Shown: one piece after another, positions 1-64,000 of the stretch
Layout of the letters: the number at the start of each line of letters is the position of its first letter
Position numbering within the stretch: position 1 is the first letter of the stretch
From: Gemmatimonadota bacterium
GTDB taxonomy: Bacteria; Latescibacterota; UBA2968; UBA8231
Direction of reading: 5' to 3'
DNA: 64,000 nt
Assembly (NCBI GenBank): GCA_002712305.1
Contig: PATE01000063.1
Span: forward strand, 54,984-118,983
The notes under the pieces: model-generated
What the model saw: the letters and a program-made list of their open reading frames with translations, nothing else
Told to the model about the DNA's origin: nothing
Databases searched by the model: none
Position numbers and translations under genes: made by a program

Positions 1-2237
1 AAGGTGAAGTCATTGCTGATCTCCTGTGAGCCCACATAATCAGTGAACATGCTCGCCGAGTGGTTTCCCAGTAGATCACTCATGCTCAGGTGGGCGATTC
101 CGGAGAGGAATCCAGAGTAGTATCCCATCTGCAGCGATACACCATCGAACTCCAGCTTCGGTCTGTATCGACGCCGAGGAAGTCCGTCCACATTGTAGGC
201 GTCGTCGAAGAAACTGGAGAGTTCGATCGCCGCCGGATTACCGTGGTTCACCGTGGGTGGCGTGGCTGATGCAGCTGTCTCGTTGAGATCGGTGCGTGTG
301 TCAGCCAGTTTCACCGCCGTTTGTCCCCGCGCCTTCTGTGCCAGCAGAGCCACTGCTTCGTCGAGGCCTAACCGAGGCGTTGTCGTCGAGTCCATCTCGG
401 TCGGAGCTGATTCGGTCTCTTCCTCGAACTCGTCGTCGACGCGAGGCACAGGAGCGACACCACCAGAACGAGCCGCCAGCGTCTCATCCTGGCGTCGGAT
501 CTCGGGCCAGGAGGGCATGTCCATCAGGTAGAGTTCCCGCCGGCCGTGGTAGTATGTACTCATCACCAGCTGCTTGCCGTCGGGCGACAGTCGAGGCGCC
601 ATGATGCCACTGACGGTCTGTGTCAGGCGATACTCCCGATCCTGTTCGAGGTGGTAGACGAACAGATCATTGATGCCCTCCCGTGTCGATACGAAGAGAA
701 TCTTGTTGCCTGCGGGGAGCCACTCGGGCCACAAATCGTCGGTCGGAGTTGCCACCAGTGTAGAAACGGTATCGTTTTCGAAATTGTAGGCGCGGATATC
801 GAATTGGTGGCCCTGCTTGGCGCTGTAGGCGAGGTAACGCCCGTCGGGGCTGAAGGAGGGATAGCTGTCGCGCTGTGGCGTACCGGTGATCTGCTGCAAC
901 TCACCAGTGAGGGTATCGACGACGTAGATATCGCTCTGGCCATAGCCTGTTCCGACGAAGGCCAATCTCCCGCTGGTGGGGTCAAAATCGAGACCCTCGA
1001 TGACTTCCACGCCCTCAAACTGAAAGGCCTTGCCCAGTTCCTTGTCGTACAGATCCCACAGCAGAATGCGATCAGCGGGTCCGGCCTTGGCGACGAACGC
1101 GATCGTGCGACCGTCTGCGCCCCAGGCAACCGTACCATCGTTGAAGGTCAGATCGTCATACTGGCGCGTCCGCATTCCACTGCTGACACGCTCGACAAGC
1201 TTGCCACTGCTGATGCGGATAATGTCGACATGCTGCTCGACACCATCGGTGCTGAGGACGGCGAGCATGTCACCGCCTAAAGACCAGTCTGGTGAGGTAT
1301 ACAGCCCAAAGAAATCGTCGGACTCAATGATCCGTTCAGCGAACTCGGACACGTAGTCACGGGTCTGCAGCAGAGGCCAGTACTTCTTGCGCATGTGTGC
1401 TTGCCAGCGCTCATCGAGGGACTCCATATCCATGTCGATGAGGCGTTCAAGCAAACGGTCCGATCCACTTTGTCGATCCCAAGCACGCAACAACCGGCTC
1501 ACCTTCTCAGGGCCGAAATTGTCGGCGATATACTCGATGAGACTGTGGCTCTGCTTGTAGGCGAGGAACGGATTTGGCAGATAGTGCCAGCTGGCATCCA
1601 TGACCTCGAGTGGAATCAGGCCGTCGGTGAGAACGGCATCACGCAGGACCATTTCATCGACAGTGTTCATCTCCTGCGTCGAATACTCGGCCATGCCTTC
1701 CATAATCCACGTGGGTGGACTGGCAATCGGATTCGAGATGCGACGCACGGGGCCCCGGTTGACGACATCGTATTGGAAGATGTGCATCAACTCGTGAGTG
1801 AGGACGTTGTTGAAATCATCCAGATCCCCATTGAAGGGGATGACCATCCGGTATCTCAGCGGCTCTGCAAAGCCGGCAACACCGGGGGGAAGGAAGGCCT
1901 GGATAATGTTGTTTTGCTGGAACTCGTAGTGCGACTTGAAGATGACGATGGGAGGCTTCGTCGACAGCTCGTGACGCATGATCGTGCTGATATGGCCATA
2001 GGCATCTTCCAGATAACCCACAGCGCGATCGGCGAGATCCTCAAATTCCGGCTCGTAGTGCAGCAGCAGATGCTCACTCTCAACGAAATGCCAATCGAAC
2101 TCCTTGTACCGGACTTTGTTGCGTCCGAATCCCTGCCGCAACTGCGAGGAGACGATATCCTGGGCAATCGATGGCAAGGGCAGCATGAGACAGGCCGCAA
2201 GCAGCACAAGAATGGGACGCAGTCGGGGAAGCATCAT
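1..2237 (-). CDS. secreted multidomain protein: signal peptide + HExxH metallopeptidase-like domain + TolB-type beta-propeller repeats + start of an Omp85/BamA-like barrel; the 3' end runs off the window
   Basis: Manual minus-strand translation from the ATGATG at 2237 stays open to position 1. It is absent from the ORF track because no stop lies in the window. N-terminus MMLPRLRPILVLLAACLMLPLPSIA; THELMHIFQ (HExxH); PSFSPDGRYLAY / PRLSPDGKQLV propeller blades; C-terminal LQMGYYSGF...LLGNH resembles the start of an Omp85 barrel. Confidence 0.6.
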   Translation of the reverse strand, partial: MMLPRLRPILVLLAACLMLPLPSIAQDIVSSQLRQGFGRNKVRYKEFDWHFVESEHLLLHYEPEFEDLADRAVGYLEDAYGHISTIMRHELSTKPPIVIFKSHYEFQQNNIIQAFLPPGVAGFAEPLRYRMVIPFNGDLDDFNNVLTHELMHIFQYDVVNRGPVRRISNPIASPPTWIMEGMAEYSTQEMNTVDEMVLRDAVLTDGLIPLEVMDASWHYLPNPFLAYKQSHSLIEYIADNFGPEKVSRLLRAWDRQSGSDRLLERLIDMDMESLDERWQAHMRKKYWPLLQTRDYVSEFAERIIESDDFFGLYTSPDWSLGGDMLAVLSTDGVEQHVDIIRISSGKLVERVSSGMRTRQYDDLTFNDGTVAWGADGRTIAFVAKAGPADRILLWDLYDKELGKAFQFEGVEVIEGLDFDPTSGRLAFVGTGYGQSDIYVVDTLTGELQQITGTPQRDSYPSFSPDGRYLAYSAKQGHQFDIRAYNFENDTVSTLVATPTDDLWPEWLPAGNKILFVSTREGINDLFVYHLEQDREYRLTQTVSGIMAPRLSPDGKQLVMSTYYHGRRELYLMDMPSWPEIRRQDETLAARSGGVAPVPRVDDEFEEETESAPTEMDSTTTPRLGLDEAVALLAQKARGQTAVKLADTRTDLNETAASATPPTVNHGNPAAIELSSFFDDAYNVDGLPRRRYRPKLEFDGVSLQMGYYSGFLSGIAHLSMSDLLGNHSASMFTDYVGSQEISNDFT

Positions 2238-2257
2238 GCGGTCCTCTCTGTCAGTTC

Positions 2258-3061
2258 TCAATCGTGCACCATGATTCTGAGCAGGTCGTCCGGCTCTTCG
2301 TCTTCGCCGTACTCACTACGTCTACGGACGCGATCCTCTTCCTGAACCCGACTGACCTGTGCCCCGTCGAGTCGACGCAGGTTGCTCTGATAGGCCGTTT
2401 TGCCCGGCTGTAGGGCCAGGGCTCGCTCGTAGGACAGGCGCGCCTGATCGGACTCGCCAAGGCGTTCGTACAGAATCCCAAGATTATTGTGCAGACTCGC
2501 GGCGAGGTTGTCCCGAGCGATGGCCTGTTCCAGGTGTGTGCGTGCCTCGGCCCACATGTCTCGTTCCAGACACCAGAGGGCATAGGCGTTGACCTGCTCA
2601 ACCCGCTCGCGATCCTCTCCGCTGCGTTCGGCGTAAGCATCGCGAAGTAGCTGTCTTTCGTCGTCGCTCAACTCTACGACGGTCGGACGTTCCGGCTCTG
2701 CAGAACGTTTGATCGGGCCGATGCCGTAGATCCGGGGGCCTGCCATGGGAAGCCGCGTTGAGTCTGTGATCGATGCAGAGGCTGCGGTACTCGCCAGTGA
2801 ATCCGATCTGCTCGAGTCGGCTGAGACCTCGGCCGTCACGTCCTGTGCCATCTCGGATGTTGCACTGGCCGGCGTCTCGGCCGGTGTCTCAGCCGGTGTC
2901 TCAGTCTGGGCATCGACGTCGACGGCGGGCGACACGGCCCACCACGGTGGGCTTTGACTCGGACGACGGATGGCTTGCGTACAGCTGGTCCAACCCATGC
3001 TCGCCACAACGAAGGCGGCAACACCAAGGCTCAGAACTCTTTTATGATCGACGAAGGGCAT
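2258..3061 (-). CDS. TPR-repeat protein with N-terminal signal peptide (possible lipoprotein)
   Basis: ORF 2258..3253 trimmed to the ATG at 3061 (MPFVDHKRVLSLGVAAFVVASMGWTSC), which clears the upstream gene. TPR-like AYALWCLERDMWAEARTHLEQAIA...NNLGILYERLGESDQARLSYERALALQP; ETPAETPAETPA low-complexity linker. Confidence 0.6.
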   Translation of the reverse strand: MPFVDHKRVLSLGVAAFVVASMGWTSCTQAIRRPSQSPPWWAVSPAVDVDAQTETPAETPAETPASATSEMAQDVTAEVSADSSRSDSLASTAASASITDSTRLPMAGPRIYGIGPIKRSAEPERPTVVELSDDERQLLRDAYAERSGEDRERVEQVNAYALWCLERDMWAEARTHLEQAIARDNLAASLHNNLGILYERLGESDQARLSYERALALQPGKTAYQSNLRRLDGAQVSRVQEEDRVRRRSEYGEDEEPDDLLRIMVHD

Positions 3062-3158
3062 GGGAGACTTTTCGAAGAATGACCGAATGTGAGGACCGAT
3101 GGGCCTGTCTGGAAATACGGAATATATGCACCAGTAACAAGACAGATGTCCTCCCCAC

Positions 3159-4568
3159 TCAGACGTCGGATGCAGAAGACCGTTCCGGGGGTACAGATGC
3201 TCGTCTCCAGCCACGGAGCAGTTCGAGGGCCAGCAACAGGAAGAACGGGCCATACTGAGCCCACAGGGCCCACGAGGCTGGCTCCCAAGCGCCAGTGAGT
3301 CGGTATCCCGTCAGAACCTCGTAGGACAGGAGAATCGTCCAACTCCACACGACCCAGGCCGGTCGCGGAAACAGCGGGAGAAAGGGCAATACCCAGATCA
3401 GATACCATGGATGGACCGTCGGAGAAATTACGATGTATGCACCAAGCAGACAGAAGCTGATTCGCACCGGGTCTCGCCACCGAAGCGCCCAGATCAGGAT
3501 CCCAAACCAGAGAAAGGCACAGACCTGCCGTGCAACCAGAAGAGCTCCGTCATCCCATTTGAGGCTGCGATCACGAAGCACCTCATAAACGAGAGCGAAG
3601 ACGCCATCGTTGAAGCGCCACTTGAGGGCATATGTCTGCAGACCGCGAAACAGATCGGTACCATCTGTCATGAACAGGGCATAACCCGCCGCCACCACAC
3701 CGATGGTCAGCATCAGAGGGGCTCGAGGTCGCGGATCAAACCAGCTCCACGGACCCGACCCCTGCCAATGACGCCAGTATGCAGCCGCGCACATGGCTGG
3801 AATCAGTTTTGACAGGATTGCAGCACCCAGGGCGACAGCGGCCCAGCCACGCCGGGATCGAACGACCCACAAAAGGCTGGCCATCAGCGCCGCCACACTC
3901 AGGGCATCCACATGGCCTGACCCGGCGATCTCGAGCACGGGCAGCGGATGCCATGCATACAACAGAATCCAGCCTGGATCCCGTCGCCGGAAGCCGAGCA
4001 ATCCCAGCACTGCATAGACCACCACGGCTTCGCACAGCAGCAGTGCGACTTTCAGCCCGAGGACACCGCCACCGATTCCGACGACGATGGCGAACATCCA
4101 CTGGGCCAGGGGAGGATACACGGTGGGCACCTGGCGATGGTTGATCTGTTCCCAGGTCTCATGTCTCAGGTGCGACACTGATGGGTCGTCAGGTGCATAT
4201 GCGTAGGGATTGATCCCAGCATTTTGCACACGGCCATCCCACAGATACCGATAGATGTCGTCAGACAGTGTGGGTTCCGTCGTCAGCAGGGCCAAACGCA
4301 TAATGACGGCCACCGACAGGATGACGGATATCGGAAGGCGTGTCGTGTGCCTCACACACCAAGCACCAAGTGCATAACCCGTCAGGCCCACGAGACACCA
4401 GATCCACATCTGACCAACGTGATCGGCGAGATTTCCCACGGTGCACAGACCGATCGATGCGAGCACACACAACAGCGCGGCCAGCCACATCAGTCGAGAC
4501 GGAGAGGGAGAAGCGTGCGCTGGATCCGCACCAAGTTCAGTCGAGAAGGATGCGGCGGGCGCCGGCAT
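3159..4568 (-). CDS. GT-C fold polytopic membrane glycosyltransferase (DUF2029/GT87-like)
   Basis: 481-aa ORF with many TM segments; DDIYRYLWDGR acidic loop motif after TM1, typical of GT-C / DUF2029 mannosyltransferase-like proteins. The start is uncertain (ATG at 4568 or 4490). Confidence 0.55.
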   Translation of the reverse strand: MPAPAASFSTELGADPAHASPSPSRLMWLAALLCVLASIGLCTVGNLADHVGQMWIWCLVGLTGYALGAWCVRHTTRLPISVILSVAVIMRLALLTTEPTLSDDIYRYLWDGRVQNAGINPYAYAPDDPSVSHLRHETWEQINHRQVPTVYPPLAQWMFAIVVGIGGGVLGLKVALLLCEAVVVYAVLGLLGFRRRDPGWILLYAWHPLPVLEIAGSGHVDALSVAALMASLLWVVRSRRGWAAVALGAAILSKLIPAMCAAAYWRHWQGSGPWSWFDPRPRAPLMLTIGVVAAGYALFMTDGTDLFRGLQTYALKWRFNDGVFALVYEVLRDRSLKWDDGALLVARQVCAFLWFGILIWALRWRDPVRISFCLLGAYIVISPTVHPWYLIWVLPFLPLFPRPAWVVWSWTILLSYEVLTGYRLTGAWEPASWALWAQYGPFFLLLALELLRGWRRASVPPERSSASDV

Positions 4569-5106
4569 AGCGCTTGTCGAAGTAGGAAGATCCGAGCGGA
4601 TCAATCACCGCCCCTCGACTTGAACTGGCATGGGCAAAGCGCCCGTCGCCCACATAGATGCCCACATGGGAAATGCCAGGTCCGGAGTCGTCGATACGGA
4701 AAAAGACGAGGTCGCCTGCTCGCAGAGCCTGCCGGTCCATGGGTTTACCGAGCTGGTACATCTGGCGAGAGGTCCGAGGAAGTTCCACGCCATAGGCTTC
4801 ACGCAAGACAGCTCGTGTCAGAGCCGAGCAGTCCATTCCCTGGCGGGTCGTGCCTCCCCACAGATAAGGAACGCCTATATAGCTGTCGATGACCTTCATC
4901 AAGCGGCGGTCGCCGCCCTGCAGCCGAGCGTGCTGGCGCGTGGCCAGTTCAGGACCGACCGCTTCCTCCTGACCAGACCCCGTCGAGGCAACCCCCGTAT
5001 ACCGAGGCGCCGGGGAGATTCCGGCGCATGCCCCAAGCAACAGACACGCGGCAACAGACAACCGTCGACGGATTCTCTTCGTCGTTGTATTCGTTCGGAG
5101 ATTCAT
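4537..5106 (-). CDS. NlpC/P60 family (C40) cell-wall peptidase lipoprotein
   Basis: Trimmed to the ATG at 5106 (MNLRTNTTTKRIRRRLSVAACLLLGAC lipobox). P60 core GVPYLWGG...GMDCSALTRAV...HVGIYVGDGRFAHA. Confidence 0.85.
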   Translation of the reverse strand: MNLRTNTTTKRIRRRLSVAACLLLGACAGISPAPRYTGVASTGSGQEEAVGPELATRQHARLQGGDRRLMKVIDSYIGVPYLWGGTTRQGMDCSALTRAVLREAYGVELPRTSRQMYQLGKPMDRQALRAGDLVFFRIDDSGPGISHVGIYVGDGRFAHASSSRGAVIDPLGSSYFDKRYAGARRILLD

Positions 5107-5231
5107 GAGGAAGTAGATCAACATTCTAAGGTAACCGGCATCTTGTCGAACGGGCAATCGAATCAATGGGTCTGAGCTTGACGAAGGCGGCGGTCCAACT
5201 CAGGTTGCGCACTGATAAACAGACGTTTGAA

Positions 5232-5245
5232 GCCTGATATCAGGC
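5232..5245. promoter_or_regulatory. perfect 14-bp palindrome GCCTGATATCAGGC 22 bp upstream of the Gfo/Idh/MocA start
   Basis: Seen directly in sequence. Lies in the divergent region between nlpC/P60 and the oxidoreductase. Confidence 0.35.
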
Positions 5246-5266
5246 TCCCGGCTTGAAAGGACCCCC

Positions 5267-6286
5267 ATGCCACATCGGATCGCCTTCATTGGTTTTCGCC
5301 ACGGTCATATCCTCTCGCTGTATGATGCAGCTCAGCAGCGCGACGATCTCGAGATTGTAGCCGCCTGCGAGGAGCACTCGTCCACGCGAGCAGACCTGAC
5401 CGATTCGGGCCGAGTCGAATTCACCCACGATTCTGCCACGGATCTGCTGCGCGATAGCGACTGCGACATCGTCGCCGTGGGAGATACCTATGCTCGGCGA
5501 GGCAGCCTGCTCCTTGCCGCCCTGGAGGCTGGTCGGCATGTCATTGCCGACAAGCCGGCGTGCACTCGTCTCTCTGAAGTGCATCAAATCGAAGAGGCGG
5601 CGGCAGAAAGTGGCCTGCAGGTGGGATGCATGCTCACCATGCGCGACAGTCGATTTATGCGCACGACGCGACGATTGGTGATGGAAGGTGCCATCGGCGA
5701 GGTCCATGCGCTTCAATTCGGTGGACAACACCCACTGCTTCTGGGCTCACGTCCTGACTGGTATTTCGAACCGGGCGAACACGGCGGAACGATCAATGAC
5801 ATCGGCATACACGCCATCGACGCCATTCCCTGGGTAAGTGGCCATCAGATCGCAAGGATCGAGGCAGCTCGATGTTGGAATGCCTTTGCTCCACAGTACC
5901 CCCACTTCGGCGATGGGGCCCAGATGATGCTGACCCTCGACAACGGAGCCGGTGTGATGGGGGACGTGTCCTACTTCGCGCCCGACGCCCCCGGCTACAG
6001 CATGTTCTACTACTGGCGCATGACCTGGTGGGGTCGGGAGGGTGTCCTGGAGGCGGGCGTAAACCTGCCGACCGTGCACCTGTTGCGAGCTGACGACAAG
6101 GAGGGAGAACATCTGCCTCTCGATGAAGGCGGCGACAACTACCTCGACGCCTTTCTGCGAAGCGTCGATGGAGAACCCGCAACGGACGGCGCGCTCACGA
6201 CGGCCCAGGTGATCGCTTCCTCGCGACAGGCCATTCGGATTCAGGCCGCCGCCGATGCCGGCGAGACGTCCGTCGATCTCGCTTAG
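5267..6286 (+). CDS. Gfo/Idh/MocA family NAD(P)-dependent oxidoreductase
   Basis: N-terminal Rossmann IAFIGFRHGH, EAGRHVIADKP motif; 339 aa. Confidence 0.8.
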   Translation: MPHRIAFIGFRHGHILSLYDAAQQRDDLEIVAACEEHSSTRADLTDSGRVEFTHDSATDLLRDSDCDIVAVGDTYARRGSLLLAALEAGRHVIADKPACTRLSEVHQIEEAAAESGLQVGCMLTMRDSRFMRTTRRLVMEGAIGEVHALQFGGQHPLLLGSRPDWYFEPGEHGGTINDIGIHAIDAIPWVSGHQIARIEAARCWNAFAPQYPHFGDGAQMMLTLDNGAGVMGDVSYFAPDAPGYSMFYYWRMTWWGREGVLEAGVNLPTVHLLRADDKEGEHLPLDEGGDNYLDAFLRSVDGEPATDGALTTAQVIASSRQAIRIQAAADAGETSVDLA

Positions 6287-7251
6287 ATCATCTCACCCCG
6301 GGCGGTGTCCAACAGGTTGTTGAAATCGTCGGGAGGCGGGCATGTAAACTCCACGTGACGGCCATCGGGGTGCTCAAACCCCAGAAGCCGGGCGTGGAGT
6401 GCTTGCCGATCGATGCGAGCTAACAAATGCCGCGCCATAGGTCGCAGAGCTGGATCTATCCCATTAACTTGGGTGCGCCCCCCGTAGACCGGGTCACCGA
6501 ACACCGGATGACCCACGTGCTGTAAGTGCACGCGGATCTGGTGGGTTCGACCGGTTTCCAGTCGGACATCGATCTGCGTCGCCATCGAGAATCGATCACC
6601 TGGCGACACATGTGTCACCGCGTGTCGACCGTCCGGTACGACGGCCATGCGGAGCCGGTCCTTTGGGTGACGGGCAAGGCGGGCCTCGATGCGAAGGGCG
6701 TCGTCAACTCGCCCCCACACGACAGCAATGTATCGACGGACCATCTGCCGTTCCTCCAACTGTGCCGCCAGGACCCGATGGGCCTCATCGTTCTTGGCGA
6801 CCACCAGAAGACCTGTCGTGTCCCGGTCGAGACGATGGACGATTCCGGGCCGCAAGACGCCGTTGATTCCTGATAGATCCTTGCAGTGGTGGAGCAGGGC
6901 ATTGACCAGCGTCCCCGAGGGTGTGCCGGGCGCAGGATGGACGGCCATGCCCGACGGTTTATCAACCACCAGAAGCGCCTCGTCCTCGTAGACGACATCG
7001 AGAGGCAGGTCCTGAGCCTCAGCGCCCAATTCGACCGGCTTTGGGACACGAAGTTCCACCGTGTCTCCCGATCGAACGCGATAGCTGGACCGAACGTGGG
7101 CACCATTGACCGACACGTCACCATCTGCGATCAATCCCTGCAATCGGCTGCGTGACAGGTCCTCATGACGCGATTGCAGAAACACATCCAATCGCAAAGA
7201 TGCTTCGGCATCGTCAACGGTATGCAGCTTGGTGATGGGAACCGATGACAC
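6283..7251 (-). CDS. rluD: 23S rRNA pseudouridine synthase RluD (S4 + RluA catalytic domain)
   Basis: N-terminal S4 domain (RLDVFLQ), catalytic HRLDRDTTGLLVVAK, C-terminal HQIRVHL. Confidence 0.85.
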   Translation of the reverse strand: MSSVPITKLHTVDDAEASLRLDVFLQSRHEDLSRSRLQGLIADGDVSVNGAHVRSSYRVRSGDTVELRVPKPVELGAEAQDLPLDVVYEDEALLVVDKPSGMAVHPAPGTPSGTLVNALLHHCKDLSGINGVLRPGIVHRLDRDTTGLLVVAKNDEAHRVLAAQLEERQMVRRYIAVVWGRVDDALRIEARLARHPKDRLRMAVVPDGRHAVTHVSPGDRFSMATQIDVRLETGRTHQIRVHLQHVGHPVFGDPVYGGRTQVNGIDPALRPMARHLLARIDRQALHARLLGFEHPDGRHVEFTCPPPDDFNNLLDTARGEMI

Positions 7252-7275
7252 AGGCAGCTCCCGCGTCGGAGTGGA

Positions 7276-7806
7276 TCAGTCGTTGCCGTCGCCCACGGAG
7301 TCTACCGGTGGCTCGACAGCCGGTGGCTCTGCGGCGGGCGTTTCTTCGGTGGGCTCGGCGACGCGAGAATAGGTGAGAGCAAGCACCAGAACACCGACGG
7401 TCACGAACGAATCGGCCACATTGAAGACGGGCCACCGCAAGTCACCGAAGCCAACATCGACGAAGTCGATCACTTCGTGGAGTCGAATCCGATCGACGAT
7501 GTTGCCAATAGCACCTCCCAAAACCATGGCCAGAGCCGAGCGCTGTAATCGCGCATTTGCAGGGAGCGTGTACAACATCCAACCGAGAAGACCGAGGGCG
7601 GCGATGGCGATCACCGTGTGGACGACAGGGCTGCCAAGGTTGAGGCCGAAAGCAGCACCCCGATTGTGGATGTAGGTCAGGCGGACCAGATCACCGAGGA
7701 CCGGCTGAGGGTCATAGGGCGGCAGGGTGGACACGACCACCAACTTCGTGACCTGATCCAGGACCAGCGCCAAAGGGACCCACAGTAGATCCGTCCAAGG
7801 ACGCAC
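7276..7806 (-). CDS. lspA: lipoprotein signal peptidase II
   Basis: 176 aa, 4 TM; conserved NRGAAFG and FNVADS motifs; immediately downstream of ileS as in many bacteria. Confidence 0.9.
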   Translation of the reverse strand: MRPWTDLLWVPLALVLDQVTKLVVVSTLPPYDPQPVLGDLVRLTYIHNRGAAFGLNLGSPVVHTVIAIAALGLLGWMLYTLPANARLQRSALAMVLGGAIGNIVDRIRLHEVIDFVDVGFGDLRWPVFNVADSFVTVGVLVLALTYSRVAEPTEETPAAEPPAVEPPVDSVGDGND

Positions 7807-7809
7807 GAT

Positions 7810-8187
7810 TCAGTCCTTGGCCTTGTCGTCCTTGCTCTTGCACTCGATGCACTGTGGCGCTGTGGGCACGGCCTCAAGACGTGCGCGGCCAATCTCGCCA
7901 CCACACGTGCGACATGTGCCGAAGCGGCCGTCTTCTACCCGCTGCAGCGCTTCATCCAGGTAGTCGATATAGCTGCCTTCGCGTTGAGCGAAGAGGAGGT
8001 TCTTCTCTCGCTCCATCGCATCGGTGCCCCGATCAGCCATGTGCAGGGAATACGCCGAGCGGTCTTCTGCGGACTCCTGGGCGTCGGCGCTGCGCGAGAC
8101 ACGCTCGAATTCCTGCAGATCACCTGCAGCCTGTTCTCGTCGTTCCAACAACAGCTTCTTGAAGAAATCCAGGTCTTCCTGGTTCAT
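7810..8187 (-). CDS. DksA/TraR family C4-type zinc-finger protein
   Basis: 125 aa, coiled-coil N-terminus, CRTCGGEI...CIEC C4 zinc finger. Confidence 0.8.
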   Translation of the reverse strand: MNQEDLDFFKKLLLERREQAAGDLQEFERVSRSADAQESAEDRSAYSLHMADRGTDAMEREKNLLFAQREGSYIDYLDEALQRVEDGRFGTCRTCGGEIGRARLEAVPTAPQCIECKSKDDKAKD

Positions 8188-8240
8188 CGATTCACTTTCT
8201 CAGGTTCCAATGTGCGATTCGACTCGATTACGTGAATCGA

Positions 8241-11200
8241 TCAAACGACTCTGGTGATCGAAATCTGGCATTCAGTGCCATTTACATCCCACGTGCGAGA
8301 CGCAGTCACATCTTCCGGTGCAGCACCTACATGTGTTTCGGCAGCCAAGGTCTCACCGGCCACATACGTCTCGTGAGCACTCATCGACTGAGCGACCGGG
8401 TCGGGTCCCTCGATCCACAACTCGATCCGATCGGCCACATCGAGGCCGGCATCCTTGCGCATGTTTTGCACACGATTCACCAACTCTCGAGCAAATCCCT
8501 CGAGACGCAGATCGTCAGTGACCTGAACATCGAGACCGACGCACAGATTCTCGTCTACAGCGACCACGACGTCTTCTCGTTCACGGCGTTGAATATCCAC
8601 ATCTTCGATGCCGATGTCGCCATCAGCCACATCGAGCCGGCCACCACGAGCCAGACCTTGCACCTGTTCGGCACTCAGAGAGGAGACGAATGCGCCTACC
8701 TCTTTCATTCGTTTGCCAAAGCGAGGACCGAGGGAACGGAAGTTCGGCTTGTACGACACCTCACTGATCTCGGCTTCGTCTTTTACGAGTACGACTTCCT
8801 TGATATTCAACTCGTCGGCGATCAGACCGGAAACCTGCGTCAGTTCCTCACGACTGTGTTCGTCTGGTGGTAGCAGAAACACACGCTGCAAGGGCTGGCG
8901 CGTCTTGAGGTTGTGCTTGCTGCGCAGGGCACGACCCAAGGTGACGGCTCGTGTGGCCAGCTCCATCTGTTCTTCGAGCTCGCCGTCTCGCAGAGTCTCG
9001 TCGGCCAGTGGCATATCACACAGATGCACACTCTCTGGTGGGCCATCGGTGCCATTCTGCGTCGCCTCCACCCCGGCGGCACCTGCCTGGGGAGCGACCA
9101 GATTTTGATAGATCGCCTCGGTGACGAAGGGTAGAACCGGTGCCAGGGCGCGGATAAACGTGGTCAGTACCTGATACAACGTCGCATACGCAGAGGCCTT
9201 GTCCGCATCGTCATCCGACTTCCAGAATCGACGACGGCTACGTCGGATATACCAGTTCGTCAGTTTCTCGACGAAGCCGACCATGGCCGGCACCGTGCGA
9301 TAGAGGCGGTAGGCCTCCATCTCCTGGTTGATGTTGTGCAGCAAGGTCTGCAACTCGGACAGGATCCAACGATCCAGACGATGGGCGACCGGGGCAGAGG
9401 TTCCCTGAGCTGGATCCCAACCGTCGATCCGAGCATAGGTGACGAAGAAACTGTAGGCATTCCACAGTGGCAGAATGACATCACGCAGACTCTGCTTGAT
9501 GCCGTCCTCACTGAGCCTCAACTCTTCTCCCTTCATGGAGGGCGAGTTGAGAAGATACAGTCGCAGGGCGTCCGCCCCATAGGTCTCCAACATCTCCGAC
9601 GGATCGGGGTAGTTCTTCAGGCGCTTGCTGAGCTTGCGGCCGTCTTCAGCCAGCAGCATACCTCCGACGATGCAGTTCTTGAATGCAGGTCCATCAAACA
9701 GCGCCGCCGCGAGGATTGTCAACGTGTAGAACCAACCGCGTGTCTGATCCAGGTTTTCGGAAATGAAATCGGCGGGAAAACTCGCTTCGAAGTCTTCTCG
9801 TGGGCCAAAGGGATAATGGCTCTGCGCATAGGGCATGGAGCCCGACTCGAACCAGCAATCCAGGACCTCCGGCACGCGACGCAGCACACCATCACCGGAT
9901 GGGGCGGGAATCTCCAGATCATCGATACAGTGTTTGTGAAGATCGTCGACGTCTTTACCCGTCAGTTCACTCAATTGCTGACGGCTGCCGACACAGACGG
10001 CCTCGCCCGTCTCCTCGTTGCGCCAGATGGGCAGGGGTGTCCCCCAGTAGCGATTTCGACTGATTGCCCAGTCACGGGCTCCTTCCAGCCACTTACCGAA
10101 CCGACCGTCACGGATGTGTTCTGGGATCCACCAGATCTGCTGATTGGCGGCCAGCATCTTGTCTTTCACCTCTCCCTCTACCTTGACAAACCACGTCGAG
10201 ATCGTGCGATAGATGAGGGGGGAGTCGCAGCGCCAGCAGAACGGATACGAGTGCATGAGCGAGGTCTCGGCAAACAACTGCCCAGATGCGCGCAGGCGTC
10301 GGATGATCGGTGTATCCACGTCCTTTACGAACTCGCCTTCGAAATCACTTACTTCGTCGGTGAATCGACAATCGGCATCGATGGGGCAGACAACGGGAAG
10401 ATTCTCCCGAAGACCGAGTTGGTAATCGTCCTCACCAAAGCCTGGTGCGATATGGACGATGCCCGTGCCGTCCTCGGTGGATACGAAGTCGGCCTGCACA
10501 ACTTTGAACGCACCCTCTTCGGCGAGGGAGCTGAAGTTGTCGAACAGCGGCTCATATCGCAGACCGATCAGTTCATCGACACTGATGGGATCGACGTGAT
10601 CGATCTCATTCTCTCGCTTGCGGAACACCGCTTCCAAACGAGCCTTGGCCAGGATCAGTTCCTCGCCTTCGACAGTGGTTACGCAGACGTATTCGACATC
10701 TGGCCCGACGGCCAAACCCATGTTGGATGGCAAGGTCCAGGGCGTCGTCGTCCAGGCGAGCAATGAGCGTCTTTCAGTGTCACGCACGCGAAAACGGACG
10801 GTGATGGAAGGGTCCTGCGTGTCCTGGTAGCCCTGATTGACTTCGAAGTTGGACAGGGGCGTGGCACATCTGGGACAGTAGGCGAGCGACTTATAACCCT
10901 CGTAGATCAGTCCCTTGTCCCACAGAGACTGGAAAACCCACCACACGGACTCCATGAAGTCCACGTCCATCGTCCGATACTGACGATCCCAATCGACCCA
11001 ACGCCCGAGGCGCTGGATCAATTCCTCCCATTCGCTGGTATAGCGCAGGACGACGGAACGGCAGAATTCGTTGAAACGAGGGATGCCGTATTCGAGGATG
11101 TCGCGCCGGGTCTTCAGGCCAAGCTGCTGTTCGGCCTCGTTCTCTACCGGCAGACCATGGCAGTCCCAGCCCCACCGGCGCTCGACACGGTAGCCCCGCA

Positions 11201-11435
11201 TCGTCCAGTATCGAGGCACCACGTCCTTGGTGATCGATGCCAACAGATGGCCGTAGTGAGGCAGTCCGGTGGCGAAGGGAGGACCATCATAGAAACGGAA
11301 GGGCTTCGTGCGCTGCTCAACGGATTTGCGGTAGAGATCAGCCGACTTCCACCCAGAGAGGATCTCTCGCTCCTGGGCGGCAAAGTCGACGTTCGCGGCG
11401 ACGTCGGCGAACACGGGTTTACGCTTGGCAGCCAT
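8241..11435 (-). CDS. ileS: isoleucine--tRNA ligase (type 2)
   Basis: 1064 aa; HYGH (PHYGHLLASITKD) and KLSKRL (KMSKS) class I motifs; editing domain; type-2 length. Confidence 0.95.
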   Translation of the reverse strand: MAAKRKPVFADVAANVDFAAQEREILSGWKSADLYRKSVEQRTKPFRFYDGPPFATGLPHYGHLLASITKDVVPRYWTMRGYRVERRWGWDCHGLPVENEAEQQLGLKTRRDILEYGIPRFNEFCRSVVLRYTSEWEELIQRLGRWVDWDRQYRTMDVDFMESVWWVFQSLWDKGLIYEGYKSLAYCPRCATPLSNFEVNQGYQDTQDPSITVRFRVRDTERRSLLAWTTTPWTLPSNMGLAVGPDVEYVCVTTVEGEELILAKARLEAVFRKRENEIDHVDPISVDELIGLRYEPLFDNFSSLAEEGAFKVVQADFVSTEDGTGIVHIAPGFGEDDYQLGLRENLPVVCPIDADCRFTDEVSDFEGEFVKDVDTPIIRRLRASGQLFAETSLMHSYPFCWRCDSPLIYRTISTWFVKVEGEVKDKMLAANQQIWWIPEHIRDGRFGKWLEGARDWAISRNRYWGTPLPIWRNEETGEAVCVGSRQQLSELTGKDVDDLHKHCIDDLEIPAPSGDGVLRRVPEVLDCWFESGSMPYAQSHYPFGPREDFEASFPADFISENLDQTRGWFYTLTILAAALFDGPAFKNCIVGGMLLAEDGRKLSKRLKNYPDPSEMLETYGADALRLYLLNSPSMKGEELRLSEDGIKQSLRDVILPLWNAYSFFVTYARIDGWDPAQGTSAPVAHRLDRWILSELQTLLHNINQEMEAYRLYRTVPAMVGFVEKLTNWYIRRSRRRFWKSDDDADKASAYATLYQVLTTFIRALAPVLPFVTEAIYQNLVAPQAGAAGVEATQNGTDGPPESVHLCDMPLADETLRDGELEEQMELATRAVTLGRALRSKHNLKTRQPLQRVFLLPPDEHSREELTQVSGLIADELNIKEVVLVKDEAEISEVSYKPNFRSLGPRFGKRMKEVGAFVSSLSAEQVQGLARGGRLDVADGDIGIEDVDIQRREREDVVVAVDENLCVGLDVQVTDDLRLEGFARELVNRVQNMRKDAGLDVADRIELWIEGPDPVAQSMSAHETYVAGETLAAETHVGAAPEDVTASRTWDVNGTECQISITRVV

Positions 11436-11437
11436 GG

Positions 11438-11722
11438 CTACGGACTAAGGTTGCGAAGGAAGGAAGACAGGACCTGGATCAGCAACATCAGGATCAGGGG
11501 ACTGAAATCCAGACCCGTTGACCACAGAGCTTGAGGCATGAAGCGGCGCAATCCGTTCAATGCCGGATCGGTCAAGCCACACAACACCTGAACAATCCGG
11601 TTGTACGGATCGGGATTGACCCAGGAGATGATGACTCGTGCCGTCAGAATCCAGAAATACAGCCACAGCAGTCCGTCAAGAATGCGGATGATGTCTTTGA
11701 CGAAGCCAGTGTGGTCGAACAT
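11438..11722 (-). CDS. yggT: YggT family membrane protein
   Basis: ORF 11438..11812 trimmed to the ATG at 11722 (MFDHTGFVKDIIRILDGLLW...), which clears the ileS start. Two TM segments, ~94 aa. Confidence 0.7.
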   Translation of the reverse strand: MFDHTGFVKDIIRILDGLLWLYFWILTARVIISWVNPDPYNRIVQVLCGLTDPALNGLRRFMPQALWSTGLDFSPLILMLLIQVLSSFLRNLSP

Positions 11723-11732
11723 GATGATCCGA

Positions 11733-12416
11733 TCAGGAGCGGGTGCCGAAAATTGCAGTGCCAATGCGAACCATCGTCGAGCCCTGTTCGATGGCCAATT
11801 CGAAATCTCCACTCATCCCCATCGACAACGTCGACAGGTCGAGGTCGCGACGCTGAGCTACCAAGGCGTCGCGGCAAGACCGCAAAGATTGGAAACAGCG
11901 CTTCACCTCTGTTTCATCTGCCTGGCTGGCAATCGTCATCAGCCCACCCAGTCGCAACCACGGACTCAGCAAGATCTGATCAGCCAATTCAGGCAGTTCG
12001 TCGGGCGCGGCACCTGCCTGGTGCTCGACGCCAGAGGTATTGACCTGGATCAGTACGTCCATGGTCCGATCTGAACCTTCGGCCCGCTGAGCCAGGGCCT
12101 TGGCAAGTCGCGGACTGTCGACGGACTGCACGCAGTCAAACAACTCGACGGCTTTGCCCGCCTTGTTGCGTTGGAGTTGGCCGATCAGATGCCAACGTCC
12201 GCCCTGAATTGCAGGCCGCTTCTGTGTCGCTTCCTGGACACGATTCTCACCCAGGTCGGTGACGCCAGCTGCCAATGCAGCCTCGATATCCTCGGCGGGT
12301 CGGGTCTTGCACACGGCGACGATGGTGATTTCGTCAGGTTGACGGCCAGCACGTTGCGCAGCCTCCTCCACCCGATCGCAGACTCGAGTCCAGTTGTCTT
12401 GGATATCGCTCATCAA
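11733..12416 (-). CDS. yggS: YggS family pyridoxal-phosphate homeostasis protein
   Basis: 227 aa; VAVCKTRP (PLP lysine), GENRVQE, HLIGQLQRNK, STLSMGMSGDFELAIEQGSTMVRIGTAIFG. Confidence 0.9.
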   Translation of the reverse strand: MMSDIQDNWTRVCDRVEEAAQRAGRQPDEITIVAVCKTRPAEDIEAALAAGVTDLGENRVQEATQKRPAIQGGRWHLIGQLQRNKAGKAVELFDCVQSVDSPRLAKALAQRAEGSDRTMDVLIQVNTSGVEHQAGAAPDELPELADQILLSPWLRLGGLMTIASQADETEVKRCFQSLRSCRDALVAQRRDLDLSTLSMGMSGDFELAIEQGSTMVRIGTAIFGTRS

Positions 12417-12603
12417 GTGCGATCCCGCGCCATGTCTCTCCTAAATGAGCGCCTGATCTCGAGACTCAAGCACGCCAGCCAGCATCCCTATGTAGAGAGT
12501 TCAGATAAGATTTCGGGCAATCCATAGGAAACAGACAAATATAGCCCTGGGCTGAACCCTACACAACGAAGAGACTCGCCACCGGCCAGTGGTGCCGGAT
12601 CTC

Positions 12604-13830
12604 TCAGGCAGGCGATCCTTCTTCGGCAGGGCGCATCATCCAGGCGGACAAGGTCGTGGCCACCAATCCGTAGATCAGCAGATCCACGACCACGATCTGC
12701 TGCAGCAACAAGGCGTTGGACGGTTGCAACAGATCGGTCAGTCCACCACCGACCAGCACCAGTTCGATCGCCACGATTCCCTTGGGCAGCAAGAGCCAGC
12801 TATTGAGGCTGGTGGCACGGGAGATTCGCGGTTGCCAGAGGATCGGCCCGAGTCCCCGGATCGAAAAAAGCACGATCACCTGAAGAAGGACGATCTCGAA
12901 CAGTCCGGCGGAGGGGGCGGACAACAGCACCTTCACATCCACGCGACTCATGGCGAGGGCGACGAAAAGGAACGATGCCAGCGGACGGGAGGCGCCGAAA
13001 AGCCGATCGAGAGCACGCCCAGATTGGGGACGGAAGGACAAGGCCAGGCCGGCGCCCAGGCCCACGCCGATCCCCAGCAGATCGTAGTGGTCGATGGCAA
13101 CGGCACCGAGACTCGACATGAGCAGCAGGGCCACGAGCGCAACAGATCGCCGTTTCAGCACGCTCAACAGCTGCAGAAGCCAGCCAATTGCGATACCTAC
13201 GGCTGGCGAGATCCAGACACGTGTGGCGAAGGCGAGCCCATCACCGGCCAGTAGTTTTGACTCATGGAGCCAACCGATCACCCATGTGAGCAGCACGGTG
13301 GCCACGAGTGTACCCACGAGTGCTGCCCCCGCCGACTCATCATCGCGCCAGACACTGGATACGAGCACCGGCCCCCACAACGCCGACAGAGCGCCCACCA
13401 GCAGAGCTGTCGTCCAGACCTGGTCGGCGATCAGGAAACAGCCCAAGGTGACGACCAGAGCGCCCACCACCGTGGATGCGGTGACGATGCCGAGGAAGTG
13501 ACCATGCGTTGAAGAGGAGGGCCAGCCAAACCCGATGCCCACCAGCAAACCAGCCCACAGGCCGACGAAACGCAGCACGAGTTCCTGCATGTCGGGGGAT
13601 GGATTTCCCACACTCAGGCCGGTGGCACCGACAATCAATCCGGCGCCAACCCACCCCCACAACGTGGGCAGGCTGAGCCGCTCGCACACGCGCTGCATCG
13701 TCAGAGCCAGGAGCAGAACGGTCCCTGTCACCCACAGGACATCGATCCGCGAATCATTGCTGATTTGCGGATCAGAGGCCGAGAAACTGGCCAGAGCCAG
13801 CAGGATGACACAGACGGCCAGAGTTCGCAC
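12604..13830 (-). CDS. polytopic integral membrane protein (possibly cation/H+ antiporter-like), uncharacterized
   Basis: 408 aa, >=10 hydrophobic helices, Gly-rich. No diagnostic motif recognised. Confidence 0.4.
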   Translation of the reverse strand: MRTLAVCVILLALASFSASDPQISNDSRIDVLWVTGTVLLLALTMQRVCERLSLPTLWGWVGAGLIVGATGLSVGNPSPDMQELVLRFVGLWAGLLVGIGFGWPSSSTHGHFLGIVTASTVVGALVVTLGCFLIADQVWTTALLVGALSALWGPVLVSSVWRDDESAGAALVGTLVATVLLTWVIGWLHESKLLAGDGLAFATRVWISPAVGIAIGWLLQLLSVLKRRSVALVALLLMSSLGAVAIDHYDLLGIGVGLGAGLALSFRPQSGRALDRLFGASRPLASFLFVALAMSRVDVKVLLSAPSAGLFEIVLLQVIVLFSIRGLGPILWQPRISRATSLNSWLLLPKGIVAIELVLVGGGLTDLLQPSNALLLQQIVVVDLLIYGLVATTLSAWMMRPAEEGSPA

Positions 13831-13887
13831 GCGGCACCGGCTCCGGTGGTGGCCGGAGGCCGGGAATGGCCTCCGGTATCTCGATGG

Positions 13888-16539
13888 CTACTTCTTTTCG
13901 TTCGCCTCAGCGCGCATGTGACCGTAGTACAGTGTCGGGCTGGCGATAAAGACCGACGAATACGTACCGACGAAGACGCCGATGACGAGAGTGATGGTGA
14001 AGTCGCGGATGACCTCTCCACCCCAGATCATCAGCACGACGACGGCCAACAACGTCGTCAGCGATGTCACCACGGTACGACTGAGACACTCGTTGATACT
14101 GACATTCAGTAAGTCGCCAAAGGCCAGTTTCTTAGAGGACAGCAGATTCTCACGGATTCGATCGAACACGACAATCGTGTCATTGAGCGAATAACCGACG
14201 ATGGCAAGAATACCGGCAACAACGGCCAGGGTCACCTCCACATTGAGCAGAGACAACACGCCCATTGTTAGCAATACGTCGTGGAATAGCGCGACAACGG
14301 CGGCGATCCCGTAGAGGAACTGTTTGAAGCGCCACGCCATGTAAACGAGGATCAGCGCAAGGGATACAAGCACAGCGCGCACAGCAGCTCCCGTCAGTTC
14401 CTCACCGATTCGGGGTCCAACCTTCTCCTGGCGTCGCACCCATTCAAACTCGCTAATGCTCTGCCCGAGGCCGGCGCGCAAGGAGGCCTTGATCCCGTCT
14501 GCCACGTCGGTACCGGACTCACTTTCGGTCACGCGAATCAACACATCCTGATCCGATCCAAACTGCTTGATCTCGCTGGCACTCAAGTCAGCCGTCCGAT
14601 CGCCGATCTGAACGGAACGCAACTCCTGGCGAATGTCCTCGATCTCCACTGGAGGATCGAAATGCAGCTCGAGAAGGGTGCCTCCGGCAAAGTCGATGCC
14701 GGGCTTGAGACCATTGATGGTACCGATGGAAACCAGACCGACCGTCAACACCGCAGCTGAGGCCAACAGGGCCACTTTGCGCAGATTGATAAACGGAATG
14801 GCCACCTTCGACAACACATCGACGGGACCGATGCTGAGACTCGTCGTGCTGCTGCGAGACGTGATCAGATTCAAGATCGCTCTGGTCACGACGAAAGCGG
14901 TGAACAAACTGGACACGATACCGACGCAGAGGGTCAATGCGAATCCGCGAATGGGGCCGGTGCCGAATTCGTAGAGGACGATACCGACCATGAAGGTCGT
15001 GATATTCGCGTCGACGATGGCCGACAATGCGTTGCTGTAACCGGAATCGATGGCGGCGCGCACGGTCTTGCCCGTACGCAATTCTTCTCGAATCCGCTCG
15101 AAGATCAGCACGTTGGCGTCGACGGCCATACCGATGGTCAGGATAATGCCGGCAATGCCCGGCAGGGTCAGGGTCGCATGGAATCCGGCGAGGATTGCCA
15201 ATACGAAGATCATATTCAGCGTCAGCGCCACATTGGCGACGATGCCCACAACACGGTAGTAGAGGATCATGAAGGTGACCACAGTGATCAGACTGATCAG
15301 GCCTGCGACCTTGCCTTGCTCGATCGAATCATGACCCAGAGAGGGGCCGACCGTTCGATCTTCGATGATCTCGACCTTCGCTGGCAGTGCGCCCGCTCGC
15401 AGGACGATGGCCAGATCTTTGGCCTCTTCCTGCGTGCCCGATCCGGTAATGATCGAACGACCGTCCATGATCTTGGTCTGAATGACGGGTGCGGAGTAGA
15501 CGGCCCCGTCGAGGACGATGGCCAGACGGTCCTGGATATGGGCTCCCGTGATTCGCCGGAAGAGACGCACACCCTCATCGGTGGTTCGCAGATCGACGAT
15601 CGGCTGGCCCATGTATTCGACACTCTGGCCGATGGAAACCTGAGCGTCAGCGATCATGTTCCCCGTCATCTCGGCTTTCGTGCGCGCCAGATACAGGATG
15701 TAGTACCGATTGCCCTCGGGCCCCTCGGCTTTGCTCGTGAAGAGGAATTCCACGTCATCGGGAATCACGCCCTGCGCGCGCTCATCGGCGAGCATCGCCT
15801 TTACGGCCGTCACGTCCCGCTGCATCACGGCAACTTCGCTACCCAGGCGCACCAGACGCGCCAACAGGCGTCGGGAATCGTCCTCCGGTGTGGTGACCTC
15901 GTCTGTAACGTCGAACAAACCCGACTCGCCCTCAGCACTCTCTTCACCGAACAAACTGGGTGCGACGGCGGCCGTATCGGCGGCAGCGTCTTGTGTGGAC
16001 GCCTCCTGGGCGTCATCGACGGCATCGACCTCAGCAGGTGCCGTGTCACCATCAAGCCTCGCGGCCAGCACCGCATCGATTCTCTGTAGAAGTCGATCGC
16101 GATCCTCGTCGGGTTCCACGAGCTGGAACTCGAGCAGGGCCGTCTGCCCAATGAGATTCTTGGCGCGCTCGACATCCTGAAGACCGGGCAATTCAACGAT
16201 GATCCGCGTTTCACCCTGTCGCTGAATGGTCGGTTCGGCTACGCCGAACTGATCGACTCGATTGCGGATGACTTCCTGCGCACGATCGACCGCATCGCGA
16301 GCCTCTTCAGGGCTCAGACCCTCCGTGACCACCTCCATGACCAAGTGGATGCCGCCTTGCAGGTCCAGGCCCAGATTGATGGACTTGCGCTGCAGATCGT
16401 AGTAGGTGGCCGGCGTGTCGTGCTCAAGTGCTTCGCGCTGGTCGGGGGCCATTCCGTAGAATTCGACCGTCGGATACAGGTACATCACGGCCGTCACCAG
16501 GAGGGCGAGGATGAGCAGGGGTTTCCAATTCTGTTTCAT
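13888..16539 (-). CDS. secDF: protein translocase subunit SecDF (fused)
   Basis: 883 aa; SecD N-terminus MKQNWKPLLILALLV, periplasmic P1 domain, then the SecF repeat of RND-like TM bundles. Confidence 0.9.
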   Translation of the reverse strand: MKQNWKPLLILALLVTAVMYLYPTVEFYGMAPDQREALEHDTPATYYDLQRKSINLGLDLQGGIHLVMEVVTEGLSPEEARDAVDRAQEVIRNRVDQFGVAEPTIQRQGETRIIVELPGLQDVERAKNLIGQTALLEFQLVEPDEDRDRLLQRIDAVLAARLDGDTAPAEVDAVDDAQEASTQDAAADTAAVAPSLFGEESAEGESGLFDVTDEVTTPEDDSRRLLARLVRLGSEVAVMQRDVTAVKAMLADERAQGVIPDDVEFLFTSKAEGPEGNRYYILYLARTKAEMTGNMIADAQVSIGQSVEYMGQPIVDLRTTDEGVRLFRRITGAHIQDRLAIVLDGAVYSAPVIQTKIMDGRSIITGSGTQEEAKDLAIVLRAGALPAKVEIIEDRTVGPSLGHDSIEQGKVAGLISLITVVTFMILYYRVVGIVANVALTLNMIFVLAILAGFHATLTLPGIAGIILTIGMAVDANVLIFERIREELRTGKTVRAAIDSGYSNALSAIVDANITTFMVGIVLYEFGTGPIRGFALTLCVGIVSSLFTAFVVTRAILNLITSRSSTTSLSIGPVDVLSKVAIPFINLRKVALLASAAVLTVGLVSIGTINGLKPGIDFAGGTLLELHFDPPVEIEDIRQELRSVQIGDRTADLSASEIKQFGSDQDVLIRVTESESGTDVADGIKASLRAGLGQSISEFEWVRRQEKVGPRIGEELTGAAVRAVLVSLALILVYMAWRFKQFLYGIAAVVALFHDVLLTMGVLSLLNVEVTLAVVAGILAIVGYSLNDTIVVFDRIRENLLSSKKLAFGDLLNVSINECLSRTVVTSLTTLLAVVVLMIWGGEVIRDFTITLVIGVFVGTYSSVFIASPTLYYGHMRAEANEKK

Positions 16540-16581
16540 CTCGTATCGCTTCTGTGTTTCGCGACCCAGCTCGGGCCGAAC

Positions 16582-17619
16582 CTATTCCTGTGAGGCGACG
16601 CGGTTTGGTTCCTCGTCGCCCTGTAGTTGGGCACGAACGCCATCGGAGGCGACGCGCTGTAATTGTCCATCTTCCTCGTAGTACACCAACACCTCAAGGC
16701 TGTCATCTTCGGCGGCCCATTCCAATGCGACTCTCGGGCCCGCAACGAACGCTGCCGTGGCCAACATGTCCGCCGCTGCGGCTGAGGTGGCCCAGGCGGT
16801 GGCAGAGACCGCCCGACGGGAAGGGTACCCCGTCTGTGGATCGAGGAGATGGTGGAATCTTGTCCCCTCAAACTCAAAAGTCTGTTCGTAGTCACCCGAC
16901 GTGGCCAATGCCGGCAAACCGAGATCGTCGATGACGATGATTCGGTCCGGCTCCCGCGGGTGTTGTACGCCAAATCGCCAAGGCCGCCCATCCGGCTTCA
17001 CACCCCAGAAGCGAATGTCGCCCCCCGCTTCGATCATCCCTGCCGAAACGCCGGCTCCGCGCAGTTGAATCACCGCCTGATCGACGGCATATCCCTTTGC
17101 CGCGGCGCCCAGATCGAGCCGGACATTCGCATCGAGAAAACGTACATCCACTCCGTTCCACGCCACCAGGTGCCAGCCACTGTGTTGGCGACCTGAGGCG
17201 ACCTGCTCACCAGCTGGCGGTCTCACCGCCTCAGGAAAACCCCATACCGCCGTCAGCGCACCGAGGGCGGGATCGAATCGATTCTCCGTCTGCTCCGTCC
17301 GCCGCTCAATGCGCTGCAGCAGGTCGGCCATGGACCGAGACACGATCACCGGCTGCTGTGCTGCCAGCCGATTGATTTTCGACAACTCGCTACTGCTGTC
17401 ATAGTTACTGGCGATGGCTTCGACATCGGCGATCGCCTTTCGACCGAGTTCCACGACCCGGGTCGTCATCTCCGGATCGTCGACATACAATGTCATGCGC
17501 ACCATGGTGCCCATGGCAATGTGGTAGTCGTCTACTGGTTCGACCGATGGCGAGCGCAGAAACCACAACAGGACCAGCAGCCCAGCAACGGGTGCCAGCC
17601 ATCGACGCACCGCCCTCAC
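16582..17619 (-). CDS. apbE: FAD:protein FMN transferase ApbE
   Basis: 345 aa, signal peptide, MGTMV...DLGAAAKGYAVD...TSGDYEQ ApbE motifs. Confidence 0.85.
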   Translation of the reverse strand: MRAVRRWLAPVAGLLVLLWFLRSPSVEPVDDYHIAMGTMVRMTLYVDDPEMTTRVVELGRKAIADVEAIASNYDSSSELSKINRLAAQQPVIVSRSMADLLQRIERRTEQTENRFDPALGALTAVWGFPEAVRPPAGEQVASGRQHSGWHLVAWNGVDVRFLDANVRLDLGAAAKGYAVDQAVIQLRGAGVSAGMIEAGGDIRFWGVKPDGRPWRFGVQHPREPDRIIVIDDLGLPALATSGDYEQTFEFEGTRFHHLLDPQTGYPSRRAVSATAWATSAAAADMLATAAFVAGPRVALEWAAEDDSLEVLVYYEEDGQLQRVASDGVRAQLQGDEEPNRVASQE

Positions 17620-17623
17620 TCCC

Positions 17624-18613
17624 TCAACTGTCGCGTTCGACCACGAGACGCACTGCTGTCTCCAGTATGCTGCGGGCGACGGAGGGCTCTACCACCTCCA
17701 GGCACTTGAGAGCCTCCGCCGCGTAGTCATGGGCCGTGGCACTGGCGGCGGCAACACCGTCGTGCCGATGCACAAACTCCAAAATCTGCTGCCGATCGCT
17801 CTCGCCCGCATCTTGAGTGCCCAGCAGGGTGACGATCGATTCCCGTTCACCTGTCTCTGCCGCAGCCAAGGCGCGGATCAGGGGCAAGGTGATTTTTCCC
17901 TCCCGCAAGTCGTGTCCGACGGGCTTGCCAAGAGTGGCCGCATCACCGGTGAAGTCGAGGATGTCATCGGCGATCTGAAATGCCAATCCCAGATACTCAC
18001 CGTAGCGGGTCAGACCCTCTACGACCTGTTTGTCTGCCCCCGTCATCAGGGGGCCGATCCGACAAGCAGCAGAGATCAGCGACGCCGTCTTGTCACCGAC
18101 CATGGAGAAATAGGACTCCTCCGCCGTATCCGTCTGCTGTCCGATCTGAACTTCATGGATCTCGCCCTGACTCAACCGTTCTGTCGCGTGCGACACGGCG
18201 CCAAGGGCTTCCAGATTGCCCAAGCTGACCAGCAGACACAAAGCGCGGGCCAACAGGAAGTCACCCATCAGGACGGCGATGTGGTCATCCCAGCGAGCAT
18301 TGACCGAAGCCTTGCCCCGCCTGGTGGTGGCGGCATCGACGACGTCGTCATGAACGACCGTCGCCGCGTGAATCATCTCCACGCCAACACCCGCGTCGAT
18401 CACCCGATCGTCCCAAAGACCCGTGGCACGAGCACACAGAATCGTAAGGGCGGGACGCAGGCGTTTGCCCTTGAGACCCGCCATATACCGGGCCACGTCA
18501 TGAACCATAGCCACGTCTGACTGGAGGATCTCATCCAGTCGATGCTCAAATTGGTCGATTTCGCTCTGGATCGGCCCCAGCAGGGGATCCATCGAGCCCG
18601 GAGAGGCGGTCAT
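17624..18613 (-). CDS. polyprenyl diphosphate synthase (trans-IPPS; octaprenyl/heptaprenyl type)
   Basis: Trimmed to the ATG at 18613. FARM HDDVVDAATTRRG and SARM IADDILD motifs. Confidence 0.85.
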   Translation of the reverse strand: MTASPGSMDPLLGPIQSEIDQFEHRLDEILQSDVAMVHDVARYMAGLKGKRLRPALTILCARATGLWDDRVIDAGVGVEMIHAATVVHDDVVDAATTRRGKASVNARWDDHIAVLMGDFLLARALCLLVSLGNLEALGAVSHATERLSQGEIHEVQIGQQTDTAEESYFSMVGDKTASLISAACRIGPLMTGADKQVVEGLTRYGEYLGLAFQIADDILDFTGDAATLGKPVGHDLREGKITLPLIRALAAAETGERESIVTLLGTQDAGESDRQQILEFVHRHDGVAAASATAHDYAAEALKCLEVVEPSVARSILETAVRLVVERDS

Positions 18614-18857
18614 CGGTGGGGCAAAAAGGGCCGCGGGCGACGAGAAAAACGGGCAAAACGCCCGTAAGTACACGAAAACGCAGAAATTAGCGCTCGAAAG
18701 AGAAAGTGTCAACGCGTTGCTAGAGTGTGTTTTGGCGATCTGATCCCCGGATCGGTGGAGTCCATCGCTGCCTTTGCCTACCCTGTATCACCGACAAAGA
18801 AGCGACTTGTGGTCGCGCATGTTGTGACTGGTCAAACCTCCATCGCGAGAAACACCT

Positions 18858-20042
18858 GTGAAGATCGACCGAATCGAAACGTTCCTCATGCATGCCGCTC
18901 CACCGGGCCAAGGCGGCTGGGCGGCGCGAAACTGGCTGTTTGTTCGTGTGCACACGGACGACGGCCTCTATGGGATCGGCGAAGCCAGTGGCTGGCCACG
19001 TGTAGTGGAGACAGCCATCCAGGATCTGACACCACTGCTGATCGGTGAGGACCCGCAGAATATCGAGCGGCTATGGAGCAAGATGCTTGCGGCCATGATG
19101 GGGCATGGTATGACGGGCGTGGTGGGGGCCGGCGCCATGACGGGCATCGAGATGGCGTTGTGGGATCTGAAGGGGAAAGCTCTCGGCGTCCCCGTCTGGA
19201 ATCTGCTCGGCGGAAGGGTTCGAGATCGCATCCGGATTTACGCGCATGCCCACACGACGCAGGCAGCGCGGGGTCTGGTGGACGCAGGATATGACGCCAT
19301 CAAGACCGGCGGTATTCAGAACTGTGTCGACACCGTAGCCGTCATCCGAGACGAGGTGGGTCCCAAGGTGGATCTGATGGTGGATGTCCATGGGCCGCCG
19401 TGGTTGACGACGCGCGACGCCATTGCTCTCGGCAAACGTCTGGAACCCTTTGATTTGCTCTTCTACGAAGATCCAGTGGCGCCAGAAAACATCGACGCCA
19501 TCGCCCGTGTCGCCGACGCAGTCGATCTACCCATCGCTGCCGGTGAACGGCACGCCATGATCTGGGGCGTGCGTGAACTCATCGAGCGCGAGATCATCGA
19601 TGTCGTCCAGCCCGATACGGGACGTGCCGGCGGCCTGTCGCAGATGAAGAAGATCGCCGCCATGGCGGAGGCGCACTATATCACGATGGCCCCACACGAT
19701 GGGTCCCTCGGCCCCGTAGCAGAGATGGCTGCCGTCCATCTGCTGGCCACCATTCCCAACTTCCTCATCCTCGAACACCTGGCTGACGATGTACCTCAGA
19801 GGTATGAGGTGATGATGGGTCAGCCCGTCATCGAGGCGGGGCACATCCTGGTTCCGGATACACCCGGCCTCGGAATCGACATCGTGGAGGAGGCGATCGC
19901 AGCCTATCCGTCCGAGACGAATGTCTCGTTCCCCGAGGACACCTACGACTACGCCTACGTTCAGGCCCGTCAGGGCAGGGCGCACTGGCTTTCCAGCGAG
20001 GTCAAGCCACCGCCATCGTATCGCGCCGGACATATCTTTTAG
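18858..20042 (+). CDS. enolase-superfamily enzyme (mandelate racemase/muconate lactonizing enzyme family; sugar-acid dehydratase-like)
   Basis: 394 aa; GTG start; N-terminal capping domain plus TIM-barrel metal ligands (DVHG, EDP, IAAGE). Confidence 0.8.
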   Translation: MKIDRIETFLMHAAPPGQGGWAARNWLFVRVHTDDGLYGIGEASGWPRVVETAIQDLTPLLIGEDPQNIERLWSKMLAAMMGHGMTGVVGAGAMTGIEMALWDLKGKALGVPVWNLLGGRVRDRIRIYAHAHTTQAARGLVDAGYDAIKTGGIQNCVDTVAVIRDEVGPKVDLMVDVHGPPWLTTRDAIALGKRLEPFDLLFYEDPVAPENIDAIARVADAVDLPIAAGERHAMIWGVRELIEREIIDVVQPDTGRAGGLSQMKKIAAMAEAHYITMAPHDGSLGPVAEMAAVHLLATIPNFLILEHLADDVPQRYEVMMGQPVIEAGHILVPDTPGLGIDIVEEAIAAYPSETNVSFPEDTYDYAYVQARQGRAHWLSSEVKPPPSYRAGHIF

Positions 20043-20074
20043 GTCGCAGTACAGGTCGGGTCTTAGAGTCGGAT

Positions 20075-21253
20075 CTACAACCCGGATCGGCCTGGATTCA
20101 GGATCCCTCCAGGGTCACAAGCAGTCCTCAGTCGCTGATTGAGGCGCTTCAATCCCGGTTCAAGGGACGGCATGCCAAGCTCATTGGGATCATCGGGCGA
20201 AGTGGCGACACGCCAAGCGATCGCGCCATGGCGTTCGGCGATGCGGTGTCCATCGAGGGTTTGTTCAGGTGGCGCAAGGGCCCAGACCAGACCGCCTCCC
20301 CAATCCACGAAATAGTCGTCCACCTGTGCCGCCTGCAGGTCGTGTACCAACGCAACCCAATGACCTGCGGGCAACACGAACCGCCACACCCTGCCGGAGG
20401 ACTGGCGCAGGGCTTCGACTTCGCGCAGTTGCGACCAGAAGTTGGCAGACTCGATCTGGGGCAATTCCTCTTCCACATCCACATCGCGTGCGATCGCATC
20501 GATCTGCGGCTGCAGGCCGCGATCACTCCCCTCAAGTCGTAGGGACACCCCGCGGTGAGGGGCGAATGCGATACCCGTGAGGTCCTCAGGTCTCTGAGCC
20601 AGCTCGAGCATGACCCGCCGCGCCGTCTCCAGGTCCTGCCTGGCCAGCAGCAGCGTGCGTTGTGTCTGTGGACGTGGCCATAACTTGAAACAGATCTCCG
20701 TGATCAGGCCCAGTGATCCGAAACTCCCCGTCAGCCCGCGCCACAGGTCGAATCCCGTAACGTTTTTTACGACCCGACCGCCGGTGCGGACCAAACGACC
20801 CTGACCGTCGACGAACTGGAGTCCCAACACGAAGTCTCGAACGCCGCCGGCGCGGAATCGCCGTGGCCCCGCCAACCCCACAGCGACGGTACCGCCGGCA
20901 GTGGCGGTGTCGCGCCAATGAACCGGCTCGAAGGCAAGGTGCTGACCCTCATCAGACAGCAACTGCTCGATCTGCCGCAGAGGAGTACCTGCACCCACGA
21001 CCAGAACCAATTCACCTGGCTCATAGCTGACGATGCCTGACAGGGCATCCAGCGAGATGACCTGCTCTGTAGGTTGCTTGGACCCTCGACAACCCAGATC
21101 CCATTTGCTGTTACCGGCTCTCGTGGTGAGGACGGTCTGCTTTTGCGCCGCCTCTTTGACGAAACCCGCAAGTTGTGATGCGTCCTGTGGGCGCAGGATC
21201 TGGTTGGCCACCTCAGAAGCGGTCCAGTTCGGGGAACGGGCGCTGGCCTCCAT
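20075..21253 (-). CDS. glcE: glycolate oxidase FAD-binding subunit GlcE-like
   Basis: FAD PCMH domain; aligns to E. coli GlcE (GLAGPRR...VRDFVLG...KNVTGFDL). Start taken at the ATG at 21253, though a GTG at 21211 right after the glcD stop is also possible. Confidence 0.75.
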   Translation of the reverse strand: MEASARSPNWTASEVANQILRPQDASQLAGFVKEAAQKQTVLTTRAGNSKWDLGCRGSKQPTEQVISLDALSGIVSYEPGELVLVVGAGTPLRQIEQLLSDEGQHLAFEPVHWRDTATAGGTVAVGLAGPRRFRAGGVRDFVLGLQFVDGQGRLVRTGGRVVKNVTGFDLWRGLTGSFGSLGLITEICFKLWPRPQTQRTLLLARQDLETARRVMLELAQRPEDLTGIAFAPHRGVSLRLEGSDRGLQPQIDAIARDVDVEEELPQIESANFWSQLREVEALRQSSGRVWRFVLPAGHWVALVHDLQAAQVDDYFVDWGGGLVWALAPPEQTLDGHRIAERHGAIAWRVATSPDDPNELGMPSLEPGLKRLNQRLRTACDPGGILNPGRSGL

Positions 21254-22685
21254 GCACGTGAGTTCTCCCCTCGGCACACAGCCGCAGCTGGGGGTAGACC
21301 TTGCCCGGATTCAGCAGGTGATCCGGATCGAAGGTATCACGAATCTCCTCCTGCAGATCCAGATCGTCGTCGGTGAACATGCACGGCATGAGGTCTCTTT
21401 TCTCGACGCCGATTCCATGTTCGCCCGATAGCACACCTCCTACTGCGACGCAGAGCTTCAGGATTTCTGCACCCAGCTCCTCGGCCTTTTCAAGATCTCC
21501 CGACTTGTTCCCGTCATACAACACCAGCGGATGAAGATTGCCATCCCCGGCATGGAAGACATTGGCCACCTGCAGGCCAAAGATCTGAGACAACTCTTCG
21601 ATCCTGCCCAACACCGCAGACAGTTGTCCCCGCGGAATCGTGCCGTCCATGCAGTAGTAGTCAGGTGATACGCGCCCCATCGCAGGAAAAGCAGCCTTGC
21701 GACCTGCCCAGAGTTTCTGACGCGCTTCGGTGGTTGTCGCATGCGTCAACTGTGTTGCCCCGGCATCTCGCAGACACTGTTCGACGGCTTCGATCTGGGC
21801 AGCCACCTCCGATGAAGGGCCGTCGATTTCGACCAACAGAAGGGCCGCCACACCACGCGGATAGCCGCATCCTATAAAATCCTCCACCGCTTCAATCGAC
21901 AGCCGATCCATGATTTCCATCCCTGCCGGAACGATTCCGGAACCGATCACACTGGCTACGGCGCCACCGGCCGCTTCGACGCTGTCGAAGGCAGCCATCA
22001 TCGCCTGCGAAGACTCAGGTGTTCGCAGGATGCGCAGTGTGGCCTGCGTGATGATGCCGAGCAGTCCCTCTGAACCGGTAAACAACGCCAACAGGTCGAA
22101 CCCTGATCGTTCAAGCGCAGGTCCCCCGAGTTCGACGATTTCGCCATCGCTGAGCACGAGTTGCAGACCCAGAAGATTGTTGGTCGTGGTTCCGTACTTC
22201 AGACAATGGACGCCACCAGAATTCTCGGCGACGTTGCCACCGACGGTGCACGCAATCTGGCTCGACGGATCAGGGGCGTAGTAATAACCCTCGCCCGCTA
22301 CGGCGTGGGTGACGGCGAGATTGGTGACGCCCGGTTCGACGGTGACGCAACGATGATCGTAGTCGATGTGCAGAATTCGGTTCATGCGGGCGAGGCTCAA
22401 CACCAGACCATCGGCAACGGCCAACGCACCCCCTGACAGTCCGGTGCCAGCACCCCAGGGAACGATGGGGACCGCCAACTGCCCGCAAGCGATCACGACT
22501 GATTGGACCTGCTGTGTCGTGGCCGGTAGGGCGACGGCGATCGGCGCCTGTCGATAGGCGGCCAAGCCGTCACACTCGTACACGGCAAGCTCTTCATCGC
22601 TCAACAGCAACTGCCCGGAGCGGGCAAGGTCGGGCAACGCCTTTCGTAACGCTTTCCGCGTCGACTCGCGCTGGTGCCTGCCCAT
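21213..22685 (-). CDS. glcD: FAD-linked oxidase GlcD-like (glycolate oxidase / D-lactate dehydrogenase subunit)
   Basis: Trimmed to the ATG at 22685. FAD_binding_4 (PWGAGTGLSGGA), C-terminal FAD-oxidase_C with HAGDGNLHP. Confidence 0.85.
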   Translation of the reverse strand: MGRHQRESTRKALRKALPDLARSGQLLLSDEELAVYECDGLAAYRQAPIAVALPATTQQVQSVVIACGQLAVPIVPWGAGTGLSGGALAVADGLVLSLARMNRILHIDYDHRCVTVEPGVTNLAVTHAVAGEGYYYAPDPSSQIACTVGGNVAENSGGVHCLKYGTTTNNLLGLQLVLSDGEIVELGGPALERSGFDLLALFTGSEGLLGIITQATLRILRTPESSQAMMAAFDSVEAAGGAVASVIGSGIVPAGMEIMDRLSIEAVEDFIGCGYPRGVAALLLVEIDGPSSEVAAQIEAVEQCLRDAGATQLTHATTTEARQKLWAGRKAAFPAMGRVSPDYYCMDGTIPRGQLSAVLGRIEELSQIFGLQVANVFHAGDGNLHPLVLYDGNKSGDLEKAEELGAEILKLCVAVGGVLSGEHGIGVEKRDLMPCMFTDDDLDLQEEIRDTFDPDHLLNPGKVYPQLRLCAEGRTHVHGGQRPFPELDRF

Positions 22686-22704
22686 GCTGTGCGGGCCGGC
22701 TCGT

Positions 22705-23739
22705 TCAGTCGAGTCCATCGAGGGCGGGTGTTTCCAACCCGAGTTCATCGGCGTAGGCAAACAGCGCCGGTGTTCCTCCCGTGTGGAGGAAGACGATGGT
22801 ATGGTCCTTCGTCCACCATCCCCGATCGATGTGGGCCATCAGGCCTGCCATGGTCTTGCCCGAATAGCAGGGATCCAGCAGCAACCCTTCGGTCTGTGCT
22901 GTGACCTGCAAGGCCTGTTGGGAACCTTCGGTGACAATCCCGTATCCCTCACCGACAAACTCTGCATAACTCTCCAGATCTTTTGTTGTCACCTCGACAT
23001 CAAGGTCGAGAATCCGGGCATGTCTTTCGGCCAGTTCCACATGTTGTTTCGCCGCCTTCTCGTCGTCGCGCTCGCTTGGGCTGACCCCCACAACTCGCCA
23101 CGGCAGGCCCAAGGCACGCGCCGCCACGACAAGCCCAGTATGCGTGTGGGCACCTGAGCAGACGTAGATCGCATCGGGTGTTACGTCCATCGACTGCAGT
23201 TGATCGTAGAGTTCGCAGAAGCCGTCTACATAGGCGATTCCCCGATAGTCGGCACCGTCAGACGAGGTGTTGAAGGGGCGGCACCCTTCGTCGCGAAGAC
23301 GCTGCATCGTCGCCTTCACCGTGTCGCCTTGCTCGTTCATGGGCGGCAGGTTGATCTCGGCCCCAAACAGGTGACTCAGCAACAGATTACCCTGCAGTTG
23401 AGCATGAGAATCCTGCCGACCGACGATGACAGATCGCAAGCCGAGACGGGCGGCGACGGCGGCGGTCTGACGGGACTGATTCGATTGGGCCGCTGCGCTG
23501 TGAAGCAAGACATCGCACTTGGCTTCCACGGCCTGGGCGATGGAGTATTCGAACTCTCGGATCTTGTTTCCACCCATGGCCATCCCCGTCAGATCCTCTC
23601 GCTTGATGAGGATTCGGGGACCGCCGAGGGACTCACTCAAGCGCGGGGCCTCCTGCAGGGGGGTCGGCAGCGTCGCCAGCGACAGCCGTGGCAAGCTCGC
23701 CAGTCGCTGCCGCAGTTCAGAGACATCATACGTGGTCAA
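22705..23739 (-). CDS. PLP-dependent ACC deaminase / D-cysteine desulfhydrase family enzyme
   Basis: 344 aa; LIKREDLTG...GGNKIREFE (PLP lysine motif of the DcyD/ACCD family). Confidence 0.8.
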   Translation of the reverse strand: MTTYDVSELRQRLASLPRLSLATLPTPLQEAPRLSESLGGPRILIKREDLTGMAMGGNKIREFEYSIAQAVEAKCDVLLHSAAAQSNQSRQTAAVAARLGLRSVIVGRQDSHAQLQGNLLLSHLFGAEINLPPMNEQGDTVKATMQRLRDEGCRPFNTSSDGADYRGIAYVDGFCELYDQLQSMDVTPDAIYVCSGAHTHTGLVVAARALGLPWRVVGVSPSERDDEKAAKQHVELAERHARILDLDVEVTTKDLESYAEFVGEGYGIVTEGSQQALQVTAQTEGLLLDPCYSGKTMAGLMAHIDRGWWTKDHTIVFLHTGGTPALFAYADELGLETPALDGLD

Positions 23740-23774
23740 GGGCGTTTTCTCCTCGAGAGGCAGGGCATTGCCAC

Positions 23775-23805
23775 GCGTAACTTCACGCCCTACATTCAGT
23801 TACGC
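23775..23805. promoter_or_regulatory. 8-bp perfect inverted repeat GCGTAACT-N15-AGTTACGC in the divergent region upstream of the PH-ABC exporter
   Basis: Seen directly in sequence; ~90 bp upstream of the ABC start at 23892. Confidence 0.3.
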
Positions 23806-23891
23806 AAATCGACTACCCCACCCGCTTGGGTCAATAGTGTCTAATCCGTTGTCCCGCAGGGGGTTGAGATCGTCCTCCCATCCTCAGGACG

Positions 23892-26255
23892 ATGCCAACA
23901 CCGACCCCCCGAACCACAGGAGTCCGGCCCCCAGTTTTGGATCTCGTCGAGCCCATCCCCGAGCATCTCGACACCCCTCTGAGGCAAGAACTCCACCCGG
24001 GCGAACTACCCCTCGTCCTTCTGATCGCCGACATCGCTACTGACGGCAACTTTGCCGAATCGGTCCTCACCGTCACCGATGAGCGACTGCTGATCCTGCA
24101 CGCCAACGGATCCGACGTGCCCGTCGTGGAGAGTATCTCCATCGATCGTGTTTTGCGCGTGCAGACACGGAATCACGTGGGCAGTGGGTCTCTGGTGGCC
24201 GACCTCGACGAAGGAACGCGCGAATTGGTGCGTTTCTCGCAGGGCGCCTACTTCAAGTTCTCTTCTGTGCCGCAGGCGGTCGAGGCACTTCTGACCCGTC
24301 CGTCTGAAGAGATTGCCGAAGAGCCTGATGCGGAACGCGCCATACCGCCGCGCCGCATCGAACACTGTGAAACGTGCGGCCGTGCCCTCAAACAAGGCAC
24401 GAAGGTCTGCCCGAACTGCATCAAGAAACGGGAGACATTCTGGCGCCTGTTCTCTTACGTTCGACCCTACAAGAAGATCGCCCTCTTCGGCTTCGGGCTG
24501 ACCCTGACGATGACCTTCGTCGGTCTACTGCCGCCACAGTTGAACCTGATCCTCATCGACGATGTGATCACGCCCGTCATCGTCGAATACATGGAGACAG
24601 GCGCCGACGGCATTCCGAAGCAGAAGCTCACTCCCGATGATCCAAAAACGCCACCCGCCGAGCAGGCAAAGCTGCTGATCTGGGTCGTGGCAGGGCTTTT
24701 CAGCATTCACTTCGGCCGCTTGCTCATCAACGCCACCCGCTCCTATACCCTGGGCTGGCTGGGCCAGCGCATCACCTACGATCTGCAGACGGAGATCTTC
24801 AACTACCTGCAGTTCCTGTCCCTGTCGTTCTATTCCCAGCACAGTACGGGCCGCATTATGACGCGGGTGACCAGCGACACCGAGCGGATGCGGGGCTTCA
24901 TCACCACCGGCTTTCAGGACATGGTCATCGCCATCCTGACCCTGATCGGCATCGGTGCGATGCTGTTCTGGATGAACTGGGAGCTGGCCCTGCTGGCCTT
25001 GATCCCCACGCCGATCATGCTCATCGTCACCCAGATCTATCGCAAGCGCATCCACTGGACCTTCCATACGATCTGGCGCCGCATCGCTTCGTTGAACTCA
25101 CAGCTGGCCGACACGATTCCCGGCGTGAAGGTGGTCAAGGCCTTCGCGCAGGAAGATCGCGAAAGGAAGCGCTTCGATCGGCGCAACACCGAGCTGCGTG
25201 ACTCACGCATGGAGTCGGTGAAGATGAAGGCGTATTTCGTTCCCGGCATCGCCTTCATCACCGCCATGGGATCGGTGATCCTGTGGTGGTTCGGTGGCAA
25301 CCGTGTTTTGGAGAACACCCTTTCTCTCGGTCAGCTGCAGGCATTCATCGCATACATGGTCATGTTCTACGGTCCAGTGCGCGAACTGAGCGTCCTGTCC
25401 GATCAACTCGAATCGGCGGCGACGACGGCAGAGCGGGTCTTCGAGATCCTCGACACCGAACCCGACGTGACCGACCCCGTCGACGCCACCGACCCGGGCG
25501 TTCTGCAGGGACACGTCGAGTTTCGAAATGTGTCGTTTACCTACGACGGTTTCGCCCGAATTCTCGACCGCGTCACCTTCGATGTCGAACCGGGTGAAAT
25601 GATCGGCCTTGTCGGTCCTTCCGGTGCAGGCAAGTCAACTCTCGTGAATCTGATCTCCCGCTTCTTCGACGCCTCCGACGGCGACGTCTACATCGATGGT
25701 GAACCGATCACCTCATTACAGCAGGGCAAGCTTCGCTCGCAGATCGGTGTGGTCTTGCAGGAGCCGCTTCTGTTCCAGGGATCGATCGCACAGAACATCG
25801 CCTATGGTCGACCCGACGCGCCGCACGCCCGCATTATCGCCGCCGCGCGTGCTGCCAATGCCCATGACTTCATCATGAGATTCCCGGACGGCTACGATAC
25901 CGAAGTCGGTGAACGTGGCGGACGACTATCCGGCGGTGAGCGCCAACGGATCTCTATCGCCCGGGCTCTGATCTGCGAACCTATGATTCTGATTCTCGAC
26001 GAAGCGACCAGTTCAGTGGATACGGAAACCGAACACGAGATCCAGGAAGCCCTCGAGCGACTCACCGAGAATCGCACGACCTTCGCCATCGCCCATCGCT
26101 TGTCCACACTCAAGAATGCCGATCGGCTCTTCGTCATGGACAAGGGACGTATTGCCGAGGTGGGCACACACGCCGAATTGCTCGAGAAAGAAGATGGCGT
26201 CTATCGACGACTCGTCGATATGCAGACCGAGTTGGCGAAGGTGAGAGCCGTGTGA
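23892..26255 (+). CDS. ABC exporter (fused TMD-NBD, MsbA-like) with ~180-aa N-terminal PH-like domain and CxxC...CxxC zinc ribbon
   Basis: 787 aa. Residues ~190-480 form a 6-TM exporter domain. NBD Walker A GPSGAGKST, signature LSGGERQRISIARAL, Walker B ILILDEAT. N-terminal extension contains HCETCGRALKQGTKVCPNC. Confidence 0.85.
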   Translation: MPTPTPRTTGVRPPVLDLVEPIPEHLDTPLRQELHPGELPLVLLIADIATDGNFAESVLTVTDERLLILHANGSDVPVVESISIDRVLRVQTRNHVGSGSLVADLDEGTRELVRFSQGAYFKFSSVPQAVEALLTRPSEEIAEEPDAERAIPPRRIEHCETCGRALKQGTKVCPNCIKKRETFWRLFSYVRPYKKIALFGFGLTLTMTFVGLLPPQLNLILIDDVITPVIVEYMETGADGIPKQKLTPDDPKTPPAEQAKLLIWVVAGLFSIHFGRLLINATRSYTLGWLGQRITYDLQTEIFNYLQFLSLSFYSQHSTGRIMTRVTSDTERMRGFITTGFQDMVIAILTLIGIGAMLFWMNWELALLALIPTPIMLIVTQIYRKRIHWTFHTIWRRIASLNSQLADTIPGVKVVKAFAQEDRERKRFDRRNTELRDSRMESVKMKAYFVPGIAFITAMGSVILWWFGGNRVLENTLSLGQLQAFIAYMVMFYGPVRELSVLSDQLESAATTAERVFEILDTEPDVTDPVDATDPGVLQGHVEFRNVSFTYDGFARILDRVTFDVEPGEMIGLVGPSGAGKSTLVNLISRFFDASDGDVYIDGEPITSLQQGKLRSQIGVVLQEPLLFQGSIAQNIAYGRPDAPHARIIAAARAANAHDFIMRFPDGYDTEVGERGGRLSGGERQRISIARALICEPMILILDEATSSVDTETEHEIQEALERLTENRTTFAIAHRLSTLKNADRLFVMDKGRIAEVGTHAELLEKEDGVYRRLVDMQTELAKVRAV

Positions 26256-26749
26256 CCGAGTCGACTCAATCCACGGACGGATTTCTCGATGCCAAGTCGA
26301 TCCGCATCGAACGCAGCGAAGCCCGTACCCTGACCGTCCATATCGCTGAGGAGCGATACGAAGACGTCAGCGTCCGCCGTGCCTTCCCACTGGAGATGGC
26401 TGACGCCTTTATCGGTTTGATCGGTGCTGATGGGAAGGAAATCGGGATTATCGAGGACATGGCCTCGATGGAAAGCGGCAGTCGAGAAACCCTTGAAGCG
26501 GAGTTGCAGCGAACCTACTTCCTCCCCGTGATCACCGACTTTGGTCACTTGGATGAGGAGTTCGGTGTCATCCACGCAGAGGTGGAGACAACCAGCGGCC
26601 CACGCCACATCGAGATCCGCGGCATTCGCAGCAACATCCGACTTCTGTCCCGGCAACGAGCATTGATCGAGGACACGGATGGCAATCGCTACGAACTGCG
26701 CGACTATCACCGACTCCCAAAGCTTACGCGCGAGATCCTCGGACTTTAG
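26252..26749 (+). CDS. DUF1854-like hypothetical protein, translationally coupled to the ABC exporter
   Basis: GTG start overlapping the ABC stop (GTGA), SD-like gaaggtgag upstream; 165 aa, acidic. I recall this fold family sitting next to ABC exporters, but could not check. Confidence 0.55.
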   Translation: MTESTQSTDGFLDAKSIRIERSEARTLTVHIAEERYEDVSVRRAFPLEMADAFIGLIGADGKEIGIIEDMASMESGSRETLEAELQRTYFLPVITDFGHLDEEFGVIHAEVETTSGPRHIEIRGIRSNIRLLSRQRALIEDTDGNRYELRDYHRLPKLTREILGL

Positions 26750-26780
26750 CCGTCCCCGCTGTTGACGCTAGTTCACAAGT

Positions 26781-27886
26781 TCATCCGCATCGAAGTCCGA
26801 CCGGTAGCTGCGTATAGGCCTGGCTCTGACGCATGAACTCGGCGCGGGTCTCGGTCGTCGGCTCAGCGCGCCACGCATTGTAAGCGTCGAGCATGCGATC
26901 CAGGGCATGCTCCTGGATCGCGGGCAGTGCCGCCTCGTGCGCACCGTGCTCCAGATGAAAGGCTTGTCCCCGAGATAACCGCGGAAGCAGATCGAGGTGG
27001 TGGCGAGCCATGTGATCGAGGACGCCATGGTAGGTCTCGAAATCGTTGGCGAGAGGATCGTTCGCCCCAACCATCGAACAATCCAAACGCGATCATCCGA
27101 TGGTCGGCGTTGGCGCGATAGACATCTGCCTTGGACCGATCGGATCCGCCATCCTCCGCCTTACGCTGCACGTCCGTCGGAGACATGGCCAGATGATCGG
27201 TGGTCTCTGTATAGAATTTCCCATCCACCACGCCGTGCAGCAGTCCCGCCATATAGACATTGACCTCCTCATCACCATCAGACTCGCAGTCGGTTTCGAT
27301 TCGAGACGTCAGATAGGCGTTGAGGAGGAAGAAAAACATGTTTTTCTGTTCACCGTTGTTGAGATCGACATACGTGGGACTGTCCATCGGACCATCTCCG
27401 TATCGACGGCGATAGGTGCTGCATCTTCGATAGGATAGCCATAGATCCCGCAACTGATGGCGGGGAATGCGATCTGGGCGATCCGGGCCTCGGCGGCTAT
27501 GGCTAGGCTCTGGCGATAATAACTGGCCAGTAGCCGTGCGTCGTCATCAGTGCCTGAATAGATGGGGCCGACGGTATGGATGACATGACGGGCGGGAAGG
27601 AGGTGGCCACTGGTCAGGCGAGCCGCTCCAGTGGGGCAGCCCCACCCAGGGCTCGACATTCGGCAAGCAACCCTGGCCCGGCGGCACGGTGAATGGCACC
27701 GTCCACACCACCACCGCCGAGAAGACGCGAATTGGCCGCATTCACGATCGCATCAATGTCCAGGCGGGTGATATCACCCCGCAGGATCTCTACGCGATCG
27801 GCGACGTCTCCCGGGTAGTCCCGGCGTGTCTCGATGGCACTCTGCATGCGCACTCCATCAGCGAGCGGGGCGACGGAAGGTATCAC
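26781..27886 (-). pseudogene. macro-domain (O-acetyl-ADP-ribose deacetylase, YmdB/MacroD-like) gene interrupted by frameshift(s), with a 3' region of unclear relation
   Basis: ORF 27614..27886 encodes the macro N-half ([36 protein letters not shown]). ORF 27309..27659, in the -1 frame, encodes the C-half ([25 protein letters not shown]...[12 protein letters not shown]). Comparison to YmdB (GDCPTG) implies a 1-nt loss in a GGGGC context near 27630. Two further mutually shifted ORFs follow downstream (26863..27453 and 26781..27086). Confidence 0.6.
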
Positions 27887-27989
27887 CCAGATTCAGAAGC
27901 GGATGTCCGGTACAGAGCGTGAGCCATTGGTACCCACAATCGGCTCGAATGCGCAAGCATGACATCGGTCATGGCAACCGTGACGCCGA

Positions 27990-29012
27990 TCACGCAACGC
28001 AGAGGAAATCGTCACCTTCGTGCCAACCCCACTGGTCCAACTGCTGCCGGATCAGTTCTCGTGCGCCGCGAGAGCCGACGGCCGCCAACAGAATCGGATG
28101 GGAGAGCTGAGACCACCGAGCTGGCAGATCCTGGACGCCGATGATCTCCACGTTGCGCATTGTCCGGCCGATCTTGTCCTGTGCGATGTCGACGAACAGG
28201 TCGGGACGGTGACCGCCTCGAATCAGATGTTTCGACAGACGTCGCCCCGTCTTTCCCGCACCCCATACCACGACCGAACCACGTTCCACCAGTGGGCCCG
28301 AACACAAATAGTGGGCCTTGGCGCGCAGGAAGTTCTCCACTGAGTAGCGGCTGTCGGTGCGTGTGGCGCGTGATTCATGTTCGCGCCAGTCGAGCAGGAC
28401 TTCGGGGACCTTGGCGAAGTGGCGGCCGGCTGCGTGATAACGAAGCCACAGATCGTAATCTTCGGGCCAGCCGCGTTCCTGATACCCCCCCATCTCAACC
28501 AGTTCCTGACGCCGCATCATAGCCGACGGATGAGCGATGGGGCTTTCGATGAAGATCTCGCGGACGATCTGCTCGTGTTTGATCAACTGGTTCTGCCACT
28601 GCTCGTAGATTCTGAATCCTTCGGCCACGTCCTGTGCTGGGAAAGAGCGTACGAGGGTCCCCACGACGCCGATGCGATCGTTTTCAGCGGCCAGGGCAAC
28701 CTGCTTCTCAAGCCGCGTCGGATGGCATCGGTCATCGGCATCCATCCTTGCGACGTAGCACCCCCGACAGGCCTTCAGGCCTTCGTTGAGTGCCGGCAGC
28801 AAACCCGCATGTGGTCGTCGCACGACACGCAGTCGAGCGTCGTTTCGGCCAGCGAGGAGCGATGCGGTATCGTCTGTCGATCCATCATCTACCACGACGA
28901 TCTCAAAATCCTCCAGAGACTGACTTGCCAGACTGTCCAGCGCTTCCTCGATGGTCGTCGCACCATTGTAGACGGGCAACAGAACGGAGACGAGAGGGGT
29001 GGTCACAGGCAC
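27990..29012 (-). CDS. family-2 glycosyltransferase fused to a C-terminal NeuD/PglD-type Rossmann-like domain
   Basis: GT2 N-half (VSVLLPVYN...VVVDDGSTD...MDADD). C-terminal ~130 aa VVVWGAGKTGRRL...IIGVQDLP...ILLAAVGSRGAREL. Start taken at the GTG at 29012, since the ATG at 29081 would leave only 17 bp to the divergent map gene. Confidence 0.7.
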   Translation of the reverse strand: MPVTTPLVSVLLPVYNGATTIEEALDSLASQSLEDFEIVVVDDGSTDDTASLLAGRNDARLRVVRRPHAGLLPALNEGLKACRGCYVARMDADDRCHPTRLEKQVALAAENDRIGVVGTLVRSFPAQDVAEGFRIYEQWQNQLIKHEQIVREIFIESPIAHPSAMMRRQELVEMGGYQERGWPEDYDLWLRYHAAGRHFAKVPEVLLDWREHESRATRTDSRYSVENFLRAKAHYLCSGPLVERGSVVVWGAGKTGRRLSKHLIRGGHRPDLFVDIAQDKIGRTMRNVEIIGVQDLPARWSQLSHPILLAAVGSRGARELIRQQLDQWGWHEGDDFLCVA

Positions 29013-29098
29013 ATCCAGGGCAAGATCTTGACAGGCCTTCCTGCGGCAGTGATACTGCGAGCCTCCGAAAAATGTCGCCACCGAACCGGATCCAACCG

Positions 29099-29857
29099 AT
29101 GCATCTGAAGTCCTCCGACGAAATCGAAAAGATTCGCGCCAGTTGTCGTATCGCCGCTGATGCCATGGCCCGTGTTGCTGACCTTGTCACCCCGGGTGTG
29201 ACCACGGCTCACCTGGACGAAGTGGCAGACGAGTATATCCGACAGCAGGGGGCCGTGGCCAGTGCACTCAATTATCGGGGATACCCGCGCAGCATCTGTG
29301 CCTCGATCAACGAGGAGGTCGTCCATGGTATCCCAGGGTCAAGGCAACTGGTGGAAGGGGATATCATCTCCGTCGACATCGCCGTGAAGAAGGACGGCTA
29401 CCACGGAGACATGAATGTCTCTTTTGCCGTGGGGGAGATCGACATGGAGACGAGACGGCTGCTCGAGACCACCAAACAGGCACTGGAGATTGGTCTGGCG
29501 GCCAGCGAACCGGGGACGCGGCTTGGTGACGTGGGACATCGGATACAGACACATGTCGAGACAGCTGGATTCTCTGTCGTGCGCGACTACTGCGGCCATG
29601 GCATCGGACGAAACTTTCACGAAGAGCCTCAGTTGCTGCACTTCGGCACTGCGGGAACGGGACGCCGCCTGCAACCAGGAGTCGTGTTCACGGTAGAACC
29701 GATGGTAAATGCCGGGGTGGCCGATGTCCGCGTCCTCGACGATGAATGGACCGCTGTCACGGTGGATGGTGCCCTCTCGGCGCAATTCGAGCACACCGTC
29801 GCCGTCACCGACGCGGGTCCCGACGTTCTGTCCCGCTTCGCAGATCTGCCCTTTTAG
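29099..29857 (+). CDS. map: type I methionine aminopeptidase
   Basis: Trimmed to the ATG at 29099 (MHLKSSDEIEKIRASCRIAAD). Metal ligands DIAVKKDGYHGD, HGIGRNFHEEP, EPM, EHTV. Confidence 0.9.
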   Translation: MHLKSSDEIEKIRASCRIAADAMARVADLVTPGVTTAHLDEVADEYIRQQGAVASALNYRGYPRSICASINEEVVHGIPGSRQLVEGDIISVDIAVKKDGYHGDMNVSFAVGEIDMETRRLLETTKQALEIGLAASEPGTRLGDVGHRIQTHVETAGFSVVRDYCGHGIGRNFHEEPQLLHFGTAGTGRRLQPGVVFTVEPMVNAGVADVRVLDDEWTAVTVDGALSAQFEHTVAVTDAGPDVLSRFADLPF

Positions 29858-29967
29858 GTGAATGGTCATAGGTGTGAGCAGCGTCGTGCGTTGCGATTGT
29901 CGCTTGGTGACCTATATTCCTGAGCCTGAATCATTTACCAACTTGGAACCGCAAGAGAGACCATACT

Positions 29968-30246
29968 ATGGCCAAGTCTAAGGACGAAGACGGCGAAGAA
30001 TCGACTGATTTCGGGTTTCATCCCGAATCTCAGCAAGAGCTTGAACTGGAAGACACGTGCTGTGTCACCGGTGAAGCCATTACGTCGAGCTTCTGCCGGT
30101 TTCCCGACTATCGCAGTGGAACGATGATGGTGATGGCGAAGACCGTTGCCCTCGAGCAACTGCGCAAAGGGATCTCATTGGCGACGTTCAAAGAGATCCT
30201 CGTCAAGCGTCACGGCAAACGGATTCTGGCAGAATACGCGAGCTGA
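29968..30246 (+). CDS. small hypothetical protein (92 aa) with CC-x8-C cysteine cluster
   Basis: ATG with agagag SD-like sequence upstream; strong rho-independent terminator directly downstream (30309..30345). Codon usage resembles neighbouring genes. No family recognised. Confidence 0.4.
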   Translation: MAKSKDEDGEESTDFGFHPESQQELELEDTCCVTGEAITSSFCRFPDYRSGTMMVMAKTVALEQLRKGISLATFKEILVKRHGKRILAEYAS

Positions 30247-30308
30247 TTCGCCTGCCGGTCCTTAGCCGGCCACAGACACAGCGGCCGACACACGGCGAGC
30301 ACAAGAAA

Positions 30309-30345
30309 GGGGCACTCCCATCAGAGGGGTGCCCCTTGTTTCGTT
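30309..30345. terminator. bidirectional rho-independent terminator (AAGGGGCAC-loop-GTGCCCCTT followed by TTGTTTCGTT)
   Basis: 9-bp GC-rich stem, 12-nt loop, T-runs on both strands; sits between the convergent small ORF (+) and tlpA-like gene (-). Confidence 0.65.
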
Positions 30346-30381
30346 GGTGCCTACCGATAGATCGCCGGGCCGCTGACTGAC

Positions 30382-30966
30382 CTAGCCGTCGAGCAATCGC
30401 TGGATGTCCTCGCTGAGAATACCATGCGGGTCCGGCCGACCATCGCGAAAAGGCACGCCCAGTTGTCGTTTGTGGACCCGGCCCTGTTGATCAAGGATCA
30501 GGGTCGCGGGGATTCCGATATTGATGAAGGGTGCCATCTCGTTGTAGTGGAGGGTGACTTCGGTCGTCTCGTCGTAGTAGATGGGGTAGTTGATGTCGCT
30601 CTGCCCGATGTAGGTGGCCAGTCGCTGGCGAACCTGATCCGGTGCGCCATACTCTGCCGTGGAGATACCGACGATAGTGACATCTTCTGTGGAGAAATCC
30701 CTCCGCAACTGAGCAAGGGCCGGAATCTCCCGTCGACAAGGTACACACCACGTCGCCCAGAAGTTGACGAGCACGACCTTCCCTGCATGATCGCCGAGAG
30801 CAAACTGCTTTGCATCGGGAACCGGAATCTGCGGCGCCTGTGAAGCCAGATCGGTGTTGCTCGCCCCCTCGCTGTCACCACACCCGACAGTGACGAAACT
30901 CACCAGGAGCAGGGCCTTGACCAACATGGCCTGCAGACGTTCGATACGCAGAAGGGGAATCATCAT
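30382..30966 (-). CDS. TlpA/ResA-like thiol:disulfide oxidoreductase (thioredoxin fold) lipoprotein
   Basis: Trimmed to the ATG at 30966. Signal/lipobox LLVSFVTVGC; WATWCVPCRRE active site. Confidence 0.85.
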   Translation of the reverse strand: MMIPLLRIERLQAMLVKALLLVSFVTVGCGDSEGASNTDLASQAPQIPVPDAKQFALGDHAGKVVLVNFWATWCVPCRREIPALAQLRRDFSTEDVTIVGISTAEYGAPDQVRQRLATYIGQSDINYPIYYDETTEVTLHYNEMAPFINIGIPATLILDQQGRVHKRQLGVPFRDGRPDPHGILSEDIQRLLDG

Positions 30967-31083
30967 GCGAGGAATATACGGTTCGGTCGCCACTTGTCAG
31001 CCGCTCCATCTACCGTCGTACGGGCGCACCAAGGACCTACTGTGGCTCAACGGCGTTGTGGGTCTGACCGGTGTACGTTTGTC

Positions 31084-34000
31084 CTATGCCTGCGCCAGCC
31101 TCGCGTGAGGGGGCACGGCCGTCAGCCATGTCTCCGGGGAGCCTTCAAGAGCATCCACACTCGAGAGCAGTTCGTCACATGGATTGACGCGGATACTACG
31201 CGAGCGAATGAGTGTTTCCCGCTCCAATTCATCGGCGCCCTTCAGGTGGATGACCAAATCGCAGCGACCCGTGAATTGTTGGCAGACCGTCCGAAGATCG
31301 GCCAGCAACTCCTCACACAGATGGTTGGCCGGTAGCGCCACATTGACGGCCCGCGTAAGACGTTCACGCGCCTCTTCCAGGCCGATGGCCGCATCGGCGA
31401 GGATGCTCATCATTCCTTTGCGTTCGTTCAGCCGCCCTTCAATCAGAATCACTCGATCGTTGACGAGGAGTTCACGGCTGGCGGCGAAGGCATCGGCGAA
31501 GAACACGATGTCGGCAGAGCCACGCAGGTCTTCGAGTGTAACAAAAGCGATCGGATTGCCTCGGCGGTCATTGGAGGTGCTGATCCGAGTGACGAGCCCT
31601 CCTACTCGAATCGCTTCACCATCGTTTCCCGTCAGTGCTTCTGACAGCGGCGTCGCGAACATGCGCAGGTCGCGTTCGAAGCGACTCAACGGATGTGAGG
31701 TCACGTAGAATCCGAGCAGGTCTTTCTCGTGTGCCAACTGCTCGGTCTCTGTCCAGGGCTCGATGTCAGGCAGATTCAACTGCTGATCAAGTTCCGGCGC
31801 TGACGAATCACCACCGAAGAGGCTGAATTGTCCTCGGCCTCTCTCCTCCTGCACGGTCTGAGCATTGCGCAGGGCCATGTCGAGGGTTTCCAACATCTGC
31901 GCGCGATGACCACCGATCTGATCGAGACCGCCTGCGGCGGTCAACGACTCGACGACACGTCGGTTCACAGCACGCAGGTCTAGTCGCTCGCAGAAGCTGA
32001 ACAGATTCTCGTAGGGACCATCCTGAACGCGGCCATCCACGATCGATTGCGCCGCACCCTGTCCAACATTCTTGATCGCGGCCAGGCCAAAGCGGATTCC
32101 ATCCGGTGTGGGTGTGAAGTTGGGCGCACTCTCATTGACGTCCGGGGGCAGGACGGGAATCTCCATGCGCCGACACTCATCGAGAAGCACCGTGACCTTG
32201 TCCGTATCACCGATGGAGGTGGTCATACTTGCCGCCATGTATTCGCCGGGCCAATTCGCCTTGAGATAAGCGTTCTTGTAGGCCAATTCAGCATAGGGTG
32301 CCGCATGGCACTTGTTGAAGCCGTAGCCCGAGAACACATCGATTTCCGCAAAGAGTTGCTCGGCGATGCTCTTGTCCACATCCCGCTCGAGACAACCGTC
32401 GATGAAGGCCTTCTTCTGTTTGGCCATCTCCTCCGGCTTCTTCTTGCCCATGGCTCGTCGCAGAATGTCGGCAGATCCGAGGGTGAATCCGGCCATCTTC
32501 TGCGCGATCTGCAGGACCTGCTCCTGGTAGACGATCACGCCATACGTCTCGTCGAGAATCTCCTCCAGATCCGGATGTAGATACACGACCTCCTGTCGGC
32601 CCTGTTTCCGGGCGACATAGTCAGGGATCTTGTCCATCGGACCAGGTCGATATAGCGCATTCATGGCGATGATGTCGCCAATCTTGTCGGGCTCCAACTG
32701 CGACAGATACTCCCGCATCCCAGCGGATTCAAACTGGAACACACCGACTGTTTCGCCACGACTGAACAGCTCGAATGTGGTCGCGTCGTCCCAGGGGATG
32801 GCTTCGATGTCGAAGTCCGGCTGCTGCAGACGGATCAGCCGGACTGCTTCGTCCATCAGATTGAGTTCATTGAGACCGAGGAAGTCCATCTTGAGGAAGC
32901 CAAAGTCCTCACACGTAGGGCCATCCCACTGCGTCGTGATCTTGCCATCCTTGGGGGCCCTGTAGAGAGGCATGTAGTCGGACACATCGCTGGGAGCGAT
33001 GATGACTCCGGCCGCGTGGATGGAGGCGTGTCGGGCCAGTCCCTCTAGTTTTCGCGCATGTGTCAGCAGCTGGTGTTGCTGGGTGTCACCCTTTCCCTCG
33101 GCCATCTGTTTGAGTTCGGGGGTCTTCTCGATGGCTTTGTCGAGGGTGATCTTCAACTCGTTGGGAACCAGTTTGGCGATGGCATCCACGTCACCGAAAC
33201 CCATACCCAGTACTCGACCCACATCACGAATCACCGCCTTGGCACCCATCGTGCCGAACGTAATGATCTGACAGACATTGCTTTCGCCATACTTGTCGAC
33301 CACATACTGCACGAGCTTCTCGCGGTCGGCGAAGTCGATGTCAAAGTCGGGGGGACTCACACGTTCGGGATTCAGAAAGCGCTCAAACAGCAGCGAGTGT
33401 TTGATCGGATCCGTATTGGTGATACCCAGACTGTAGGCGACCAGAGATCCGGCGCCTGACCCGCGACCGGGCCCGACGGTCATGCCGATGCTGTGAGCGT
33501 AGTGGACGTAGTCCCAGACGATGAGGAAGTAGTCGACAAATCCCATCTGCTGGATCACACCCAACTCGTAGTCCACGCGGTTGATCAGCGCATCGTCCGT
33601 GCGATCATACCGTCGCTTGAGGCCCACATGTGCCAGATGGGTCAGGTAGGCGAAGGCGTGTTCGAATTGCTCGGGGATACTGAATTCGGGAAGGATCAGG
33701 TTGCCGAATTCAAGTTCCACATCACACTTGTCAGCGATGGCGACGGTGCTTTCGATCGCCTGGGGCAGGTCGGCGAACAGTTTTTGCATTTCGGCGGGGC
33801 TCTTCATGTAGAGTCCCGTCGGGTAGCACATGCGCTGGGTCTCTGCGAGCATCTTCCCCGTCTGAATGCACACGAGCGCATCGTGAGCTGCATGATCGTC
33901 TGCATGCAGGAAGTGGAAGTCGTTGGTTGCCACCAGCGGCACACCGAGCCGATCGTGCAACTTGAGCAATCCGTCGTTGACCTTGGCCTCAATGTCGATA

Positions 34001-34545
34001 CCGTGCCGCTGAATCTCGAGGTAGTAGTCGTCACCGAAGATGTCCATGAACTCGCGCGCCGCCGCTTCGGCGCTATCGAGGCCCTCTTCCTGAATCAGGT
34101 GCGCCACCTCCCCGCTCACGCAGGCGGACAGGCATACGAGACCCTCCGAATACTTCCGCAACAGCTCTTTGTCGATGCGCGGGTTGTAGTAGAACCCTTC
34201 GGTGTAGCCCTTCGACACGAGCTTGATCAGATTTTTCCAACCCGTGTGGTTCTTGGCCAGTAAGACCAGGTGGTTGGAGCCATGGGTCAGCCCTCGGGCC
34301 CCCTTACGCTCATGTCGGCTGCCGATGGAGACATAGGTCTCACAACCCAGAATCGGTTTCACACCGGCATCGCGGCACGACCGATAGTGAGAGATGGCAC
34401 CAAAGAGATTGCCGTGATCGGTCACTGCCAGTGCGGACATACCTTGCTCAGCTGCAGCCGGGGCCATGGCCTTGACATGACAGCCACCGTCCAGCAACGA
34501 GTATTCACTGTGACCGTGCAGATGTACGAATTCAGGTGATGCCAT
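31084..34545 (-). CDS. dnaE: DNA polymerase III alpha subunit
   Basis: 1153 aa; PHP domain HLHGHSEYSLLDG; polymerase core; OB fold. Confidence 0.95.
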   Translation of the reverse strand: MASPEFVHLHGHSEYSLLDGGCHVKAMAPAAAEQGMSALAVTDHGNLFGAISHYRSCRDAGVKPILGCETYVSIGSRHERKGARGLTHGSNHLVLLAKNHTGWKNLIKLVSKGYTEGFYYNPRIDKELLRKYSEGLVCLSACVSGEVAHLIQEEGLDSAEAAAREFMDIFGDDYYLEIQRHGIDIEAKVNDGLLKLHDRLGVPLVATNDFHFLHADDHAAHDALVCIQTGKMLAETQRMCYPTGLYMKSPAEMQKLFADLPQAIESTVAIADKCDVELEFGNLILPEFSIPEQFEHAFAYLTHLAHVGLKRRYDRTDDALINRVDYELGVIQQMGFVDYFLIVWDYVHYAHSIGMTVGPGRGSGAGSLVAYSLGITNTDPIKHSLLFERFLNPERVSPPDFDIDFADREKLVQYVVDKYGESNVCQIITFGTMGAKAVIRDVGRVLGMGFGDVDAIAKLVPNELKITLDKAIEKTPELKQMAEGKGDTQQHQLLTHARKLEGLARHASIHAAGVIIAPSDVSDYMPLYRAPKDGKITTQWDGPTCEDFGFLKMDFLGLNELNLMDEAVRLIRLQQPDFDIEAIPWDDATTFELFSRGETVGVFQFESAGMREYLSQLEPDKIGDIIAMNALYRPGPMDKIPDYVARKQGRQEVVYLHPDLEEILDETYGVIVYQEQVLQIAQKMAGFTLGSADILRRAMGKKKPEEMAKQKKAFIDGCLERDVDKSIAEQLFAEIDVFSGYGFNKCHAAPYAELAYKNAYLKANWPGEYMAASMTTSIGDTDKVTVLLDECRRMEIPVLPPDVNESAPNFTPTPDGIRFGLAAIKNVGQGAAQSIVDGRVQDGPYENLFSFCERLDLRAVNRRVVESLTAAGGLDQIGGHRAQMLETLDMALRNAQTVQEERGRGQFSLFGGDSSAPELDQQLNLPDIEPWTETEQLAHEKDLLGFYVTSHPLSRFERDLRMFATPLSEALTGNDGEAIRVGGLVTRISTSNDRRGNPIAFVTLEDLRGSADIVFFADAFAASRELLVNDRVILIEGRLNERKGMMSILADAAIGLEEARERLTRAVNVALPANHLCEELLADLRTVCQQFTGRCDLVIHLKGADELERETLIRSRSIRVNPCDELLSSVDALEGSPETWLTAVPPHARLAQA

Positions 34546-34979
34546 TAGACAGCCTCAAGATCACCGACGACGCGGTGGGGTAGATGAAGAAATCTGACAT
34601 GCGCGGCCACGCGAGGAAGACCGGAATCTCACGAGCCACACGCGGGAGACCAAGGCCCGGGTGTGGCCATGAAACCCGTCGAGACTCGAATGCCCAGAAC
34701 TCGAGCGCCCAGTTCTGAAATGTTAGTCCTACGGGTCTGGAACCGCAGGCCCGGATCTATGGGGAGAAGTGGTGGGAAATGGGGATCATCCGGTCACCTG
34801 TGGCTAACGTATGACCGCCCGTCAAGAGCGTCAACGGGCATCGGCGGCGTCACATTGTAACTGTATTGCTGCCCCCAGTTGCCCTTGCGCTCACTGGCCC
34901 TGTATCTTCAACAGCTCGCCGTCCTTACCCTCGTCCTCCTGTCGAAATCTGCGCAGTTCGTGATCGAAAACTCACCATC

Positions 34980-36089
34980 GTGAAGGTTCTTCTGGTCGCC
35001 GGGGCACGCCCAAACTTCCCCAAAATTGCCCCGATTGCCGCCGCCCTGCGTCAGGCGGGAGACCCCTTCACACCGCCCGTGGTAGTTCATACCGGGCAAC
35101 ACTACGACTACCAACTCGCGGAGATCTTTTTCGACGAGCTTGAGCTCGGACCGCCGCAATATCACCTGCAAGCGCGCAGCGATGCCGGTCCCGTGCGACA
35201 GATGGCGGACATTATGGACAAGTTCGACCCCGTTCTGGCCGAAGAAGCACCCGACCTCGTGCTGGTCGTGGGAGATGTGTCCAGCACCGTCGCTTGCAGC
35301 CTGGCCGCGGCGACACGACAGATTCCAATTGCCCATGTGGAAGCAGGACTGCGAAGTGGCGATCGCACCATGCCCGAAGAGATCAATCGCGTCGCTGTAG
35401 ACTCCGTGGCCGATATGCTCTTTACGCATTGCGCCGAAGCCGACGATCATCTGCGATCGGAGCACGTTCCTGAACGCTGCATCTTCCGCGTCGGCAATGT
35501 CATGATCGACACCTTGCACCGTTTCCTCCCGAAGGCCAGAGCCAGCAACACCTTGGATCGCTTCGGCGTTCAAGCGGGGCAATACGGCCTGGTCACCCTT
35601 CATCGACCCTCGAATGTGGATGATGCTCCGACCCTCGAGGGCATTCTCGACGCCTTGCTGGAACTCTCCAAACGAATGGAGATCGTCTTCCCCGTTCACC
35701 CGCGCACACGCCAGCGTCTGGACACATTCGGCTTCACCTCCCGATTGGAATCTGCACCGGGCGTACATCTATGCGACCCTGTTGGCTATCTCGACATGCT
35801 GGCCCTGCAGGCCTCGGCGCGACTGGTCCTGATCGATTCCGGTGGTATTCAGGAGGAGACGACGGCTCTCGGGGTGGCCTGCATGACATTGAGACCCAAC
35901 ACCGAGCGGCGGGTCACCATCGATGAGGGCACAAACACCCTTGTTGGCCCATCGCCTGACCAGATCGTGGCCGTTGCGACGCAGATTCTCGACGAGGGTG
36001 GAAAGGCGGGGCGGATTCCAGATCTGTGGGATGGTCACGCCAGCGATCGACTCGTCGACATTCTGCGCGAGGGGATCATTCGTCGGTGA
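34980..36089 (+). CDS. wecB: UDP-N-acetylglucosamine 2-epimerase (non-hydrolysing)
   Basis: VKVLLVAGARPNFPKIAPI N-terminus, HTGQHYD, HVEAGLRS, DSGGIQEE. Start uncertain: GTG at 34980 chosen by homology, whereas the ORF track begins at a TTG at 34866. Confidence 0.8.
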   Translation: MKVLLVAGARPNFPKIAPIAAALRQAGDPFTPPVVVHTGQHYDYQLAEIFFDELELGPPQYHLQARSDAGPVRQMADIMDKFDPVLAEEAPDLVLVVGDVSSTVACSLAAATRQIPIAHVEAGLRSGDRTMPEEINRVAVDSVADMLFTHCAEADDHLRSEHVPERCIFRVGNVMIDTLHRFLPKARASNTLDRFGVQAGQYGLVTLHRPSNVDDAPTLEGILDALLELSKRMEIVFPVHPRTRQRLDTFGFTSRLESAPGVHLCDPVGYLDMLALQASARLVLIDSGGIQEETTALGVACMTLRPNTERRVTIDEGTNTLVGPSPDQIVAVATQILDEGGKAGRIPDLWDGHASDRLVDILREGIIRR

Positions 36090-36139
36090 TGGTCAGCCAA
36101 GTGTTTCACACATCCACTCTTCAACGATAGGGGACTGCC

Positions 36140-37099
36140 GTGCGCATTCTTGTCACTGGCGGTGCCGGCTTCATTGGGTCCCATCTGACGGACCGTTTTC
36201 TGGATGAAGGTCACGATGTGATCTGTATGGACAATTTGTTGACCGGACGGGCAGACAACATCGCCGCCCACATCGGCCACCCGCGATTCAGATTCATCAA
36301 CTACGACGTCACCGAATACATCCACATCGAAGGCTCTCTCGATTACATCCTGCACTTCGCCAGTCCGGCAAGTCCCGCCGACTTCGAGCGTCTCGGAATC
36401 CGAATTCTGAAGGTCGGCGCCCTTGGCACCCACAAGACACTGGGTTTGGCTCGCGCGAAGGGGGCCAAGTTTCTGCTCGCCTCGACGTCAGAGACCTATG
36501 GCGATCCGAAAGTACACCCGCAGAACGAGGATTATTGGGGGAATGTGAATCCGATCGGTATCCGTGGTGTTTATGACGAAGCGAAGCGCTTCGCCGAATC
36601 GATGACGATGGCCTACAACCGACTTCACGACATCGATACGCGAATCGTCAGGATTTTCAACACCTACGGGCCACGCATGCGCCGTGACGACGGACGAGCC
36701 ATTCCGAATTTCATCACCCAGGCCATGGCTGGAGAAGATGTCACCGTTTATGGAGACGGCAGCCAGACGCGCAGCATCGGCTTTGTCAGCGATCTGGTCG
36801 AGGGGATTCGTCGTCTGATGGATTCTTCCGTCAATACCCCCGTCAACATCGGGAACCCAACAGAGCTGACGATGAAGCAACTCGCCGAAACGATCATCAG
36901 CTACACAGAGTCCTCGAGTCGAATCGTGCACAAGGAACTACCCGAAGATGATCCCAAGGTGCGTCTTCCAGACATTACCAAGGCGAGACGTGAACTCGGC
37001 TGGGAGCCCGTTGTGGCGCCCGAGGACGGATTGCGCCGCACGATCGACTGGTTTCGTGAAGAGGTCGCGCGTGAAGGCCAGCAGGGCACGTCAGGATGA
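36140..37099 (+). CDS. uxs: UDP-glucuronate decarboxylase (UDP-xylose synthase), SDR family
   Basis: [25 protein letters not shown] (YxxxK), high similarity to the UXS pattern ([14 protein letters not shown]). Confidence 0.85.
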
Positions 37100-37980
37100 C
37101 TCTCATCGTGAGAGAGAGTCCGCTTGGCGTGGACGTGATGGACGCCGATCGCCCACTGGCGCTGTACAGAGTGCGAGACCAGGTGTCGCGATGGGAGTCT
37201 CCGAAACCATCCTTCGCCCCGATTTTCTTCGGCGATGGGCGACAACTCACCGAGCACCGGCCCTGGGATCACCTGTGGCACACGGGGTTGTTCTTCGGAT
37301 GGGTTCACGCGAACGACTCAAATCTCTGGGGTGGAGCTTGGTACACACCCGAGACGGGCAAATACGAACGAGTCGAAACGCACGGTATTCAGCGTCACGA
37401 TCAGTTCAATGAACTGGGATCGACCGATGCGGGGGGTGTGCGAATCGATCATCATCTCAGTTGGCTGGATGCAGAAGATCACACATTTGCCACGGAGCAG
37501 AGAGTGTGGGACATCGAGCCTTTCGATGGTGGGACACGCTGGTGCGTGGATACGACCATCCAACCTGTCGGTAGACCATTAACCCTTGGAGCGACCCGGG
37601 CAGAAGCTCGCTACAGCGGACTGGTGTTGCGCATGGGCCCCACCTTTGGTCATCCAGAAAGTCCCGCGAGCGAATCACACGCATGGTGCAGCGAGGGTCG
37701 AGAGGGTCACGCGCAGATTATGGGGCAACCTGCCCGCTGGGTTGCGGCCGCGGGCGCATCGGGAGGTATGGTGGCCATGTTCGACCACCCCGCCAATCCT
37801 CGATACCCGTCGACCTGGTTTTGTCGGGCGAACCTGCTCGGTCCTGCCTTGTTGGCCCCCGGTGACCTGGTCACCGATCTGGGCGAGTCACTCCAGCTTC
37901 GATACGCGATGCTCCTCAGTGACGAGTCGCTGGGCACCACGGCCATCGAGGCCGAGTACAGCAAGTTCGCAGCCTCCTGA
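37096..37980 (+). CDS. PmoA-family / DUF6807-like protein
   Basis: Start overlaps the uxs stop (ATGA). [16 protein letters not shown] resembles the HPHHRGLFFGW signature of DUF6807. Confidence 0.55.
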
Positions 37981-38014
37981 ACCTGACCCATCCTGAGATG
38001 ATACAATGCAAAAA

Positions 38015-38068
38015 GGGGGGGGTTGACTCTCAGCAAACGGTGGTTCATTCAAACGGTCATTTGTTTGA
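38015..38068 (+). promoter_or_regulatory. putative promoter/operator of the TetR-OMF-MFP-RND operon: G8 tract, TTGACT -35-like hexamer, direct repeat CAAACGGT x2 and inverted repeat TCAAAC-N8-GTTTGA
   Basis: The 186-bp intergenic has lower GC than the rest of the window. gggggggg 38015..38022 abuts TTGACT 38023..38028; inverted repeat at 38049..38068. Confidence 0.4.
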
Positions 38069-38166
38069 GAGATCGGCTCGATTATTGGGCGAGGACATCC
38101 GCTGGCTGAAGAACCGCATTTCTGAAGCCTCCCTCCCTCACCGGCAAAGACACCGCATGCGAATTC

Positions 38167-38847
38167 ATGGCACATGATGGCACGGCAATGACGGGAACGA
38201 AGGTCGGCACCGACACACGCGCCCGCATTCTGGACACGGCGGAGAGGTTGTTCGCCGAGACGGGCCTGGCCGCAACCAGTCTGCGCCAGATTACGACGGC
38301 TGCAGGTGTGAATCTGGCGGCCGTTCACTACCACTTCGGTTCCAAGGACGGACTCGTCCAGGCGGTTTATGAGCGACACATTGCACCGGTGAATCGTGAA
38401 CGACTGCGGCTTCTGGATCTCTACGAAGCGACGCCATCGCCGGGAGCTGCTCAACTCGAACAACTGGTCGAAGCGCTCGTGGGTCCTGTGTTGCGTCTGA
38501 AAAAGGATGATCCAGTTGCGGCTCGATCGGTTCGCTGCCTTATCGGCCGGATCTACTGCGAGCCCGGCGACCAGATGAAATCTGTCCTGTGCCAGTTCGA
38601 TGAGATTCGTGAGAGGTTTCCAGCCGCTTTCTCTCGCGCTCTCCCCCACCTGAGTCGAACGGAGCTTCTGTGGCGCGTCCACTTCATGATCGGGGCGACT
38701 CTCCATACAACTGGAGCCAGGCAACTGTTGGAGCAGGTTTCGGAAGGTCCATGCGACCCCAACAACACGGAAGAGACCGTCAGACAGTTGGTCCACTTTC
38801 TGTGTGCGGGATTGCGTTCCGCATCGACTGCGGCGGAAGAGGTCTGA
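38167..38847 (+). CDS. TetR/AcrR family transcriptional regulator
   Basis: N-terminal HTH RARILDTAERLFAETGLAATSLRQITTAAGVNLAAVHYHF; first gene of the efflux operon. Confidence 0.85.
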   Translation: MAHDGTAMTGTKVGTDTRARILDTAERLFAETGLAATSLRQITTAAGVNLAAVHYHFGSKDGLVQAVYERHIAPVNRERLRLLDLYEATPSPGAAQLEQLVEALVGPVLRLKKDDPVAARSVRCLIGRIYCEPGDQMKSVLCQFDEIRERFPAAFSRALPHLSRTELLWRVHFMIGATLHTTGARQLLEQVSEGPCDPNNTEETVRQLVHFLCAGLRSASTAAEEV

Positions 38848-38851
38848 CGCC

Positions 38852-40342
38852 ATGAGAGTGGCTTTCGTTTTGATCGGTTTGACCCTGACCTGCTGTGCGA
38901 AGATTCCCGCTGTGCAATACCCAATCCTGGAAATCGAAACACCTGACCGATGGACAGCGACCGCCAACCAGTCGCCAGATCAGCAGGCGGAAACACACCA
39001 GGCCGATTCGATCGGGGTGAGCAGAGAGGCTCCCTCCACCGCGTGGTGGGCAGACCTGGGCGATTCGGTGCTGACGGCGCTGATCGTCGAAGGCCTGCGC
39101 AGCAACCACGACTTGAAAGCCGCGGCGCATCGACTTGAGATCGCCGTTGCACAAGCGCGCATCGCGGGAGCTCCCATCACACCGCAGGCGACGGCCGGTG
39201 TCGATGCCAGCCGATCGCGTCGCAACTTCATCGGGTTCCCCCTCGGTGGCGGTGCCGGTGACGGTGTCGTCGCTTCGGAGACGACCGGTCTCAACGCCAA
39301 CATCCTGATCTCCTGGGAGGTCGACCTGTGGGGGAGAATGCGTGCCGGTCACGCAGCTGCCCTGGCCGATGTCGGCGCGGCCCAGGCGGACCTAGCCGGC
39401 GCACGGGTGTCCCTGGCGGCACAGATTGGGCGACTGCTTTTCTCCGTCATCGAGGCCCAAAATCAACTCGATCTGGCGATCGCCACCGCCGCCAATCAAG
39501 ATCGTACGGCTCGTCAGATCGAGGACCGCTATGACCGCGGTCTGCGTTCGTCTCTCGATCTGCGTCTGGCGCGATCTGGCGCGGCCAGCTCTCGGGCTGC
39601 TGTCGCGGCTCGACGGAGCCAGCTTGACGCCACAAAGAGAAGTCTCGAGACCCTGCTGGGACGTTATCCGTCGGCGACACTGTCTTCAATGCCCGACCTG
39701 CCGGTGGTCGATGGTCCCGTTCCGGCAGGCATGCCAGCACAGCTCATTCAGCGCCGACCCGACCTGGCCGCCGGTGAGCGCCGGATTCGTGCCGCTCAAT
39801 TGCGAGGCAAACAGGCCCGACGATCCCTGCTGCCGAGAATCAGCTTGACCGCGTCCGGAGGCCGATCCAGTGAGTCGCTGGGGGATCTGCTCGACGGTGA
39901 CTACAGCGTCTGGAATCTTGTGGCCAATCTCTCCCAGCCCCTGCTGCAAGTAGGCCGACTGCGCGCTCAGGTTGATCTGACGGCGGCCGCCGAGGAAGCG
40001 GCCCTGGCAGAGTATGCGGCGATCGCGCTGCGCGCCTACGCACAGGTTGAGGGGGCCTTGGAGGCCGAACTGTCCCTGGCAGAGCAAGAGCAGGCCATGC
40101 GAGTGGCTGCATCGGAGGCTCGAGCCGCAGAGAGAGTCGCCCAGGACCGATACGCACGTGGGCTCATCAACTACATCGCTCTGATGGAATCCCAACAGCG
40201 GGCTTTCTCTGCCCAAAGCCAACTGCTCAGCGTTCGTAGGTCACGTCTCGAAGCGCGGGTTGATTTGTACGTCGCTCTGGGGGGAGGGTTTTCCCTTTCC
40301 CCCTCATCCTCAGCACCTGACACCCAAGAGACCGGTACATGA
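38852..40342 (+). CDS. outer-membrane efflux protein (TolC/NodT family OMF, lipoprotein)
   Basis: Trimmed to the ATG at 38852 (MRVAFVLIGLTLTCC). Two OEP repeat halves, coiled-coil Ala/Leu/Arg-rich. Confidence 0.8.
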   Translation: MRVAFVLIGLTLTCCAKIPAVQYPILEIETPDRWTATANQSPDQQAETHQADSIGVSREAPSTAWWADLGDSVLTALIVEGLRSNHDLKAAAHRLEIAVAQARIAGAPITPQATAGVDASRSRRNFIGFPLGGGAGDGVVASETTGLNANILISWEVDLWGRMRAGHAAALADVGAAQADLAGARVSLAAQIGRLLFSVIEAQNQLDLAIATAANQDRTARQIEDRYDRGLRSSLDLRLARSGAASSRAAVAARRSQLDATKRSLETLLGRYPSATLSSMPDLPVVDGPVPAGMPAQLIQRRPDLAAGERRIRAAQLRGKQARRSLLPRISLTASGGRSSESLGDLLDGDYSVWNLVANLSQPLLQVGRLRAQVDLTAAAEEAALAEYAAIALRAYAQVEGALEAELSLAEQEQAMRVAASEARAAERVAQDRYARGLINYIALMESQQRAFSAQSQLLSVRRSRLEARVDLYVALGGGFSLSPSSSAPDTQETGT

Positions 40343-41592
40343 GCAAGATGGCACGAGTCGTGTCTCCCATCGTCATCGTCATCGGCGGCGTGGCGCTCTT
40401 CTTTCTTCTCAGTTCGATGCGAGCCGCACCCGAACGGGTCGAGCGGGTGGACCTGGGTCCTCTCGTGCAATCGATCCATGCCGAGGCCAGCCCACTACAG
40501 GTGAGTGTGCGTGCTCAGGGTACGGTGAGACCGGATCGAGAGATCGACCTGGTGCCGCAGGTCTCGGGTGTCATCGAATGGATCTCACCGGAGTTGGAAG
40601 CCGGTGGTTTCTTCGCCACCGCAGATGCGCTCATGCGCATCGAGGCTGAGGACTATGAACTCGCCCTCGAACAGGCCCGCGCGGAGGTCGAACGCAGTCA
40701 GTTCCACCTGCAGATCGAACAGGGCGAGGCCGAGGTGGCGCGTCTGGAGTGGGAGCGCCTTCGTCCCGACCAGGTGGCCGATCCCCTGGCACTTCGACTG
40801 CCACAGGTGCAGGCATCGGAAGCGGGGCTGCGAGCGGCACAGGCCAGGTTGCGAGAGGCCGAGCTTCGCCTGGAGCGAACCACCTTGCGAGCTCCCTTTC
40901 ATGGGCGGGTGCGGGCCGTGAATGTCGATGCGGGTCAATTCGTTGGCGCGGGTCAGCCCATCGGCCGGATCTACAGCATCGAAAAGGCACAGATCGTTGT
41001 ACCCGTCCCCGATGAAGAGTTGGCGTGGATCGACGTGCCCAAGATGGACAGGCAGGTCTCGTCCGATCCGGTCTCGACCGACCCGTCACCGGGCGTAGCG
41101 TCCGTCGATTCGGAAGTGCCCACACCCGAACCACCGGTCACCATCCGTGCTCGGTACGCAGGGCGTGATCATCGGTGGGAAGGGCGCATCCTTCGCAGCG
41201 AAGGCGAGCTGGATCCGCGCAGTCGAATGGTGCGGCTCGTGATCGAAGTCAGCGATCCGTACCGACGGGTGACTCCCTCTGTACCCCAGCAGGGAACGGC
41301 GGAGTTCTCACCCTTGATGGTGGGCTTGTTCTGCGACGTGGAAATTCGCGGACGAACACTGCAGAATGTCGTGTCCCTTCCACGATCGGCCATCCATGAT
41401 GGCAACCAGGTATGGGTGGCCACCCGACCTGGAACGCTTCGTGTTCAGTCTGTAGACGTGGTGCGCACGGATCGCGAGCGAGGACTGGTCAGAATGGTCC
41501 TGAACGAGGGTGATCGCATCATCACCTCTCAACTGCGCGGCATCACCGACGGTATGCGGATCCGTGTTACCGATGACGGAGGCCGTCCATGA
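40339..41592 (+). CDS. RND efflux periplasmic adaptor (membrane fusion protein, HlyD family)
   Basis: Single N-terminal TM, coiled-coil hairpin (AEVARLEWERL...REAELRLERTTLRAPFHGRV), beta-barrel domain; 4-nt overlap with neighbouring genes. Confidence 0.85.
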   Translation: MSKMARVVSPIVIVIGGVALFFLLSSMRAAPERVERVDLGPLVQSIHAEASPLQVSVRAQGTVRPDREIDLVPQVSGVIEWISPELEAGGFFATADALMRIEAEDYELALEQARAEVERSQFHLQIEQGEAEVARLEWERLRPDQVADPLALRLPQVQASEAGLRAAQARLREAELRLERTTLRAPFHGRVRAVNVDAGQFVGAGQPIGRIYSIEKAQIVVPVPDEELAWIDVPKMDRQVSSDPVSTDPSPGVASVDSEVPTPEPPVTIRARYAGRDHRWEGRILRSEGELDPRSRMVRLVIEVSDPYRRVTPSVPQQGTAEFSPLMVGLFCDVEIRGRTLQNVVSLPRSAIHDGNQVWVATRPGTLRVQSVDVVRTDRERGLVRMVLNEGDRIITSQLRGITDGMRIRVTDDGGRP

Positions 41593-44500
41593 TCAAGTCC
41601 GTCACCTGGATGGCCCGCAATCACGTAGCAGCCAACCTGTTGATGATCTTCGTCATGGTCGCCGGGATCCTCGGCATCGTCCGGATGAAAAAAGAGACCT
41701 TCCCCGAGTTCGATCTCGACATCATCCAGATCCAGGTGCCCTATCTGGGTGCCAGTCCCGAGGACGTGGAAGATGGCGTTGTGCGTCGAATCGAAGAGCG
41801 ACTCAACGGATTGGAAGGGATCCGTCGAGTGTCCGCTACAGCAGCAGAGGGAATGGCCATGGTCAGCGTCGAACTGGATCTTGGCGCCGACGGTGAGCAA
41901 GTCCTCGAGGACATCAAGAACGAAATCGATCGAATCGACACGTTTCCCGCCGAGACGGAGACGCCCATCATCAAGGAGATGACGCGCCGTAATCGCGTTA
42001 TCGACATCGTTGTCTTCGGCGATGTCACTGAACGGGCCCTCAAGGTGGCCGCCGAGCGCGTCCGTGAAGATCTGCGCGCCTCGCCGCTCGTGTCGCAAGT
42101 CGAATTGGTCGGAGTCCGTATCGACGAGATCTCCGTCGAGGTCTCAGAGGCATCTCTGCGGCGTCACTCACTCACGCTGGACGACATCGCCCTCGCTATC
42201 CGCCGAACCAGCCTCGACCTGCCTGCGGGCAGCGTCAAAGGAGAGGGCGGCGAGATCTTGCTGCGCACGAAGGGTCTGCTCTATGACGGGCGCGACTACG
42301 AATCGATCGTCGTACAAACCGCACCCGACGGGACACAGCTGAGGCTGGGACAACTGGCCACGATCGTCGACGGATTCGAGGACAGCGACCTCATCTCGCG
42401 TTTTGAAGGGCGGCCTGCTGCGGTGATCGGGGCCTATCGTACGGGCAACGAGAGCGCCCTCGAGATCTCGGACTTCGTGAAATCCTATGTGGCCGATCAA
42501 CGATCGATGATGCCGGTTGGCGTCGAGATCGACTTCGTACGCGATGACGCACGACTATTGCGAAGCCGCCTGGACCTACTGATTCGCAATGCCCAACTCG
42601 GGCTGATCCTCGTCTTCATTGTGCTGAGTCTGTTCCTCGATCTGCGGCTTGCCTTCTGGGTGATGATGGGGATCCCCATCTCCTTCCTGGGAAGTTTCCT
42701 GCTCATCGAACCCTTCGATGTCTCGATCAACATGCTCTCCCTGTTCGCCTTTATCGTCGCTCTCGGCATCGTTGTGGACGATGCGATTGTTGTTGGCGAG
42801 AACATCTTCGCCCACCGCGAGCGGGGGAAACCCTTCCTGCAGGCGGCCATCGATGGAACGTTGGAGGTCGGCAAACCGGTCATCTTTACGATCCTTACCT
42901 CCATCGTTGCTTTCATGCCATTGGCCTTCGTCGACGGTGTGATGGGCAAGTTCATGTTCGTCATTCCCATCATCGTTGTCTCCGTTCTCGTGCTGTCCCT
43001 CGTCGAAGCCCTCTACATCCTGCCCGCGCACCTTTCGAGCCAGGCAGGAAGGGTGAGCAGACTTCTCGGCTTCCTCTTCTCGCGACCCCTTCAGTGGCAC
43101 GGCCGCACATCGGCTGCAGTCAATCGGGGTATGCGGCACGTGATCGACCATTGGTATACACCGCTGGTGCGCTCGGCCGTACGCAATTCGCCGACGACCA
43201 TGGCCATCGGAATCGCCGTCATGCTGGCGACCTTCGGCTGGGTCGCAGGAGGCCACATCAAGTTTGTTTTCATGCCGACCATCGATTCCGACTGGGTCAC
43301 TATCGCCATCGAAATGCCCCAGGGCACGACCGTCGATCAGACGCGACGGGTGGTGAGTCACATCGAGCGGGCAGCCATGGATGTAAGGGACCGACTCGAT
43401 GCTGAACGAGGCGTTGCAGATGCCGACGCATCGATTTACCGAAATGTCTTCAGCCTCATCGGTGATCAGCCGATGGGGGCCCGCTCGCGCTTCACCCCCA
43501 CCGGCAGTGCCGGTGGCCAGGCGCACCTGGCCGAAATTGTGATCGAGCTGCTGCCTTCGGAGGAACGCACCGTGTCGAGTTCCTCAATTGTCGCCCACGT
43601 CAGGGCCGCTGCCGGCGACCTGTCCGGACCTGAATCGGTGACCTATACGGCCAGCCTGTTCACCATCGGCAATGCGATCGAAATCCAGCTTGCGTCAGCG
43701 GATTTTGAGCAATTGCTGGTCGCCGTCGAGCGACTCAAGGACGAGATCGCCAGTTATCCAGGAACCAGCGAAATCCAGGACAGTTTCAAAGAGGGCAAGT
43801 TGGAGATGCGGCTGGACCTCAAGCCCCAGGCTCGCGTGCTCGGTCTGACTATGGCTGATCTGGCTCGCCAGGTGCGTTCCGGTTTCTACGGTGCCGAGGC
43901 ACTGCGTATTCAACGGGGGAGCGATGACGCGCGCGTGATGGTGCGTTATCCGGCAGACGAGCGACGGGCCCTGGGTGACATCGAGGGGATGCGGATCCGC
44001 ACGCCTGCGGGTGATGAGGTGCCCTTCTCCTACGTCGCCGACGTGAGCCTTGGCCACGGATACGCATCCATTCAACGCAGCGATGGCCAGCGCATCGTCA
44101 ACGTCACCGCAGATGTGGACGACCGCGTCGGAAACGCGGAACAGATCAATAGCGATCTGCAGTCGCGCTTCCTGCCGCGACTGATTCAGGACTATCCAGG
44201 CCTCCGGTTCAGTTACGAGGGCGAGCAGCGGGAGCAGGCGGATTCCTTTGCAAGTCTCGCTCAGGGGTTTCTGGTGGCCATGCTGGCCATCTATGCGTTG
44301 CTGGCCATCCCTTTCAAGTCCTACACGCAACCCCTCGTCGTGATGAGCGCGATCCCCTTTGGTATGATCGGCGCGGTCTGGGGTCACGTCGTGATGGGAC
44401 TCGATCTGGCCATGTTGAGCATGTTCGGTGTTGTCGCCCTGTCTGGTGTGGTGGTCAACGACTCGCTGATTCTGCTAAGCTTCTACAATAGCCTTCGCGA

Positions 44501-44801
44501 CCAGGGGCTGACCCGTGACGAGGCCATCGTCGAGGCGGGGCGCGCTCGATTCCGCCCCATTGTGCTGACCTCAGCGACGACCTTCTTCGCCCTGTTGCCG
44601 ATGATCCTGGAGAAGAGTGTTCAGGCCCAATTCCTGATTCCCATGGCCGTGAGTCTCGGATTCGGCATTCTCTTTGCGACCTTCATCATTCTGATCGGTG
44701 TCCCTGCAGGCATGAAGAGCCTGGACATGGTGCTCAGTCAGGTAGAGCGGCGCCGATCCCCCGATCCGGAGGCCCCGTTGGGCGCCGATCCCGCGATCTA
44801 A
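41589..44801 (+). CDS. RND family efflux transporter permease (AcrB/CzcA-like)
   Basis: 1070 aa, 12 TM with two large periplasmic loops; N-terminus MIKSVTWMARNHVAANLLMIFVMVAGI. Confidence 0.9.
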   Translation: MIKSVTWMARNHVAANLLMIFVMVAGILGIVRMKKETFPEFDLDIIQIQVPYLGASPEDVEDGVVRRIEERLNGLEGIRRVSATAAEGMAMVSVELDLGADGEQVLEDIKNEIDRIDTFPAETETPIIKEMTRRNRVIDIVVFGDVTERALKVAAERVREDLRASPLVSQVELVGVRIDEISVEVSEASLRRHSLTLDDIALAIRRTSLDLPAGSVKGEGGEILLRTKGLLYDGRDYESIVVQTAPDGTQLRLGQLATIVDGFEDSDLISRFEGRPAAVIGAYRTGNESALEISDFVKSYVADQRSMMPVGVEIDFVRDDARLLRSRLDLLIRNAQLGLILVFIVLSLFLDLRLAFWVMMGIPISFLGSFLLIEPFDVSINMLSLFAFIVALGIVVDDAIVVGENIFAHRERGKPFLQAAIDGTLEVGKPVIFTILTSIVAFMPLAFVDGVMGKFMFVIPIIVVSVLVLSLVEALYILPAHLSSQAGRVSRLLGFLFSRPLQWHGRTSAAVNRGMRHVIDHWYTPLVRSAVRNSPTTMAIGIAVMLATFGWVAGGHIKFVFMPTIDSDWVTIAIEMPQGTTVDQTRRVVSHIERAAMDVRDRLDAERGVADADASIYRNVFSLIGDQPMGARSRFTPTGSAGGQAHLAEIVIELLPSEERTVSSSSIVAHVRAAAGDLSGPESVTYTASLFTIGNAIEIQLASADFEQLLVAVERLKDEIASYPGTSEIQDSFKEGKLEMRLDLKPQARVLGLTMADLARQVRSGFYGAEALRIQRGSDDARVMVRYPADERRALGDIEGMRIRTPAGDEVPFSYVADVSLGHGYASIQRSDGQRIVNVTADVDDRVGNAEQINSDLQSRFLPRLIQDYPGLRFSYEGEQREQADSFASLAQGFLVAMLAIYALLAIPFKSYTQPLVVMSAIPFGMIGAVWGHVVMGLDLAMLSMFGVVALSGVVVNDSLILLSFYNSLRDQGLTRDEAIVEAGRARFRPIVLTSATTFFALLPMILEKSVQAQFLIPMAVSLGFGILFATFIILIGVPAGMKSLDMVLSQVERRRSPDPEAPLGADPAI

Positions 44802-44987
44802 AGGGTCCGACGTTTCCAGGTCGGTTCCCGGATTTGTAGGTCGGCAATTGCTTGACAGCAGCCCCGCCTCGGGTAACTTTCCCGGCCCGTCGGTCCGTTT
44901 CTACGATCGGCAACCGGTTTCGTAAACTGCGTCCGCCTTTGAGCGGGCGTTTCTCCAACGACCCTGCAACAATTCAGGAGCTACCCG

Positions 44988-45920
44988 TTGAGAGATTTTG
45001 AGTACACCGCACCCAGCACGCTCAGGGAAGCGGTCAAACTCCTGTCCGAGAAGGGGGAGGCCGCCCGTGTTCTTGCGGGAGGTACCGACTTGATCGTGCA
45101 GTTAAGGGCGCGTCGCTTCCAGCCAGAACGCGTCGTCGATGTCAAGAACATCCCCGAAGTCAATGAACTGTCCGTCAGCCCTCGAAAGGGTCTGCGAATC
45201 GGTGCAGCGGTTCCCTGTCACCGCATCTACGCCGATGAGGGGGTCAAAGAGCAGTTCGCCGGACTCACCGACGCGTCGATGATCATCGGTGGTATCCAGA
45301 TCCAGGGACGGGCCAGCCTCGGCGGCAACCTTTGCAACGCCTCGCCGAGTGCCGACAGCATTCCTGCCCTCATCGCCTACGGTGCCGAGGCGGAAGTCAT
45401 CGGCCCCGACGGAAAACGCAAGATCGCCGTCGAAGATTTCTGCACAGGCCCTGGATCCAACGCCCTGAAGCCCGGGGAAATGTTGGTGGCCATCCGGATG
45501 CCCTTGCCCAAGAACAACAGCGGTGGACATTACCTGCGATTCATCCCACGCAACGAAATGGACATCGCCGTCGTAGGCGCTGGTGCGTTCGTCGAGTTGG
45601 GTGGACGCAGCAAGACACGCGTGTTCAAGTCAGCTCGTATTGCCCTGGCGGCTGTCGCCCCCACACCATTGCTGGTCGCTGAGGCGGGAGCTTCCCTCGA
45701 GGGGCAACCCGTCACAGAAGAAACCATCGCCGCCGCTGCGGCGATCGCCCAGGAGGCGGCGCGTCCGATCAGCGACATGCGCGGGCCGGCCGAGTATCGC
45801 CGACATCTCGTCGGTGTGCTGACCAAGCGTGCTCTGATCGGTGCTGTGAAGCGCGCCAATGGCGAATTTGTGCCCAATGCCGTGCAGTCCAACGGCCATC
45901 CTGTCTATCAACTGTCCTGA
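44988..45920 (+). CDS. molybdenum hydroxylase FAD-binding (medium) subunit, CoxM/CutM-like
   Basis: TTG start 7 nt after the aggag SD. AGGTDL, CO-dehydrogenase flavoprotein C-domain; 310 aa. Confidence 0.8.
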   Translation: MRDFEYTAPSTLREAVKLLSEKGEAARVLAGGTDLIVQLRARRFQPERVVDVKNIPEVNELSVSPRKGLRIGAAVPCHRIYADEGVKEQFAGLTDASMIIGGIQIQGRASLGGNLCNASPSADSIPALIAYGAEAEVIGPDGKRKIAVEDFCTGPGSNALKPGEMLVAIRMPLPKNNSGGHYLRFIPRNEMDIAVVGAGAFVELGGRSKTRVFKSARIALAAVAPTPLLVAEAGASLEGQPVTEETIAAAAAIAQEAARPISDMRGPAEYRRHLVGVLTKRALIGAVKRANGEFVPNAVQSNGHPVYQLS

Positions 45921-45954
45921 CGCACGACGCTCTCACCGACAAAGGCTACTTAGC

Positions 45955-46425
45955 ATGAGCAAGATCCACGTCCAATGCACCATCAACGGTGAGCCCACGG
46001 AGTTTCTCTGCGAGGCACGTCAGAGTCTTCTGGAGGTCCTGCGTGAGGAACTTGGTTTCACCGGCACGAAAGAAGGCTGCAACGACGGCAATTGCGGGGC
46101 TTGCAGCGTCACCGTCGACGGTGTCCTCGTCGACTCCTGCCTCATTCTTGCAGCCGAGGTTCAGGACAAGACCGTCGGCACCGTCGAAGGACTAGCCAGC
46201 GCCGAGGGGCTACATCCACTCCAGCAGAAGTTTCTGGAGCATGCGAGCCTTCAGTGTGGTATTTGCACGCCCGGTTTCCTGGTGGCAAGCAAAGCCCTGC
46301 TTGACGCCAATCCCAATCCCAGCCAGCACGAGATTCGGCACTGGTTGGCCGGCAATCTGTGTCGTTGCACCGGTTACGACAAGATCGTGCGCGCCGTCCT
46401 CGACGCCGCTGGAACCGCCGAGTAA
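45955..46425 (+). CDS. molybdenum hydroxylase [2Fe-2S] (small) subunit, CoxS/CutS-like
   Basis: Trimmed to the ATG at 45955. Cysteine ligand clusters CNDGNCGACSV and CGICTPGF...CRCTGY. Confidence 0.85.
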   Translation: MSKIHVQCTINGEPTEFLCEARQSLLEVLREELGFTGTKEGCNDGNCGACSVTVDGVLVDSCLILAAEVQDKTVGTVEGLASAEGLHPLQQKFLEHASLQCGICTPGFLVASKALLDANPNPSQHEIRHWLAGNLCRCTGYDKIVRAVLDAAGTAE

Positions 46426-46557
46426 CGGCGCCAGCACAGGGCACGCGAACGCGGTATCGATCTCGACGGCGCTGGTCTCCCACGGAGGCTGGCGCCGTCT
46501 TTTTCGCATGGATCGATTCACAAAGGGTCCGACACCCGAACTCGGAGATGACAACCC

Positions 46558-48876
46558 ATGACAGACCATGGTGAGACGACCCGCAAGGGTGGTGAAATCC
46601 GCAATTTCGGCACACAGACCTACAAGGTCGTGGGCACGCGGCCCATTCGGCACGATGGAACAGACAAGGTGACGGGGCGCGCCGTCTACGGCGGAGACAT
46701 ACGGCTGCCGGGCATGCTCTACGGCCAGATCCTGCGATCGCCCCACGCCCACGCCAGGATCCAGCGGATCGATACCTCGCGAGCTGAAGCCCTGCCTGGG
46801 GTTCACGCCGTCGTGACCGCCGCCGACCTGCCGGACACCACCGGTGGCCGCATCGATCTTGGTGAGGGGCATGCAGATACGAAATACATGCGAGACAATA
46901 TCCTGGCTGGTGACAAGGTCCTCTATCGAGGTCACGCTGTGGCCGGGGTTGCTGCCGTTTCCCTTCACGTTGCCGAAGAGGCATTGGCGCTGATCGATGT
47001 GGACTACGAACTCCTCGAGCCCGTGATCGACGTCGAGACGGCTATGAAGGACTCGGCCCCCCTGTTGCACGAGGGGCTTACGACGACCGAACTCAACGAA
47101 GACACCGGCCGCAAAAGCAACATTGCCATGCACATCCGGCATGAGATGGGCGATGTGCAACAGGCCTTTGCCGGGGCAGCCCATGTGGCCGAAGCGGAGA
47201 TCCGAACGGCGACGGTGCACCAAGGTTACATCGAGCCGCAGAACGGTACCGCCTCATGGAGTGAGGATGGCCAGCTGACGATCTGGACCAGCACGCAGGG
47301 GTCCTTCACGGCGCAGAAGCAGTTGGCGACGATCCTCGACATTCCCGTGTCGAAAGTGCGTGTCATTCCTCAAGAGATCGGTGGCGGTTTTGGCGGTAAG
47401 ATCCCCGTCTACGTCGAGCCTGTGGCTGCCCTGCTGTCCCGCAAGACCGCTCATCCGGTCAAGATTATCATGACACGGGCCGACGTCTTTGAGAGCACCG
47501 GACCCACACCCGGTTCCTATGTGCGTGTGAAGATGGCCACCGACGCATCTGGGAAACTCGTTGCCTCTGAGGCCCATATCGCTCTGGAAGCGGGTGCTTT
47601 TCCTGGCGCTGAGATCGGTGCTGCTGCGATGTGTGTGTTCTCCTGCTACGACATTCCGCACGCGGTCGTCGATGGCTATGACGTCGTTGTGAACAAACCG
47701 AAATCGGCGCCATACCGAGCACCGGGGGCGACACAGGTCACGTGGCCCGTGGAAAAGGTGATGGATGATCTGGCCCGTCAACTGGGTAAGGACCCGGTCG
47801 CGTTCCGCCTCGACAACGCAGCCGCAGAGGGCACACGGCGCGTCGACGGGATCGTCTATCCACGCATCGGTGGTCGTGAATGTCTGGAGGTTGCCCGCGA
47901 TTCCGACCACTATCAGTCCGAGTTGTCTGGCCCCTATCGGGGGCGTGGGATGGCGATTGGATACTGGTTCAACATCGGCCTGAAATCAGCGGTTACGGCC
48001 AGCGTCAACGCCGACGGCACCGTCCATCTCGTGGAAGGGTCGACGGATATTGGTGGCACACGCACCTCCGTGGCGATGCAGTTTGCCGAAACTCTCGGGT
48101 TGGATGCGGCCGACATCTATCCGAGCGTCGGCGACACGAGCGCCATCGGCTATACCGACGTCACCGGTGGCAGTCGGGTGACCTATGCCACGGGTTGGGC
48201 GGCCTATGAAGCGGCAGAAGACGTGAAACGTCAGATGATCGAGCGCGCCGCGATTCTGTGGGAATCGAGTGCAGATCAAGTCGAATACAGCGACGGAGTG
48301 TTCAAGACCAGAGACGGTTCGAAATCGGCCGACTTCAAACAGTTGGCCCAGAAGCTCGAGGATACGGGAGGCCCCGTCGTGGGCAGAGCGACCGTTCATC
48401 CCGACACGGGCGTCGGTGGGTCGTTCGCGGTGAATATCGTGGACGTGGAGGTCGACCCCGACACGGGGAAAGTGGACATCCTGAGATTCACCGTCATTCA
48501 GGACGCTGGCAAAGCGATCCACCCCAGTTATGTAGAAGGTCAGATGCAAGGGGGCAGCGTACAGGGCATCGGTTGGGCGCTGAACGAGGAGTATGCTTAC
48601 ACCGAGGAAGGCCGTATGGCGAATTCGACATTCCTCGACTATCGCATGCCCACCAGCCTCGACCTTCCCATGATCGAAACGATCATCGTCGAAGTACCCA
48701 ATCCTGGACATCCGTATGGCGTGCGGGGCGTGGGTGAGGCGTCGATTGCGCCGCCGCCGGCCGCCGTTGCCGCCGCCGTTGAGAACGCGACTGGTACTCA
48801 GCTAAATGTCCTGCCTCTGCGTCCAGATCGCATCATCAATGCCATGGAAGATTCGATTCCAGCCGCTGCTGGCTGA
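46558..48876 (+). CDS. molybdopterin-binding (large) subunit of a xanthine dehydrogenase-family hydroxylase
   Basis: 772 aa; Ald_Xan_dh_C and C2 domains; active-site loop APYRAPG. Confidence 0.85.
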   Translation: MTDHGETTRKGGEIRNFGTQTYKVVGTRPIRHDGTDKVTGRAVYGGDIRLPGMLYGQILRSPHAHARIQRIDTSRAEALPGVHAVVTAADLPDTTGGRIDLGEGHADTKYMRDNILAGDKVLYRGHAVAGVAAVSLHVAEEALALIDVDYELLEPVIDVETAMKDSAPLLHEGLTTTELNEDTGRKSNIAMHIRHEMGDVQQAFAGAAHVAEAEIRTATVHQGYIEPQNGTASWSEDGQLTIWTSTQGSFTAQKQLATILDIPVSKVRVIPQEIGGGFGGKIPVYVEPVAALLSRKTAHPVKIIMTRADVFESTGPTPGSYVRVKMATDASGKLVASEAHIALEAGAFPGAEIGAAAMCVFSCYDIPHAVVDGYDVVVNKPKSAPYRAPGATQVTWPVEKVMDDLARQLGKDPVAFRLDNAAAEGTRRVDGIVYPRIGGRECLEVARDSDHYQSELSGPYRGRGMAIGYWFNIGLKSAVTASVNADGTVHLVEGSTDIGGTRTSVAMQFAETLGLDAADIYPSVGDTSAIGYTDVTGGSRVTYATGWAAYEAAEDVKRQMIERAAILWESSADQVEYSDGVFKTRDGSKSADFKQLAQKLEDTGGPVVGRATVHPDTGVGGSFAVNIVDVEVDPDTGKVDILRFTVIQDAGKAIHPSYVEGQMQGGSVQGIGWALNEEYAYTEEGRMANSTFLDYRMPTSLDLPMIETIIVEVPNPGHPYGVRGVGEASIAPPPAAVAAAVENATGTQLNVLPLRPDRIINAMEDSIPAAAG

Positions 48877-48883
48877 GTCCGCC

Positions 48884-49156
48884 ATGGCGATGGTCTGGAT
48901 TCCCGCGCCCTGGCGAGAGAAACTGACGCAGGGTCAACAGCAGGTCGATGTCGAGGGAGCCACAGTGCGGCAGGTGATCGAGGCCCTCGATGCACGTTTT
49001 CCGGGGATGCGGCAGAGAATCATCGATCCGGAACACGATCGAATTCGGCACGATATCGCCGTCTCCGTCGATGGCGAGATCTCTGTCGAAGGTCTACGAC
49101 GCAAGGTCGGTGAAACCAGTGAGGTCCACTTCCTGCCTGCCATGGCGGGCGGCTGA
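48884..49156 (+). CDS. MoaD/ThiS/CysO-family ubiquitin-like sulfur-carrier protein
   Basis: Trimmed to the ATG at 48884. ~90 aa, ends ...LPAMAGG with a C-terminal Gly-Gly; aligns to the MoaD/CysO pattern. Confidence 0.75.
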   Translation: MAMVWIPAPWREKLTQGQQQVDVEGATVRQVIEALDARFPGMRQRIIDPEHDRIRHDIAVSVDGEISVEGLRRKVGETSEVHFLPAMAGG

Positions 49157-49183
49157 GGCACGCCAGGAACCCTAAAGAAAACG

Positions 49184-49211
49184 GGCCCCGCGAAATCGAA
49201 TCGTGGGGCCC
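49184..49211 (-). terminator. stem-loop GGGCCCC-N14-GGGGCCC with T-run on the minus strand (terminator of the ugd...dut operon)
   Basis: On the minus strand the stem is followed by gttttcttt; sits between the convergent dut and MoaD-like genes. Confidence 0.5.
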
Positions 49212-49243
49212 TCACCTTTGCCCTTCGGCAGAGTCCATTGAGG

Positions 49244-49690
49244 TCAAGTGCGTCCGGTGGAGCCGAAACCTCTCTCGCCTCGTCGCGTGTCTCCCAACTC
49301 ATCGACCAGCTCCCATTCTGCTCGGGTCACCGGCGCGAACACGAGTTGGGCGATGCGCTCACCCGGTTCGATCACCTGCTCTTGTCCAGATAGATTCACC
49401 AGGATGACCCCCACGTCGCCCCGGTAGTCGGCATCGATCGTGCCCGGCGCATTGAGCACCGTGAGTCCACGTTTGAGGGCCAAACCGCTGCGGGGCCGTA
49501 CCTGACCTTCGTATCCGGTGGGAATCTCAATCTTCAAGCCCGAAGCAATCAACGCACGCTCGCCCGCAGCCAGGGTCAGCGCCTCGGCGAGATGCGCACG
49601 CAGATCCATGCCCGCACTGTCGATCGTTTCGTAGGCGGGCAGGGCTCCTTCGGTCTCTTGTACAACACGCACACGAATTACTGTGCTCAT
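49244..49690 (-). CDS. dut: dUTP diphosphatase
   Basis: Trimmed to the ATG at 49690. AGMDLRA, RSGLALKRG, GTIDADYRG, C-terminal RGERGFGSTG motifs. Confidence 0.9.
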   Translation of the reverse strand: MSTVIRVRVVQETEGALPAYETIDSAGMDLRAHLAEALTLAAGERALIASGLKIEIPTGYEGQVRPRSGLALKRGLTVLNAPGTIDADYRGDVGVILVNLSGQEQVIEPGERIAQLVFAPVTRAEWELVDELGDTRRGERGFGSTGRT

Positions 49691-50901
49691 CGCGAAGCCA
49701 CGTGCTGACTGTATTCGACTCGCCAACGAGCGCGCAGTGCCGACACATAGGTGGCGGCGAGCACATAGAAGATGGAGGCGAATAGACTCAAGGTAGCGGC
49801 GATGAGGACCATCAGCAGACGGCGCGGCCCTGCGGGCTTCTCCGGTACCATGGCGTGATCGAGTACCTGAATCGTAGACGTCGTGTTGCTCGCCTCGATA
49901 AGGGATTCGGCCTTCTGCTCCAACAACATCTTCATCAATGCGCCCTGGACAAGCACGTCCTTCTCGATGTTCGCATACTCCTGCGATACGGAGGGGATGT
50001 CGCGCAACGGCAGGAACAGATTCTCTGAACCGAAGACCTGAGAGATAGGCGAGTCGCCGACGGGGTCCATCACCGATGCATCGCCATCGCGCAGATAGCG
50101 TAAAGCCAACTGTCGATTCTGCGCTTCCTTTTGTAATCGGCGGACGTCTGGGTGTGACTCGCCAAAACCGGACTGCATCAGACTGAGTCGTTTGATGATC
50201 AGTTCCATGAACGCCATCTGCATTTCGGCGGCTGTGCGGATCGTCGCCCGCGCCTGGTCCGCCAAGGAGATCGCGTTGTGCTCTTCCTGGAAGACCTGCA
50301 ACTGCTGCATCGCGTCCTGCAGCTTCACGTCCTCGCGCTCCTCTAACAGCGAGATGAACTCAAAGCGTTCCTGGGCCGATTCGTTCGACAACAGCTGATT
50401 GGTCGTGTCCAGATAGATGACATACTGATTGGCCATGTCCGTGGCTTGCTGAGGATCACGATCGGTGACGGAGATCATGATCGTGCCCTCTTCGCTTTTG
50501 CCGATCTCCGTTCGTCGTTCGAGTGCCTCCAATGCATCTTCGATGCCTTCGGTCTTGTATACTTTGGTCAGGTCGAATCGATCCACCATTTTTCGCCGCA
50601 TGGTGGGACTCTTGAGAATGGCAACGAAGATGTCCGCAGGTGTGCCCTTCTCTCCCAATCGCAGAGACGGAATCGGAAGGGCGGATAACAGCTCCGCGAA
50701 GCCGAATCCCTTCTTCGCTTCCTTCGGGGGCAACAGCTGGACAACACTCTTGTATTCGTCTTCCAGCAACAGGCTCAGGGCGCCCGTGGTGACGCTGACG
50801 ATGAGGGTTCCCACGACGATCATCCGCCACCCGGAGACGAGGGCGGTAATCAGATCGAGAATGCTGACGTCTTGGCGTTCGGTGCTCTGTGTCATGGTCA
50901 A
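49687..50901 (-). CDS. polysaccharide chain-length determinant / co-polymerase (Wzz/GumC-like PCP, no kinase domain)
   Basis: N- and C-terminal TM helices flanking a coiled-coil periplasmic domain; 4-nt overlaps with both neighbouring genes. Confidence 0.7.
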   Translation of the reverse strand: MTMTQSTERQDVSILDLITALVSGWRMIVVGTLIVSVTTGALSLLLEDEYKSVVQLLPPKEAKKGFGFAELLSALPIPSLRLGEKGTPADIFVAILKSPTMRRKMVDRFDLTKVYKTEGIEDALEALERRTEIGKSEEGTIMISVTDRDPQQATDMANQYVIYLDTTNQLLSNESAQERFEFISLLEEREDVKLQDAMQQLQVFQEEHNAISLADQARATIRTAAEMQMAFMELIIKRLSLMQSGFGESHPDVRRLQKEAQNRQLALRYLRDGDASVMDPVGDSPISQVFGSENLFLPLRDIPSVSQEYANIEKDVLVQGALMKMLLEQKAESLIEASNTTSTIQVLDHAMVPEKPAGPRRLLMVLIAATLSLFASIFYVLAATYVSALRARWRVEYSQHVASR

Positions 50902-52607
50902 ATCGCGCGCACGAGGAGGATGAGGGTCAGCGCTTCAGCGGTGGTACGCATCGTGCCCTGCACGAGGGCCCACCAGTCACGGTATTCTTTTTCGGGGACC
51001 CAGATCTCGTCACCCGGTAAAACGATCAGATTCGCATTGTAGGCTTCTCGCTGACCCGTACGGGCGCGGATCAAACGCGCACCGCCCTTGTCGGCGTCAA
51101 AGGAGTAACCACCGGCTCTTTCGAGATAGTACGCGGCGCGGCGCCCCTCTTCGAAATTGAGGAGGCCCGGCTTGAGGAACTGGCCACTCATGCTCACCGT
51201 GGCTCGTTGCTGCGGCACGTGAATCACGTCCCCGCCTTTGAGCAGGATGTTCTGTGTTTCGTCGCCCTCAAACAACAGCTGAAAGTCGATGGTGAGGCGA
51301 CCCTTCTCTTCACGCTGTTTTGTCTTCAGGTATGCACGCTCTTCCGGAATCAGGTCCGCCAGACCTGTGGCGGCGACGATGTCCTGAAGTCGAGCAAGTT
51401 CGGGATCCTGGATCGCTCGATACTTGGTCCGAATCACGCGTGCCTCCAGGAGGTTGGCTCGGTTCGTTAAACCTCCGGCCTGCTCGATGAAATCCCGAAT
51501 GCGGGTCTTGCCCTCGACAATTCGGTAGCGGCCGGTATAAAGAATCTCGCCGTGGGCATGCACGGTCGGCGTCTGCTGCCAGTCAGAGCGGGAGCGAATG
51601 AACAGCATGTCCTTCGGCTGCAGAGGCACGTGGGCAATGTCGGCACTTGTGTGTAACCGGTCACTATCCTCCGTCACCAGCGGAACCACGGTTATCGAAT
51701 CCGTGCCGGCGACGAAGCGCCAGATCTCCGCGTGGGCGAGGGGCGCACTGCCCGCAACGCCTTGGGCAAGACGCAACAGGTCGCCTACCGTGTCTCCGGC
51801 GCGGAATTCCTGGGAGCCCTCTGCGTTCACGGTACCGTAAACGAAGATCTGATGTTTGCGAAAGCCAACGTGAACGACATCCCCCATCCGCACGTAGGGA
51901 TTCTGTCTGATATCACCGGTAGACAGGAACATGGCCAGATCCACCTCCTCCGCCGACCCATCCTGATGCAGGATCTTCACCGACCGGCGTGCCGTGGGCT
52001 GTTTCGCCACCTTACCGTCGTCCAGAAAACCACCGGCCTTCTCGATGAGGTCAGAGACGCGCGTGACGGGGGAGATAACGTGCGCTCTCTCACTTTCGAG
52101 GACGGCGCCTGTCACATAGGCGGTAAAGAAACGCATGCTCTGCAGCGTCAGTGAGATTTCCACACTCGGATACTTCTCATGGGCCACGTCGCCGATCATC
52201 TGCTTTGCCGTGGCGAGCGTCTTCCCAGCGACCTTAAATGTGCCGATTGTCGGTACCAGGGCCTGTCCCTCGGGATTCACCTCGAACCGAATGTCCTGGT
52301 CGAATTCGCCCCAGATATACAGTTGCAACACATCGCCTGGACCGACGATGTACGTATCTGGGTCGATTTCGCGATCCTGAGCGATCCGCAATCGCTGAAC
52401 ACCCTCGTCCTCCGGCAGGCGCAGCCGGCTGTCCATGCCTTCTGGCATGAAGCCCGGTGTCTTGGTGCCGGGAATGCGTCGGATCTCGGCTTCTTCACGC
52501 TCGCTTTCATCGACGAGCTCTTCCAATTCTTGCGCACCAACGGGGCTGGCGAGGGTGAACAGCACCCCGCAGCCGGCGGCTATGGCGCCGATCCATCGTC
52601 GTCTCAC
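50898..52607 (-). CDS. polysaccharide export protein (Wza-like, Poly_export + SLBB domains)
   Basis: Signal peptide; IVGPGDVLQLYIWGE Poly_export motif; several SLBB-like repeats. Confidence 0.8.
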   Translation of the reverse strand: MRRRWIGAIAAGCGVLFTLASPVGAQELEELVDESEREEAEIRRIPGTKTPGFMPEGMDSRLRLPEDEGVQRLRIAQDREIDPDTYIVGPGDVLQLYIWGEFDQDIRFEVNPEGQALVPTIGTFKVAGKTLATAKQMIGDVAHEKYPSVEISLTLQSMRFFTAYVTGAVLESERAHVISPVTRVSDLIEKAGGFLDDGKVAKQPTARRSVKILHQDGSAEEVDLAMFLSTGDIRQNPYVRMGDVVHVGFRKHQIFVYGTVNAEGSQEFRAGDTVGDLLRLAQGVAGSAPLAHAEIWRFVAGTDSITVVPLVTEDSDRLHTSADIAHVPLQPKDMLFIRSRSDWQQTPTVHAHGEILYTGRYRIVEGKTRIRDFIEQAGGLTNRANLLEARVIRTKYRAIQDPELARLQDIVAATGLADLIPEERAYLKTKQREEKGRLTIDFQLLFEGDETQNILLKGGDVIHVPQQRATVSMSGQFLKPGLLNFEEGRRAAYYLERAGGYSFDADKGGARLIRARTGQREAYNANLIVLPGDEIWVPEKEYRDWWALVQGTMRTTAEALTLILLVRAI

Positions 52608-53617
52608 TTCAGTCGCTCTCCATACTGACGTTTGTAGTAGGCCTGATAGTCATCGCTCGCTTTGATGTCGCGCCACCAGCCTTCATTGTCCACATACCAC
52701 TGAATCGTCCGACGCATCGATTCGGTTACATCTACCTCCGGTTGCCAACCCAATTCGCGAACCTTGGATGAATCGAGGGCGTATCGTTGGTCGTGTCCGG
52801 CGCGATCCTCAACGAACTGCAGCAAGGACTCGGGTTTGCCCAGTTGCTCCAGAATCGCGCGTGCCACTCCGATGCCATTGGCGTCGTTTTCACCCCCCAC
52901 ATTGTAGGCCTCACCGGCGACGCCGTCATGGTACACCAGGTCGATGGCGCTGCAGTGATCGTCCACATACAGATGATCTCGCACCTGAAGCCCGTTGCCA
53001 TAGACCGGCAGTGGTTGATCGTCGATGGCATTGGTGATATATAGGGGGACTCGCTTTTCGGGATACTGGTAGGGCCCAATGTTGTTCGAGGCCCGAGTTA
53101 CCACCGTCTCCAGCCCGTGGGTGATGTGATACGCACGCACGAGCATCTCTGCGCTCGCTTTGCTGGCCGAGTAGGGATTACGCGGCTCAAGAGGGAAATC
53201 CTCGTCCCACGCACCCTCTGCCAACGAACCGTAGACCTCATCGGTGCTGATCTGATGGAACCGGCCAATGTCGTGTTTACGTGCCGCTTCCAACAGAACG
53301 TAGGTCCCATACACATCGGTCTGGACGAACTCTGCACCGCCAAAGATCGAACGATCGACGTGACTCTCAGCGGCGAAATTGACGATGCCGTCACACTCCG
53401 CGACGAGGGCGTCCACGACCTCCACATCGCAGATATCACCATGGACGAAGCGGTATCGTTCGTTCTGATCGAAGTCTTTCAGATTAGCCGGATTTCCGGC
53501 GTAGGTCAGCTTGTCAAGATTGACGATGCGATCGGTGGGATACCGGTTGAGGAAGTAGCGGACGAAATTGCTGCCGATAAAGCCGCTACCACCGGTGACC
53601 AAAACAGTCCTGCTCAA
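52604..53617 (-). CDS. rfbB: dTDP-glucose 4,6-dehydratase
   Basis: VLVTGGSGFIGSNFV, YSASKASAEMLVRAY (YxxxK), DHLYVDDH. Confidence 0.9.
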   Translation of the reverse strand: MSRTVLVTGGSGFIGSNFVRYFLNRYPTDRIVNLDKLTYAGNPANLKDFDQNERYRFVHGDICDVEVVDALVAECDGIVNFAAESHVDRSIFGGAEFVQTDVYGTYVLLEAARKHDIGRFHQISTDEVYGSLAEGAWDEDFPLEPRNPYSASKASAEMLVRAYHITHGLETVVTRASNNIGPYQYPEKRVPLYITNAIDDQPLPVYGNGLQVRDHLYVDDHCSAIDLVYHDGVAGEAYNVGGENDANGIGVARAILEQLGKPESLLQFVEDRAGHDQRYALDSSKVRELGWQPEVDVTESMRRTIQWYVDNEGWWRDIKASDDYQAYYKRQYGERLK

Positions 53618-53648
53618 GACGATCTCCTCACTCAGGTTCGTGCGTCGC

Positions 53649-55022
53649 TTACGTGCGGATGGGGGAGAATCGCCCCGGGATCATCCAGGACGAAGTGTCA
53701 TCGGATTCACCAGGGCTGCGGGAGACACGTCCGACACTGACATACTCAAAACCGAGACGGACCATTTCATGGGGGTCGTAGATGTTGCGGCAATCGAGAA
53801 ACCGATTTGTTGCGGCACAATCGAGGAGCCGGGGCAGATCCATATTGCGGAACTCATTCCACTCGGTCATCAGCACGACGGCATCTGCATCCTGGGCGGC
53901 CGTATAGGGATCCTCACAACAGATGAGGTCCGGATGCTCCTGTTTGCTGTGCTCCATCGCCGCCGGGTCATAGGCTTTCACCGTCGCTCCCGCCTCGATC
54001 AACGAAGCGACCATCTCCAATGCGGGTGCCTCGCGGATATCGTCTGTATCCGGTTTGAAGGACAGCCCCAGCAAACAGATCGTCTTGTTGGAGAAGTCAC
54101 CAACGAGATGGTGCAGTTTGTCGACCATTCGCCGTCGTTGTCGAACATTGCTCGTGTCGATGGCTTCGATCAATGGAGCGTCGACCTCGCCTCGACGGGC
54201 TGTAGCGGCCAGACCTTGAACATCCTTTGGAAAACAGCTGCCTCCATATCCAGCCCCTGCGAACAGGTTGCGTGGACCGATTCGTTCGTCGAGTCCCATA
54301 CCACGCGCTACGGCGGTCACGTCGGCACCGTATGCTTCGCAGACACTGGCGATCTCATTGATGAAGGAGATCTTCGCCGCCAACAGAGCATTCGAGGCGT
54401 ATTTGATCATTTCAGCCGACTGGATGCCCGTCAACACCATGGGCGTGTCGTTCTGATACAGTGGCCGATACACGTCGACGACGGCTTCCATGGCGCGCTG
54501 ACTTCCCGCCCCGATCACGACACGATCGGGGTGCATGAAATCATCGATGGCCGATCCCTCACGAAGGAATTCTGGGTTGGACACAACATCGAAATCGGCG
54601 TCAGGGCGCACCTTGCGGATGATCTGCTCGACTTCGTCCCCCGTTCCGACGGGCACCGTGCTTTTGTTGACGACGATCTTGAAGTCCTCCATGTACTGGC
54701 CGATGGTCCGGGCCGCATTGTGCACGAAGGACATGTCCACCTCGCCTGATGGCAGGGAAGGTGTGCCGACGCAGATGAAGACGATTTCCGATGACTGGAT
54801 GGCAAAGGCGACATCGGAGGAGAAACTGAGCCGTCCGCTTTCACGATTGCGGTCGACCAATTCCTCCAGTCCAGGTTCATAGATGGGCACCTCGCCCGAC
54901 CGCAGCAACTCGACGCGTGTCTCGTCGATGTCGACGGCGACCACAGCGTTGCCGAAGTCAGCCAAGCAGGCACCTGAGACGAGCCCGACATAGCCGGTCC
55001 CCATCACACAGATCCGCCTCAC
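53649..55022 (-). CDS. ugd: UDP-glucose 6-dehydrogenase
   Basis: MRRICVMGTGYVGLVSGACLA; catalytic GGSCFPKD; 457 aa. Confidence 0.9.
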   Translation of the reverse strand: MRRICVMGTGYVGLVSGACLADFGNAVVAVDIDETRVELLRSGEVPIYEPGLEELVDRNRESGRLSFSSDVAFAIQSSEIVFICVGTPSLPSGEVDMSFVHNAARTIGQYMEDFKIVVNKSTVPVGTGDEVEQIIRKVRPDADFDVVSNPEFLREGSAIDDFMHPDRVVIGAGSQRAMEAVVDVYRPLYQNDTPMVLTGIQSAEMIKYASNALLAAKISFINEIASVCEAYGADVTAVARGMGLDERIGPRNLFAGAGYGGSCFPKDVQGLAATARRGEVDAPLIEAIDTSNVRQRRRMVDKLHHLVGDFSNKTICLLGLSFKPDTDDIREAPALEMVASLIEAGATVKAYDPAAMEHSKQEHPDLICCEDPYTAAQDADAVVLMTEWNEFRNMDLPRLLDCAATNRFLDCRNIYDPHEMVRLGFEYVSVGRVSRSPGESDDTSSWMIPGRFSPIRT

Positions 55023-55217
55023 GGCACGATCTCCAATCCGACGAGATGAACAGCAAGAAAGTGAGGGAGAAACAACGACTTAGAAGACTTTAGAATAAGG
55101 ACGACCCCCAGGAGTGTCAACGAATCGGCACGCTCCGATCCGCACAGATGGAGGCCAGCACTCATGTTTCTGAACAGCCTCGATCTTGCCGGATCACTGA
55201 CGCGATCTGCTGCAGAC

Positions 55218-56009
55218 TCAGCGAGGGAAGTCGCGACCGAGGAAACGGACGAAGTTTCGTTCGATGTGCTGCGCCAATACGTCTTCTTCGACGCCCTTGA
55301 GGGCTGCGAGTTTCGTCAACACATCACGAGCGCGCCTCGGATGTCCCGCCTCGCCACCGATGGGCACGGGTGCATCTGTCTCTATCAGCAGCAACGCATT
55401 GTCGATTTCACTCGCGACGTCGGCGGCCTGTTGATCCTGCAGGATCGATGGTCCTACGGAGACGAAGATCCCCGCGTCATTTGTCTGATGCACGAGTCTG
55501 GCGGATTGTGTGAACCAGTGCAGTTGAGCGTGCACTCCCGTATCGCGATGAAAAGCGATGGCTGCGTCCATCACCTGACGAAGGCAACGGCGGGAATGGA
55601 GATTGACAGGGCGTTGAACCCGAGCGGCCAACTCAAAATGGATCTCGAGCATCTTATGTTGAGCCTGTTGCAGCTCCTCATCGACGGCCCACTTGTAGTC
55701 CAATCCGGTCTCGCCAATCTCATCCGCCTCTGCCGCATGGTCGCGCAGAAAACTCACGGATGCGGCCAGTGCCTGGGCCGTCAGGGTGACCACGTTCACC
55801 GGATGAATCCCAAGACCCACCAACACTTGATCCGGGAAACGCGATGCCAGTTCCAGGGCCTGCCGCATCGATCCCTCATCCTGGCCCATGGTGACGACTC
55901 GTCCCACACCGACATCCGTCGCTTCCGACAGAACGGTCTCCGGGTCTTCGAACTGCTCGAGATGGCAGTGGCTATCTGTGATCTGGGAGGATTGCATGCG
56001 GAACGACAC
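55218..56009 (-). CDS. tatD: TatD family metal-dependent hydrolase
   Basis: ITDSHCHLEQ N-terminal metal-binding motif; TIM-barrel hydrolase pattern. The start could be the ATG 12 nt downstream. Confidence 0.8.
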   Translation of the reverse strand: MSFRMQSSQITDSHCHLEQFEDPETVLSEATDVGVGRVVTMGQDEGSMRQALELASRFPDQVLVGLGIHPVNVVTLTAQALAASVSFLRDHAAEADEIGETGLDYKWAVDEELQQAQHKMLEIHFELAARVQRPVNLHSRRCLRQVMDAAIAFHRDTGVHAQLHWFTQSARLVHQTNDAGIFVSVGPSILQDQQAADVASEIDNALLLIETDAPVPIGGEAGHPRRARDVLTKLAALKGVEEDVLAQHIERNFVRFLGRDFPR

Positions 56010-56033
56010 CAGGAGTTCTGCCGGAGCAGCAGG

Positions 56034-57038
56034 CTAACGAGACTCGACCAAGCCGTCAGCCACACCGTCAGACAGTCCAGCGGTTTCCTCTGCGCCGATC
56101 ATCAGGTTCAGACACTGAACGGCGTTGCCAGAGGCGCCCTTTCCCAGGTTGTCCAGCCGTCCCACGAGCACTAACCCGACCTGCGGATCGCCGAAGACGA
56201 ACAGATCCAGCCGGTTGCTGAAGTTGCAGCCACCGAGGTCAAGGTATCTGCCACCACGCAGATGGGCATCGTTGTCGGCCGGGGGCACGACGCGGATAAA
56301 GGGTTCCTGCCCGTATCGTTGTTCCCACACCTCCCACACCGCTTGGGGGCTCGTCGGTCCAGACCACATGGCCTTCGGCACGGGCGTACTGGTGAGCATG
56401 CCGCAGAGGGTGTGATCGACAGAAGGCACGAACAAAGGCGTCGTCGAGGTGCCGCTGAAAGCGCAGATTTCCGCCATGTGCTTGTGGCCACCCTCGAGGC
56501 CGTACAGCGTCAGTGGCCGAGCCCCATCGCCATGGGAACCCGGTGGCAGCGACTGATAGTCCTCGATCATCGATCGACCGCCACCCGAATAACCTGATAC
56601 GGCATTGATCGTCAGAGAAACGTCGTCCGGTAACAGCCCTGCCTCGATCAGTGGGCGCACGGCAAGGAGGAACCCAACGGGATAACATCCACAATTGGCG
56701 ACCCGGTCGGCGTGTTGAATGGCCTGCCGTTGCTGCGGCGACAGTTCGGGCACACCATAAACCCAGTTTTCATCGACGCGCCTGGCCGTGCTGGTGTCGA
56801 TGACGCGCGTGTTTGAGGCGGGTTCCAGCAGCGTGAGGGCTTCAGCGGCCGCCTCGTCGGGAAGGCACAGAATGGCCACGTCGGCCTCGTTGAGGAACTG
56901 CCGGCGCTTCTGCTCGTCCTTGCGCTCCTCCACCGGGATCAGGGCAACATCGAGATCGCCACGATCTGCGAGCAGTTCGCGGATGCGTAACCCTGTAGTA
57001 CCTTCCTGACCGTCGATGAAGATGCGTGGTTTGCTCAT
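56034..57038 (-). CDS. argC: N-acetyl-gamma-glutamyl-phosphate reductase (short type-2 form)
   Basis: 334 aa; DGQEGTTG N-terminus, catalytic Cys in ANCGCYPVG. Confidence 0.85.
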   Translation of the reverse strand: MSKPRIFIDGQEGTTGLRIRELLADRGDLDVALIPVEERKDEQKRRQFLNEADVAILCLPDEAAAEALTLLEPASNTRVIDTSTARRVDENWVYGVPELSPQQRQAIQHADRVANCGCYPVGFLLAVRPLIEAGLLPDDVSLTINAVSGYSGGGRSMIEDYQSLPPGSHGDGARPLTLYGLEGGHKHMAEICAFSGTSTTPLFVPSVDHTLCGMLTSTPVPKAMWSGPTSPQAVWEVWEQRYGQEPFIRVVPPADNDAHLRGGRYLDLGGCNFSNRLDLFVFGDPQVGLVLVGRLDNLGKGASGNAVQCLNLMIGAEETAGLSDGVADGLVESR

Positions 57039-57068
57039 GTCATTCTCCCAGATCAGGCAGATCTGAAA

Positions 57069-57084
57069 ATGAATAAATATTCAT
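57069..57084. promoter_or_regulatory. putative ArgR operator (ARG box) ATGAATAAATATTCAT upstream of argC, with a weaker second half-box 57088..57105
   Basis: Matches the ARG-box consensus TnTGAATwwwwATTCAnt. Lies in an AT-rich 69-bp divergent region between argC and the RluA-family gene. Confidence 0.55.
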
Positions 57085-57107
57085 ATCAATCGAATAAAAA
57101 CTAACTC

Positions 57108-58112
57108 GTGTCTGCCCGAGCGTCAAACCTGCGCGTGGCGGAGCTGCGATCTGAGTGGTCGCCTCGCTGCAATCAGGGATGGATCTACGTCGACCAGATC
57201 ACGACAGAGAACGGGGGTGATCCCGCGATCGATTTCTACGTCGAACGGTATCCCCATTCGGATCGAGAGACGTGGCTCGAGCGTTTCGTCGCCGGACAGA
57301 TACGCAGCGATGAGACCGTCTGTTCAGCAGACATGACCCTGCAGGCGGGGATGACCCTCCGCTACCACCGCCCCGGTTGGGACGAGCCGGCTGCTCCACG
57401 AGATTTTCGTCTGCTCCACGAGGACGACGATCTGGTTGCCGTGGACAAGCCGTCAGGATTGCAGGTATTGCCCGCGGCGATGTTCCTCGAAAACACGCTG
57501 CTCCATGTCGTTCGCGAACGAATAGGTGCCGGAGTGGATCCCGTCCACCGGCTGGGTCGTGGAACTTCTGGCATCGTCGTGTTTGCCAGAACGGATCGAG
57601 CTCGGCGCCAACTTTCTCAGGACCTGAGCGAAGGGCGTATGAAGAAACGGTATGTCGCCCTCGTGCAGGGCAATCCAGCGCCCTCGTTCTCGGTGGACCA
57701 GGCCATCGGTCTGGTGGACTATCCAGGATTCGGCCGTGTCTTTGCCGCTGTGGATACGGGCAAACCATCTATTTCGCATGTGAGAGTGATCGAGCCACGT
57801 CCGGAAACGGATGAAGCTCTGGTAGAGGTGGAGATCCCAACGGGCAGGCCCCATCAGATCCGTATTCATTTGGCTGCCGCCGGACATCCCCTCGTGGGGG
57901 AGCCGCTCTATGAAAGGGGTGGCCATCCGCCGACCGTGGAGCCCAACGATCGTCCGCCGCTACCTGGGGACCTCGGATATCACCTGCACGCTATGCAGGT
58001 TGGTTTTACACACCCCACGTCGAAAGACGCCATGCTGATCGAGTGCGAACCACCCGACATTCTGCGACCAAGGTCAGCGGCAGAACCGCCCCCGGACCAC
58101 GAGCAGGTCTAG
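57108..58112 (+). CDS. RluA family pseudouridine synthase
   Basis: GTG start; LVAVDKPSGL, HRLGRGTSGIVVFAR, RPHQIRIHL motifs. Confidence 0.8.
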   Translation: MSARASNLRVAELRSEWSPRCNQGWIYVDQITTENGGDPAIDFYVERYPHSDRETWLERFVAGQIRSDETVCSADMTLQAGMTLRYHRPGWDEPAAPRDFRLLHEDDDLVAVDKPSGLQVLPAAMFLENTLLHVVRERIGAGVDPVHRLGRGTSGIVVFARTDRARRQLSQDLSEGRMKKRYVALVQGNPAPSFSVDQAIGLVDYPGFGRVFAAVDTGKPSISHVRVIEPRPETDEALVEVEIPTGRPHQIRIHLAAAGHPLVGEPLYERGGHPPTVEPNDRPPLPGDLGYHLHAMQVGFTHPTSKDAMLIECEPPDILRPRSAAEPPPDHEQV

Positions 58113-59071
58113 ACCTCCCGTTCGGAGGTGACCTTGAGTTCCAATTTCTTGATCCGGGTCAGGACATCTTCCATCAGGGCGCGGTTGGTCGCGATTAAAT
58201 CGGCGACGACGCCCGTGAGGAACATCTGAAAGCCGGCCAGCAACAGAACCGCCGCCAAGATCACTGACTGAATGTGTAGATCGCCTTCATCGGTGAGCAG
58301 GAGGTAGTAGAGAAACCGGATACCAAGGGCAACACCCGCCGCGAAGGTGATTGCGCCGCAGGCCGAAAAGATCTTCAACGCCTTGTAGCGGGCATAGGTG
58401 CGCAGGGAAATCGAACCCGATTTGAGCACGAACTCCCCCACATTCGAAAACAGACGTGATTCGCGTGCCTTCGGATTGGTTCGGATCGGTACCGCCACCA
58501 CCGCCCAGTGGTCCTGGCCCGCCTGAACCACGTGTTCGGCCGTGTGGTCGAAGTCGGTGAACATGGAGATCTTCAGAGCCGTCTCTCGCGTATAGGCACG
58601 AAAGCCTGAGGCTACATCGGGGATCTGCAGCCCGCCCAGCCGACTGATCACACGACTACCATAGGTCTGTAGCGCTCGTTTCAACAACGAGAAGTGACCG
58701 ATCTCGCCGGTGCGGCGATCACCGATCACAAGGTCGGCCCGCTGCTCCAGAATCGGTTGAACGAGCGTTTCTACATCGCCCCCGAAGTACTGGTTGTCGC
58801 CATCAGTGTTGATAATGATGTCAGCACCCAGGCGCAGGGCAGTGTCGAAGCCAGCCTTGAAGGCATGGCCCAGGCCGCGATTCTGCGCGAAGCGTACGAT
58901 GTGATCGGCGCCATTCTCGCGGGCGACTTCGGACGTACGGTCTGTCGATCCGTCGTCGATGATGAGGATCTCCACCGCATCGATGCCTTCGATCTGGCGA
59001 GGGATGTCCGCCATCGTGGCGCCAAGGGTCTCCTCTTCATTGAGACAGGGGATCTGCACGATCAGTTTCAT
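58109..59071 (-). CDS. family-2 glycosyltransferase, polyprenyl-phosphate sugar transferase type (DPM1/ArnC-like)
   Basis: VQIPCLNEE...ILIIDDGSTDRT...TDGDNQ; C-terminal TM helices as in GtrB/ArnC. Confidence 0.8.
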   Translation of the reverse strand: MKLIVQIPCLNEEETLGATMADIPRQIEGIDAVEILIIDDGSTDRTSEVARENGADHIVRFAQNRGLGHAFKAGFDTALRLGADIIINTDGDNQYFGGDVETLVQPILEQRADLVIGDRRTGEIGHFSLLKRALQTYGSRVISRLGGLQIPDVASGFRAYTRETALKISMFTDFDHTAEHVVQAGQDHWAVVAVPIRTNPKARESRLFSNVGEFVLKSGSISLRTYARYKALKIFSACGAITFAAGVALGIRFLYYLLLTDEGDLHIQSVILAAVLLLAGFQMFLTGVVADLIATNRALMEDVLTRIKKLELKVTSEREV

Positions 59072-59074
59072 GGA

Positions 59075-59947
59075 CTATCCCCAGCTTTCCTGTTTGATCT
59101 GCCGCTTGTCGAATCCGAGTTCGTGCAGAATCTGGATCATCGTTTCGACGAATTTCGGCGCCGGCTCCTCGCCTCGTTCGCGCGCTTCCTTCCGCTCCCA
59201 CGGCAGAACACCAGGACCACAGCAGTAGACGAGCGTTCGATCCAGATCCTTCACGTAGGATTTGATCAACTCGGCGTCGAGGCGACCCTTACGGGAAGCT
59301 GGCTCAATCTGATGGGGATCTTCGCGTGTCAGGCTATGGAGAACCGTCAACTGTTCGGAATGCGCTGCGGCCAAGGCGGCAAACTGGTCGTAGTAGAAGA
59401 TGTCAGAGCGTGTCTTGCTGCTATAGAGCAGAACATGGTGCAAATCATCACCCCGATGAATCGAGTCTTTGATCAGCCCGAAGTTCGGCACGATGCCGGA
59501 CCCCGCGCACAGATGAAGGACCGTGTCTGCCTTCTGGCCCGCGTCTTGTGGAATCGCATAGGGGCCCGTGAACCCGCTGATGGTCAATGTCGTTCCGGGT
59601 GGGCAGTGACGACTCAATGGGGGCGACAACACAGGAGGGTACTTGGACTCACCCGGCCAGAATCGCTCTTCCTTTACCGTGATCAGGATGTGCGGCTCGT
59701 GTGGCGCGGACCCCATAGAGTAGGCACGCGGTTTCTCCCGAGTCCCCTTCACCTCTTCCAAGTAGGCGATCACCTGTTCGAGAAATCCGAACTGATGTGG
59801 ATCGATGGTGATGAATTGACCCGCCTTGTAGTCGCGCTCTTCGTCACCGATGTCGAGCAGGAGACTGGCCGCATCGTGCGTCTCCTCGCGCACGTCGGCG
59901 ACAACAGCCTGGATCTCGCGCACCTTGCGGCCCCGTTCTTCAGCCAT
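59075..59947 (-). CDS. ferredoxin-NADP reductase family FAD/NAD(P)-binding oxidoreductase
   Basis: RAYSMGS (RxYS FAD motif), HLCAGSGIVP (GxGxxP NAD motif), C-terminal CGP. Confidence 0.75.
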   Translation of the reverse strand: MAEERGRKVREIQAVVADVREETHDAASLLLDIGDEERDYKAGQFITIDPHQFGFLEQVIAYLEEVKGTREKPRAYSMGSAPHEPHILITVKEERFWPGESKYPPVLSPPLSRHCPPGTTLTISGFTGPYAIPQDAGQKADTVLHLCAGSGIVPNFGLIKDSIHRGDDLHHVLLYSSKTRSDIFYYDQFAALAAAHSEQLTVLHSLTREDPHQIEPASRKGRLDAELIKSYVKDLDRTLVYCCGPGVLPWERKEARERGEEPAPKFVETMIQILHELGFDKRQIKQESWG

Positions 59948-60959
59948 CGATCAGATCACCGAAGGGTGGGTGGGTGCCCCTTCCAGATGCCTCACGCAGG
60001 TGACGGCGGATTGTCATCATCGTTGGCTCGTCGCTGAGGGGAAACTGGAGCAGCTCGAGATCGGCGCTGATCGGATCTCGGGCCGCCAGAATCAGGCGGA
60101 AGAACAGGTGATGCATATCCAGCGCACAGCGGGACTCCGACGAGGGCATGGCTGCACCAAGTTCACCAAGAATAGACTGCTTTGAGGTCAGGGAAACACG
60201 AGCGCAGTCGAGGGGCGAAGTATACTGAAGGGCTCGTCTTTCGGTCCAGTCCCAACCTAACTTACCCAGCTCCAGGAACGCGATTCGTTGACCTGCAGGA
60301 CACATCACATTGCGAGGCTGATAGTCTGTGGTCCCCAGTGTCGCCGGTCGGGCCGCCAGCAGGCCATGGAGGGTCCGAAGGCTTGTCGCCAACCGATCGA
60401 AACACGACATGGCGTCCCATATCCGAAGCGTCTTGCCCAGGCCCTCGAGGGCCACCTCTTCTATCGCCCGCCAGCGGTCGGTCAGGTCCTCGTGATGGCC
60501 CCCCAGGACAACACGATTCTGCCAATTCGGCTGCGTCGCCAACGTCTCTTCGATGAGTAGCAATTCGGCGATGACCCGGCTGACACATCCCACGGGCATC
60601 TGCCCAAAGCACACGTCGAGGAACGTTCGATCGCCGAGATACTCCATGAAAATGAACTGTCCCTCAGGGTCGATACCAAAAGGAACCGGGACATGACATC
60701 CCGCTTGACGCAGAGCTCGATTGACTTCGAACTCGACCTGCAGCAGATCGAAGTTCTCGCCGCGTGTGAGCAAGCCGAAGAATTGGTGCTTGGCCACAAC
60801 GCGGCTGCCGTCGGAAAGCCGCAGGAGCCAAACATCGGGAGCAATGGAGCTGAGTTCGCGGACATCGGGTCGCCCGGGTACGATGGACGACGTCACCTCA
60901 CGTAGATGGGCCTCTACGCTCTGGGACCACTGTGCATCACTGACGACGGGATGCGTCAA
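59940..60959 (-). CDS. APH-like phosphotransferase / protein-kinase-fold protein
   Basis: 339 aa; kinase-like fold with Brenner-like HGDL.. region and a DxxxxN-like catalytic loop (DYQPRNVM). Possibly a small-molecule or sugar kinase. Confidence 0.6.
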   Translation of the reverse strand: MTHPVVSDAQWSQSVEAHLREVTSSIVPGRPDVRELSSIAPDVWLLRLSDGSRVVAKHQFFGLLTRGENFDLLQVEFEVNRALRQAGCHVPVPFGIDPEGQFIFMEYLGDRTFLDVCFGQMPVGCVSRVIAELLLIEETLATQPNWQNRVVLGGHHEDLTDRWRAIEEVALEGLGKTLRIWDAMSCFDRLATSLRTLHGLLAARPATLGTTDYQPRNVMCPAGQRIAFLELGKLGWDWTERRALQYTSPLDCARVSLTSKQSILGELGAAMPSSESRCALDMHHLFFRLILAARDPISADLELLQFPLSDEPTMMTIRRHLREASGRGTHPPFGDLIDG

Positions 60960-60964
60960 CGGGC

Positions 60965-61339
60965 TCAGGCTGGATCGAAGAGGATGACCTGGGCGACGAC
61001 CTTGCCAGCCTGACAGTTGAAGTCGGGGTTGTCGTTCATCGCAAGAAAGAGGGTTCCACTGTGATCGGAGATGATGTCGTGGCGGGCACCCACTGCGAAA
61101 ACCGGACCGTCACCGATGCGGGCAACGAGGCATCCCACGTTAGCGCCAGGCAGCAGATATCCATCCCCTGCAGCGTGCTTGTAGACGCCATCCGCCCCAC
61201 ACCATGCGATCTGATCACGCATGTCAGGTGACCAGACCTCTTCGACGTCGAATACGACGCGCTGGCCTTCCCTCACACTGATGAGGGTGTCCTGCCACGT
61301 CGGACTTGGGCGTATGGTTCGCAGAATCGTGAGTGCCAT
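60965..61339 (-). CDS. PA-IL (LecA)-like lectin-domain protein
   Basis: 124 aa; pattern ...AGDGYLLPGANVGCLVARIGDGPVFAVGARHDI...FLAMNDNP..F..N.G resembles P. aeruginosa LecA. No signal peptide. Confidence 0.5.
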   Translation of the reverse strand: MALTILRTIRPSPTWQDTLISVREGQRVVFDVEEVWSPDMRDQIAWCGADGVYKHAAGDGYLLPGANVGCLVARIGDGPVFAVGARHDIISDHSGTLFLAMNDNPDFNCQAGKVVAQVILFDPA

Positions 61340-61423
61340 ATCGCTACAATCGGCACACGAGACGATCGTGGCAACCTCGGCCTCTGCATGCGTAGATTGG
61401 CTCTGAGGTCAAGAAAGGATCCT

Positions 61424-62491
61424 ATGTCGCAATTACAGTACTTCGATCTGTTCTGTCAGCTGCTGACGATCCCATGTCCGTCGGGTAGAGAGGAACGGAT
61501 GGCAGCCTTCTTGTCTCGTCAGATCGAGGATCTCGGTGCAGAACCCGAGCACGATGCCCACGGGAATCTTTGGGTCAGCCTGCAGGGGACCACCGGAGAC
61601 TCGACGATCGCACTGGCGAGTCATATGGACGAGATCGGCATGGTGGTCGCGGCCATCGAAGACGACGGCTCCCTGCGCGTCCAACGCACGGGGGGTCTTC
61701 ATCCGTGGAAGATCGGTGAAGGCCCCGTCACCCTCGTCACCGATGGAGACAGTCTGGTCCCGGCTCATCTGAGTTTCGGTTCCGGGCACACGAACGATCC
61801 TGCTGACCCGATCAGCCAGTTTGCAACAGGTCAGCGTGGCATTACCTGGCGGGACACGCGCCTGTTGACGGGGCTGACACCGGATCAACTGCGTGAACGG
61901 GGAGTCCGGATCGGTACCTGTGCCGTTCGGGCGGCCGAAACCCGTGGACCGAACATCTTCGGCCCGGAAGATGACCCGCTCGTCTCAGCGTGGCTCTTCG
62001 ACAATCGCGGCGGCTCTCTGGTCCTGATTGAGTTGCTCCGGCGTCTGAAGCAGAACCAGATGCAGGTGAAGTCCAACCTGCGGCTGTGTTTCATGGTGCA
62101 GGAGGAGACCGGGTTGCTCGGGGCCAAGGGATGGGCCCATCGGAACCAGGTGGACACCTTCATCGCCGTCGATTCAACGCCCATGCCGGCCGAAACTCAG
62201 CTGACCCTCGACGGTCGCCCCGCGACGTGGTCGAGGGATCGGGGCGCCCACTTTCATCAGGGCTTGATCGGCGAGCTTGCCGCGGCCGCAACCGAGGCTG
62301 GAACGGATCTTCAATACGCGGTCTACAGTGCAGCCGCGTCGGACGCGACGGGTGTACTGCAGGTCGGCGCGGCTCCGAGATGCGCCACGATCGGCTATCC
62401 GAGGGAGAACTCCCATGGATATGAGGTCGTCCGTTGGTCGGTCTTCCAACAATTGATCGACACGCTATTCGCTTACGTGCAACGGGCGTGA
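61424..62491 (+). CDS. M42 family (FrvX-like) aminopeptidase
   Basis: Trimmed to the ATG at 61424 with aaagga SD. ALASHMDEIG, FMVQEETGLLGAKG motifs. Confidence 0.8.
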   Translation: MSQLQYFDLFCQLLTIPCPSGREERMAAFLSRQIEDLGAEPEHDAHGNLWVSLQGTTGDSTIALASHMDEIGMVVAAIEDDGSLRVQRTGGLHPWKIGEGPVTLVTDGDSLVPAHLSFGSGHTNDPADPISQFATGQRGITWRDTRLLTGLTPDQLRERGVRIGTCAVRAAETRGPNIFGPEDDPLVSAWLFDNRGGSLVLIELLRRLKQNQMQVKSNLRLCFMVQEETGLLGAKGWAHRNQVDTFIAVDSTPMPAETQLTLDGRPATWSRDRGAHFHQGLIGELAAAATEAGTDLQYAVYSAAASDATGVLQVGAAPRCATIGYPRENSHGYEVVRWSVFQQLIDTLFAYVQRA

Positions 62492-62501
62492 GTCGGCTGC
62501 T

Positions 62502-63884
62502 GTGAGTAGTTCGGTGCCCGACTCTCAGGTGGCTCTGGTGGGCCTGGGTGTTGAGAATCGTGCGCTTGCCGGATGGCTGGCCCGTCATGGGAATCGGTTT
62601 TCCGTCTGCGATGCGGACCCCCAATGCCAGGAACGGATCCGGAGCGATCCAGGGGCGGCCGCATGGGTATCGGCCGTCGATCACTGGCAGTTGGGCGAGC
62701 AATACCTGCAAGGACTGGGTGCCTTCGACGTGCTCTACCGATCGCCCGGCGTCTGGGCTCGACACCCGCGACTGATGGATGCACAACAGTCAGGTTCACT
62801 GATCAGCAGCCAGACACAGTTATTCCTCGATCTTTGTCCGGCCCTCGTCGTCGGGATCACCGGCACGAAGGGCAAAGGGACGACGGCGACGATGTTGGCC
62901 ACGATCCTGACACGTGCCGAAATGCCGCATCGGCTGGCCGGTAACATCGGCATTCCACCCATCGGTTTTCTGGACGAGCTTGATTCACAGGAGGTGATCG
63001 TGCTCGAGCTCTCCAGCTTCCAATTGCAGGATCTGACACGATCTCCTCAAGGGGCCATCGTCCTGCCCATCGATACGGATCATCTCGATGTTCATGCCGA
63101 TCGCTACGAATACGTTGAGGCCAAACGATCGATCAGTCGTTTCCAGACGGCATCGGATTGGGTGGTCGTGGCCGCCGAGAGCGAGACGGCCGTCAACGTG
63201 ACAGGCTCGAGCAAGGCACGGCGACTACTGGCCGGGGGATCGGCGCCCACAAAAGACGAGGGCACGTGGGTCCATGACGATCAGATCCTGTGTCGAATCG
63301 ACGGGCAGGAAAGGGTCGTCGCCCCCGTGGAGGCCCTGTCCATGCGCGGTCGGCACAATCTCGGCAATGCTTGCGCTGCCTCGGCTGCGGCGATCTTGCT
63401 GGGCGCAAAAACGGAACAGATAGAGGCTGGATTGCGCGCCTTCGAACCCCTTCCACACCGTCTGGAAGAGGTGGATACGGTAGGGGGAGTCTTGTTCGTG
63501 AACGATTCGCTCGGAACCACACCCGAATCGTCGGCGGCAGCCATCGACGCGTATGCCGATCGACCGCTGGTCGCCATCGTCGGGGGATCGAGCAAAGGTG
63601 CGCAATACGATGTGTTGGGAGATGCGCTGGCGCGCCGTGCTACAGCACTTGTCTTGCTGGGAGACGAGGGACCCAGAATCGCCGAGTCAGCGCATCGGGC
63701 AGGTTTTCAGGGAGCCGTGGTCCAGGCGATCGGAATGGACATCGCCGTCGCGGTCGCTCGCCGTCTCACCCCGGAAGGTGGCGTCGTGCTGTTGGCACCC
63801 GCCTGTGCCAGCTTTGGAATGTTTCGTGACTATGCCCAGCGGGGTGAAGCATTCCGCCAGGCTGTGAAACAACTGCCCAGATAG
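62502..63884 (+). CDS. murD: Mur ligase, UDP-N-acetylmuramoylalanine--D-glutamate ligase-like
   Basis: Aligns along the full length to E. coli MurD (VVGITGTKGKGTT, LELSSFQL, NVTEDH-like IDTDHLD, LLAPACASFGMFRDYAQRGEAF). Confidence 0.75.
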   Translation: MSSSVPDSQVALVGLGVENRALAGWLARHGNRFSVCDADPQCQERIRSDPGAAAWVSAVDHWQLGEQYLQGLGAFDVLYRSPGVWARHPRLMDAQQSGSLISSQTQLFLDLCPALVVGITGTKGKGTTATMLATILTRAEMPHRLAGNIGIPPIGFLDELDSQEVIVLELSSFQLQDLTRSPQGAIVLPIDTDHLDVHADRYEYVEAKRSISRFQTASDWVVVAAESETAVNVTGSSKARRLLAGGSAPTKDEGTWVHDDQILCRIDGQERVVAPVEALSMRGRHNLGNACAASAAAILLGAKTEQIEAGLRAFEPLPHRLEEVDTVGGVLFVNDSLGTTPESSAAAIDAYADRPLVAIVGGSSKGAQYDVLGDALARRATALVLLGDEGPRIAESAHRAGFQGAVVQAIGMDIAVAVARRLTPEGGVVLLAPACASFGMFRDYAQRGEAFRQAVKQLPR

Positions 63885-63904
63885 ATCATCTGATAGATCA
63901 TCTG
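63881..63904 (+). repeat. tandem 12-nt duplication TAGATCATCTGA/TAGATCATCTGG starting at the murD stop codon
   Basis: 11/12 identical adjacent copies seen directly. Confidence 0.6.
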
Positions 63905-64000
63905 GCTCACATCGATCACGTCCGCGAGCAGAGCCTGTCTCAGATGTTGTACATGGGGATGTGCAGCCCACACTCTTTGGCGTCTTGCGCATCAACATCT

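Follow-up and report, generated by a model that had tools for sequence, protein, structure and literature searches.

What a translationally coupled ABC exporter and DUF1854 protein transport, and whether the two act as one machine, are the questions raised by a gene pair in the window (the whole 64-kb stretch of DNA analysed). Exporters of the DUF1854 type are common in environmental bacteria, yet to our knowledge no structure, substrate or biochemical assay is available for any of them.

The longest open reading frame of the exporter runs from an ATG at 23892..26255 (+) and encodes the 787 aa given in the preliminary description. The frame itself stands but its length probably does not, since every relative begins at xDLVEPIP, the position corresponding to residue 16 of the window ORF in the alignment, and the ATG at 23892 is unconserved even in the closest relative. 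Translation therefore likely starts at the TTG at 23937, giving a gene at 23937..26255 (+) that encodes 772 aa (the numbering used below unless noted). The product is a predicted ABCB/MsbA-type (type IV) ABC half-transporter, presumably working as a homodimer. In agreement with the MsbA-type architecture proposed earlier, Pfam matches above threshold delimit a transmembrane domain of the type IV or ABCB-like exporter fold at 24636..25379 (+) (ABC_membrane PF00664, 158.5 bits, E=3.7e-46) and a nucleotide-binding domain (NBD) at 25563..26012 (+) (ABC_tran PF00005, 117.3 bits, E=1e-33), the latter with intact catalytic motifs, namely Walker A (GPSGAGKS), signature (LSGGE), Walker B (ILILDE) and H-loop (AHR). 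Six hydrophobic segments were found in the transmembrane domain; TM1 lies upstream of the ABC_membrane match at about residues 181–199 and is followed by an extended TM1–TM2 loop. The top PDB sequence matches of the exporter are ABCB1, Sav1866, TmrAB and MsbA, covering residues ~231–769 with E-values down to 1e-167.

Structure prediction of the region N-terminal to this core yielded the PH-like fold that had been anticipated from the sequence. Residues 1–122 (23937..24302 (+)) are predicted to form a cytoplasmic PH-superfold domain with a helix at 9–18, seven strands across 25–101 and helices at 102–120, corresponding to the seven-stranded antiparallel beta-sandwich and C-terminal capping helix of the superfold. 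The bPH_3 model PF14470 scored 12.4 bits (E=0.23) on the window exporter, under its gathering threshold of 23, and matches to it do occur in the homologs P0010, P0011, P0136 and P0144. PDB sequence searches with the N-terminal region, both as a single sequence and as a profile, returned no real match. As all bPH and zinc-ribbon Pfam matches in the exporter fall under gathering thresholds, the assignments of the PH domain and the zinc ribbon rest on structure prediction and conservation.

The PH domain is followed by an acidic, low-confidence linker (residues ~123–140; 24303..24356 (+)), which has an AF2 pLDDT of 49–56 and differs among homologs in both length and sequence. Next comes a Cys4 zinc-ribbon-like motif, HCETCGRALKQGTKVCPNC (24357..24425 (+)), which directly precedes the helix running into TM1. 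The preliminary description reported this element as CxxC-x11-CxxC; the four cysteines (C144, C147, C158 and C161) are present and conserved, while the actual spacing is CxxC-x10-CxxC. All four are invariant when ten intact sequences, among them the distant Chloroflexi homolog P0014, are aligned over a trimmed N-terminal region, and of 16 diverse full-length members of the family 14 have the motif and two lack it. A family-derived profile gives weak matches to the zinc ribbons of DUF35 (E=0.0027) and bL32 (E=0.009), and Pfam DZR scores 18 bits on the motif, under its gathering threshold of 27.3. AF2 confidence at the motif is ~80, with few regular secondary-structure elements assigned. We thus refer to the element as a putative zinc ribbon.

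The downstream partner gene (26252..26749 (+), GTG start) encodes a 165-aa protein that is acidic, as described, with a pI of 4.94. Its suspected membership in DUF1854 was borne out by a Pfam match far above the gathering threshold (PF08909, 114.4 bits, E=4.3e-33, threshold 26.8), in which residues 36–163 align to model positions 1–127 of 130. The C-terminal half is conserved and Arg-rich (…VETTSGPRxIEIRGIRxNIRxLSRxRALIEDxDGNRYELRD…). PDB sequence searches with the DUF1854 protein, using the single sequence and a profile, gave no real match, and as the fold has no confident structural analogue, a peptide- or polymer-binding role is proposed by analogy. Using hhalign, we detected neither homology of DUF1854 to the N-terminal domain of the exporter nor an internal duplication, its two halves showing no mutual homology. 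The two genes meet at a coupling junction (26237..26255 (+)) in which the purine-rich, SD-like AAGGTGAGAG, located 5–15 nt 5' of the partner GTG, is followed by GTGA, so that the DUF1854 start overlaps the TGA of the exporter gene by 4 nt (26252–26255), exactly as first noted. Among 36 distinct orthologous junctions, 26 retain a 4-nt RTGA overlap; another four have a 1-nt overlap, bringing the overlapping junctions to 30 of 36, and the others have gaps of at most 10 nt.

The recurrent linkage of DUF1854 to ABC exporters, stated in the preliminary description, is seen in adjacency, in the kept overlap and in gene fusion. DUF1854 adjoins the ABC gene in every one of the related loci L001–L044 that extends far enough to include sequence upstream of DUF1854. 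Natural fusions with the order N-terminal domain, TMD, NBD and DUF1854 account for six of eight long family members, and as Rosetta-stone evidence of direct cooperation at the NBD end they show that DUF1854 most probably acts together with the transporter. Neither accessory element is strictly obligatory, given the two members without the Cys motif and a third clade with a PH-Zn-ABC protein and no DUF1854 at all (L049). At least 261 clusters (50% identity) match the profile of the N-terminal domain at E≤1e-30. Within Candidatus Latescibacterota, the loci compared identify the pair as a core, syntenic gene pair: the identity of the ABC protein across the phylum is 62–87%, similar to that of DnaE and MetAP from the same syntenic block, and synteny extends over the entire SecDF-to-DnaE block, with the pair inside it beside a GT2 glycosyltransferase. 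We weighed and dismissed the neighbouring PALP, GlcD and GlcE genes as evidence of a functional link, as the synteny of the block is phylum-wide and several loci that keep the pair lack PALP; such phylum-wide synteny provides no functional information from neighbours.

The Pfam entry for DUF1854 already records ABC–DUF1854 fusions. In two beta-proteobacteria, Price et al. found cofitness among DUF1854, an ABC transporter and cphA/cphA' (bioRxiv 10.1101/072470), and NCBIfam contains the paired equivalogs NF052233, the model of which includes the N-terminal extension, and NF052234, both named "cyanophycin metabolism-associated". The architecture is therefore already catalogued and not new. These two models are the top NCBIfam matches of the window pair, full-length in both cases, and both scores fall under the curated cutoffs: the ABC protein reaches 658.1 bits against a cutoff of 880 for NF052233 (residues 21–782, in the numbering of the longest ORF, to model positions 14–747 of 766), and the DUF1854 protein 77.7 bits against 150 for NF052234, for which another Latescibacterota member scores 69.8. 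A cphA-linked Ralstonia pair used as a positive control passes both (1460 and 234.2 bits). The window pair is thus, by homology, a divergent, cphA-unlinked member of a known, biochemically uncharacterised family. The statement that the family has no known function needs amending in that a cyanophycin link has been proposed for it; for this clade, which fails the cutoffs and has no cphA nearby, it effectively stands.

One reading of these matches is that the pair is the Latescibacterota orthologue of an exporter for cyanophycin or another CphA/CphA' polymer, with the synthetase encoded elsewhere in the genome and the low scores reflecting phylogenetic distance. The shared architecture and divergent-operon geometry of the cphA-linked Ralstonia pair are consistent with this, as are the full-length best matches, and cphA could sit beyond the loci searched. 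We nonetheless consider it unlikely, as the pair falls well short of both equivalog cutoffs and tblastn with Ralstonia CphA1/2 (E≤1e-3) gave no hit in the window (64 kb) or in the ±10 kb around the pair in the 44 related loci; in the distant-clade loci L046–L050 the sole hit, a weak one, was to the MurF-Alr fusion of L046. In addition, a D-cysteine-desulfhydrase-family gene and glcD/glcE-like genes stand where Ralstonia has cphA, and a search of a literature library for cyanophycin together with Latescibacteria found no paper. Decidedly unlikely in our view is a housekeeping, MsbA-like flippase for envelope lipids or glycolipids, in which the PH domain would sense membrane or lipid and DUF1854 would tune ATPase activity. 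Phospholipid head groups are common ligands of PH superfold domains, MsbA models rank second among the NCBIfam matches, and the high conservation of the pair in a housekeeping block beside a GT2 gene would suit such a role; however, the score for the MsbA lipid A flippase equivalog TIGR02203 (482.6 bits) is under its cutoff of 602, conserved gene order is uninformative on function as outlined above, and, judged over the full-length architecture, the cphA-linked proteins are closer characterised relatives than MsbA.

A further reading concerns regulation and turns on the intergenic region, where a conserved block (23768..23805 (+)) lies between the exporter gene and a divergent PALP (PLP-enzyme) gene starting at ~23739 (-). 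In this block a sigma70-like promoter candidate (TTGCCA at 23768–23773, a 17-nt spacer and TACATT at 23791–23796) is interleaved with the perfect 8-bp inverted repeat reported in the preliminary description, GCGTAACT (23775–23782), N15 and AGTTACGC (23798–23805), which is present as claimed. On its own the repeat is mildly unusual, perfect repeats of at least 8 bp arising in 6% of shuffles of the intergenic region, and function is favoured by conservation of the core TTGCC-nn-CGTAAC-N17/18-GTTACG with fixed spacing in nine distinct orthologous upstream regions. We regard it as quite unlikely that the pair is a ligand-gated module in which DUF1854, the PH domain or both sense a small cytoplasmic ligand and the palindrome is the operator of a dedicated repressor. 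The conserved Arg-rich surface motif of DUF1854 does suggest an anionic ligand, and the conserved core, with its fixed spacing, overlaps a promoter-like site. Against this, no regulator gene adjoins the pair in any locus examined, and a palindrome was detected in 23 of the 32 loci retaining the divergent PALP gene and in none of the 4 without it. A second clade carries a different palindrome with a variable spacing of ~8–40 nt and TTTT after it, an arrangement closer to a hairpin than to an operator, and an Rfam scan of the 5' region gave no hit, known riboswitches included. Sensing is, moreover, indistinguishable in silico from cargo recognition. The inverted repeat may thus control the PLP-enzyme gene rather than the exporter, or both, and because of its co-occurrence with that gene its label as an exporter operator is unproven.

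We posit that the two genes probably encode a single machine, a homodimeric, type IV, ATP-driven exporter with two kinds of cytoplasmic accessory module and, in Latescibacterota, a cargo other than cyanophycin; we hold this reading with somewhat more confidence than doubt. Each protomer would carry its N-terminal PH-superfold domain tethered to the TM1-entry helix by the flexible acidic linker and the Cys4 zinc ribbon, and translational coupling would ensure that the DUF1854 protein is made in fixed proportion to the exporter and could dock at the C-terminal (NBD) end of the transporter. The PH and DUF1854 modules may together form a cargo-recruitment or gating platform beneath the NBDs, passing an anionic substrate, peptide-like or polymeric and made in the cytoplasm, on to the cavity of the TMD; alternatively, the platform could restrict ATP hydrolysis to the cargo-bound state. 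The orthologous module of beta-proteobacteria is tied to the product of CphA/CphA', and the Latescibacterota cargo is probably something else, because this copy is divergent, cphA-unlinked and behaves like a core housekeeping pair.

More tentatively, and as a generalisation that we think improbable as a whole, the PH-zinc-ribbon-ABC/DUF1854 module may be a widespread general exporter with PH-like adaptors that recognise polymeric or peptide cargo. Cyanophycin-like polymers would then be one lineage-specific cargo, the essential-like system of Latescibacterota would export another envelope or matrix component, and DUF1854 would be an ABC accessory subunit with a fold of a new class. Mechanistic hypotheses for the family are narrowed by three results, namely the extension with its predicted PH fold and putative zinc ribbon, the DUF1854 fusions at the NBD end, and the clades without nearby cyanophycin synthetases, which comprise Latescibacterota and a Chloroflexi-type clade. 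The name "cyanophycin-associated" should accordingly not be spread past the curated equivalog. The advance is incremental, refining the annotation of a known family rather than revealing a new kind of system.

The closest known systems are the pairs recognised by NF052233/NF052234, such as Cupriavidus basilensis RR42_RS04420 and its neighbours (bioRxiv 10.1101/072470) and Ralstonia wenshanensis KOL96_03340/03345 (CP076412.1), which share with the window a PH-like N-terminus, CxxC…CxxC, a type IV TMD, an NBD and then a co-directional DUF1854 gene. The ABC protein is 39% identical to its Ralstonia counterpart (residues 17–752, including the N-terminal extension) and the DUF1854 protein 33%. Unlike in Ralstonia, where a 22-nt gap separates the genes, those in the window overlap; its TM1–TM2 loop is longer, the C-terminal half of its DUF1854 protein is more Arg-rich, and there is neither a nearby cphA/cphA' nor a score that reaches either curated cutoff. 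With MsbA, Sav1866, TmrAB and ABCB1 the exporter shares TMD and NBD homology and intact catalytic motifs, whereas these transporters lack the ~165-aa extension with PH domain and putative zinc ribbon and the DUF1854 partner. N-terminal cargo-recognition domains are found elsewhere among ABC exporters, as the C39 peptidase of PCATs and the C39-like domain of HlyB-type T1SS ABCs. The window exporter likewise has an extra cytoplasmic domain N-terminal to a type IV TMD, placed to meet cargo before translocation if it has such a role, but in the form of a PH superfold and putative zinc ribbon instead of a papain-like C39 domain, and with no adjacent MFP or OMP partner. A functional precedent for PH-fold modules as accessories of ABC export comes from enterocin DD14, in which the PH-domain accessory proteins DdE/DdF (PHb2/YdbT-like) are essential for ABC-mediated peptide export (PMC8657885); the likeness is functional, as DdE/DdF belong to another bPH family, are membrane-associated proteins in their own right and serve another ABC type without DUF1854. 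Compared with other bacterial PH domains (bPH_3 PF14470; PDB 3b77), the predicted domain of the window is instead fused to a putative zinc ribbon and an ABC exporter.

The two open reading frames of the preliminary description are borne out by the ORF listing, which places an ABC exporter gene at 23892..26255 (plus strand, 787 aa) and a 165-aa ORF with a GTG start at 26252..26749 on the same strand. The junction sequence likewise confirms that the ABC stop and the downstream start share 4 nt (GTGA), preceded by the SD-like purine tract AAGGTGAGAG. The first protein matches the Pfam families ABC_membrane (E=3.7e-46) and ABC_tran (E=1e-33) with all catalytic motifs intact, and the second exceeds the threshold for DUF1854 (PF08909, E=4.3e-33) and is acidic (pI 4.94), as had been recognised. 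The exporter assignment stands but its length probably does not: every relative, both as called proteins and in our own translations, begins with xDLVEPIP, a motif that falls at residue 16 of the window ORF, and the window ATG is not kept even in the nearest relative. The true start is thus probably TTG 23937, giving a protein of 772 aa.

The proposed N-terminal PH-like fold and zinc ribbon were upheld in part. An AlphaFold2 model built on the homolog alignment (pLDDT 84.4) predicts a helix (9–18), seven strands (25–101), helices (102–120), a disordered linker and then the Cys-motif region (pLDDT ~80); the seven strands with C-terminal helices agree with a PH-like domain, but Pfam matches to bPH_3, as to zinc ribbons, are all sub-threshold. 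Two CxxC pairs are present, spaced CxxC-x10-CxxC in the window rather than the x11 originally given, and of 16 diverse family members with full-length sequence, 14 carry the Cys4 motif. A profile of the N-terminal region matched zinc ribbons weakly (DUF35, E=0.0027; bL32, E=0.009). Word-indexed searches with the extension gave fragments only (42 homologs in three sub-clades, 21–62% identity); common to all intact homologs is the order amphipathic helix, beta-rich segment, variable acidic linker, four cysteines and TM1. When 1.84 billion representatives were searched exhaustively by HMM, 1,426 clusters matched at E≤1e-10, and 261 of them passed E≤1e-30; complete sequences were mostly 730–800 aa long. 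The extension is therefore, as judged from these sequences, a family trait and no oddity of the window gene. The extracytoplasmic TM1–TM2 loop (24500–24640; ABC residues ~200–245 counted from TTG 23937) carries many Pro, Asp and Lys residues (…EYMETGADGIPKQKLTPDDPKTPPAEQAK…) and is ~25 residues longer than in the homolog from our Ralstonia control, an ABC/DUF1854 pair linked to the cyanophycin synthetase gene cphA; owing to this long loop, the Pfam ABC_membrane match begins only at model position 37.

Recurrent linkage of DUF1854 to ABC exporters, as stated in the preliminary description, holds across 44 related loci (±10 kb round the pair), where an ABC gene lies directly 5' of DUF1854 wherever the sequence extends far enough. 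The 4-nt RTGA overlap is kept in 26 of 36 distinct junctions and a 1-nt overlap occurs in 4/36, the remainder having gaps of ≤10 nt. Eight family members are unusually long (896–990 aa), and six of these are natural fusions in the order N-terminal domain–TMD–NBD–DUF1854; the fusions place DUF1854 at the NBD end and argue for a putative physical ABC–DUF1854 complex. The pair is also retained in a Chloroflexi-type clade (L047). The names that their sources give the 134 DUF1854 homologs (48–99% identity) go no further than DUF1854 protein from a Latescibacterota or Gemmatimonadota MAG; conserved residues concentrate in the C-terminal half and are Arg-rich, and only a handful of positions are invariant superfamily-wide. 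A third clade (L049, 10001–12244) encodes a PH-Zn-ABC protein without downstream DUF1854, its N-terminal domain at ~30% identity; this exporter gene is fragmented in a long-read contig and adjoins several PhyH-family dioxygenase genes and leuS. One 845-aa protein from the representative search (P0234) comprises the N-terminal domain, TMD, a truncated NBD and a Mur_ligase_C domain; it may be a genuine fusion, or else gene calling may have joined it to a neighbouring cphA-like gene.

Relatives are titled almost without exception Candidatus Latescibacterota, and throughout this phylum the pair sits in a syntenic block of SecDF, ApbE, polyprenyl synthase, GlcE-like, GlcD-like, a D-cysteine-desulfhydrase-family PLP enzyme and ABC–DUF1854, followed by a macro-domain protein, a GT2 glycosyltransferase, MetAP, peroxiredoxin and DnaE; the window and some relatives have an MR/MLE enolase-family gene between polyprenyl synthase and GlcE-like. 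The whole 20-kb block (window 13888–34545) is collinear in most Latescibacterota MAGs examined, an unusually stable order at 50–60% protein identity. ABC identity across the phylum (62–87%) is comparable to that of DnaE and MetAP, by which measure the pair behaves as core genes and synteny is uninformative on function. Downstream, two adjoining minus-strand genes are each split over two frames in the window: one for a conserved 249-aa protein with no Pfam match (26805–27387; residues 1–120 in frame -3 and 154–238 in frame -1, junction near 27028–27059), the other a macro-domain gene (27372–27808; residues 2–59 in frame -2 and 57–149 in frame -1, junction ~27638). The former is intact in L005 (10571–11320) and the latter in L003 and L005 (174–180 aa). 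The split 249-aa gene points to a frameshift, whether pseudogene or assembly error; that two frameshifts lie side by side suggests errors in the sequence here.

The divergent PLP-enzyme gene (22705–23739, minus strand; D-cysteine desulfhydrase/ACC-deaminase family) adjoins the pair in most, not all, loci and forms an apparent operon with the glcD-like and glcE-like genes; its best NCBIfam matches are CuyA (D-cysteate sulfo-lyase) and XcbE, with all scores below cutoff. The 8-bp inverted repeat reported upstream of the ABC gene is present, and a candidate sigma70-like promoter is interleaved with it. By itself the repeat is weak evidence, as 6% of shuffles yield an equivalent one; TTGCC-nn-CGTAAC-N17/18-GTTACG is, however, the best-conserved stretch of the intergenic region in nine distinct loci, with fixed spacing and arm sequence kept. 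A second Latescibacterota clade carries another palindrome, GGGCAAAC…GTTTGCCC then TTTT, at ~-155 nt from the ABC start (L008, L024, L031, L036–L038, L041 and others); its varying spacer (roughly 8–40 nt) gives it more the look of a hairpin than of an operator. An Rfam scan of the upstream element matched no family. Of 32 loci with the divergent PLP-enzyme gene, 23 have a palindrome of one type or the other, two degenerate forms included; none of the four loci without that gene has one. The inverted repeat is a conserved cis-element of the shared control region, which may serve the PLP-enzyme gene rather than the exporter, or both.

The pair is best read as encoding a homodimeric type IV exporter whose accessory platform in the cytoplasm, made up of a tethered PH domain and zinc ribbon plus a DUF1854 subunit at the NBD end, would recruit or gate cytoplasmic cargo. 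Less likely alternatives are that the pair is a lipid flippase of the MsbA kind or a module gated allosterically by a ligand. For the exporter with an accessory platform, the most plausible guess at a cargo is peptide-like or polymeric anionic, by analogy with the CphA link in beta-proteobacteria and with enterocin DD14, for whose ABC export PH-domain accessories are essential (PMC8657885). Price et al. (bioRxiv 10.1101/072470) report that DUF1854 shows cofitness with cphA/cphA' and an ABC transporter in two strains, Acidovorax 3H11 and Cupriavidus basilensis 4G11; our literature search found no other paper that mentions DUF1854.

The pair could also be a true cyanophycin orthologue with cphA located distally. 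NCBIfam equivalog models exist for both proteins (NF052233, NF052234), the ABC model spanning the N-terminal extension too. Against these models the window ABC protein reaches 658 bits (cutoff 880) and its DUF1854 partner 77.7 bits (cutoff 150), compared with 1460 and 234 bits for the Ralstonia control; a second Latescibacterota pair and two fused proteins likewise fall under the cutoffs. Queries with Ralstonia CphA1/2 gave no match in the 64-kb window or the 44 related loci, and nothing but a weak match to a MurF-Alr fusion in the distant-clade loci L046–L050. With sub-cutoff scores and no CphA match in the window or related loci, the window pair is assigned by sequence to the same architectural superfamily, outside the curated cyanophycin-associated equivalog, and the Latescibacterota cargo is probably other than cyanophycin. 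Overall, what was initially observed is confirmed and its interpretation partly supported, in a family already catalogued with a published functional proposal. In the annotated Ralstonia megaplasmid locus, cphA-cphA' and ABC-DUF1854 are divergently arranged, as is canonical, and the ABC protein encoded there shares 39% identity with that of the window over residues 17–752 and likewise carries its own CxxC-x10-CxxC; the window copy is a divergent, cphA-unlinked member.

What the first reader, a model, noticed from the sequence alone, without database searches (positions are those of the whole stretch)
26781..27886. Macro-domain gene disrupted by frameshift(s), followed by a second frame-split ORF
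The N-half and C-half of a canonical macro domain lie in two overlapping ORFs one base out of frame (27614..27886 and 27309..27659). Alignment to YmdB (..GG-D-CPTG..) implies a single-nucleotide loss in a GGGGC context near 27630.

Immediately downstream, two further ORFs (26863..27453 and 26781..27086) are also mutually frame-shifted and overlap the macro 3' end. This may be one decaying multi-domain gene or two broken genes. All other ~50 genes in the window are intact, which argues for genuine pseudogenisation rather than general sequence error.

ADP-ribose-processing macro proteins often belong to toxin-antitoxin or anti-defence modules, so loss of this one may be biologically meaningful.
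Basis: seen in the sequence. Interest (0 to 1): 0.55.

Follow-up and report, generated by a model that had tools for sequence, protein, structure and literature searches.

The report
Macro-domain and neighbour gene pseudogenes
Two neighbouring genes of an uncultured marine Latescibacterota bacterium, an ADP-ribose-processing macro-domain enzyme and a conserved protein of unknown function, are truly broken by small insertions and deletions; this is an ordinary case of gene loss, unusually well documented because many differently broken versions coexist in ocean metagenomes.

Summary
On the minus strand, 26768..27847 holds two separate broken genes, not one multi-domain gene.

**Gene 1: a MacroD/YmdB-type macro domain (O-acetyl-ADP-ribose deacetylase).**
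- The split is a 2-bp gain (GG to GGGG, 27640-27643), not a 1-nt loss.
- A roughly 200-bp deletion also removed its last ~27 codons and the spacer. The junction (~27400|27399) lies 12 nt upstream of the next gene's ATG.

**Gene 2 ("X"): a conserved ~249-aa helical protein with no Pfam or NCBIfam family.**
- A 131-bp deletion between imperfect direct repeats (junction 27054|27053) breaks it.
- A 1-bp insertion (CC at 26803-26804) replaces its last residues.

**This is not sequencing error.**
- Five independent metagenome contigs carry the window's 77-aa macro product and its GG insertion. The three long enough to span X also carry the 131-bp deletion.
- Sister haplotypes (98.7-99.5% identical) carry different lesions: a 67-bp deletion, +T, a lost start codon, a stop codon, and a larger X deletion.
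- Rare contigs keep X fully intact.

**Relatives.** Related Latescibacterota genomes show GT2, macro (176 aa), X (249 aa) intact. Others have lost the macro gene entirely.

**No support for a toxin-antitoxin or defence role.** There are no PADLOC hits, no DarT, and no DarG-type lysine.

Verdict: genuine, ordinary pseudogenisation.

The parts
27614..27847 (-). Macro gene, 5' fragment. Runs from ATG 27847 to a premature stop at 27616-27614. The 77-aa product ends ..[15 protein letters not shown].
   Evidence: Pfam Macro 1-33 and NF001664 3-52. This exact 77-aa product is called in 5 independent assemblies.
27640..27643 (-). G4 run holding the 2-bp insertion that shifts the macro frame. In-frame alleles read GGTGGCTGC (= ..LGGCPTG..); the window reads GGTGGGGCTGC.
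   Evidence: Alignments to L001-L006, L034 and L041. Diagnostic k-mers in L008-L012.
27399..27639 (-). Macro gene, central part in the shifted frame (..[11 protein letters not shown]...[17 protein letters not shown]). Homology ends at the Thr149 codon, 27401-27399.
   Evidence: Pfam Macro 39-118 and NF001664 60-142/173. Alignment A1 shows the tail is unrelated to the macro C-terminus.
27309..27398 (-). Read-through tail of the truncated macro ORF ([29 protein letters not shown]). It is out of frame over the ribosome-binding site and first 26 codons of X. The deletion junction is at ~27400|27399, and the retained native X upstream sequence is GGAGATGGTCCG.
   Evidence: The 12 nt before the X ATG match the macro-less relative L007 (GGAGATGGTTTG), and the sequence upstream of that does not. 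The tail has pLDDT below 50 in the AF2 model.
27054..27387 (-). Gene X, 5' part (ATG 27387; [14 protein letters not shown]...FDGWGERSS). The N-terminus is intact.
   Evidence: X-family profile positions 1-115. 81-100% identical to P0001, P0327 and P0002.
27048..27059 (-). Junction of the 131-bp deletion in X (27054|27053). The flanks in the undeleted allele are imperfect direct repeats, CCCGCCAACG and CTCGCCAACG. Because 131 = 3x43+2, the deletion shifts the frame.
   Evidence: Alignment to L006 and L041, which keep the 131 bp.
26768..27053 (-). Gene X, 3' part (..LANDFETYHGVLDHM...AYTQL). It runs to the native stop TAG at 26770-26768. In the window it is read in two further frames.
   Evidence: X profile positions 155-239. 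The 97-aa product of this piece is on record in 110 blocks of the collection.
26803..26804 (-). 1-bp insertion (CTACCGG where the intact allele has CTACGG). It replaces the native C-terminus ..QLRSDFDADELVN* with ..QLPVGLRCG* (stop 26783-26781).
   Evidence: L041 and P0327 carry the intact 249-aa allele. Alignment with L007.

Best explanation
The stretch 26768..27847 (minus strand) holds the decaying remains of two adjacent, co-oriented genes of a marine Candidatus Latescibacterota population.

**Ancestral state (shown in relatives).** The order is Map<- GT2-> macro (174-176 aa, MacroD/YmdB-type O-acetyl-ADP-ribose deacetylase)-> X (249 aa, uncharacterised helical protein)-> <-DUF1854 <-ABC exporter.

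**Step 1. Shown as present in every allele of this species examined; its size and its being first are inferred.**
- A deletion of about 200 bp removed macro codons ~150-176, the stop codon and the spacer, up to 12 nt before the X start codon.
- The macro ORF now runs out of frame into X and ends with 29 unrelated residues.
- This removes the last conserved hydrophobic strand (V.FVLFS) and the terminal helix. That most likely inactivates the enzyme (inferred).

**Step 2 (shown, polymorphic).** With selection relaxed, independent small lesions accumulated in different haplotypes.
- The window's haplotype has +GG in macro (product cut to 77 aa), a 131-bp repeat-mediated deletion in X, and +1 bp near the X 3' end.
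- Other haplotypes have a 67-bp deletion, +T, a lost start codon, a nonsense codon, or a larger X deletion.
- A few contigs still carry an intact X.

Neither gene can give a full-length product in the window. The short deletions sit between short direct repeats or microhomologies, which fits replication slippage (inferred).
For: **Macro identity.**. The repaired allele P0051 scores 210.8 bits on NF001664 (cutoff 200) but matches only profile positions 3-142 of 173. The intact syntenic ortholog P0096 matches 3-171.

**X family.** One search found 50 homologs, mostly 245-268 aa. One search found 349 representative clusters.

**Intact syntenic reference.** L013/L014. Across species representatives, macro lies directly upstream of X in 6 species, is absent in 5, and is reduced to an N-terminal remnant in L030.

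**The window allele is reproduced.**
- Five independent contigs (ERZ909107/ERR594302, ERZ8578505, DRR683879, SRR28422191, ERZ23487524) carry its 77-aa macro product and the GG insertion.
- The three long ones also carry the 131-bp deletion. They are gap-free against the window at 99.83-99.92% identity over 5.4-5.8 kb.

**Independent lesions in sister haplotypes.**
- L001-L005: 67-bp deletion.
- L034: ATG to ATA, Q202* and a larger X deletion.
- L041: +T in macro with X intact.
- Further variant products P0340, P0341, P0346, P0347 and P0352.

**Relaxed constraint.**
- Macro has 10 nonsynonymous against 6 synonymous polymorphic codons. These include G50D in the invariant GGGGVDG motif. Separately, allele products show changes at the near-invariant P94.
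- Pairwise omega is about 0.65, against about 0.23 for five flanking genes.

**Junction.**
Against: - Several haplotypes keep an uninterrupted 178-aa macro ORF with all catalytic motifs. NCBI annotates it as O-acetyl-ADP-ribose deacetylase. Loss of function from the 3' truncation alone is therefore inferred, not shown.
- SNP counts are small (about 16 polymorphic codons), so the omega estimates are rough.
- Haplotypes come from metagenome assemblies. The phase of lesions on short contigs and the true allele frequencies are uncertain.
- Whether another macro or X paralog elsewhere in the genome compensates could not be checked. None is found in the 64-kb window.
Confidence: 0.9

Rival explanations
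1. The truncated 178-aa macro protein with its new tail is still functional in this species. On this view the window simply carries a recent, segregating loss-of-function allele (+GG). This would be polymorphic gene loss rather than an old, species-wide pseudogene.
For: - An uninterrupted 178-aa ORF with intact N..GGVD..GIYG motifs is present in L006 and several NCBI MAGs.
- It still passes the NF001664 cutoff.
- The macro core remains 70-78% identical to intact homologs.
Against: - At least five different secondary knock-outs of macro are seen in a population that is 98.7-99.9% identical over this locus.
- Nonsynonymous changes hit invariant or near-invariant residues.
- The missing segment contains the conserved V.FVLFS strand.
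- The tail is predicted disordered.
- Related species have lost the gene completely.
Confidence: 0.15
2. The frameshifts are sequencing or assembly errors, and the real genome has intact genes.
For: The +GG and +C changes sit in short homopolymer runs (sequence).
Against: - The same +GG is found in five independent assemblies from different runs and assemblers. The 131-bp deletion is found in the three of them that span it.
- The 97-aa product of the deleted allele is on record in 110 blocks.
- A 131-bp deletion and a ~200-bp truncation are not homopolymer errors.
- The runs are only 2-4 bases long.
Confidence: 0.02
3. The macro gene is expressed as a full protein by programmed ribosomal frameshifting or transcriptional slippage at the GGGG run.
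For: The two halves overlap by 46 nt around a G4 run.
Against: - Sister alleles are in frame at this site, so the shift is not conserved.
- No slippery heptamer or long homopolymer is present.
- Even if decoded, the product would lack the macro C-terminus.
- No Rfam frameshift element is found.
Confidence: 0.02
4. Macro plus X formed a toxin-antitoxin or anti-defence module (DarTG-like), and its loss reflects a change in phage pressure.
For: - Macro and X are adjacent and co-oriented in 6 Latescibacterota species.
- Both decay in the window.
Against: - No PADLOC hit for either protein.
- X has no DarT/DUF4433 or any other family match.
- The macro is MacroD-type with no Lys in residues 1-149 (sequence; PMC8120803).
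- X persists without macro in 5 syntenic species and in unrelated contexts next to RNase Y-like genes.
- The pair sits in a conserved housekeeping block (Map, GT2, DnaE), not in a defence island.
Confidence: 0.03

Closest known systems
MacroD-like bacterial macrodomains (E. coli YmdB, Oceanobacillus iheyensis MacroD; NCBIfam NF001664 O-acetyl-ADP-ribose deacetylase)
   Same: - The conceptual translation carries the family motifs NAAN...GGGGVDG...GIYG.
- It is 70-78% identical to ~174-aa homologs.
- The repaired allele scores above the NF001664 cutoff.
   Different: - The window copy is split by +2 bp.
- It lacks profile positions 143-173, the last strand and helix, which are replaced by 29 unrelated residues.
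- It is a pseudogene, not a working member.
DarG antitoxin macrodomain of DarT/DarG (TARG1-like)
   Same: Both contain a macro fold domain.
   Different: - There is no TK/catalytic-Lys motif, and no Lys at all in residues 1-149.
- There is no DarT neighbour.
- There is no PADLOC match.
- The locus is not a toxin-antitoxin context.
Uncharacterised ~249-aa helical protein family (e.g. P0002, P0018 from Ca. Latescibacteria, P0020 from Parcubacteria). It has no Pfam or NCBIfam model.
   Same: - The window pieces match profile positions 1-115 and 155-239.
- They sit in the family's usual slot between GT2/macro and DUF1854.
   Different: - The window copy has an internal 131-bp deletion and a C-terminal frameshift.
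- Intact alleles (P0327, P0322) differ from it by these lesions and a few substitutions.
Ordinary bacterial pseudogenes formed by slippage or microhomology deletions
   Same: - The lesions are small indels in short runs.
- The deletions are flanked by 6-10-bp direct repeats: TCGCGT for the 67-bp deletion and C[C/T]CGCCAACG for the 131-bp deletion.
   Different: Nothing in kind. The unusual feature is only that many alternative decay states of one locus are visible side by side in metagenomes.

Membership tests
MacroD/YmdB-type macrodomain (NF001664, PF01661) | Whole-protein profile score above the curated cutoff (NF001664, 200 bits) | tested here: not met
   The window's two ORFs score 85.5 and 119.8 bits. 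Only the conceptually repaired allele P0051 reaches 210.8 bits.
MacroD/YmdB-type macrodomain (NF001664, PF01661) | Catalytic and binding motifs N-x2-N, GGVD and G[VI]YG (PMC8120803, Table 1) | tested here: met
   [16 protein letters not shown] and CGIYGYP are present in the conceptual translation and fall in invariant columns of A1 and A3.
MacroD/YmdB-type macrodomain (NF001664, PF01661) | Complete fold including the C-terminal strand and helix (profile positions 143-173; conserved V.FVLFS) | tested here: not met
   Homology stops at ..IAVDT in all alleles of this species. The tail has pLDDT below 50.
MacroD/YmdB-type macrodomain (NF001664, PF01661) | O-acetyl-ADP-ribose deacetylase / mono-ADP-ribosylhydrolase activity | not testable with these tools
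   This needs a biochemical assay.
DarT/DarG toxin-antitoxin | TARG1-like macro domain with a catalytic Lys (TK motif) | tested here: not met
   There is no Lys in macro residues 1-149 (sequence). Motif taken from PMC8120803. No PADLOC DarG hit.
DarT/DarG toxin-antitoxin | Adjacent DarT (DUF4433) ADP-ribosyltransferase | tested here: not met
   The neighbour X has no Pfam, NCBIfam or PADLOC match. The other neighbours are GT2 and DUF1854.
Uncharacterised 249-aa 'X' family | Colinear full-length match (~249 aa) to the family profile | tested here: not met
   Window pieces cover profile positions 1-115 and 155-239 in different frames, and the C-terminal ~10 residues are frameshifted.
Uncharacterised 249-aa 'X' family | Syntenic position GT2-(macro)-X-DUF1854-ABC in Latescibacterota | tested here: met

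The most novel reading that the evidence does not exclude
Macro and X may be functionally coupled, with X a partner or substrate-handling factor of ADP-ribose metabolism in Latescibacterota. On this reading the first deletion disabled both at once by removing the macro C-terminus and placing out-of-frame translation over X's start, so both then decayed together. The many coexisting decay states would then be a natural record of how a two-gene module is lost in an uncultured marine lineage, and a first functional hint for an unannotated protein family.
Probability: 0.1. Interest if true: 0.4.

Novelty: new member of a known kind. Interest (0 to 1): 0.2.

Why it matters
- It shows that the frame breaks are biological. 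The window's sequence can be trusted here, and these ORF fragments should be annotated as two pseudogenes.
- Current gene calls in public assemblies get this wrong. They include a 77-aa 'Macro' protein, a 97-aa hypothetical, a spurious antisense 81-aa ORF, and a 178-aa protein named O-acetyl-ADP-ribose deacetylase although its C-terminus is not macro-derived.
- Biologically it is a small, clean example of ongoing gene loss in a widespread marine Latescibacterota population. One lesion is present in every allele examined, and at least ten independent secondary lesions segregate.
- It shows that the MacroD-type enzyme is dispensable in this clade.
- It does not reveal a new mechanism or system.

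Tried and rejected
- **Family scans of X.** Pfam, NCBIfam and PADLOC scans of X and of 40 diverse family members found no family.
- **PDB sequence search.** A profile search of PDB sequences with the X alignment found nothing at E<=1.
- **Exact look-ups.** Look-ups of the 787-aa ABC ORF and the 116-aa macro C-fragment found nothing, probably because gene callers chose different starts or made no call.
- **Rfam.** A scan of the whole window found nothing.
- **One multi-domain gene.** Rejected because intact relatives have two genes with a spacer, and X occurs alone elsewhere.
- **Identity of the inserted base near the X 3' end.** Alignment with the distant L007 suggested an extra A. The within-species intact allele L041 shows it is an extra C in CC.
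- **JGI metagenome scan for the frameshift site.** This gave only 3 contigs, all in frame there. It confirms the in-frame alleles but says little about frequency.

Full report
**1. What is in the sequence**

On the minus strand, ORFs 27614..27886 and 27309..27659 carry the two parts of one macro domain.
- Pfam PF01661 matches positions 1-33 (E 7e-12) and 39-118 (E 4e-26).
- NCBIfam NF001664 (O-acetyl-ADP-ribose deacetylase) matches positions 3-52 and 60-142 of 173.
- The likely start is ATG 27847.
- Profile positions 143-173 are missing in every frame.

Downstream, ORFs 26863..27453 and 26781..27086 have no Pfam or NCBIfam match.

**2. The downstream ORFs are one separate gene, 'X'**

- A conceptual join of the two pieces found 50 homologs. 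The complete ones are 245-268 aa and none has a Pfam domain. Sources name them from Candidatus Latescibacterota and Patescibacteria MAGs.
- The closest homolog, P0001 (245 aa), begins MDSPTYVDL exactly as the window does at ATG 27387. It contains 43 extra residues in the middle.
- DNA alignment with its contig L006 shows that the window lacks 131 bp between the imperfect direct repeats CCCGCCAACG and CTCGCCAACG. The junction is at 27054|27053.
- Because 131 = 3x43+2, the frame changes at the junction.
- A family profile matches the window at positions 1-115 and 155-239.
- A third lesion lies near the 3' end. The window reads CTACCGG where the intact within-species allele (L041, product P0327, 249 aa) reads CTACGG. 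The window product therefore ends ..QLPVGLRCG* instead of ..QLRSDFDADELVN*.

**3. The macro lesions**

- Contigs L001-L006, L034 and L041 read GGTGGCTGC (..ALGGCPTG.., in frame) where the window reads GGTGGGGCTGC.
- The lesion is therefore a 2-bp gain in a G run (27640-27643).
- In every allele of this species examined, macro homology stops at ..IAVDT (codon 27401-27399). It is followed by [11 protein letters not shown]...STPI*, which is unrelated to the conserved C-terminus (..DTT..FL......V.FVLFS....Y) of about 40 homologs.
- The 12 nt before the X start codon (GGAGATGGTCCG) match the same position in the macro-less relative L007 (GGAGATGGTTTG). The sequence upstream of that does not match.
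- So a deletion joined macro codon ~149 to the ribosome-binding site of X. From the intact relative (macro 176 aa plus a 126-bp spacer) its size is inferred to be about 200 bp.

**4. Not an artefact**

- The exact 77-aa product of the window's 5' macro fragment is called on five contigs from five different samples and assemblers. All five carry the +GG k-mer.
- The three that span X carry the 131-bp deletion junction. They align to the window without gaps at 99.83-99.92% identity over 5.4-5.8 kb.
- The 97-aa product of the deleted X allele is on record in 110 blocks of the collection. The flanking DUF1854 protein is in 133.

**5. Many independent decay states in one population**

These contigs are 98.7-99.5% identical to the window over this locus.
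- L001-L005, and L039 and L040 from JGI data, are in frame at the GG site. They have a 67-bp deletion (window 27725..27791, flanked by the microhomology TCGCGT) plus a 3-bp insertion, and the same 131-bp deletion in X.
- L006 has an uninterrupted 178-aa macro ORF. Its X is 245 aa and carries only the +1 lesion.
- L034 (GCA_036344035.1) has the macro start changed from ATG to ATA, a larger X deletion (DHLA|NDFETY) and Q202*.
- L041 has X fully intact, but its macro carries an extra T near 27562 in addition to the 3' truncation.
- Cluster members show still more variants: P0340, P0341, P0346, P0347, P0352 and P0317.

Polymorphism in macro comprises 10 nonsynonymous and 6 synonymous codons, including G50D in the invariant GGGGVDG motif. 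Allele products also show changes at the near-invariant Pro94. Pairwise omega is about 0.65, against about 0.23 summed over five flanking genes. The numbers are small, but they fit relaxed selection.

**6. Comparative context**

The locus lies in a block conserved across Latescibacterota: DnaE, AhpC, a small ORF, Map<-, GT2->, (macro->), X->, <-DUF1854, <-ABC.
- Macro sits directly upstream of X in six species representatives (L013/16, L022, L023, L026, L028, L029).
- It is absent, with GT2 directly followed by X, in five (L007/L015, L017, L018, L019, L024).
- It is reduced to a ~45-residue N-terminal remnant in L030.
- X is present in all of these. It also occurs in unrelated contexts, next to RNase Y-like genes, without macro.

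Macro has thus been lost repeatedly in this clade, and the window shows such a loss in progress. Decay of X is specific to the window's species.

**7. What the genes are**

*Macro.*
- It carries the MacroD-like motifs N..N, GGVD and G[IV]YG, listed for YmdB and OiMacroD in PMC8120803.
- The repaired allele passes the NF001664 cutoff at 210.8 bits against 200.
- It has no lysine in residues 1-149, so it is not of the DarG/TARG1 type. It has no PADLOC match.
- An AlphaFold model of the 178-aa allele gives pLDDT below 50 for residues 153-178.

*X.*
- It is an all-helical protein (AF2 pLDDT 72).
- It has no match among PDB sequences.
- An exhaustive profile search finds 349 representative clusters.
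- 40 diverse members have no Pfam family.
- Its function remains unknown.

**8. Mechanism and verdict**

| Status | Points |
|---|---|
| Shown | Two ancestral genes; the positions and nature of four lesions in the window; reproducibility of the window's allele; independent lesions in sister haplotypes; repeated macro loss in relatives |
| Inferred | The 3' deletion came first and inactivated the macro enzyme by removing a core strand and helix; it may also have disturbed X expression, because out-of-frame translation now runs over X's start; the later lesions are neutral; the deletions arose by slippage between short repeats |

The toxin-antitoxin or defence idea has no support. This is genuine but ordinary pseudogenisation. 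It is useful mainly for annotation and as a tidy example of population-level gene decay. Interest is low (0.2).

Noticed in passing
L033 (ERZ23487462 scaffold_370862, 601 bp; product P0053): An intact 168-aa macro gene whose central ~320 bp is about 99% identical to window ~27430-27750. Both flanks, including a proper macro C-terminus, are strongly diverged. It is either a chimeric short-contig assembly or recombination with a macro gene of another lineage.
   Followed up: partly
L030 2512-2718 (JAPYQE010000128.1, Ca. Latescibacterota PW2.concoct.70_sub): An independent macro remnant upstream of X in another species. Only ~45 N-terminal residues are recognisable (..[25 protein letters not shown]), followed by stops. 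A 269-aa ORF that is absent from this position in the other loci lies between GT2 and the remnant; I did not identify it.
   Followed up: partly
window 27193-27438 (+), within ORF 27046..27438 (+): Public gene calls place an 81-aa ORF here, antisense to the 5' part of X (for example L001 6942-7187). It has no family match and looks like a spurious call filling the space left by the pseudogenes.
   Followed up: partly
window 58113-58693: The largest stretch (581 bp) not covered by a long ORF in a crude tiling of the window. Rfam finds nothing there at gathering thresholds.
   Followed up: no
window 38983-39348 (-): A weak hit (E 0.0015, 14 bits) of the macro profile (positions 117-142) inside another reading frame. 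It is most likely chance.
   Followed up: no
L015 and L020 (both from MAG SI074_bin69, JABJJN01): One MAG carries two X-family genes. One is in the conserved GT2-X-DUF1854 slot. The second, a 55%-identical paralog, is in an unrelated context. So paralogs of X exist in this phylum.
   Followed up: no
window 23892-26255 (+) and NCBI annotations: The ABC exporter upstream is called as 772 aa in most assemblies and 787 aa in one (L003), and the longest window ORF is 787 aa. NCBI names the 178-aa truncated macro allele 'O-acetyl-ADP-ribose deacetylase' in several MAGs, without flagging the non-homologous C-terminus.
   Followed up: no

Follow-up and report, generated by a model that had tools for sequence, protein, structure and literature searches.

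A CysO/MoaD-like sulfur-carrier gene kept beside an uncharacterised molybdenum hydroxylase in Gemmatimonadota and other phyla

The window analysed here is a 64,000-nucleotide stretch of DNA from a Gemmatimonadota bacterium. Positions 44988-49156 hold four genes, which encode the FAD subunit (M), the 2Fe-2S subunit (S) and the Mo-pterin subunit (L) of a hydroxylase and a small sulfur-carrier-like protein, U (Table 1). All four are present where the preliminary description had placed them, so its observation is real, and the order M-S-L that it gave was confirmed by Pfam domains and coordinates. M matches FAD_binding_5 (153 bits) and CO_deh_flav_C (92 bits), and its homologues aligned starting at residue 1. 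S carries Fer2 plus Fer2_2 (106 bits) in the Pfam search. The reading frame of S is open from 45859; its conserved start, the ATG at 45955 (MSKIHV...), 34 nt past the M stop, was set by homologue alignments, which begin at residue 1, and by reading of the sequence. U had been described as overlapping the 3' end of L, but this turned out to be wrong. A long open reading frame of U (48806-49156) does overlap L, whereas the true start is the ATG at 48884 (MAMVWIP...), where all homologues begin as well. U starts 7 nt after the TGA stop codon of L (48874-48876), so the two genes do not overlap. The commonest gap between the L stop and the U start among the loci compared is 4-6 nt. U is probably co-expressed, and also translationally coupled, with L.

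Table 1. Genes and RNA-level elements of the hydroxylase-U module.
Feature	Position	Strand	Remarks
M, FAD-binding medium subunit, 310 aa	44988-45920	+	TTG start; AGGAG 8 nt upstream
S, [2Fe-2S] small subunit, 156 aa	45955-46425	+	Pfam Fer2 and Fer2_2
GC-rich stem-loop followed by TTTTT, inside the 132-nt S-L spacer	46465-46499	+	Terminator scan
L, molybdopterin-binding large subunit, 772 aa	46558-48876	+	Ald_Xan_dh_C, MoCoBD_1, MoCoBD_2
U, CysO/MoaD-like ubiquitin-fold sulfur-carrier protein, 90 aa	48884-49156	+	Pfam ThiS; ends in SEVHFLPAMAGG before the stop
Inverted repeat rich in GC, between U and the convergent dUTPase gene	49183-49211		Direct sequence reading

L scored far above the cut-offs of Ald_Xan_dh_C (103 bits), MoCoBD_1 (225 bits) and MoCoBD_2 (207 bits). 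It has the architecture of the xanthine-oxidase family, that is, an Ald_Xan_dh_C and two MoCoBD domains accompanied by separate FAD and 2x[2Fe-2S] subunits. A non-CoxL active-site loop had been noted in L, and the alignment bears this out: APYRAPG (residues 384-390) lies opposite VAYRCSFR of O. carboxidovorans CoxL (1n5w_B), and Ala replaces the copper-binding Cys388. The catalytic residues are kept; Gln247 (TSTQ), Arg387 (in APYRAPG) and Glu727 (GVGEAS) are equivalent to CoxL Gln240, Arg387 and Glu763, respectively. Since these residues are the ones present in active Mo=S hydroxylases, L would require a fully sulfurated cofactor. Residue 282, right after GGGFGGK, is Ile; we take this position to be that of bovine Glu802, the substrate-binding Glu of XDH.

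L is under every curated equivalog cut-off. Its best NCBIfam match is the alpha subunit of 4-hydroxybenzoyl-CoA reductase (HcrA, TIGR03194; 465.9 bits, cut-off 994.55), and L scored 434.7 bits against XdhA (cut-off 780), the highest value among the XdhA/PucD/XdhB equivalogs, and 299.8 bits against form-I CoxL (TIGR02416; cut-off 991). M is below all NCBIfam equivalog cut-offs; its match to the beta subunit of 4-hydroxybenzoyl-CoA reductase (136.6 bits, cut-off 404.55) is split into two separate stretches. The equivalog scores against HcrABC and form-I CoxL are thus less than half of the cut-offs. We rejected L as a form-I CO dehydrogenase because of its loop, the Ala at the Cys388 site and the low CoxL score, and as a xanthine dehydrogenase because of the equivalog score and the Ile where Glu802 is expected. 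M and L were rejected as 4-hydroxybenzoyl-CoA reductase, as both the alpha and the beta cut-offs were missed. The best PDB match of L is 1rm6_A, and the nearest characterised relatives are HcrABC (1rm6, 302 bits), form-I/II CoxLMS (270 bits) and 6-hydroxypseudooxynicotine dehydrogenase (7dqx, 253 bits). These systems have the same three-subunit architecture as M-S-L, and none of them has been described with a ThiS-like gene. Judged from its sequence, M-S-L is an FAD / 2x[2Fe-2S] / Mo-pterin hydroxylase of an uncharacterised subfamily and not a CO, xanthine or 4-hydroxybenzoyl-CoA enzyme.

The gene after L had been thought to encode a ubiquitin-like protein of about 90 residues ending in Gly-Gly. 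U is indeed such a protein, and it belongs to the ThiS/MoaD superfamily: it matches Pfam ThiS (PF02597) with 37.9 bits, over the gathering cut-off of 22.5, and spans the whole profile (positions 1-76). SAMP1 is the top NCBIfam match (NF041918; 42.6 bits, cut-off 60), and the scores against archaeal MoaD (moaD_arch, TIGR01687; 37.9 bits, cut-off 49.5) and MoaD (TIGR01682; 18.6 bits, cut-off 66.15) are also under the cut-offs. The AF2 model of U is a confident beta-grasp (pLDDT 91.1 overall; 74 in the final block), and Foldseek matched it to CysO (3dwg_C, TM 0.88), SAMP1 (0.72), E. coli MoaD (0.65) and Urm1. By sequence, the best PDB match is Mycobacterium tuberculosis CysO, but the match is weak (30 bits, about 31% identity), and identity of around 30% is too low to establish orthology. 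The model suggests that U is closest to mycobacterial CysO and less close to canonical MoaD. Public records name U "molybdopterin synthase sulfur carrier subunit" or "MoaD/ThiS family protein", and there is only one U-like gene per locus.

Across 26 homologues with identities of 47-86%, the C-terminal tail of U, SEVHFLPAxxGG (last 11 residues), is invariant and the remainder varies, a pattern expected if the tail is the working part. The Gly-Gly is invariant in these 26 aligned homologues and also in 79 distinct locus copies. U in the window ends exactly at this Gly-Gly; about two thirds of the distinct U sequences (52/79) have 1-19 variable residues beyond it. Most U proteins therefore appear to be made as a pro-form that has to be processed to free the GG carboxylate, and such capped termini are evidence against a purely structural subunit. 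Occasionally whole proteins are fused past the Gly-Gly (U-VTT, U-hydrolase and U-methyltransferase).

U lies within a hydroxylase cluster in 77 of the 78 informative GTDB species loci anchored on U. The GTDB species loci (n=80) comprise 60 with M-S-L-U, 8 with M-S-L-x-U and 9 with M-S-U, and L is directly upstream of U in 27 of 36 metagenome loci. The pairing spans at least five phyla, namely Gemmatimonadota, Latescibacterota, Dehalococcoidia/SAR202, Planctomycetota and Verrucomicrobiota, and the flanking genes are unrelated among Gemmatimonadota/Latescibacterota, Dehalococcoidia, Planctomycetota and Verrucomicrobiota. The pairing is far above chance. It apparently has not been described before for a sulfur-carrier gene and a xanthine-oxidase-family hydroxylase. 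In split operons U sometimes remains beside M-S while L stands alone elsewhere (L081 vs L094-L096). Some members of the U family are away from any hydroxylase: L004, where U follows DUF4838, L086, and L112/L118, where U adjoins or is fused to a VTT membrane domain. In Dehalococcoidia, genes for a PIG-L deacetylase, a DHDPS-family protein and an alpha/beta-hydrolase are conserved downstream of U and are kept in L086 without M-S-L.

Partner genes were sought in the window and around U in other genomes. The window, with its roughly 55 ORFs, yielded no XdhC, CoxD/E/F, ThiF/MoeB, MoaE or JAB. XdhC was likewise not found in the distinct neighbourhoods whose called genes carry precomputed Pfam annotation. 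A phmmer search of the window and 93 loci, with a probe validated by Pfam, gave no MoaE, nor did a tblastn search of 36 further loci, and no ThiF/MoeB-type E1 was found within +-10 kb of U in about 130 loci. MoaE, MoaA/C and CysM were never beside U in these loci. A JAB peptidase is present in only two of them (L060 and L084), 7-8 kb from U, and the window has a single PALP gene, 25 kb from U; neither PALP nor JAB was found adjoining U. A sulfur-acceptor enzyme conserved across lineages (PLP synthase, ThiG, BexX-like or AMP-ligase) was not found either, and the genes outside M-S-L differ completely from phylum to phylum. U was thus rejected as a canonical MoaD (equivalog cut-off missed, no MoaE neighbour in the loci searched), as the CysO of cysteine biosynthesis by the operon test (CysM, a PLP enzyme, and the Mec JAB not adjacent) and as a SAMP1 equivalog. 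The small ORF passed both refuting checks set in the preliminary description, the profile match and the conservation downstream of orthologous hydroxylase operons, and the gene order, the loop and the lack of XdhC/CoxDEF in the window stood as well. Apart from the overlap with L, what failed was the strict dedication of U to this enzyme: U is not tied to L where operons are split, and in some subclades it is beside unrelated genes.

It is plausible, with a probability of about 0.45, that U, activated by an E1, carries a thiocarboxylate whose sulfur goes to the Mo cofactor of this hydroxylase. In most lineages U would be made with its short variable cap, which a peptidase would trim to expose the Gly-Gly; U of the window already ends there. 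We infer that an unlinked MoeB/MoeZ-type E1 would then adenylate the terminal glycine, leading to a thiocarboxylate, and that the flexible LPAxxGG-COSH tail may hand its sulfur to the sulfur-containing Mo cofactor of the hydroxylase, either at the molybdopterin dithiolene, as in a MoaD-like role, or at the terminal Mo=S ligand. By analogy, this proposal has a precedent. MoaD-like genes strictly adjoin those of tungsten aldehyde ferredoxin oxidoreductase (AOR) and were read as cofactor-biosynthesis factors (Iyer, Burroughs & Aravind 2006, PMC1779556), and the MoaD-like aorD/aorE products of Aromatoleum aromaticum are not in the purified enzyme (Arndt et al. 2019, PMC6365974). As in the AOR operons, a small ThiS/MoaD-superfamily GG protein is encoded right next to the subunit of a Mo/W oxidoreductase that holds the pterin cofactor; scattered phyla keep this pairing, and the small protein is presumed to serve in cofactor maturation and not as a subunit. 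However, the partner here is the unrelated M-S-L enzyme, AOR clusters often hold a MoeB or MoaE, neither of which was found in about 130 U loci, and U differs from the AOR proteins in being CysO-like and, in most family members, capped. Against sulfur supply to the cofactor, nothing in the neighbourhood ties U specifically to cofactor biosynthesis, U appears from sequence and model more like CysO, a metabolic sulfur carrier, than MoaD, some U-family members are away from any hydroxylase, and U can stay with M-S instead of the cofactor-binding L.

Alternatively, U may be the organism's general-purpose MoaD/CysO-type carrier, serving molybdopterin synthase, cysteine or further thiolations; it would then stand beside a major molybdoenzyme by chance and have no role specific to that enzyme. 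The names in public records, the single U-like gene per locus and the family members without a hydroxylase agree with this, as does the lack of a linked dedicated E1, which is typical of shared carriers; MoaD itself is rarely beside MoeB (PMC1779556). It is nevertheless unlikely, because synteny inertia hardly explains why the linkage to M-S-L holds in five or more phyla whose flanks are unrelated, in 77/78 informative loci and with a spacing of 4-6 nt, and because U fails the MoaD equivalog model and is never beside MoaE, MoaA/C or CysM. With MoaD (E. coli 1fm0_D; TIGR01682) U shares the superfamily, the fold and a similar tail motif, EVAFFPPVTGG at the C-terminus of E. coli MoaD against SEVHFLPAMAGG in U; the bit score, the TM of only 0.65 and the lack of MoaE set the two apart.

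The nearest solved relatives of U (CysO, the CysO partner of BexX, SAMP1 and MoaD) are all GG-tail sulfur carriers or modifiers. The closest, CysO of M. tuberculosis (3dwg with CysM; 3dwm) and Amycolatopsis CysO serving the thiosugar enzyme BexX (4n6e), with TM 0.87-0.88, are metabolic and share with U the ...LPAxAGG tail and the beta-grasp of about 90 residues. The U thiocarboxylate could therefore be a co-substrate in a small-molecule pathway in which the hydroxylase makes or consumes the intermediate that receives the sulfur, as in CysO/CysM, QbsE and BexX/CysO. The capped termini would point to a processing step, and QbsE is capped after GG in the same way as the U pro-forms; the genes that follow U in Dehalococcoidia even without M-S-L would also fit. 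Unlike CysO, however, U has no adjacent CysM, Mec/JAB or BexX-like partner and is linked to a molybdenum hydroxylase, and the lack of a conserved acceptor and the wholly different neighbours between phyla speak against this pathway, which is slightly less probable than a general carrier. Least probable is that U acts as a ubiquitin-like modifier of proteins, of the SAMP/TtuB type, or that it binds to, or becomes conjugated with, the hydroxylase as a fourth, non-catalytic subunit or as a regulator. Such a role would suit the top NCBIfam match to SAMP1, the variable caps and fusions, which recall ubiquitin precursors, and the tight L-U spacing, which suggests stoichiometric co-production. However, the SAMP1 score is under its cut-off, the E1 is not linked and JAB almost never is, the invariant Gly-Gly and the need for uncapping speak against a passive subunit, and the AOR precedent has its MoaD-like proteins missing from the purified enzyme (PMC6365974).

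If U supplies sulfur to the cofactor, it would meet the same need as the XdhC system, a sulfurated Mo cofactor for an M-S-L hydroxylase. XdhC/PaoD-dependent sulfuration, in which XdhC acts together with NifS4, is known for xanthine-oxidase-family enzymes of bacteria (PMC13653126, PMC2997495). The sulfido ligand was reviewed in 2026 with no mention of MoaD-like proteins or thiocarboxylates. XdhC, like U, is usually encoded last in the operon. In contrast to U, a 10-kDa ubiquitin-fold carrier, XdhC is a Moco-binding chaperone of about 30 kDa that receives sulfur from a cysteine-desulfurase persulfide, and the U clusters examined are without XdhC.

Two RNA-level elements accompany the genes. In the terminator scan, 11 of the 16 base pairs in the stem of the S-L spacer hairpin are GC; the hairpin has no Rfam match at E<=1. 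It is shared with 8 related loci and shows compensatory changes in 7 of the 14 predicted pairs, and it is possibly an internal attenuator or mRNA-stability element. The inverted repeat downstream of U, GGGCCCCGCGA-AATCGAA-TCGTGGGGCCC, was not among the hits of the consensus terminator scan; from its sequence, it is likely a bidirectional terminator at the 3' end of the operon.

The pairing of a small sulfur-carrier gene with a molybdenum hydroxylase is real and robustly conserved. The module at 44988-49156 consists of four co-directional genes, which encode the FAD subunit (M), the 2Fe-2S subunit (S), the Mo-pterin large subunit (L) and a 90-aa protein (U) whose C-terminal end reads ...SEVHFLPAMAGG-stop. 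The start of S was revised to an ATG 34 nt past the M stop, where the homologue alignments begin, and that of U to an ATG that agrees with the N-termini of every homologue. The preliminary description had U overlapping the 3' end of L; its real start is 7 nt past the L stop (TGA 48874-48876), so there is no overlap. A GC-rich inverted repeat lies between U and the convergent dUTPase gene. An Rfam search over 44700-49400 (E ≤ 1) returned no Moco riboswitch or other known RNA, and a sigma-70 promoter scan, which is uninformative for this phylum, gave no match upstream of M.

Coordinates of the module, its surroundings and the related loci (L numbers, individual loci with ±10-kb neighbourhoods; P numbers, individual protein records)
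Feature	Source	Start	End	Strand	Remark
M	window	44988	45920	+	FAD_binding_5, CO_deh_flav_C (Pfam)
S	window	45955		+	Fer2, Fer2_2 (Pfam); ATG, MSKIHV...
S-L spacer	window	46426	46557		
Hairpin in S-L spacer	window	46465	46499	+	terminator-like
L	window	46558	48876	+	Ald_Xan_dh_C, MoCoBD_1, MoCoBD_2 (Pfam)
U	window	48884		+	ThiS PF02597 (Pfam); ATG, MAMVWIP...
Inverted repeat	window	49183	49211		GC-rich
RND efflux pump	window	38804	44801		upstream flank
dUTPase, Wzz, Wza-type genes	window	49244	53617		downstream flank
PALP-family gene	window	22705	23739	-	
L orthologue P0236	L094/L095	10001	12304		
Second large-subunit gene	L090	6487	8742		
Second large-subunit gene	L119	12417	14681		
U after DUF4838 gene	L004 (also L005)	6079	8270		
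Dehalococcoidia, 173-aa ORF type	L058	9186	11978		
Dehalococcoidia, 173-aa ORF type	L066				
Dehalococcoidia, 173-aa ORF type	L086	10264	13458		M-S-L missing; U with the genes that follow it
U-VTT	L118	4198	5148		
U-VTT	L112	4209	5214		
U-VTT	P0281				
JAB gene	L060	1347	1826	-	
JAB gene	L084	2856	3407	-	
Alpha/beta hydrolase gene	L012	8766	9689		
Alpha/beta hydrolase gene	L086	12577	13458		
Example U copy (of L008-L097)	L017	10001	10282		
Example U copy (of L008-L097)	L069	10001	10306		

A protein search returned 99 U homologues. Seven were looked up, and in six distinct neighbourhoods U stood directly after an L-type gene, M and S being missing in two of the six. In the seventh, a U homologue of 57% identity follows a DUF4838 gene whose stop overlaps the U start; seryl-tRNA synthetase comes next and no hydroxylase is nearby. 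In a GTDB scan with one genome per species and the tail motif as query, at least 573 loci encode a relative, and the best 80 of these were classified by tblastn. They belong to Gemmatimonadota, Latescibacterota, Dehalococcoidia/SAR202, Planctomycetota, Verrucomicrobiota and one Alphaproteobacteria-labelled MAG. Complete chromosomes with the module are known from Latescibacterota and Dehalococcoidia, among them OZ252098.1, OZ220089.1 and OZ242014.1. The order M-S-L-U was found in 60 of the 80, so the conservation of the small ORF downstream of orthologous hydroxylases, proposed as a check in the preliminary description, was borne out. At least one extra ORF separates L from U in 8 loci, M-S-U occurs with no L within 10 kb in 9, U is alone in 1, and the contig was too short for a call in 2. 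The gap from the L stop to the U start has a mode of 4-6 nt. In metagenome contigs, scanned with a single unlinked U subclade as seed, 27 of 36 loci still have L as the gene directly before U. A profile search among 1.8 billion representatives gave 844 U-family clusters (50% identity, E ≤ 1e-10). No L-U ("Rosetta stone") fusion was found among 120 L homologues (754-779 aa), and no second U-like gene within the same loci.

All 13 NCBIfam matches of L lie far under their cut-offs; the top score is 466 bits for 4-hydroxybenzoyl-CoA reductase alpha (cut-off 994.55), and XdhA scores 435 bits (cut-off 780). The closest solved structures are 1rm6_A (302 bits), the mycobacterial CoxL 8uem (270 bits) and 6-hydroxypseudooxynicotine dehydrogenase 7dqx (253 bits). 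In a residue alignment with Oligotropha carboxidovorans CoxL (1n5w_B), APYRAPG (384-390) stands in for the form-I CO dehydrogenase loop VAYRCSFR and Ala occupies the position of the copper-binding Cys388, in agreement with the non-CoxL loop noted previously. By the same alignment, L retains the general catalytic residues Gln247 (TSTQ), Arg387 and Glu727 (GVGEAS). Directly after GGGFGGK it has Ile, at what we take to be the position of the substrate-binding Glu in xanthine dehydrogenases such as the bovine enzyme. Scores and active-site residues together exclude form-I CO dehydrogenase, xanthine dehydrogenase and 4-hydroxybenzoyl-CoA reductase as the identity of L. Since the catalytic residues are kept and the equivalog cut-offs are missed, L is presumably active as a Mo=S hydroxylase and belongs to a subfamily that is uncharacterised. 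Such subunits are routinely labelled "form II CoxL" or "4-hydroxybenzoyl-CoA reductase" in metagenomic surveys, and they fall under neither definition. The L orthologue P0236 (66% identity) is publicly named "4-hydroxybenzoyl-CoA reductase subunit alpha", probably an over-annotation because the family scores less than half of that model's cut-off. Two loci carry a paralogous second large-subunit gene (L2), 53-59% identical to the window L, just downstream of U in the order M-S-L-U-L2.

U matches Pfam ThiS (PF02597) with 37.9 bits, over the gathering score of 22.5, and its assignment to the ThiS/MoaD family in the preliminary description thus stands. It lies under all curated equivalogs, namely SAMP1 (42.6 vs 60), archaeal MoaD (37.9 vs 49.5) and MoaD (18.6 vs 66). 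By sequence, its nearest solved relatives are two CysO proteins, that of Mycobacterium tuberculosis (3dwg_C, 30 bits) and the BexX-serving one of Amycolatopsis (4n6e_B). An AlphaFold2 model built with 26 homologues has high confidence (pLDDT 91.1) and a tail that is less ordered, and Foldseek ranked CysO (TM 0.88) ahead of SAMP1 (0.72) and Escherichia coli MoaD (0.65). A ferredoxin-type beta-grasp was ruled out, as U has no cysteine. In homologues with 47-86% identity, variation is confined to the part before the final eleven residues, SEVHFLPAxxGG, which are invariant.

The window U is uncapped, as are 27 of the 79 distinct U sequences at the loci, which end at GG. The other 52 carry 1-19 variable residues past the invariant GG, e.g., AS, A, R, SxRPR or APTALPPTKGASLR, which implies C-terminal processing. 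An invariant GG with a variable cap is seen in ubiquitin-like proteins that need trimming to expose the reactive carboxylate, and QbsE is a bacterial sulfur-carrier example with a capped GG. This sequence pattern argues for chemistry at the GG terminus and against U as a passive subunit. No candidate processing peptidase is consistently linked to U; JAB genes occur only in L060 and L084. Rare long U proteins extend into unrelated whole domains (alpha/beta hydrolase, VTT membrane domain, methyltransferase), and the fusions to an S33-like alpha/beta hydrolase and to a methyltransferase are single representatives (P0264 and P0331). An alpha/beta hydrolase gene also recurs downstream of U, in 16 of the best 80 GTDB loci (most of them from Dehalococcoidia) and in L012/L013. 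This hydrolase may process U; alternatively, the U fusions may be artefacts of assembly.

In the best-supported reading, U would be activated by an E1 and, as a thiocarboxylate carrier functionally tied to the hydroxylase, supply sulfur for the Mo cofactor, the acceptor being either the dithiolene or the sulfido ligand. The nearest precedent is the MoaD-like genes that strictly adjoin tungsten aldehyde ferredoxin oxidoreductases (AOR) (PMC1779556); in Aromatoleum, AorD and AorE are missing from the enzyme after purification, and a role in cofactor biosynthesis is proposed for them (PMC6365974). Neither paper mentions xanthine-oxidase-family enzymes. However, U is closer to CysO than to MoaD, and the neighbourhood genes give no tie to cofactor biosynthesis. 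The 64-kb window is a housekeeping region (IleRS, SecDF, DnaE, RND efflux pump and polysaccharide-export genes), and no Moco-biosynthesis gene, ThiF/MoeB E1, JAB peptidase, rhodanese, XdhC or CoxDEF was found among all its sizeable ORFs, in line with the lack of XdhC and CoxDEF noted before. Probes for E. coli MoaE, E. coli MoeB and M. tuberculosis Mec were validated with Pfam (131.7, 264.4 and 103.6 bits). The MoaE and E1 probes had no match in 93 loci (±10 kb) and the window, and the JAB probe had only two, 7-8 kb from U; none of the three matched in 36 further metagenome loci. The XdhC family was not found in the Pfam annotation of the looked-up neighbourhoods.

A rival reading makes U a general MoaD/CysO carrier merely parked beside the enzyme, a proposal to be set against the retention of M-S-L-U across several phyla. 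U might also be a co-substrate in a thiolation pathway, and its likeness to CysO is compatible with this. The PALP family includes CysM, the partner of CysO, and a PALP-family PLP-dependent enzyme is encoded in the window, beside two FAD-linked oxidases and 25 kb from U; no evidence tying this gene to U was found. A third rival, U as a ubiquitin-like modifier or subunit, would suit SAMP1 as the best NCBIfam match and the caps after GG in most U sequences, and in its passive-subunit form it is opposed by the GG pattern.

A bolder version of the sulfur-carrier reading, which we consider rather unlikely (a probability of roughly 0.15), is that the U thiocarboxylate donates the terminal sulfido (Mo=S) ligand independently of XdhC and cysteine desulfurase in more than 500 marine and soil species of Gemmatimonadota, Latescibacterota, SAR202 and relatives. 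The hydroxylase would already be folded, and the flexible LPAxxGG-COSH tail would pass through its substrate funnel to sulfurate, or sulfurate anew, the molybdenum centre buried inside. Repair of the desulfo enzyme in vivo would also be possible; we know of no such repair in bacteria. Xanthine-oxidase-family enzymes are inactive without a sulfur-containing Mo cofactor, and the sole described bacterial route to the terminal sulfido ligand is XdhC with a cysteine desulfurase, NifS4 (PMC13653126). MoaD-like proteins and thiocarboxylates are both absent from a 2026 review on the sulfido ligand, and no paper in the searchable literature ties a ThiS/MoaD-like gene to xanthine-oxidase-family operons. 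Within that literature the pairing is undescribed for this family, and the theme of a pterin enzyme with a MoaD-like carrier next to it is known.

The module offers a widely conserved CysO-like ubiquitin-fold carrier in the place of XdhC as accessory gene. If the link is functional, it would give a handle on hydroxylase maturation in abundant uncultured marine and soil phyla, extend the MoaD-beside-AOR theme to another family of Mo enzymes, unrelated to AOR, and exemplify bacterial ubiquitin-like pro-proteins with variable C-terminal caps. Its interest would be far higher if U were an XdhC-independent sulfido donor.

Look-ups anchored on L found one homologue (69% identity) with the full module and two (66% identity) that are solitary, lacking M, S and U in their vicinity (L-alone loci L094-L096). 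Candidatus Moanabacter tarae is the source of one solitary L; M-S-U is the arrangement in a related Moanabacter genome (L081). The M-S-U loci are L015, L047, L052, L053, L057, L071, L079, L081 and L083; all except L081 and L083 share the downstream dUTPase/Wzz/Wza genes with the window, and at least four of those seven also have its upstream RND pump. Thus, some lineages have the module in two parts, and U may be found with either part. Dehalococcoidia often have a 173-aa ORF without Pfam match between L and U, and PIG-L deacetylase and DHDPS-family genes, often also an alpha/beta hydrolase gene, then follow U; L086 keeps U with these three genes and lacks M-S-L. A U subclade fused to, or directly before, a VTT (DedA/SNARE-associated) membrane domain was seen three times, with no hydroxylase nearby.

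The RND pump flank (outer-membrane factor, membrane-fusion protein and AcrB-type pump) recurs in 16-18 of the best 80 GTDB loci, in either orientation, and the dUTPase/Wzz/Wza flank in 36-40; all such loci are of Gemmatimonadota/Latescibacterota type. The pump of L001 is separated from M by a TetR regulator. Within the operon, the S-L spacer holds a terminator-like hairpin with a 16-bp stem (11 GC pairs) followed by TTTTT and without Rfam match (E ≤ 1). An equivalent hairpin is at the same position in 8 related loci, 7 of its 14 predicted pairs having compensatory changes; in more distant relatives the spacer is short and carries a GAGGAGG ribosome-binding site instead. The hairpin may be an attenuator, or may set the ratio of M and S to L and U.

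Different records place almost identical U proteins in Latescibacterota or in Gemmatimonadota, so the phylum assignment of the window lineage is inconsistent. A 327-kb contig from the metagenome scan (L107, PVBE012307498.1), one of the loci with L directly before U, is 99% identical to the window across M, S, L and U, and by this identity probably represents the same population. Among named genomes, Gemmatimonadetes MAG SI074_bin69 (87%; L014) is the closest.

Follow-up and report, generated by a model that had tools for sequence, protein, structure and literature searches.

The 64,000-nt stretch of DNA analysed here (the window), from the genome of an uncultured member of Latescibacterota, carries four closely packed genes, A to D, on its minus strand. 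An initial annotation read them as one sugar-activation and lipid-carrier glycosylation module, which raises the question of whether they encode a single pathway. The reading that we favour, and to which we give about an even chance, is that they form a Latescibacterota-specific, co-transcribed cluster of two evolutionarily separable modules, A-B and C-D.

Table 1. Features of the four-gene cluster, with predicted products (positions counted from the first nucleotide of the window)
Feature	Coordinates	Strand	Details
Gene A: PA-IL/LecA-fold protein	60965..61339	-	124 aa, ATG start, soluble, stand-alone
Gene B: orphan APH/eukaryotic-like-kinase-fold phosphotransferase	59940..60959	-	339 aa, TTG start
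Gene C: FNR-type flavoprotein reductase module	59075..59947	-	290 aa, ATG start
Gene D: polyprenyl-phosphate-type GT2 (DPM1/ArnC/GtrB/AglJ-like)	58109..59071	-	320 aa, ATG start
B/C overlap ATGGCTGA	59940..59947	-	8 nt, read from sequence

All four ORFs had been placed exactly in the initial annotation (Table 1). Read from the sequence, the A/B and C/D junctions are gaps of 5 and 3 nt (+5 and +3), and the B/C junction is an 8-nt overlap (-8), the TGA stop of B lying inside the ATGGCTGA of C. Each gene has many conserved homologues, and annotations of public MAGs include almost identical proteins (P0001 and P0037 at 99%, P0157 at 100%), indicating that A-D are real genes and not chance ORFs. 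A long ORF on the plus strand (58694..60037) is an antisense shadow of C and D, in DNA of 59% GC. Scanning for promoter and terminator consensus sequences gave counts close to shuffle expectation. The junctions are tight here and recur as such across relatives, and A-B-C-D is probably a single co-transcribed unit, as had been proposed.

Gene A had been described as encoding a LecA-like lectin. Its protein lacks a signal peptide and has the PA-IL beta-sandwich fold, but a Pfam search with it gave no PA-IL match even at E<=10, and an hhalign comparison of its profile with LecA returned a probability of 2.9%. The A profile retrieves 1116 proteins, and sampled matches pass the Pfam PA-IL cut-off of 22.5 bits (P0282 at 85 bits, P0281 at 53, P0288 at 50 and P0365 at 46), arguing for homology of A to the PA-IL family via intermediate sequences. 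Apart from this transitive profile homology, A shares with the PA-IL/LecA lectins (PF07828; P. aeruginosa LecA, Photorhabdus PllA and the N-domain of Enterobacter EclA) a length of ~121-124 aa and the absence of a signal peptide. Two motifs are invariant in A, WSPDM..Q..WCGADG.Y and AMN(D/E)xP..N(N/C)QAGK, and the Ca2+ loop of LecA (N-D-x-P...N-N-x-G) aligns with N-(D/E)-x-P...N-(N/C)-Q-x-G: Asp100 falls on Asp/Glu103, Asn107 on Cys109 (Asn in most relatives) and Asn108 on the invariant Gln110. We take Asp100, Asn107 and Asn108 to be the Ca2+ ligands of LecA and His50 and Gln53 its galactose ligands. Conservation of the His50 and Gln53 positions was not found in the alignment of A with LecA; since the galactose ligands are not kept, carbohydrate binding by A is an assumption. 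Thus the fold and the family relationship stood, whereas the Pfam assignment did not.

Other features set A apart from LecA-type lectins. Identity is only 18-20%, the A loop is two residues shorter, and A is exceptionally conserved (~70% across a phylum) and in every case translationally coupled to the gene of a kinase; we know of no such coupling for LecA-type lectins. The majority of its other relatives, unlike A, are secreted multi-repeat proteins. In the model of A, pLDDT was <50 at residues 38-51, the most conserved loop, and the ligand site is poorly modelled. Distant stand-alone A-like proteins adjoin genes for NitT/TauT-type ABC transporters, not kinases, suggesting that A-type proteins may bind non-sugar small molecules.

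Gene B had been assigned to the APH-fold kinases and likened more narrowly to anomeric sugar 1-kinases of the AmgK/NahK type. The fold assignment agreed with the structural matches: a kinase fold was found with the catalytic Lys, Glu and Asp-x4-Asn and a metal-binding carboxylate, the residues being Lys57 (VAKHQ), Glu76, Asp212/Asn217 (TDYQPxN) and Glu230. The spacing of Asp212-Asn217-Glu230 (5 and 13) matches that of the catalytic and metal-binding residues of APH enzymes, D190/N195/D208 in APH(3')-IIIa. A Pfam search with the window protein, the check that had been suggested, gave no APH (PF01636) match even at E<=10; against a cut-off of 23.2 bits, the homologues P0035 and P0016 scored 36.5 and 28.3 bits and the L002 orthologue 22.1. 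With these catalytic motifs retained, B is predicted to be a catalytically competent kinase. Like APH-fold small-molecule kinases, it has the beta3 Lys, the alphaC Glu, Asp-x4-Asn and a carboxylate 13 residues on, and some members of its family exceed the Pfam APH threshold. It differs from them in showing 9-14% identity to any solved kinase, with no nearest subfamily and with the window protein under every HMM threshold; in the replacement of the catalytic-loop His (TDY for HGD) and of the DFG-type Asp (mostly by Glu); and in a unique, family-specific invariant motif, K-x-GWDW-x-ERR-xx-QY.

The narrower comparison was not supported. The best structural matches of B include MTR kinase, GlcN kinase, maltokinase and NahK, but NahK ranked only 11th, amid many small-molecule and peptide kinases, antibiotic kinases included. 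No AmgK or NahK profile matched B, which showed no preference for, or specific similarity to, anomeric sugar kinases. AmgK is paired with the nucleotidyltransferase MurU, whereas none adjoins B; neither a nucleotidyltransferase nor a phosphorylase gene turned up in or beside the cluster in the window, or in the related loci.

For gene D, the earlier call of a DPM1/ArnC-like GT2 was upheld. Pfam Glycos_transf_2 matched at 5.5e-22, the acidic motifs DDGSTD and TDGDNQ are present, and hydropathy indicated a C-terminal pair of TM helices, at about residues 231-259 and 263-295, like those of GtrB and ArnC; the L001 orthologue has a faint GT2_TM_C match. In the PDB, D matched DPMS (5mlz, 2e-10), ArnC (7e-8) and GtrB (2.6e-5). 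In NCBIfam it matched AglJ (1.8e-34), PpgS (5.5e-21) and Dol-P-hexose transferase (4.9e-18), all under the equivalog cut-offs, the best (AglJ) at 119.5 bits against 325 and the others further under theirs. D shares the GT2 catalytic domain with polyprenyl-phosphate glycosyltransferases (Pyrococcus DPMS, ArnC, GtrB, AglJ and PpgS), and its best solved and curated matches are polyprenyl-phosphate sugar synthases throughout. These comparisons of sequence and structure point to a GT2 of the polyprenyl-phosphate sugar synthase type (DPM1/ArnC/GtrB/AglJ-like). In contrast to those enzymes, D has no flippase (GtrA-like) or GT-C transferase gene adjoining it, and coupling to an FNR-type gene is unique to it.

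If D makes a lipid-linked sugar, B might be a WaaP/KdkA-type glycolipid or glycan kinase acting on that sugar, with A recognising the glycan. Two B homologues gave weak Kdo-kinase matches (E ~0.13), and an anionic substrate carrying phosphate would fit the Arg/Lys-rich invariant motif of B. However, the matches to soluble small-molecule kinases are much stronger, A-B is kept even where no D gene adjoins it, and no membrane-association feature was seen in B by hydropathy. We consider this explanation very unlikely.

Gene C had been taken for an FNR-like reductase, by analogy with the E3-type reductases of deoxysugar pathways. The FNR-type module was confirmed by matches to Pfam NAD_binding_1 (2.5e-12) and to the FAD/NAD domain of NqrF in the PDB (2e-4), together with the motifs RAYS (FAD), GSGIVP and CGP (NAD(P)H) and a C-terminal ESWG read from the translation; of the two Pfam families suggested as a check, FAD_binding_6 gave no match. 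NAD_binding_1, RxYS, GxGxxP/CGP and the two-domain overall length are shared with FNR reductase modules (the PaaE, Hmp, Hcr and NqrF domains, and E3/AscD of 3,6-dideoxyhexose synthesis). In NCBIfam, the PaaE, Hmp and Hcr modules gave weak matches, all far under the cut-offs. Unlike the named reductases, C carries no [2Fe-2S], haem or other partner domain: Pfam and NCBIfam gave no Fe-S or haem domain match, and the translation no Cys cluster. An E3/AscD-type deoxysugar reductase was ruled out, since the N-terminal plant-type [2Fe-2S] ferredoxin domain is absent, and with it the deoxysugar analogy fails. Lacking a partner domain and scoring under every equivalog cut-off, C is not assignable to any named reductase.

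Synteny was compared in 68 related loci, nearly all from Latescibacterota. A and B were adjacent in 67 of 67 loci, with a junction of -4 or -1 nt in 54 of them (usually an ATGA overlap), and the C-D junction was -4 to +4 nt in 35 of 38. All four genes were co-localised on the same strand in 39 of 66 loci (59%). C was absent with D present in six loci and D absent with C present in five, and A-B(-DUF5069) occurred without C-D in 14 genomes of at least three lineages, in unrelated genomic contexts and including an Opitutales MAG. The suggested cross-genome check thus showed co-localisation of all four in part of the loci, with C and D separately dispensable and A-B the sole invariant unit; the loci are from essentially one phylum, so that co-localisation could be partly inherited gene order. 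In the same genomes, identity was 70% for A and 72% (the median across the phylum) for D, against 45% for MurD, 60% for ArgC and 36% for B, the greater conservation of A and D than of MurD and ArgC indicating strong purifying selection.

Taken to its limit, inherited gene order would make the clustering functionally meaningless, four unrelated processes held together in one phylum. Every locus is indeed of Latescibacterota or closely related origin, synteny extends to the flanking murD, argC and tatD as well, and C, D and DUF5069 can each be missing. Yet the invariant A-B pair, with its frequent stop/start overlap, relocates as a unit, the C-D junctions are tight as well, and the M42 and rluA flanks have been lost far more freely; a meaningless cluster seems to us highly improbable.

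A single linear pathway would have B as a sugar-1-kinase leading to an NDP-sugar, C modifying it reductively, D loading it onto polyprenyl phosphate, and A as a sugar-binding accessory. The four-gene loci with their tight junctions, the sugar kinases among B's top structural matches, the lectin fold of A and the GT2 type of D speak for it, and both the 8-nt B/C overlap in the window and the occurrence of the full set in 59% of loci are compatible with it. On the other hand, D-type GT2s use NDP-sugars, and neither the cluster nor the conserved region around it contains a nucleotidyltransferase, which leaves the linking step without a gene; C is not of the E3/AscD type, B shows no specific similarity to anomeric sugar kinases, and C and D can be lost singly or together. 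The fold calls behind the module first proposed largely stand, whereas the pathway drawn from them is possible but speculative, and in our judgement unlikely.

In 60 of 67 loci a DUF5069 gene occupies the B-C interval or the place after B; in 37 it is directly between B and C, and its stop is contiguous with the C start. In 47 loci it has an in-frame TGA aligned with Cys and a conserved downstream hairpin. DUF5069 is a candidate selenoprotein. tblastn found none in the 64-kb window, where it is cleanly absent at the B/C overlap; the window's clade has lost it. A-B-DUF5069 and C could be imagined as a thiol/selenol redox or stress system, with C reducing DUF5069, D an unrelated neighbour and the window version degenerate. 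The Sec/Cys protein directly before C fits this, as does the lack of a redox partner domain in C. But 22 loci have DUF5069 and no C, and seven (the window included) have C and no DUF5069; C is coupled more tightly and consistently to D, nothing ties redox chemistry to lectin folds or APH kinases, and A, B, C and D are intact and conserved in the window although it has no DUF5069. We regard such a system as improbable.

In the favoured two-module reading, module 1 would comprise A and B, plus the DUF5069 Sec/Cys protein in most relatives. A would bind or present a conserved, probably carbohydrate-like cytoplasmic ligand, and B, translationally coupled to it and presumably its physical or functional partner, would use ATP to phosphorylate either this ligand or some small molecule or glycan closely related to it. 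Module 2 would comprise the translationally coupled C and D. Membrane-anchored D, working at the cytoplasmic face with a putative donor and acceptor of its own, would make a lipid-linked monosaccharide that serves as donor in envelope glycosylation, and C would be an NAD(P)H:flavin reductase whose electrons must go to a separate, putative partner. Both modules would lie in one operon in the window's lineage. The same strand carries, 3-9 kb downstream, genes for a UDP-glucose dehydrogenase, an NDP-sugar dehydratase/epimerase, a Wza-like protein and Wzz, a block also found in L001 and L071; the position of the cluster between murD and this block makes a shared cell-envelope theme plausible.

A bolder possibility, which we think rather unlikely though less so than the alternatives above, is that A-B(-DUF5069) is an undescribed phylum-wide system in which a cytoplasmic LecA-fold protein of extreme conservation serves as ligand-recognition partner of an orphan APH-fold kinase and which, in Latescibacterota, feeds or controls reductase-dependent polyprenyl-phosphate glycosylation, with DUF5069 as a new selenoprotein family. 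If true, this would be a new route to envelope-glycan modification.

The four minus-strand ORFs at 58109–61339, encoding a PA-IL/LecA-fold protein (A), an APH-fold kinase (B), an FNR-type reductase (C) and a polyprenyl-phosphate GT2 (D), were recovered with exactly the coordinates of the initial annotation. The sequence read in the window had a 5-nt gap at the A/B junction, an 8-nt overlap (ATGGCTGA, 59940–59947) between B and C, and a 3-nt gap between C and D. Near-identical proteins had been called in public MAGs (P0001, P0037 and P0157) and the homologue family of each protein was deep, indicating that A–D were genuine genes. The antisense ORF (see the table) is a shadow ORF of the sort often met in GC-rich DNA, with no coding evidence. 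Simple promoter and terminator consensus matches over the cluster were no better than those of shuffled sequences, and neither the cluster nor the candidate SECIS element described below was matched in Rfam. A known anti-phage defence system was rejected, since PADLOC gave no match.

Coordinates of the cluster, a nearby block and related genes (L numbers, loci in other genomes or contigs)
Feature	Location	Strand	Remarks
Gene A	window 61339..60965	minus	124 aa
Gene B	window 60959..59940	minus	339 aa, TTG start
Gene C	window 59947..59075	minus	290 aa
Gene D	window 59071..58109	minus	320 aa
Antisense ORF	window 58694..60037	plus	447 aa, opposite C and D
Polysaccharide block	window 49687-55022	minus	3-9 kb downstream of D
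DUF5069, TGA-type	L017:8442-8708		TGA 8580-8582
DUF5069, TGA-type	L002:9475-9760; L071:6733-6996; also L029, L045		
DUF5069, Cys-type	L005:9520-9885; L007:8309-8665		
Distant A-like genes	L072:4298-4669; L073:1063-1425; L074:962-1324; L075:192-560		~50% identical to A

A pattern scan of one genome per species gave 65 related loci, nearly all from MAGs labelled Latescibacterota or Gemmatimonadetes, plus one from Opitutales and one from Planctomycetota; contig look-ups added six more. Architectures were scored in 68 non-duplicate loci, in which all stop-to-stop ORFs were searched with the window proteins. The commonest order was murD(-) [M42(-)] A B DUF5069 C D [rluA(-)] argC. The A-B-DUF5069-C-D set was found in 32 of the 68 loci, A-B-C-D in seven (the window's own clade only), A-B-DUF5069-D in six, A-B-DUF5069-C in five, and A-B-DUF5069 alone in 16 (two in the murD context, 14 in unrelated contexts); L046 and L062 were too short to score. 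A and B were adjacent in 67/67 loci, with an ATGA overlap in 41 and a 1-nt overlap in 13 of these, and the C-to-D junction lay within -4 to +4 nt in 35/38 loci. Co-localisation of the four genes elsewhere thus held for A-B but not throughout for C and D, each of which was missing from some loci.

In the A+B tree the architecture variants were clade-structured, yet recurrent in origin: A-B-DUF5069 stood alone in at least three lineages, and C, D and DUF5069 had been lost separately. DUF5069 was cleanly lost between B and C in the window, L001, L006, L011, L013–L015 and L059, and the sister clade (L007–L009, L012 and L035) had kept a Cys-type DUF5069 and lost D. Median identities to the window proteins over 28 complete loci were 70% (A), 36% (B), 54% (C), 72% (D), 45% (MurD) and 60% (ArgC), A being better conserved than MurD. 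The analysis supported a probably co-transcribed cluster made up of two pairs, A-B and C-D, each coupled internally and separable from the other. A-B was an invariant unit that relocates between genomic contexts as a block, and C and D were frequent A-B neighbours, each individually dispensable. That the clustering is mere inherited gene order is very unlikely.

In L005 (8001–16372) and L040 (Opitutales MAG), A-B-DUF5069 with a full-length Cys-type DUF5069 (121 aa) was directly followed by a Planctomycetes/Verrucomicrobia-type microcompartment locus (genes for PTAC, BMC-H, acetate kinase, EutN, aldehyde dehydrogenase and class II aldolase). Since the A protein there was 70% identical to Latescibacterota A, the module was probably transferred horizontally. 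Many cluster-bearing MAGs (among L006–L070) were labelled Gemmatimonadetes or Gemmatimonadaceae, yet in the A+B tree their A-B-C-D loci were interspersed among genomes of Latescibacterota, suggesting that the taxonomic labels of these MAGs are inconsistent in public records.

Neither A nor B was matched in Pfam or NCBIfam, even at E ≤ 10, and searches of PDB sequences with both profiles gave insignificant kinase or cupin matches only. The A-family profile retrieved 1116 proteins from a 1.8-billion-protein library, and those sampled were true PA-IL proteins by Pfam, scoring as high as 85 bits, by which transitive homology A is a divergent member of the PA-IL superfamily; the PA-IL-like call of the initial annotation stood in this indirect form, but no direct family match accompanied it. 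A was a soluble stand-alone domain; most of its profile relatives were long and repeat-containing, with a hydrophobic N-terminus. A profile alignment that fell short of significance paired the LecA Ca2+ loop (N-D-x-P...N-N) with an invariant N-(D/E)-x-P...N-(N/C)-Q of A; the galactose-ligand positions of LecA showed no conservation. Model confidence was low for WSPDM..Q..WCGADG, which is A's most conserved loop. Secreted lectins and adhesins are the main known carriers of the LecA fold, whereas A is cytoplasmic and its gene is in every case translationally coupled to a kinase gene. As to A-B fusions, a B-like domain was found in 0/149 remote A-like representatives. A metagenome scan with P0279, a distant stand-alone A-like protein, placed genes of this type beside a NitT/TauT-type ABC transporter, with no kinase, FNR, GT2 or DUF5069 gene nearby. 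The A-like genes of L072–L075 were directly upstream of genes for a BPD_transp_1 permease, an NMT1/THI5-like binding protein and an ATPase. Such ABC-transporter neighbours hint that small molecules other than sugars may be what A-type proteins handle.

The APH fold proposed for B was supported by structural matches to a variety of kinases, among them a putative APH (3csv), corramycin phosphotransferase, MTR kinase, glucosamine kinase, maltokinase, NahK, homoserine kinase, amicoumacin kinase and lanthipeptide kinase, with no single closest one, and by two B-family members (P0035 and P0016) above the Pfam APH threshold. For substrate class, NCBIfam over the whole B family gave weak Bud32-like N-lobe matches only. 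Lys57, Glu76, Asp212 and Asn217 were invariant and Glu230 nearly invariant in the family, in a spacing that fits the APH catalytic and metal-binding residues, so that B is probably an active kinase. An invariant, B-family-specific motif, K-x-GWDW-x-ERR-xx-QY, lay C-terminal to the metal-binding position. We give little credence to B being a WaaP/KdkA-like glycolipid kinase.

C contained an NAD_binding_1 domain (2.5e-12) and the motifs RAYS, GSGIVP and CGP, resembled, weakly but over its full length, the PaaE, Hmp, Hcr and NqrF reductase modules, and had no Fe-S or haem domain. The FNR-type assignment was therefore kept, but an E3/AscD-type deoxysugar reductase was rejected because the Fe-S domain was missing. 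A homologue search was made for C-D pairs outside the phylum or in A-B-alone genomes; the best 120 of 818 matches were all Latescibacterota-type and at least 52% identical. D had a GT2 domain (5.5e-22) and two C-terminal TM helices. Its best curated and solved matches were all polyprenyl-phosphate sugar synthases (AglJ, PpgS, Dol-P-hexose transferase, DPMS, ArnC and GtrB), in agreement with the DPM1/ArnC-like call, the matches to AglJ, PpgS, Dol-P-hexose transferase and others being every one below the equivalog cut-off.

The initial annotation had joined these enzymes in one module for sugar activation, modification and lipid-carrier glycosylation. Read as a linear pathway from B through an NDP-sugar to C and D, this is unlikely: the required nucleotidyltransferase was absent from the cluster, its flanks and the related loci, C is not the E3-type reductase on which the pathway depends, and B would have to be preferentially related to anomeric kinases, whereas the structure search showed no such preference. 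The single sugar activation and lipid-carrier module is thus corrected; it was plausible-looking, but its key connecting enzyme is missing and the cluster is composite.

The gene usually found between B and C matched Pfam PF16798 (DUF5069, ~50 bits) and had no copy in the whole 64-kb window. The only solved relative is 3OMD, an uncharacterised protein, and a literature search found DUF5069 in no paper and nothing relevant on clusters that combine a LecA-like gene with a kinase gene, or on selenoproteins of Latescibacterota. DUF5069 had an in-frame TGA in 47 loci and an aligned Cys in 14 orthologues, within the motif DY(I/V)(Y/F)P-C/U-(G/P/A)AD, and coding conservation persisted past the TGA. 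Twelve nt downstream of the TGA was a 7-bp hairpin, C(G/A)CUUCC-UGGA-GGAAG(C/U)G, with pairing in 96.6% of cells; one pair alternated between G.U, A-U and G-C, and two-sided covariation was not found. The synonymous sites of the hairpin's Phe-Leu-Glu-Glu codons hardly varied among TGA-type genes, and among these alone, and the hairpin was missing from most Cys-type genes. At the sequence level, the TGA and hairpin bear the hallmarks of a bacterial Sec/Cys pair accompanied by a SECIS element, making DUF5069 a candidate selenoprotein, which gene callers cut down to 45 aa. The Cys-type gene at L028:8453-8764 retained a SECIS-like hairpin (CGCTTCC-TACA-GGAAGTG), perhaps the trace of a recent Sec-to-Cys conversion. 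That the cluster is a redox module built around DUF5069 and C is improbable.

The polysaccharide block encoded a Wzz/GNVR chain-length protein, a Wza-like exporter with SLBB domains, an NDP-sugar 4,6-dehydratase/epimerase and a UDP-glucose 6-dehydrogenase; rluA(+), argC and tatD lay between D and the block, and the same neighbourhood was seen in L001 and L071. The nearby murD, NDP-sugar and Wza/Wzz genes are circumstantially in line with an envelope theme. Because A-B is invariant and C and D are dispensable, we favour, with about an even chance of being right, a binder-kinase pair sharing one ligand in the same operon as C-D. A, the lectin-fold binder, and B would act on the common ligand, and the flavin reductase C and glycosyltransferase D would serve envelope glycosylation.

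A, B, C and D all belong to superfamilies already known; to judge from our searches, neither the A-B and C-D couplings nor the composite cluster has been described before. Latescibacterota (WS3) are uncultured. The pairing of C with D suggests that a redox-dependent step is tied to lipid-carrier glycosylation; we know of no precedent for this among GtrB-, ArnC- and DPM1-type enzymes, and the pair offers a testable entry point. A LecA fold in the cytoplasm, in a protein more conserved than MurD and coupled in translation to a kinase throughout, is an unusual use of the fold, and if A and B act together, they would represent a new kind of kinase system, guided by a lectin and acting on small molecules or glycans.
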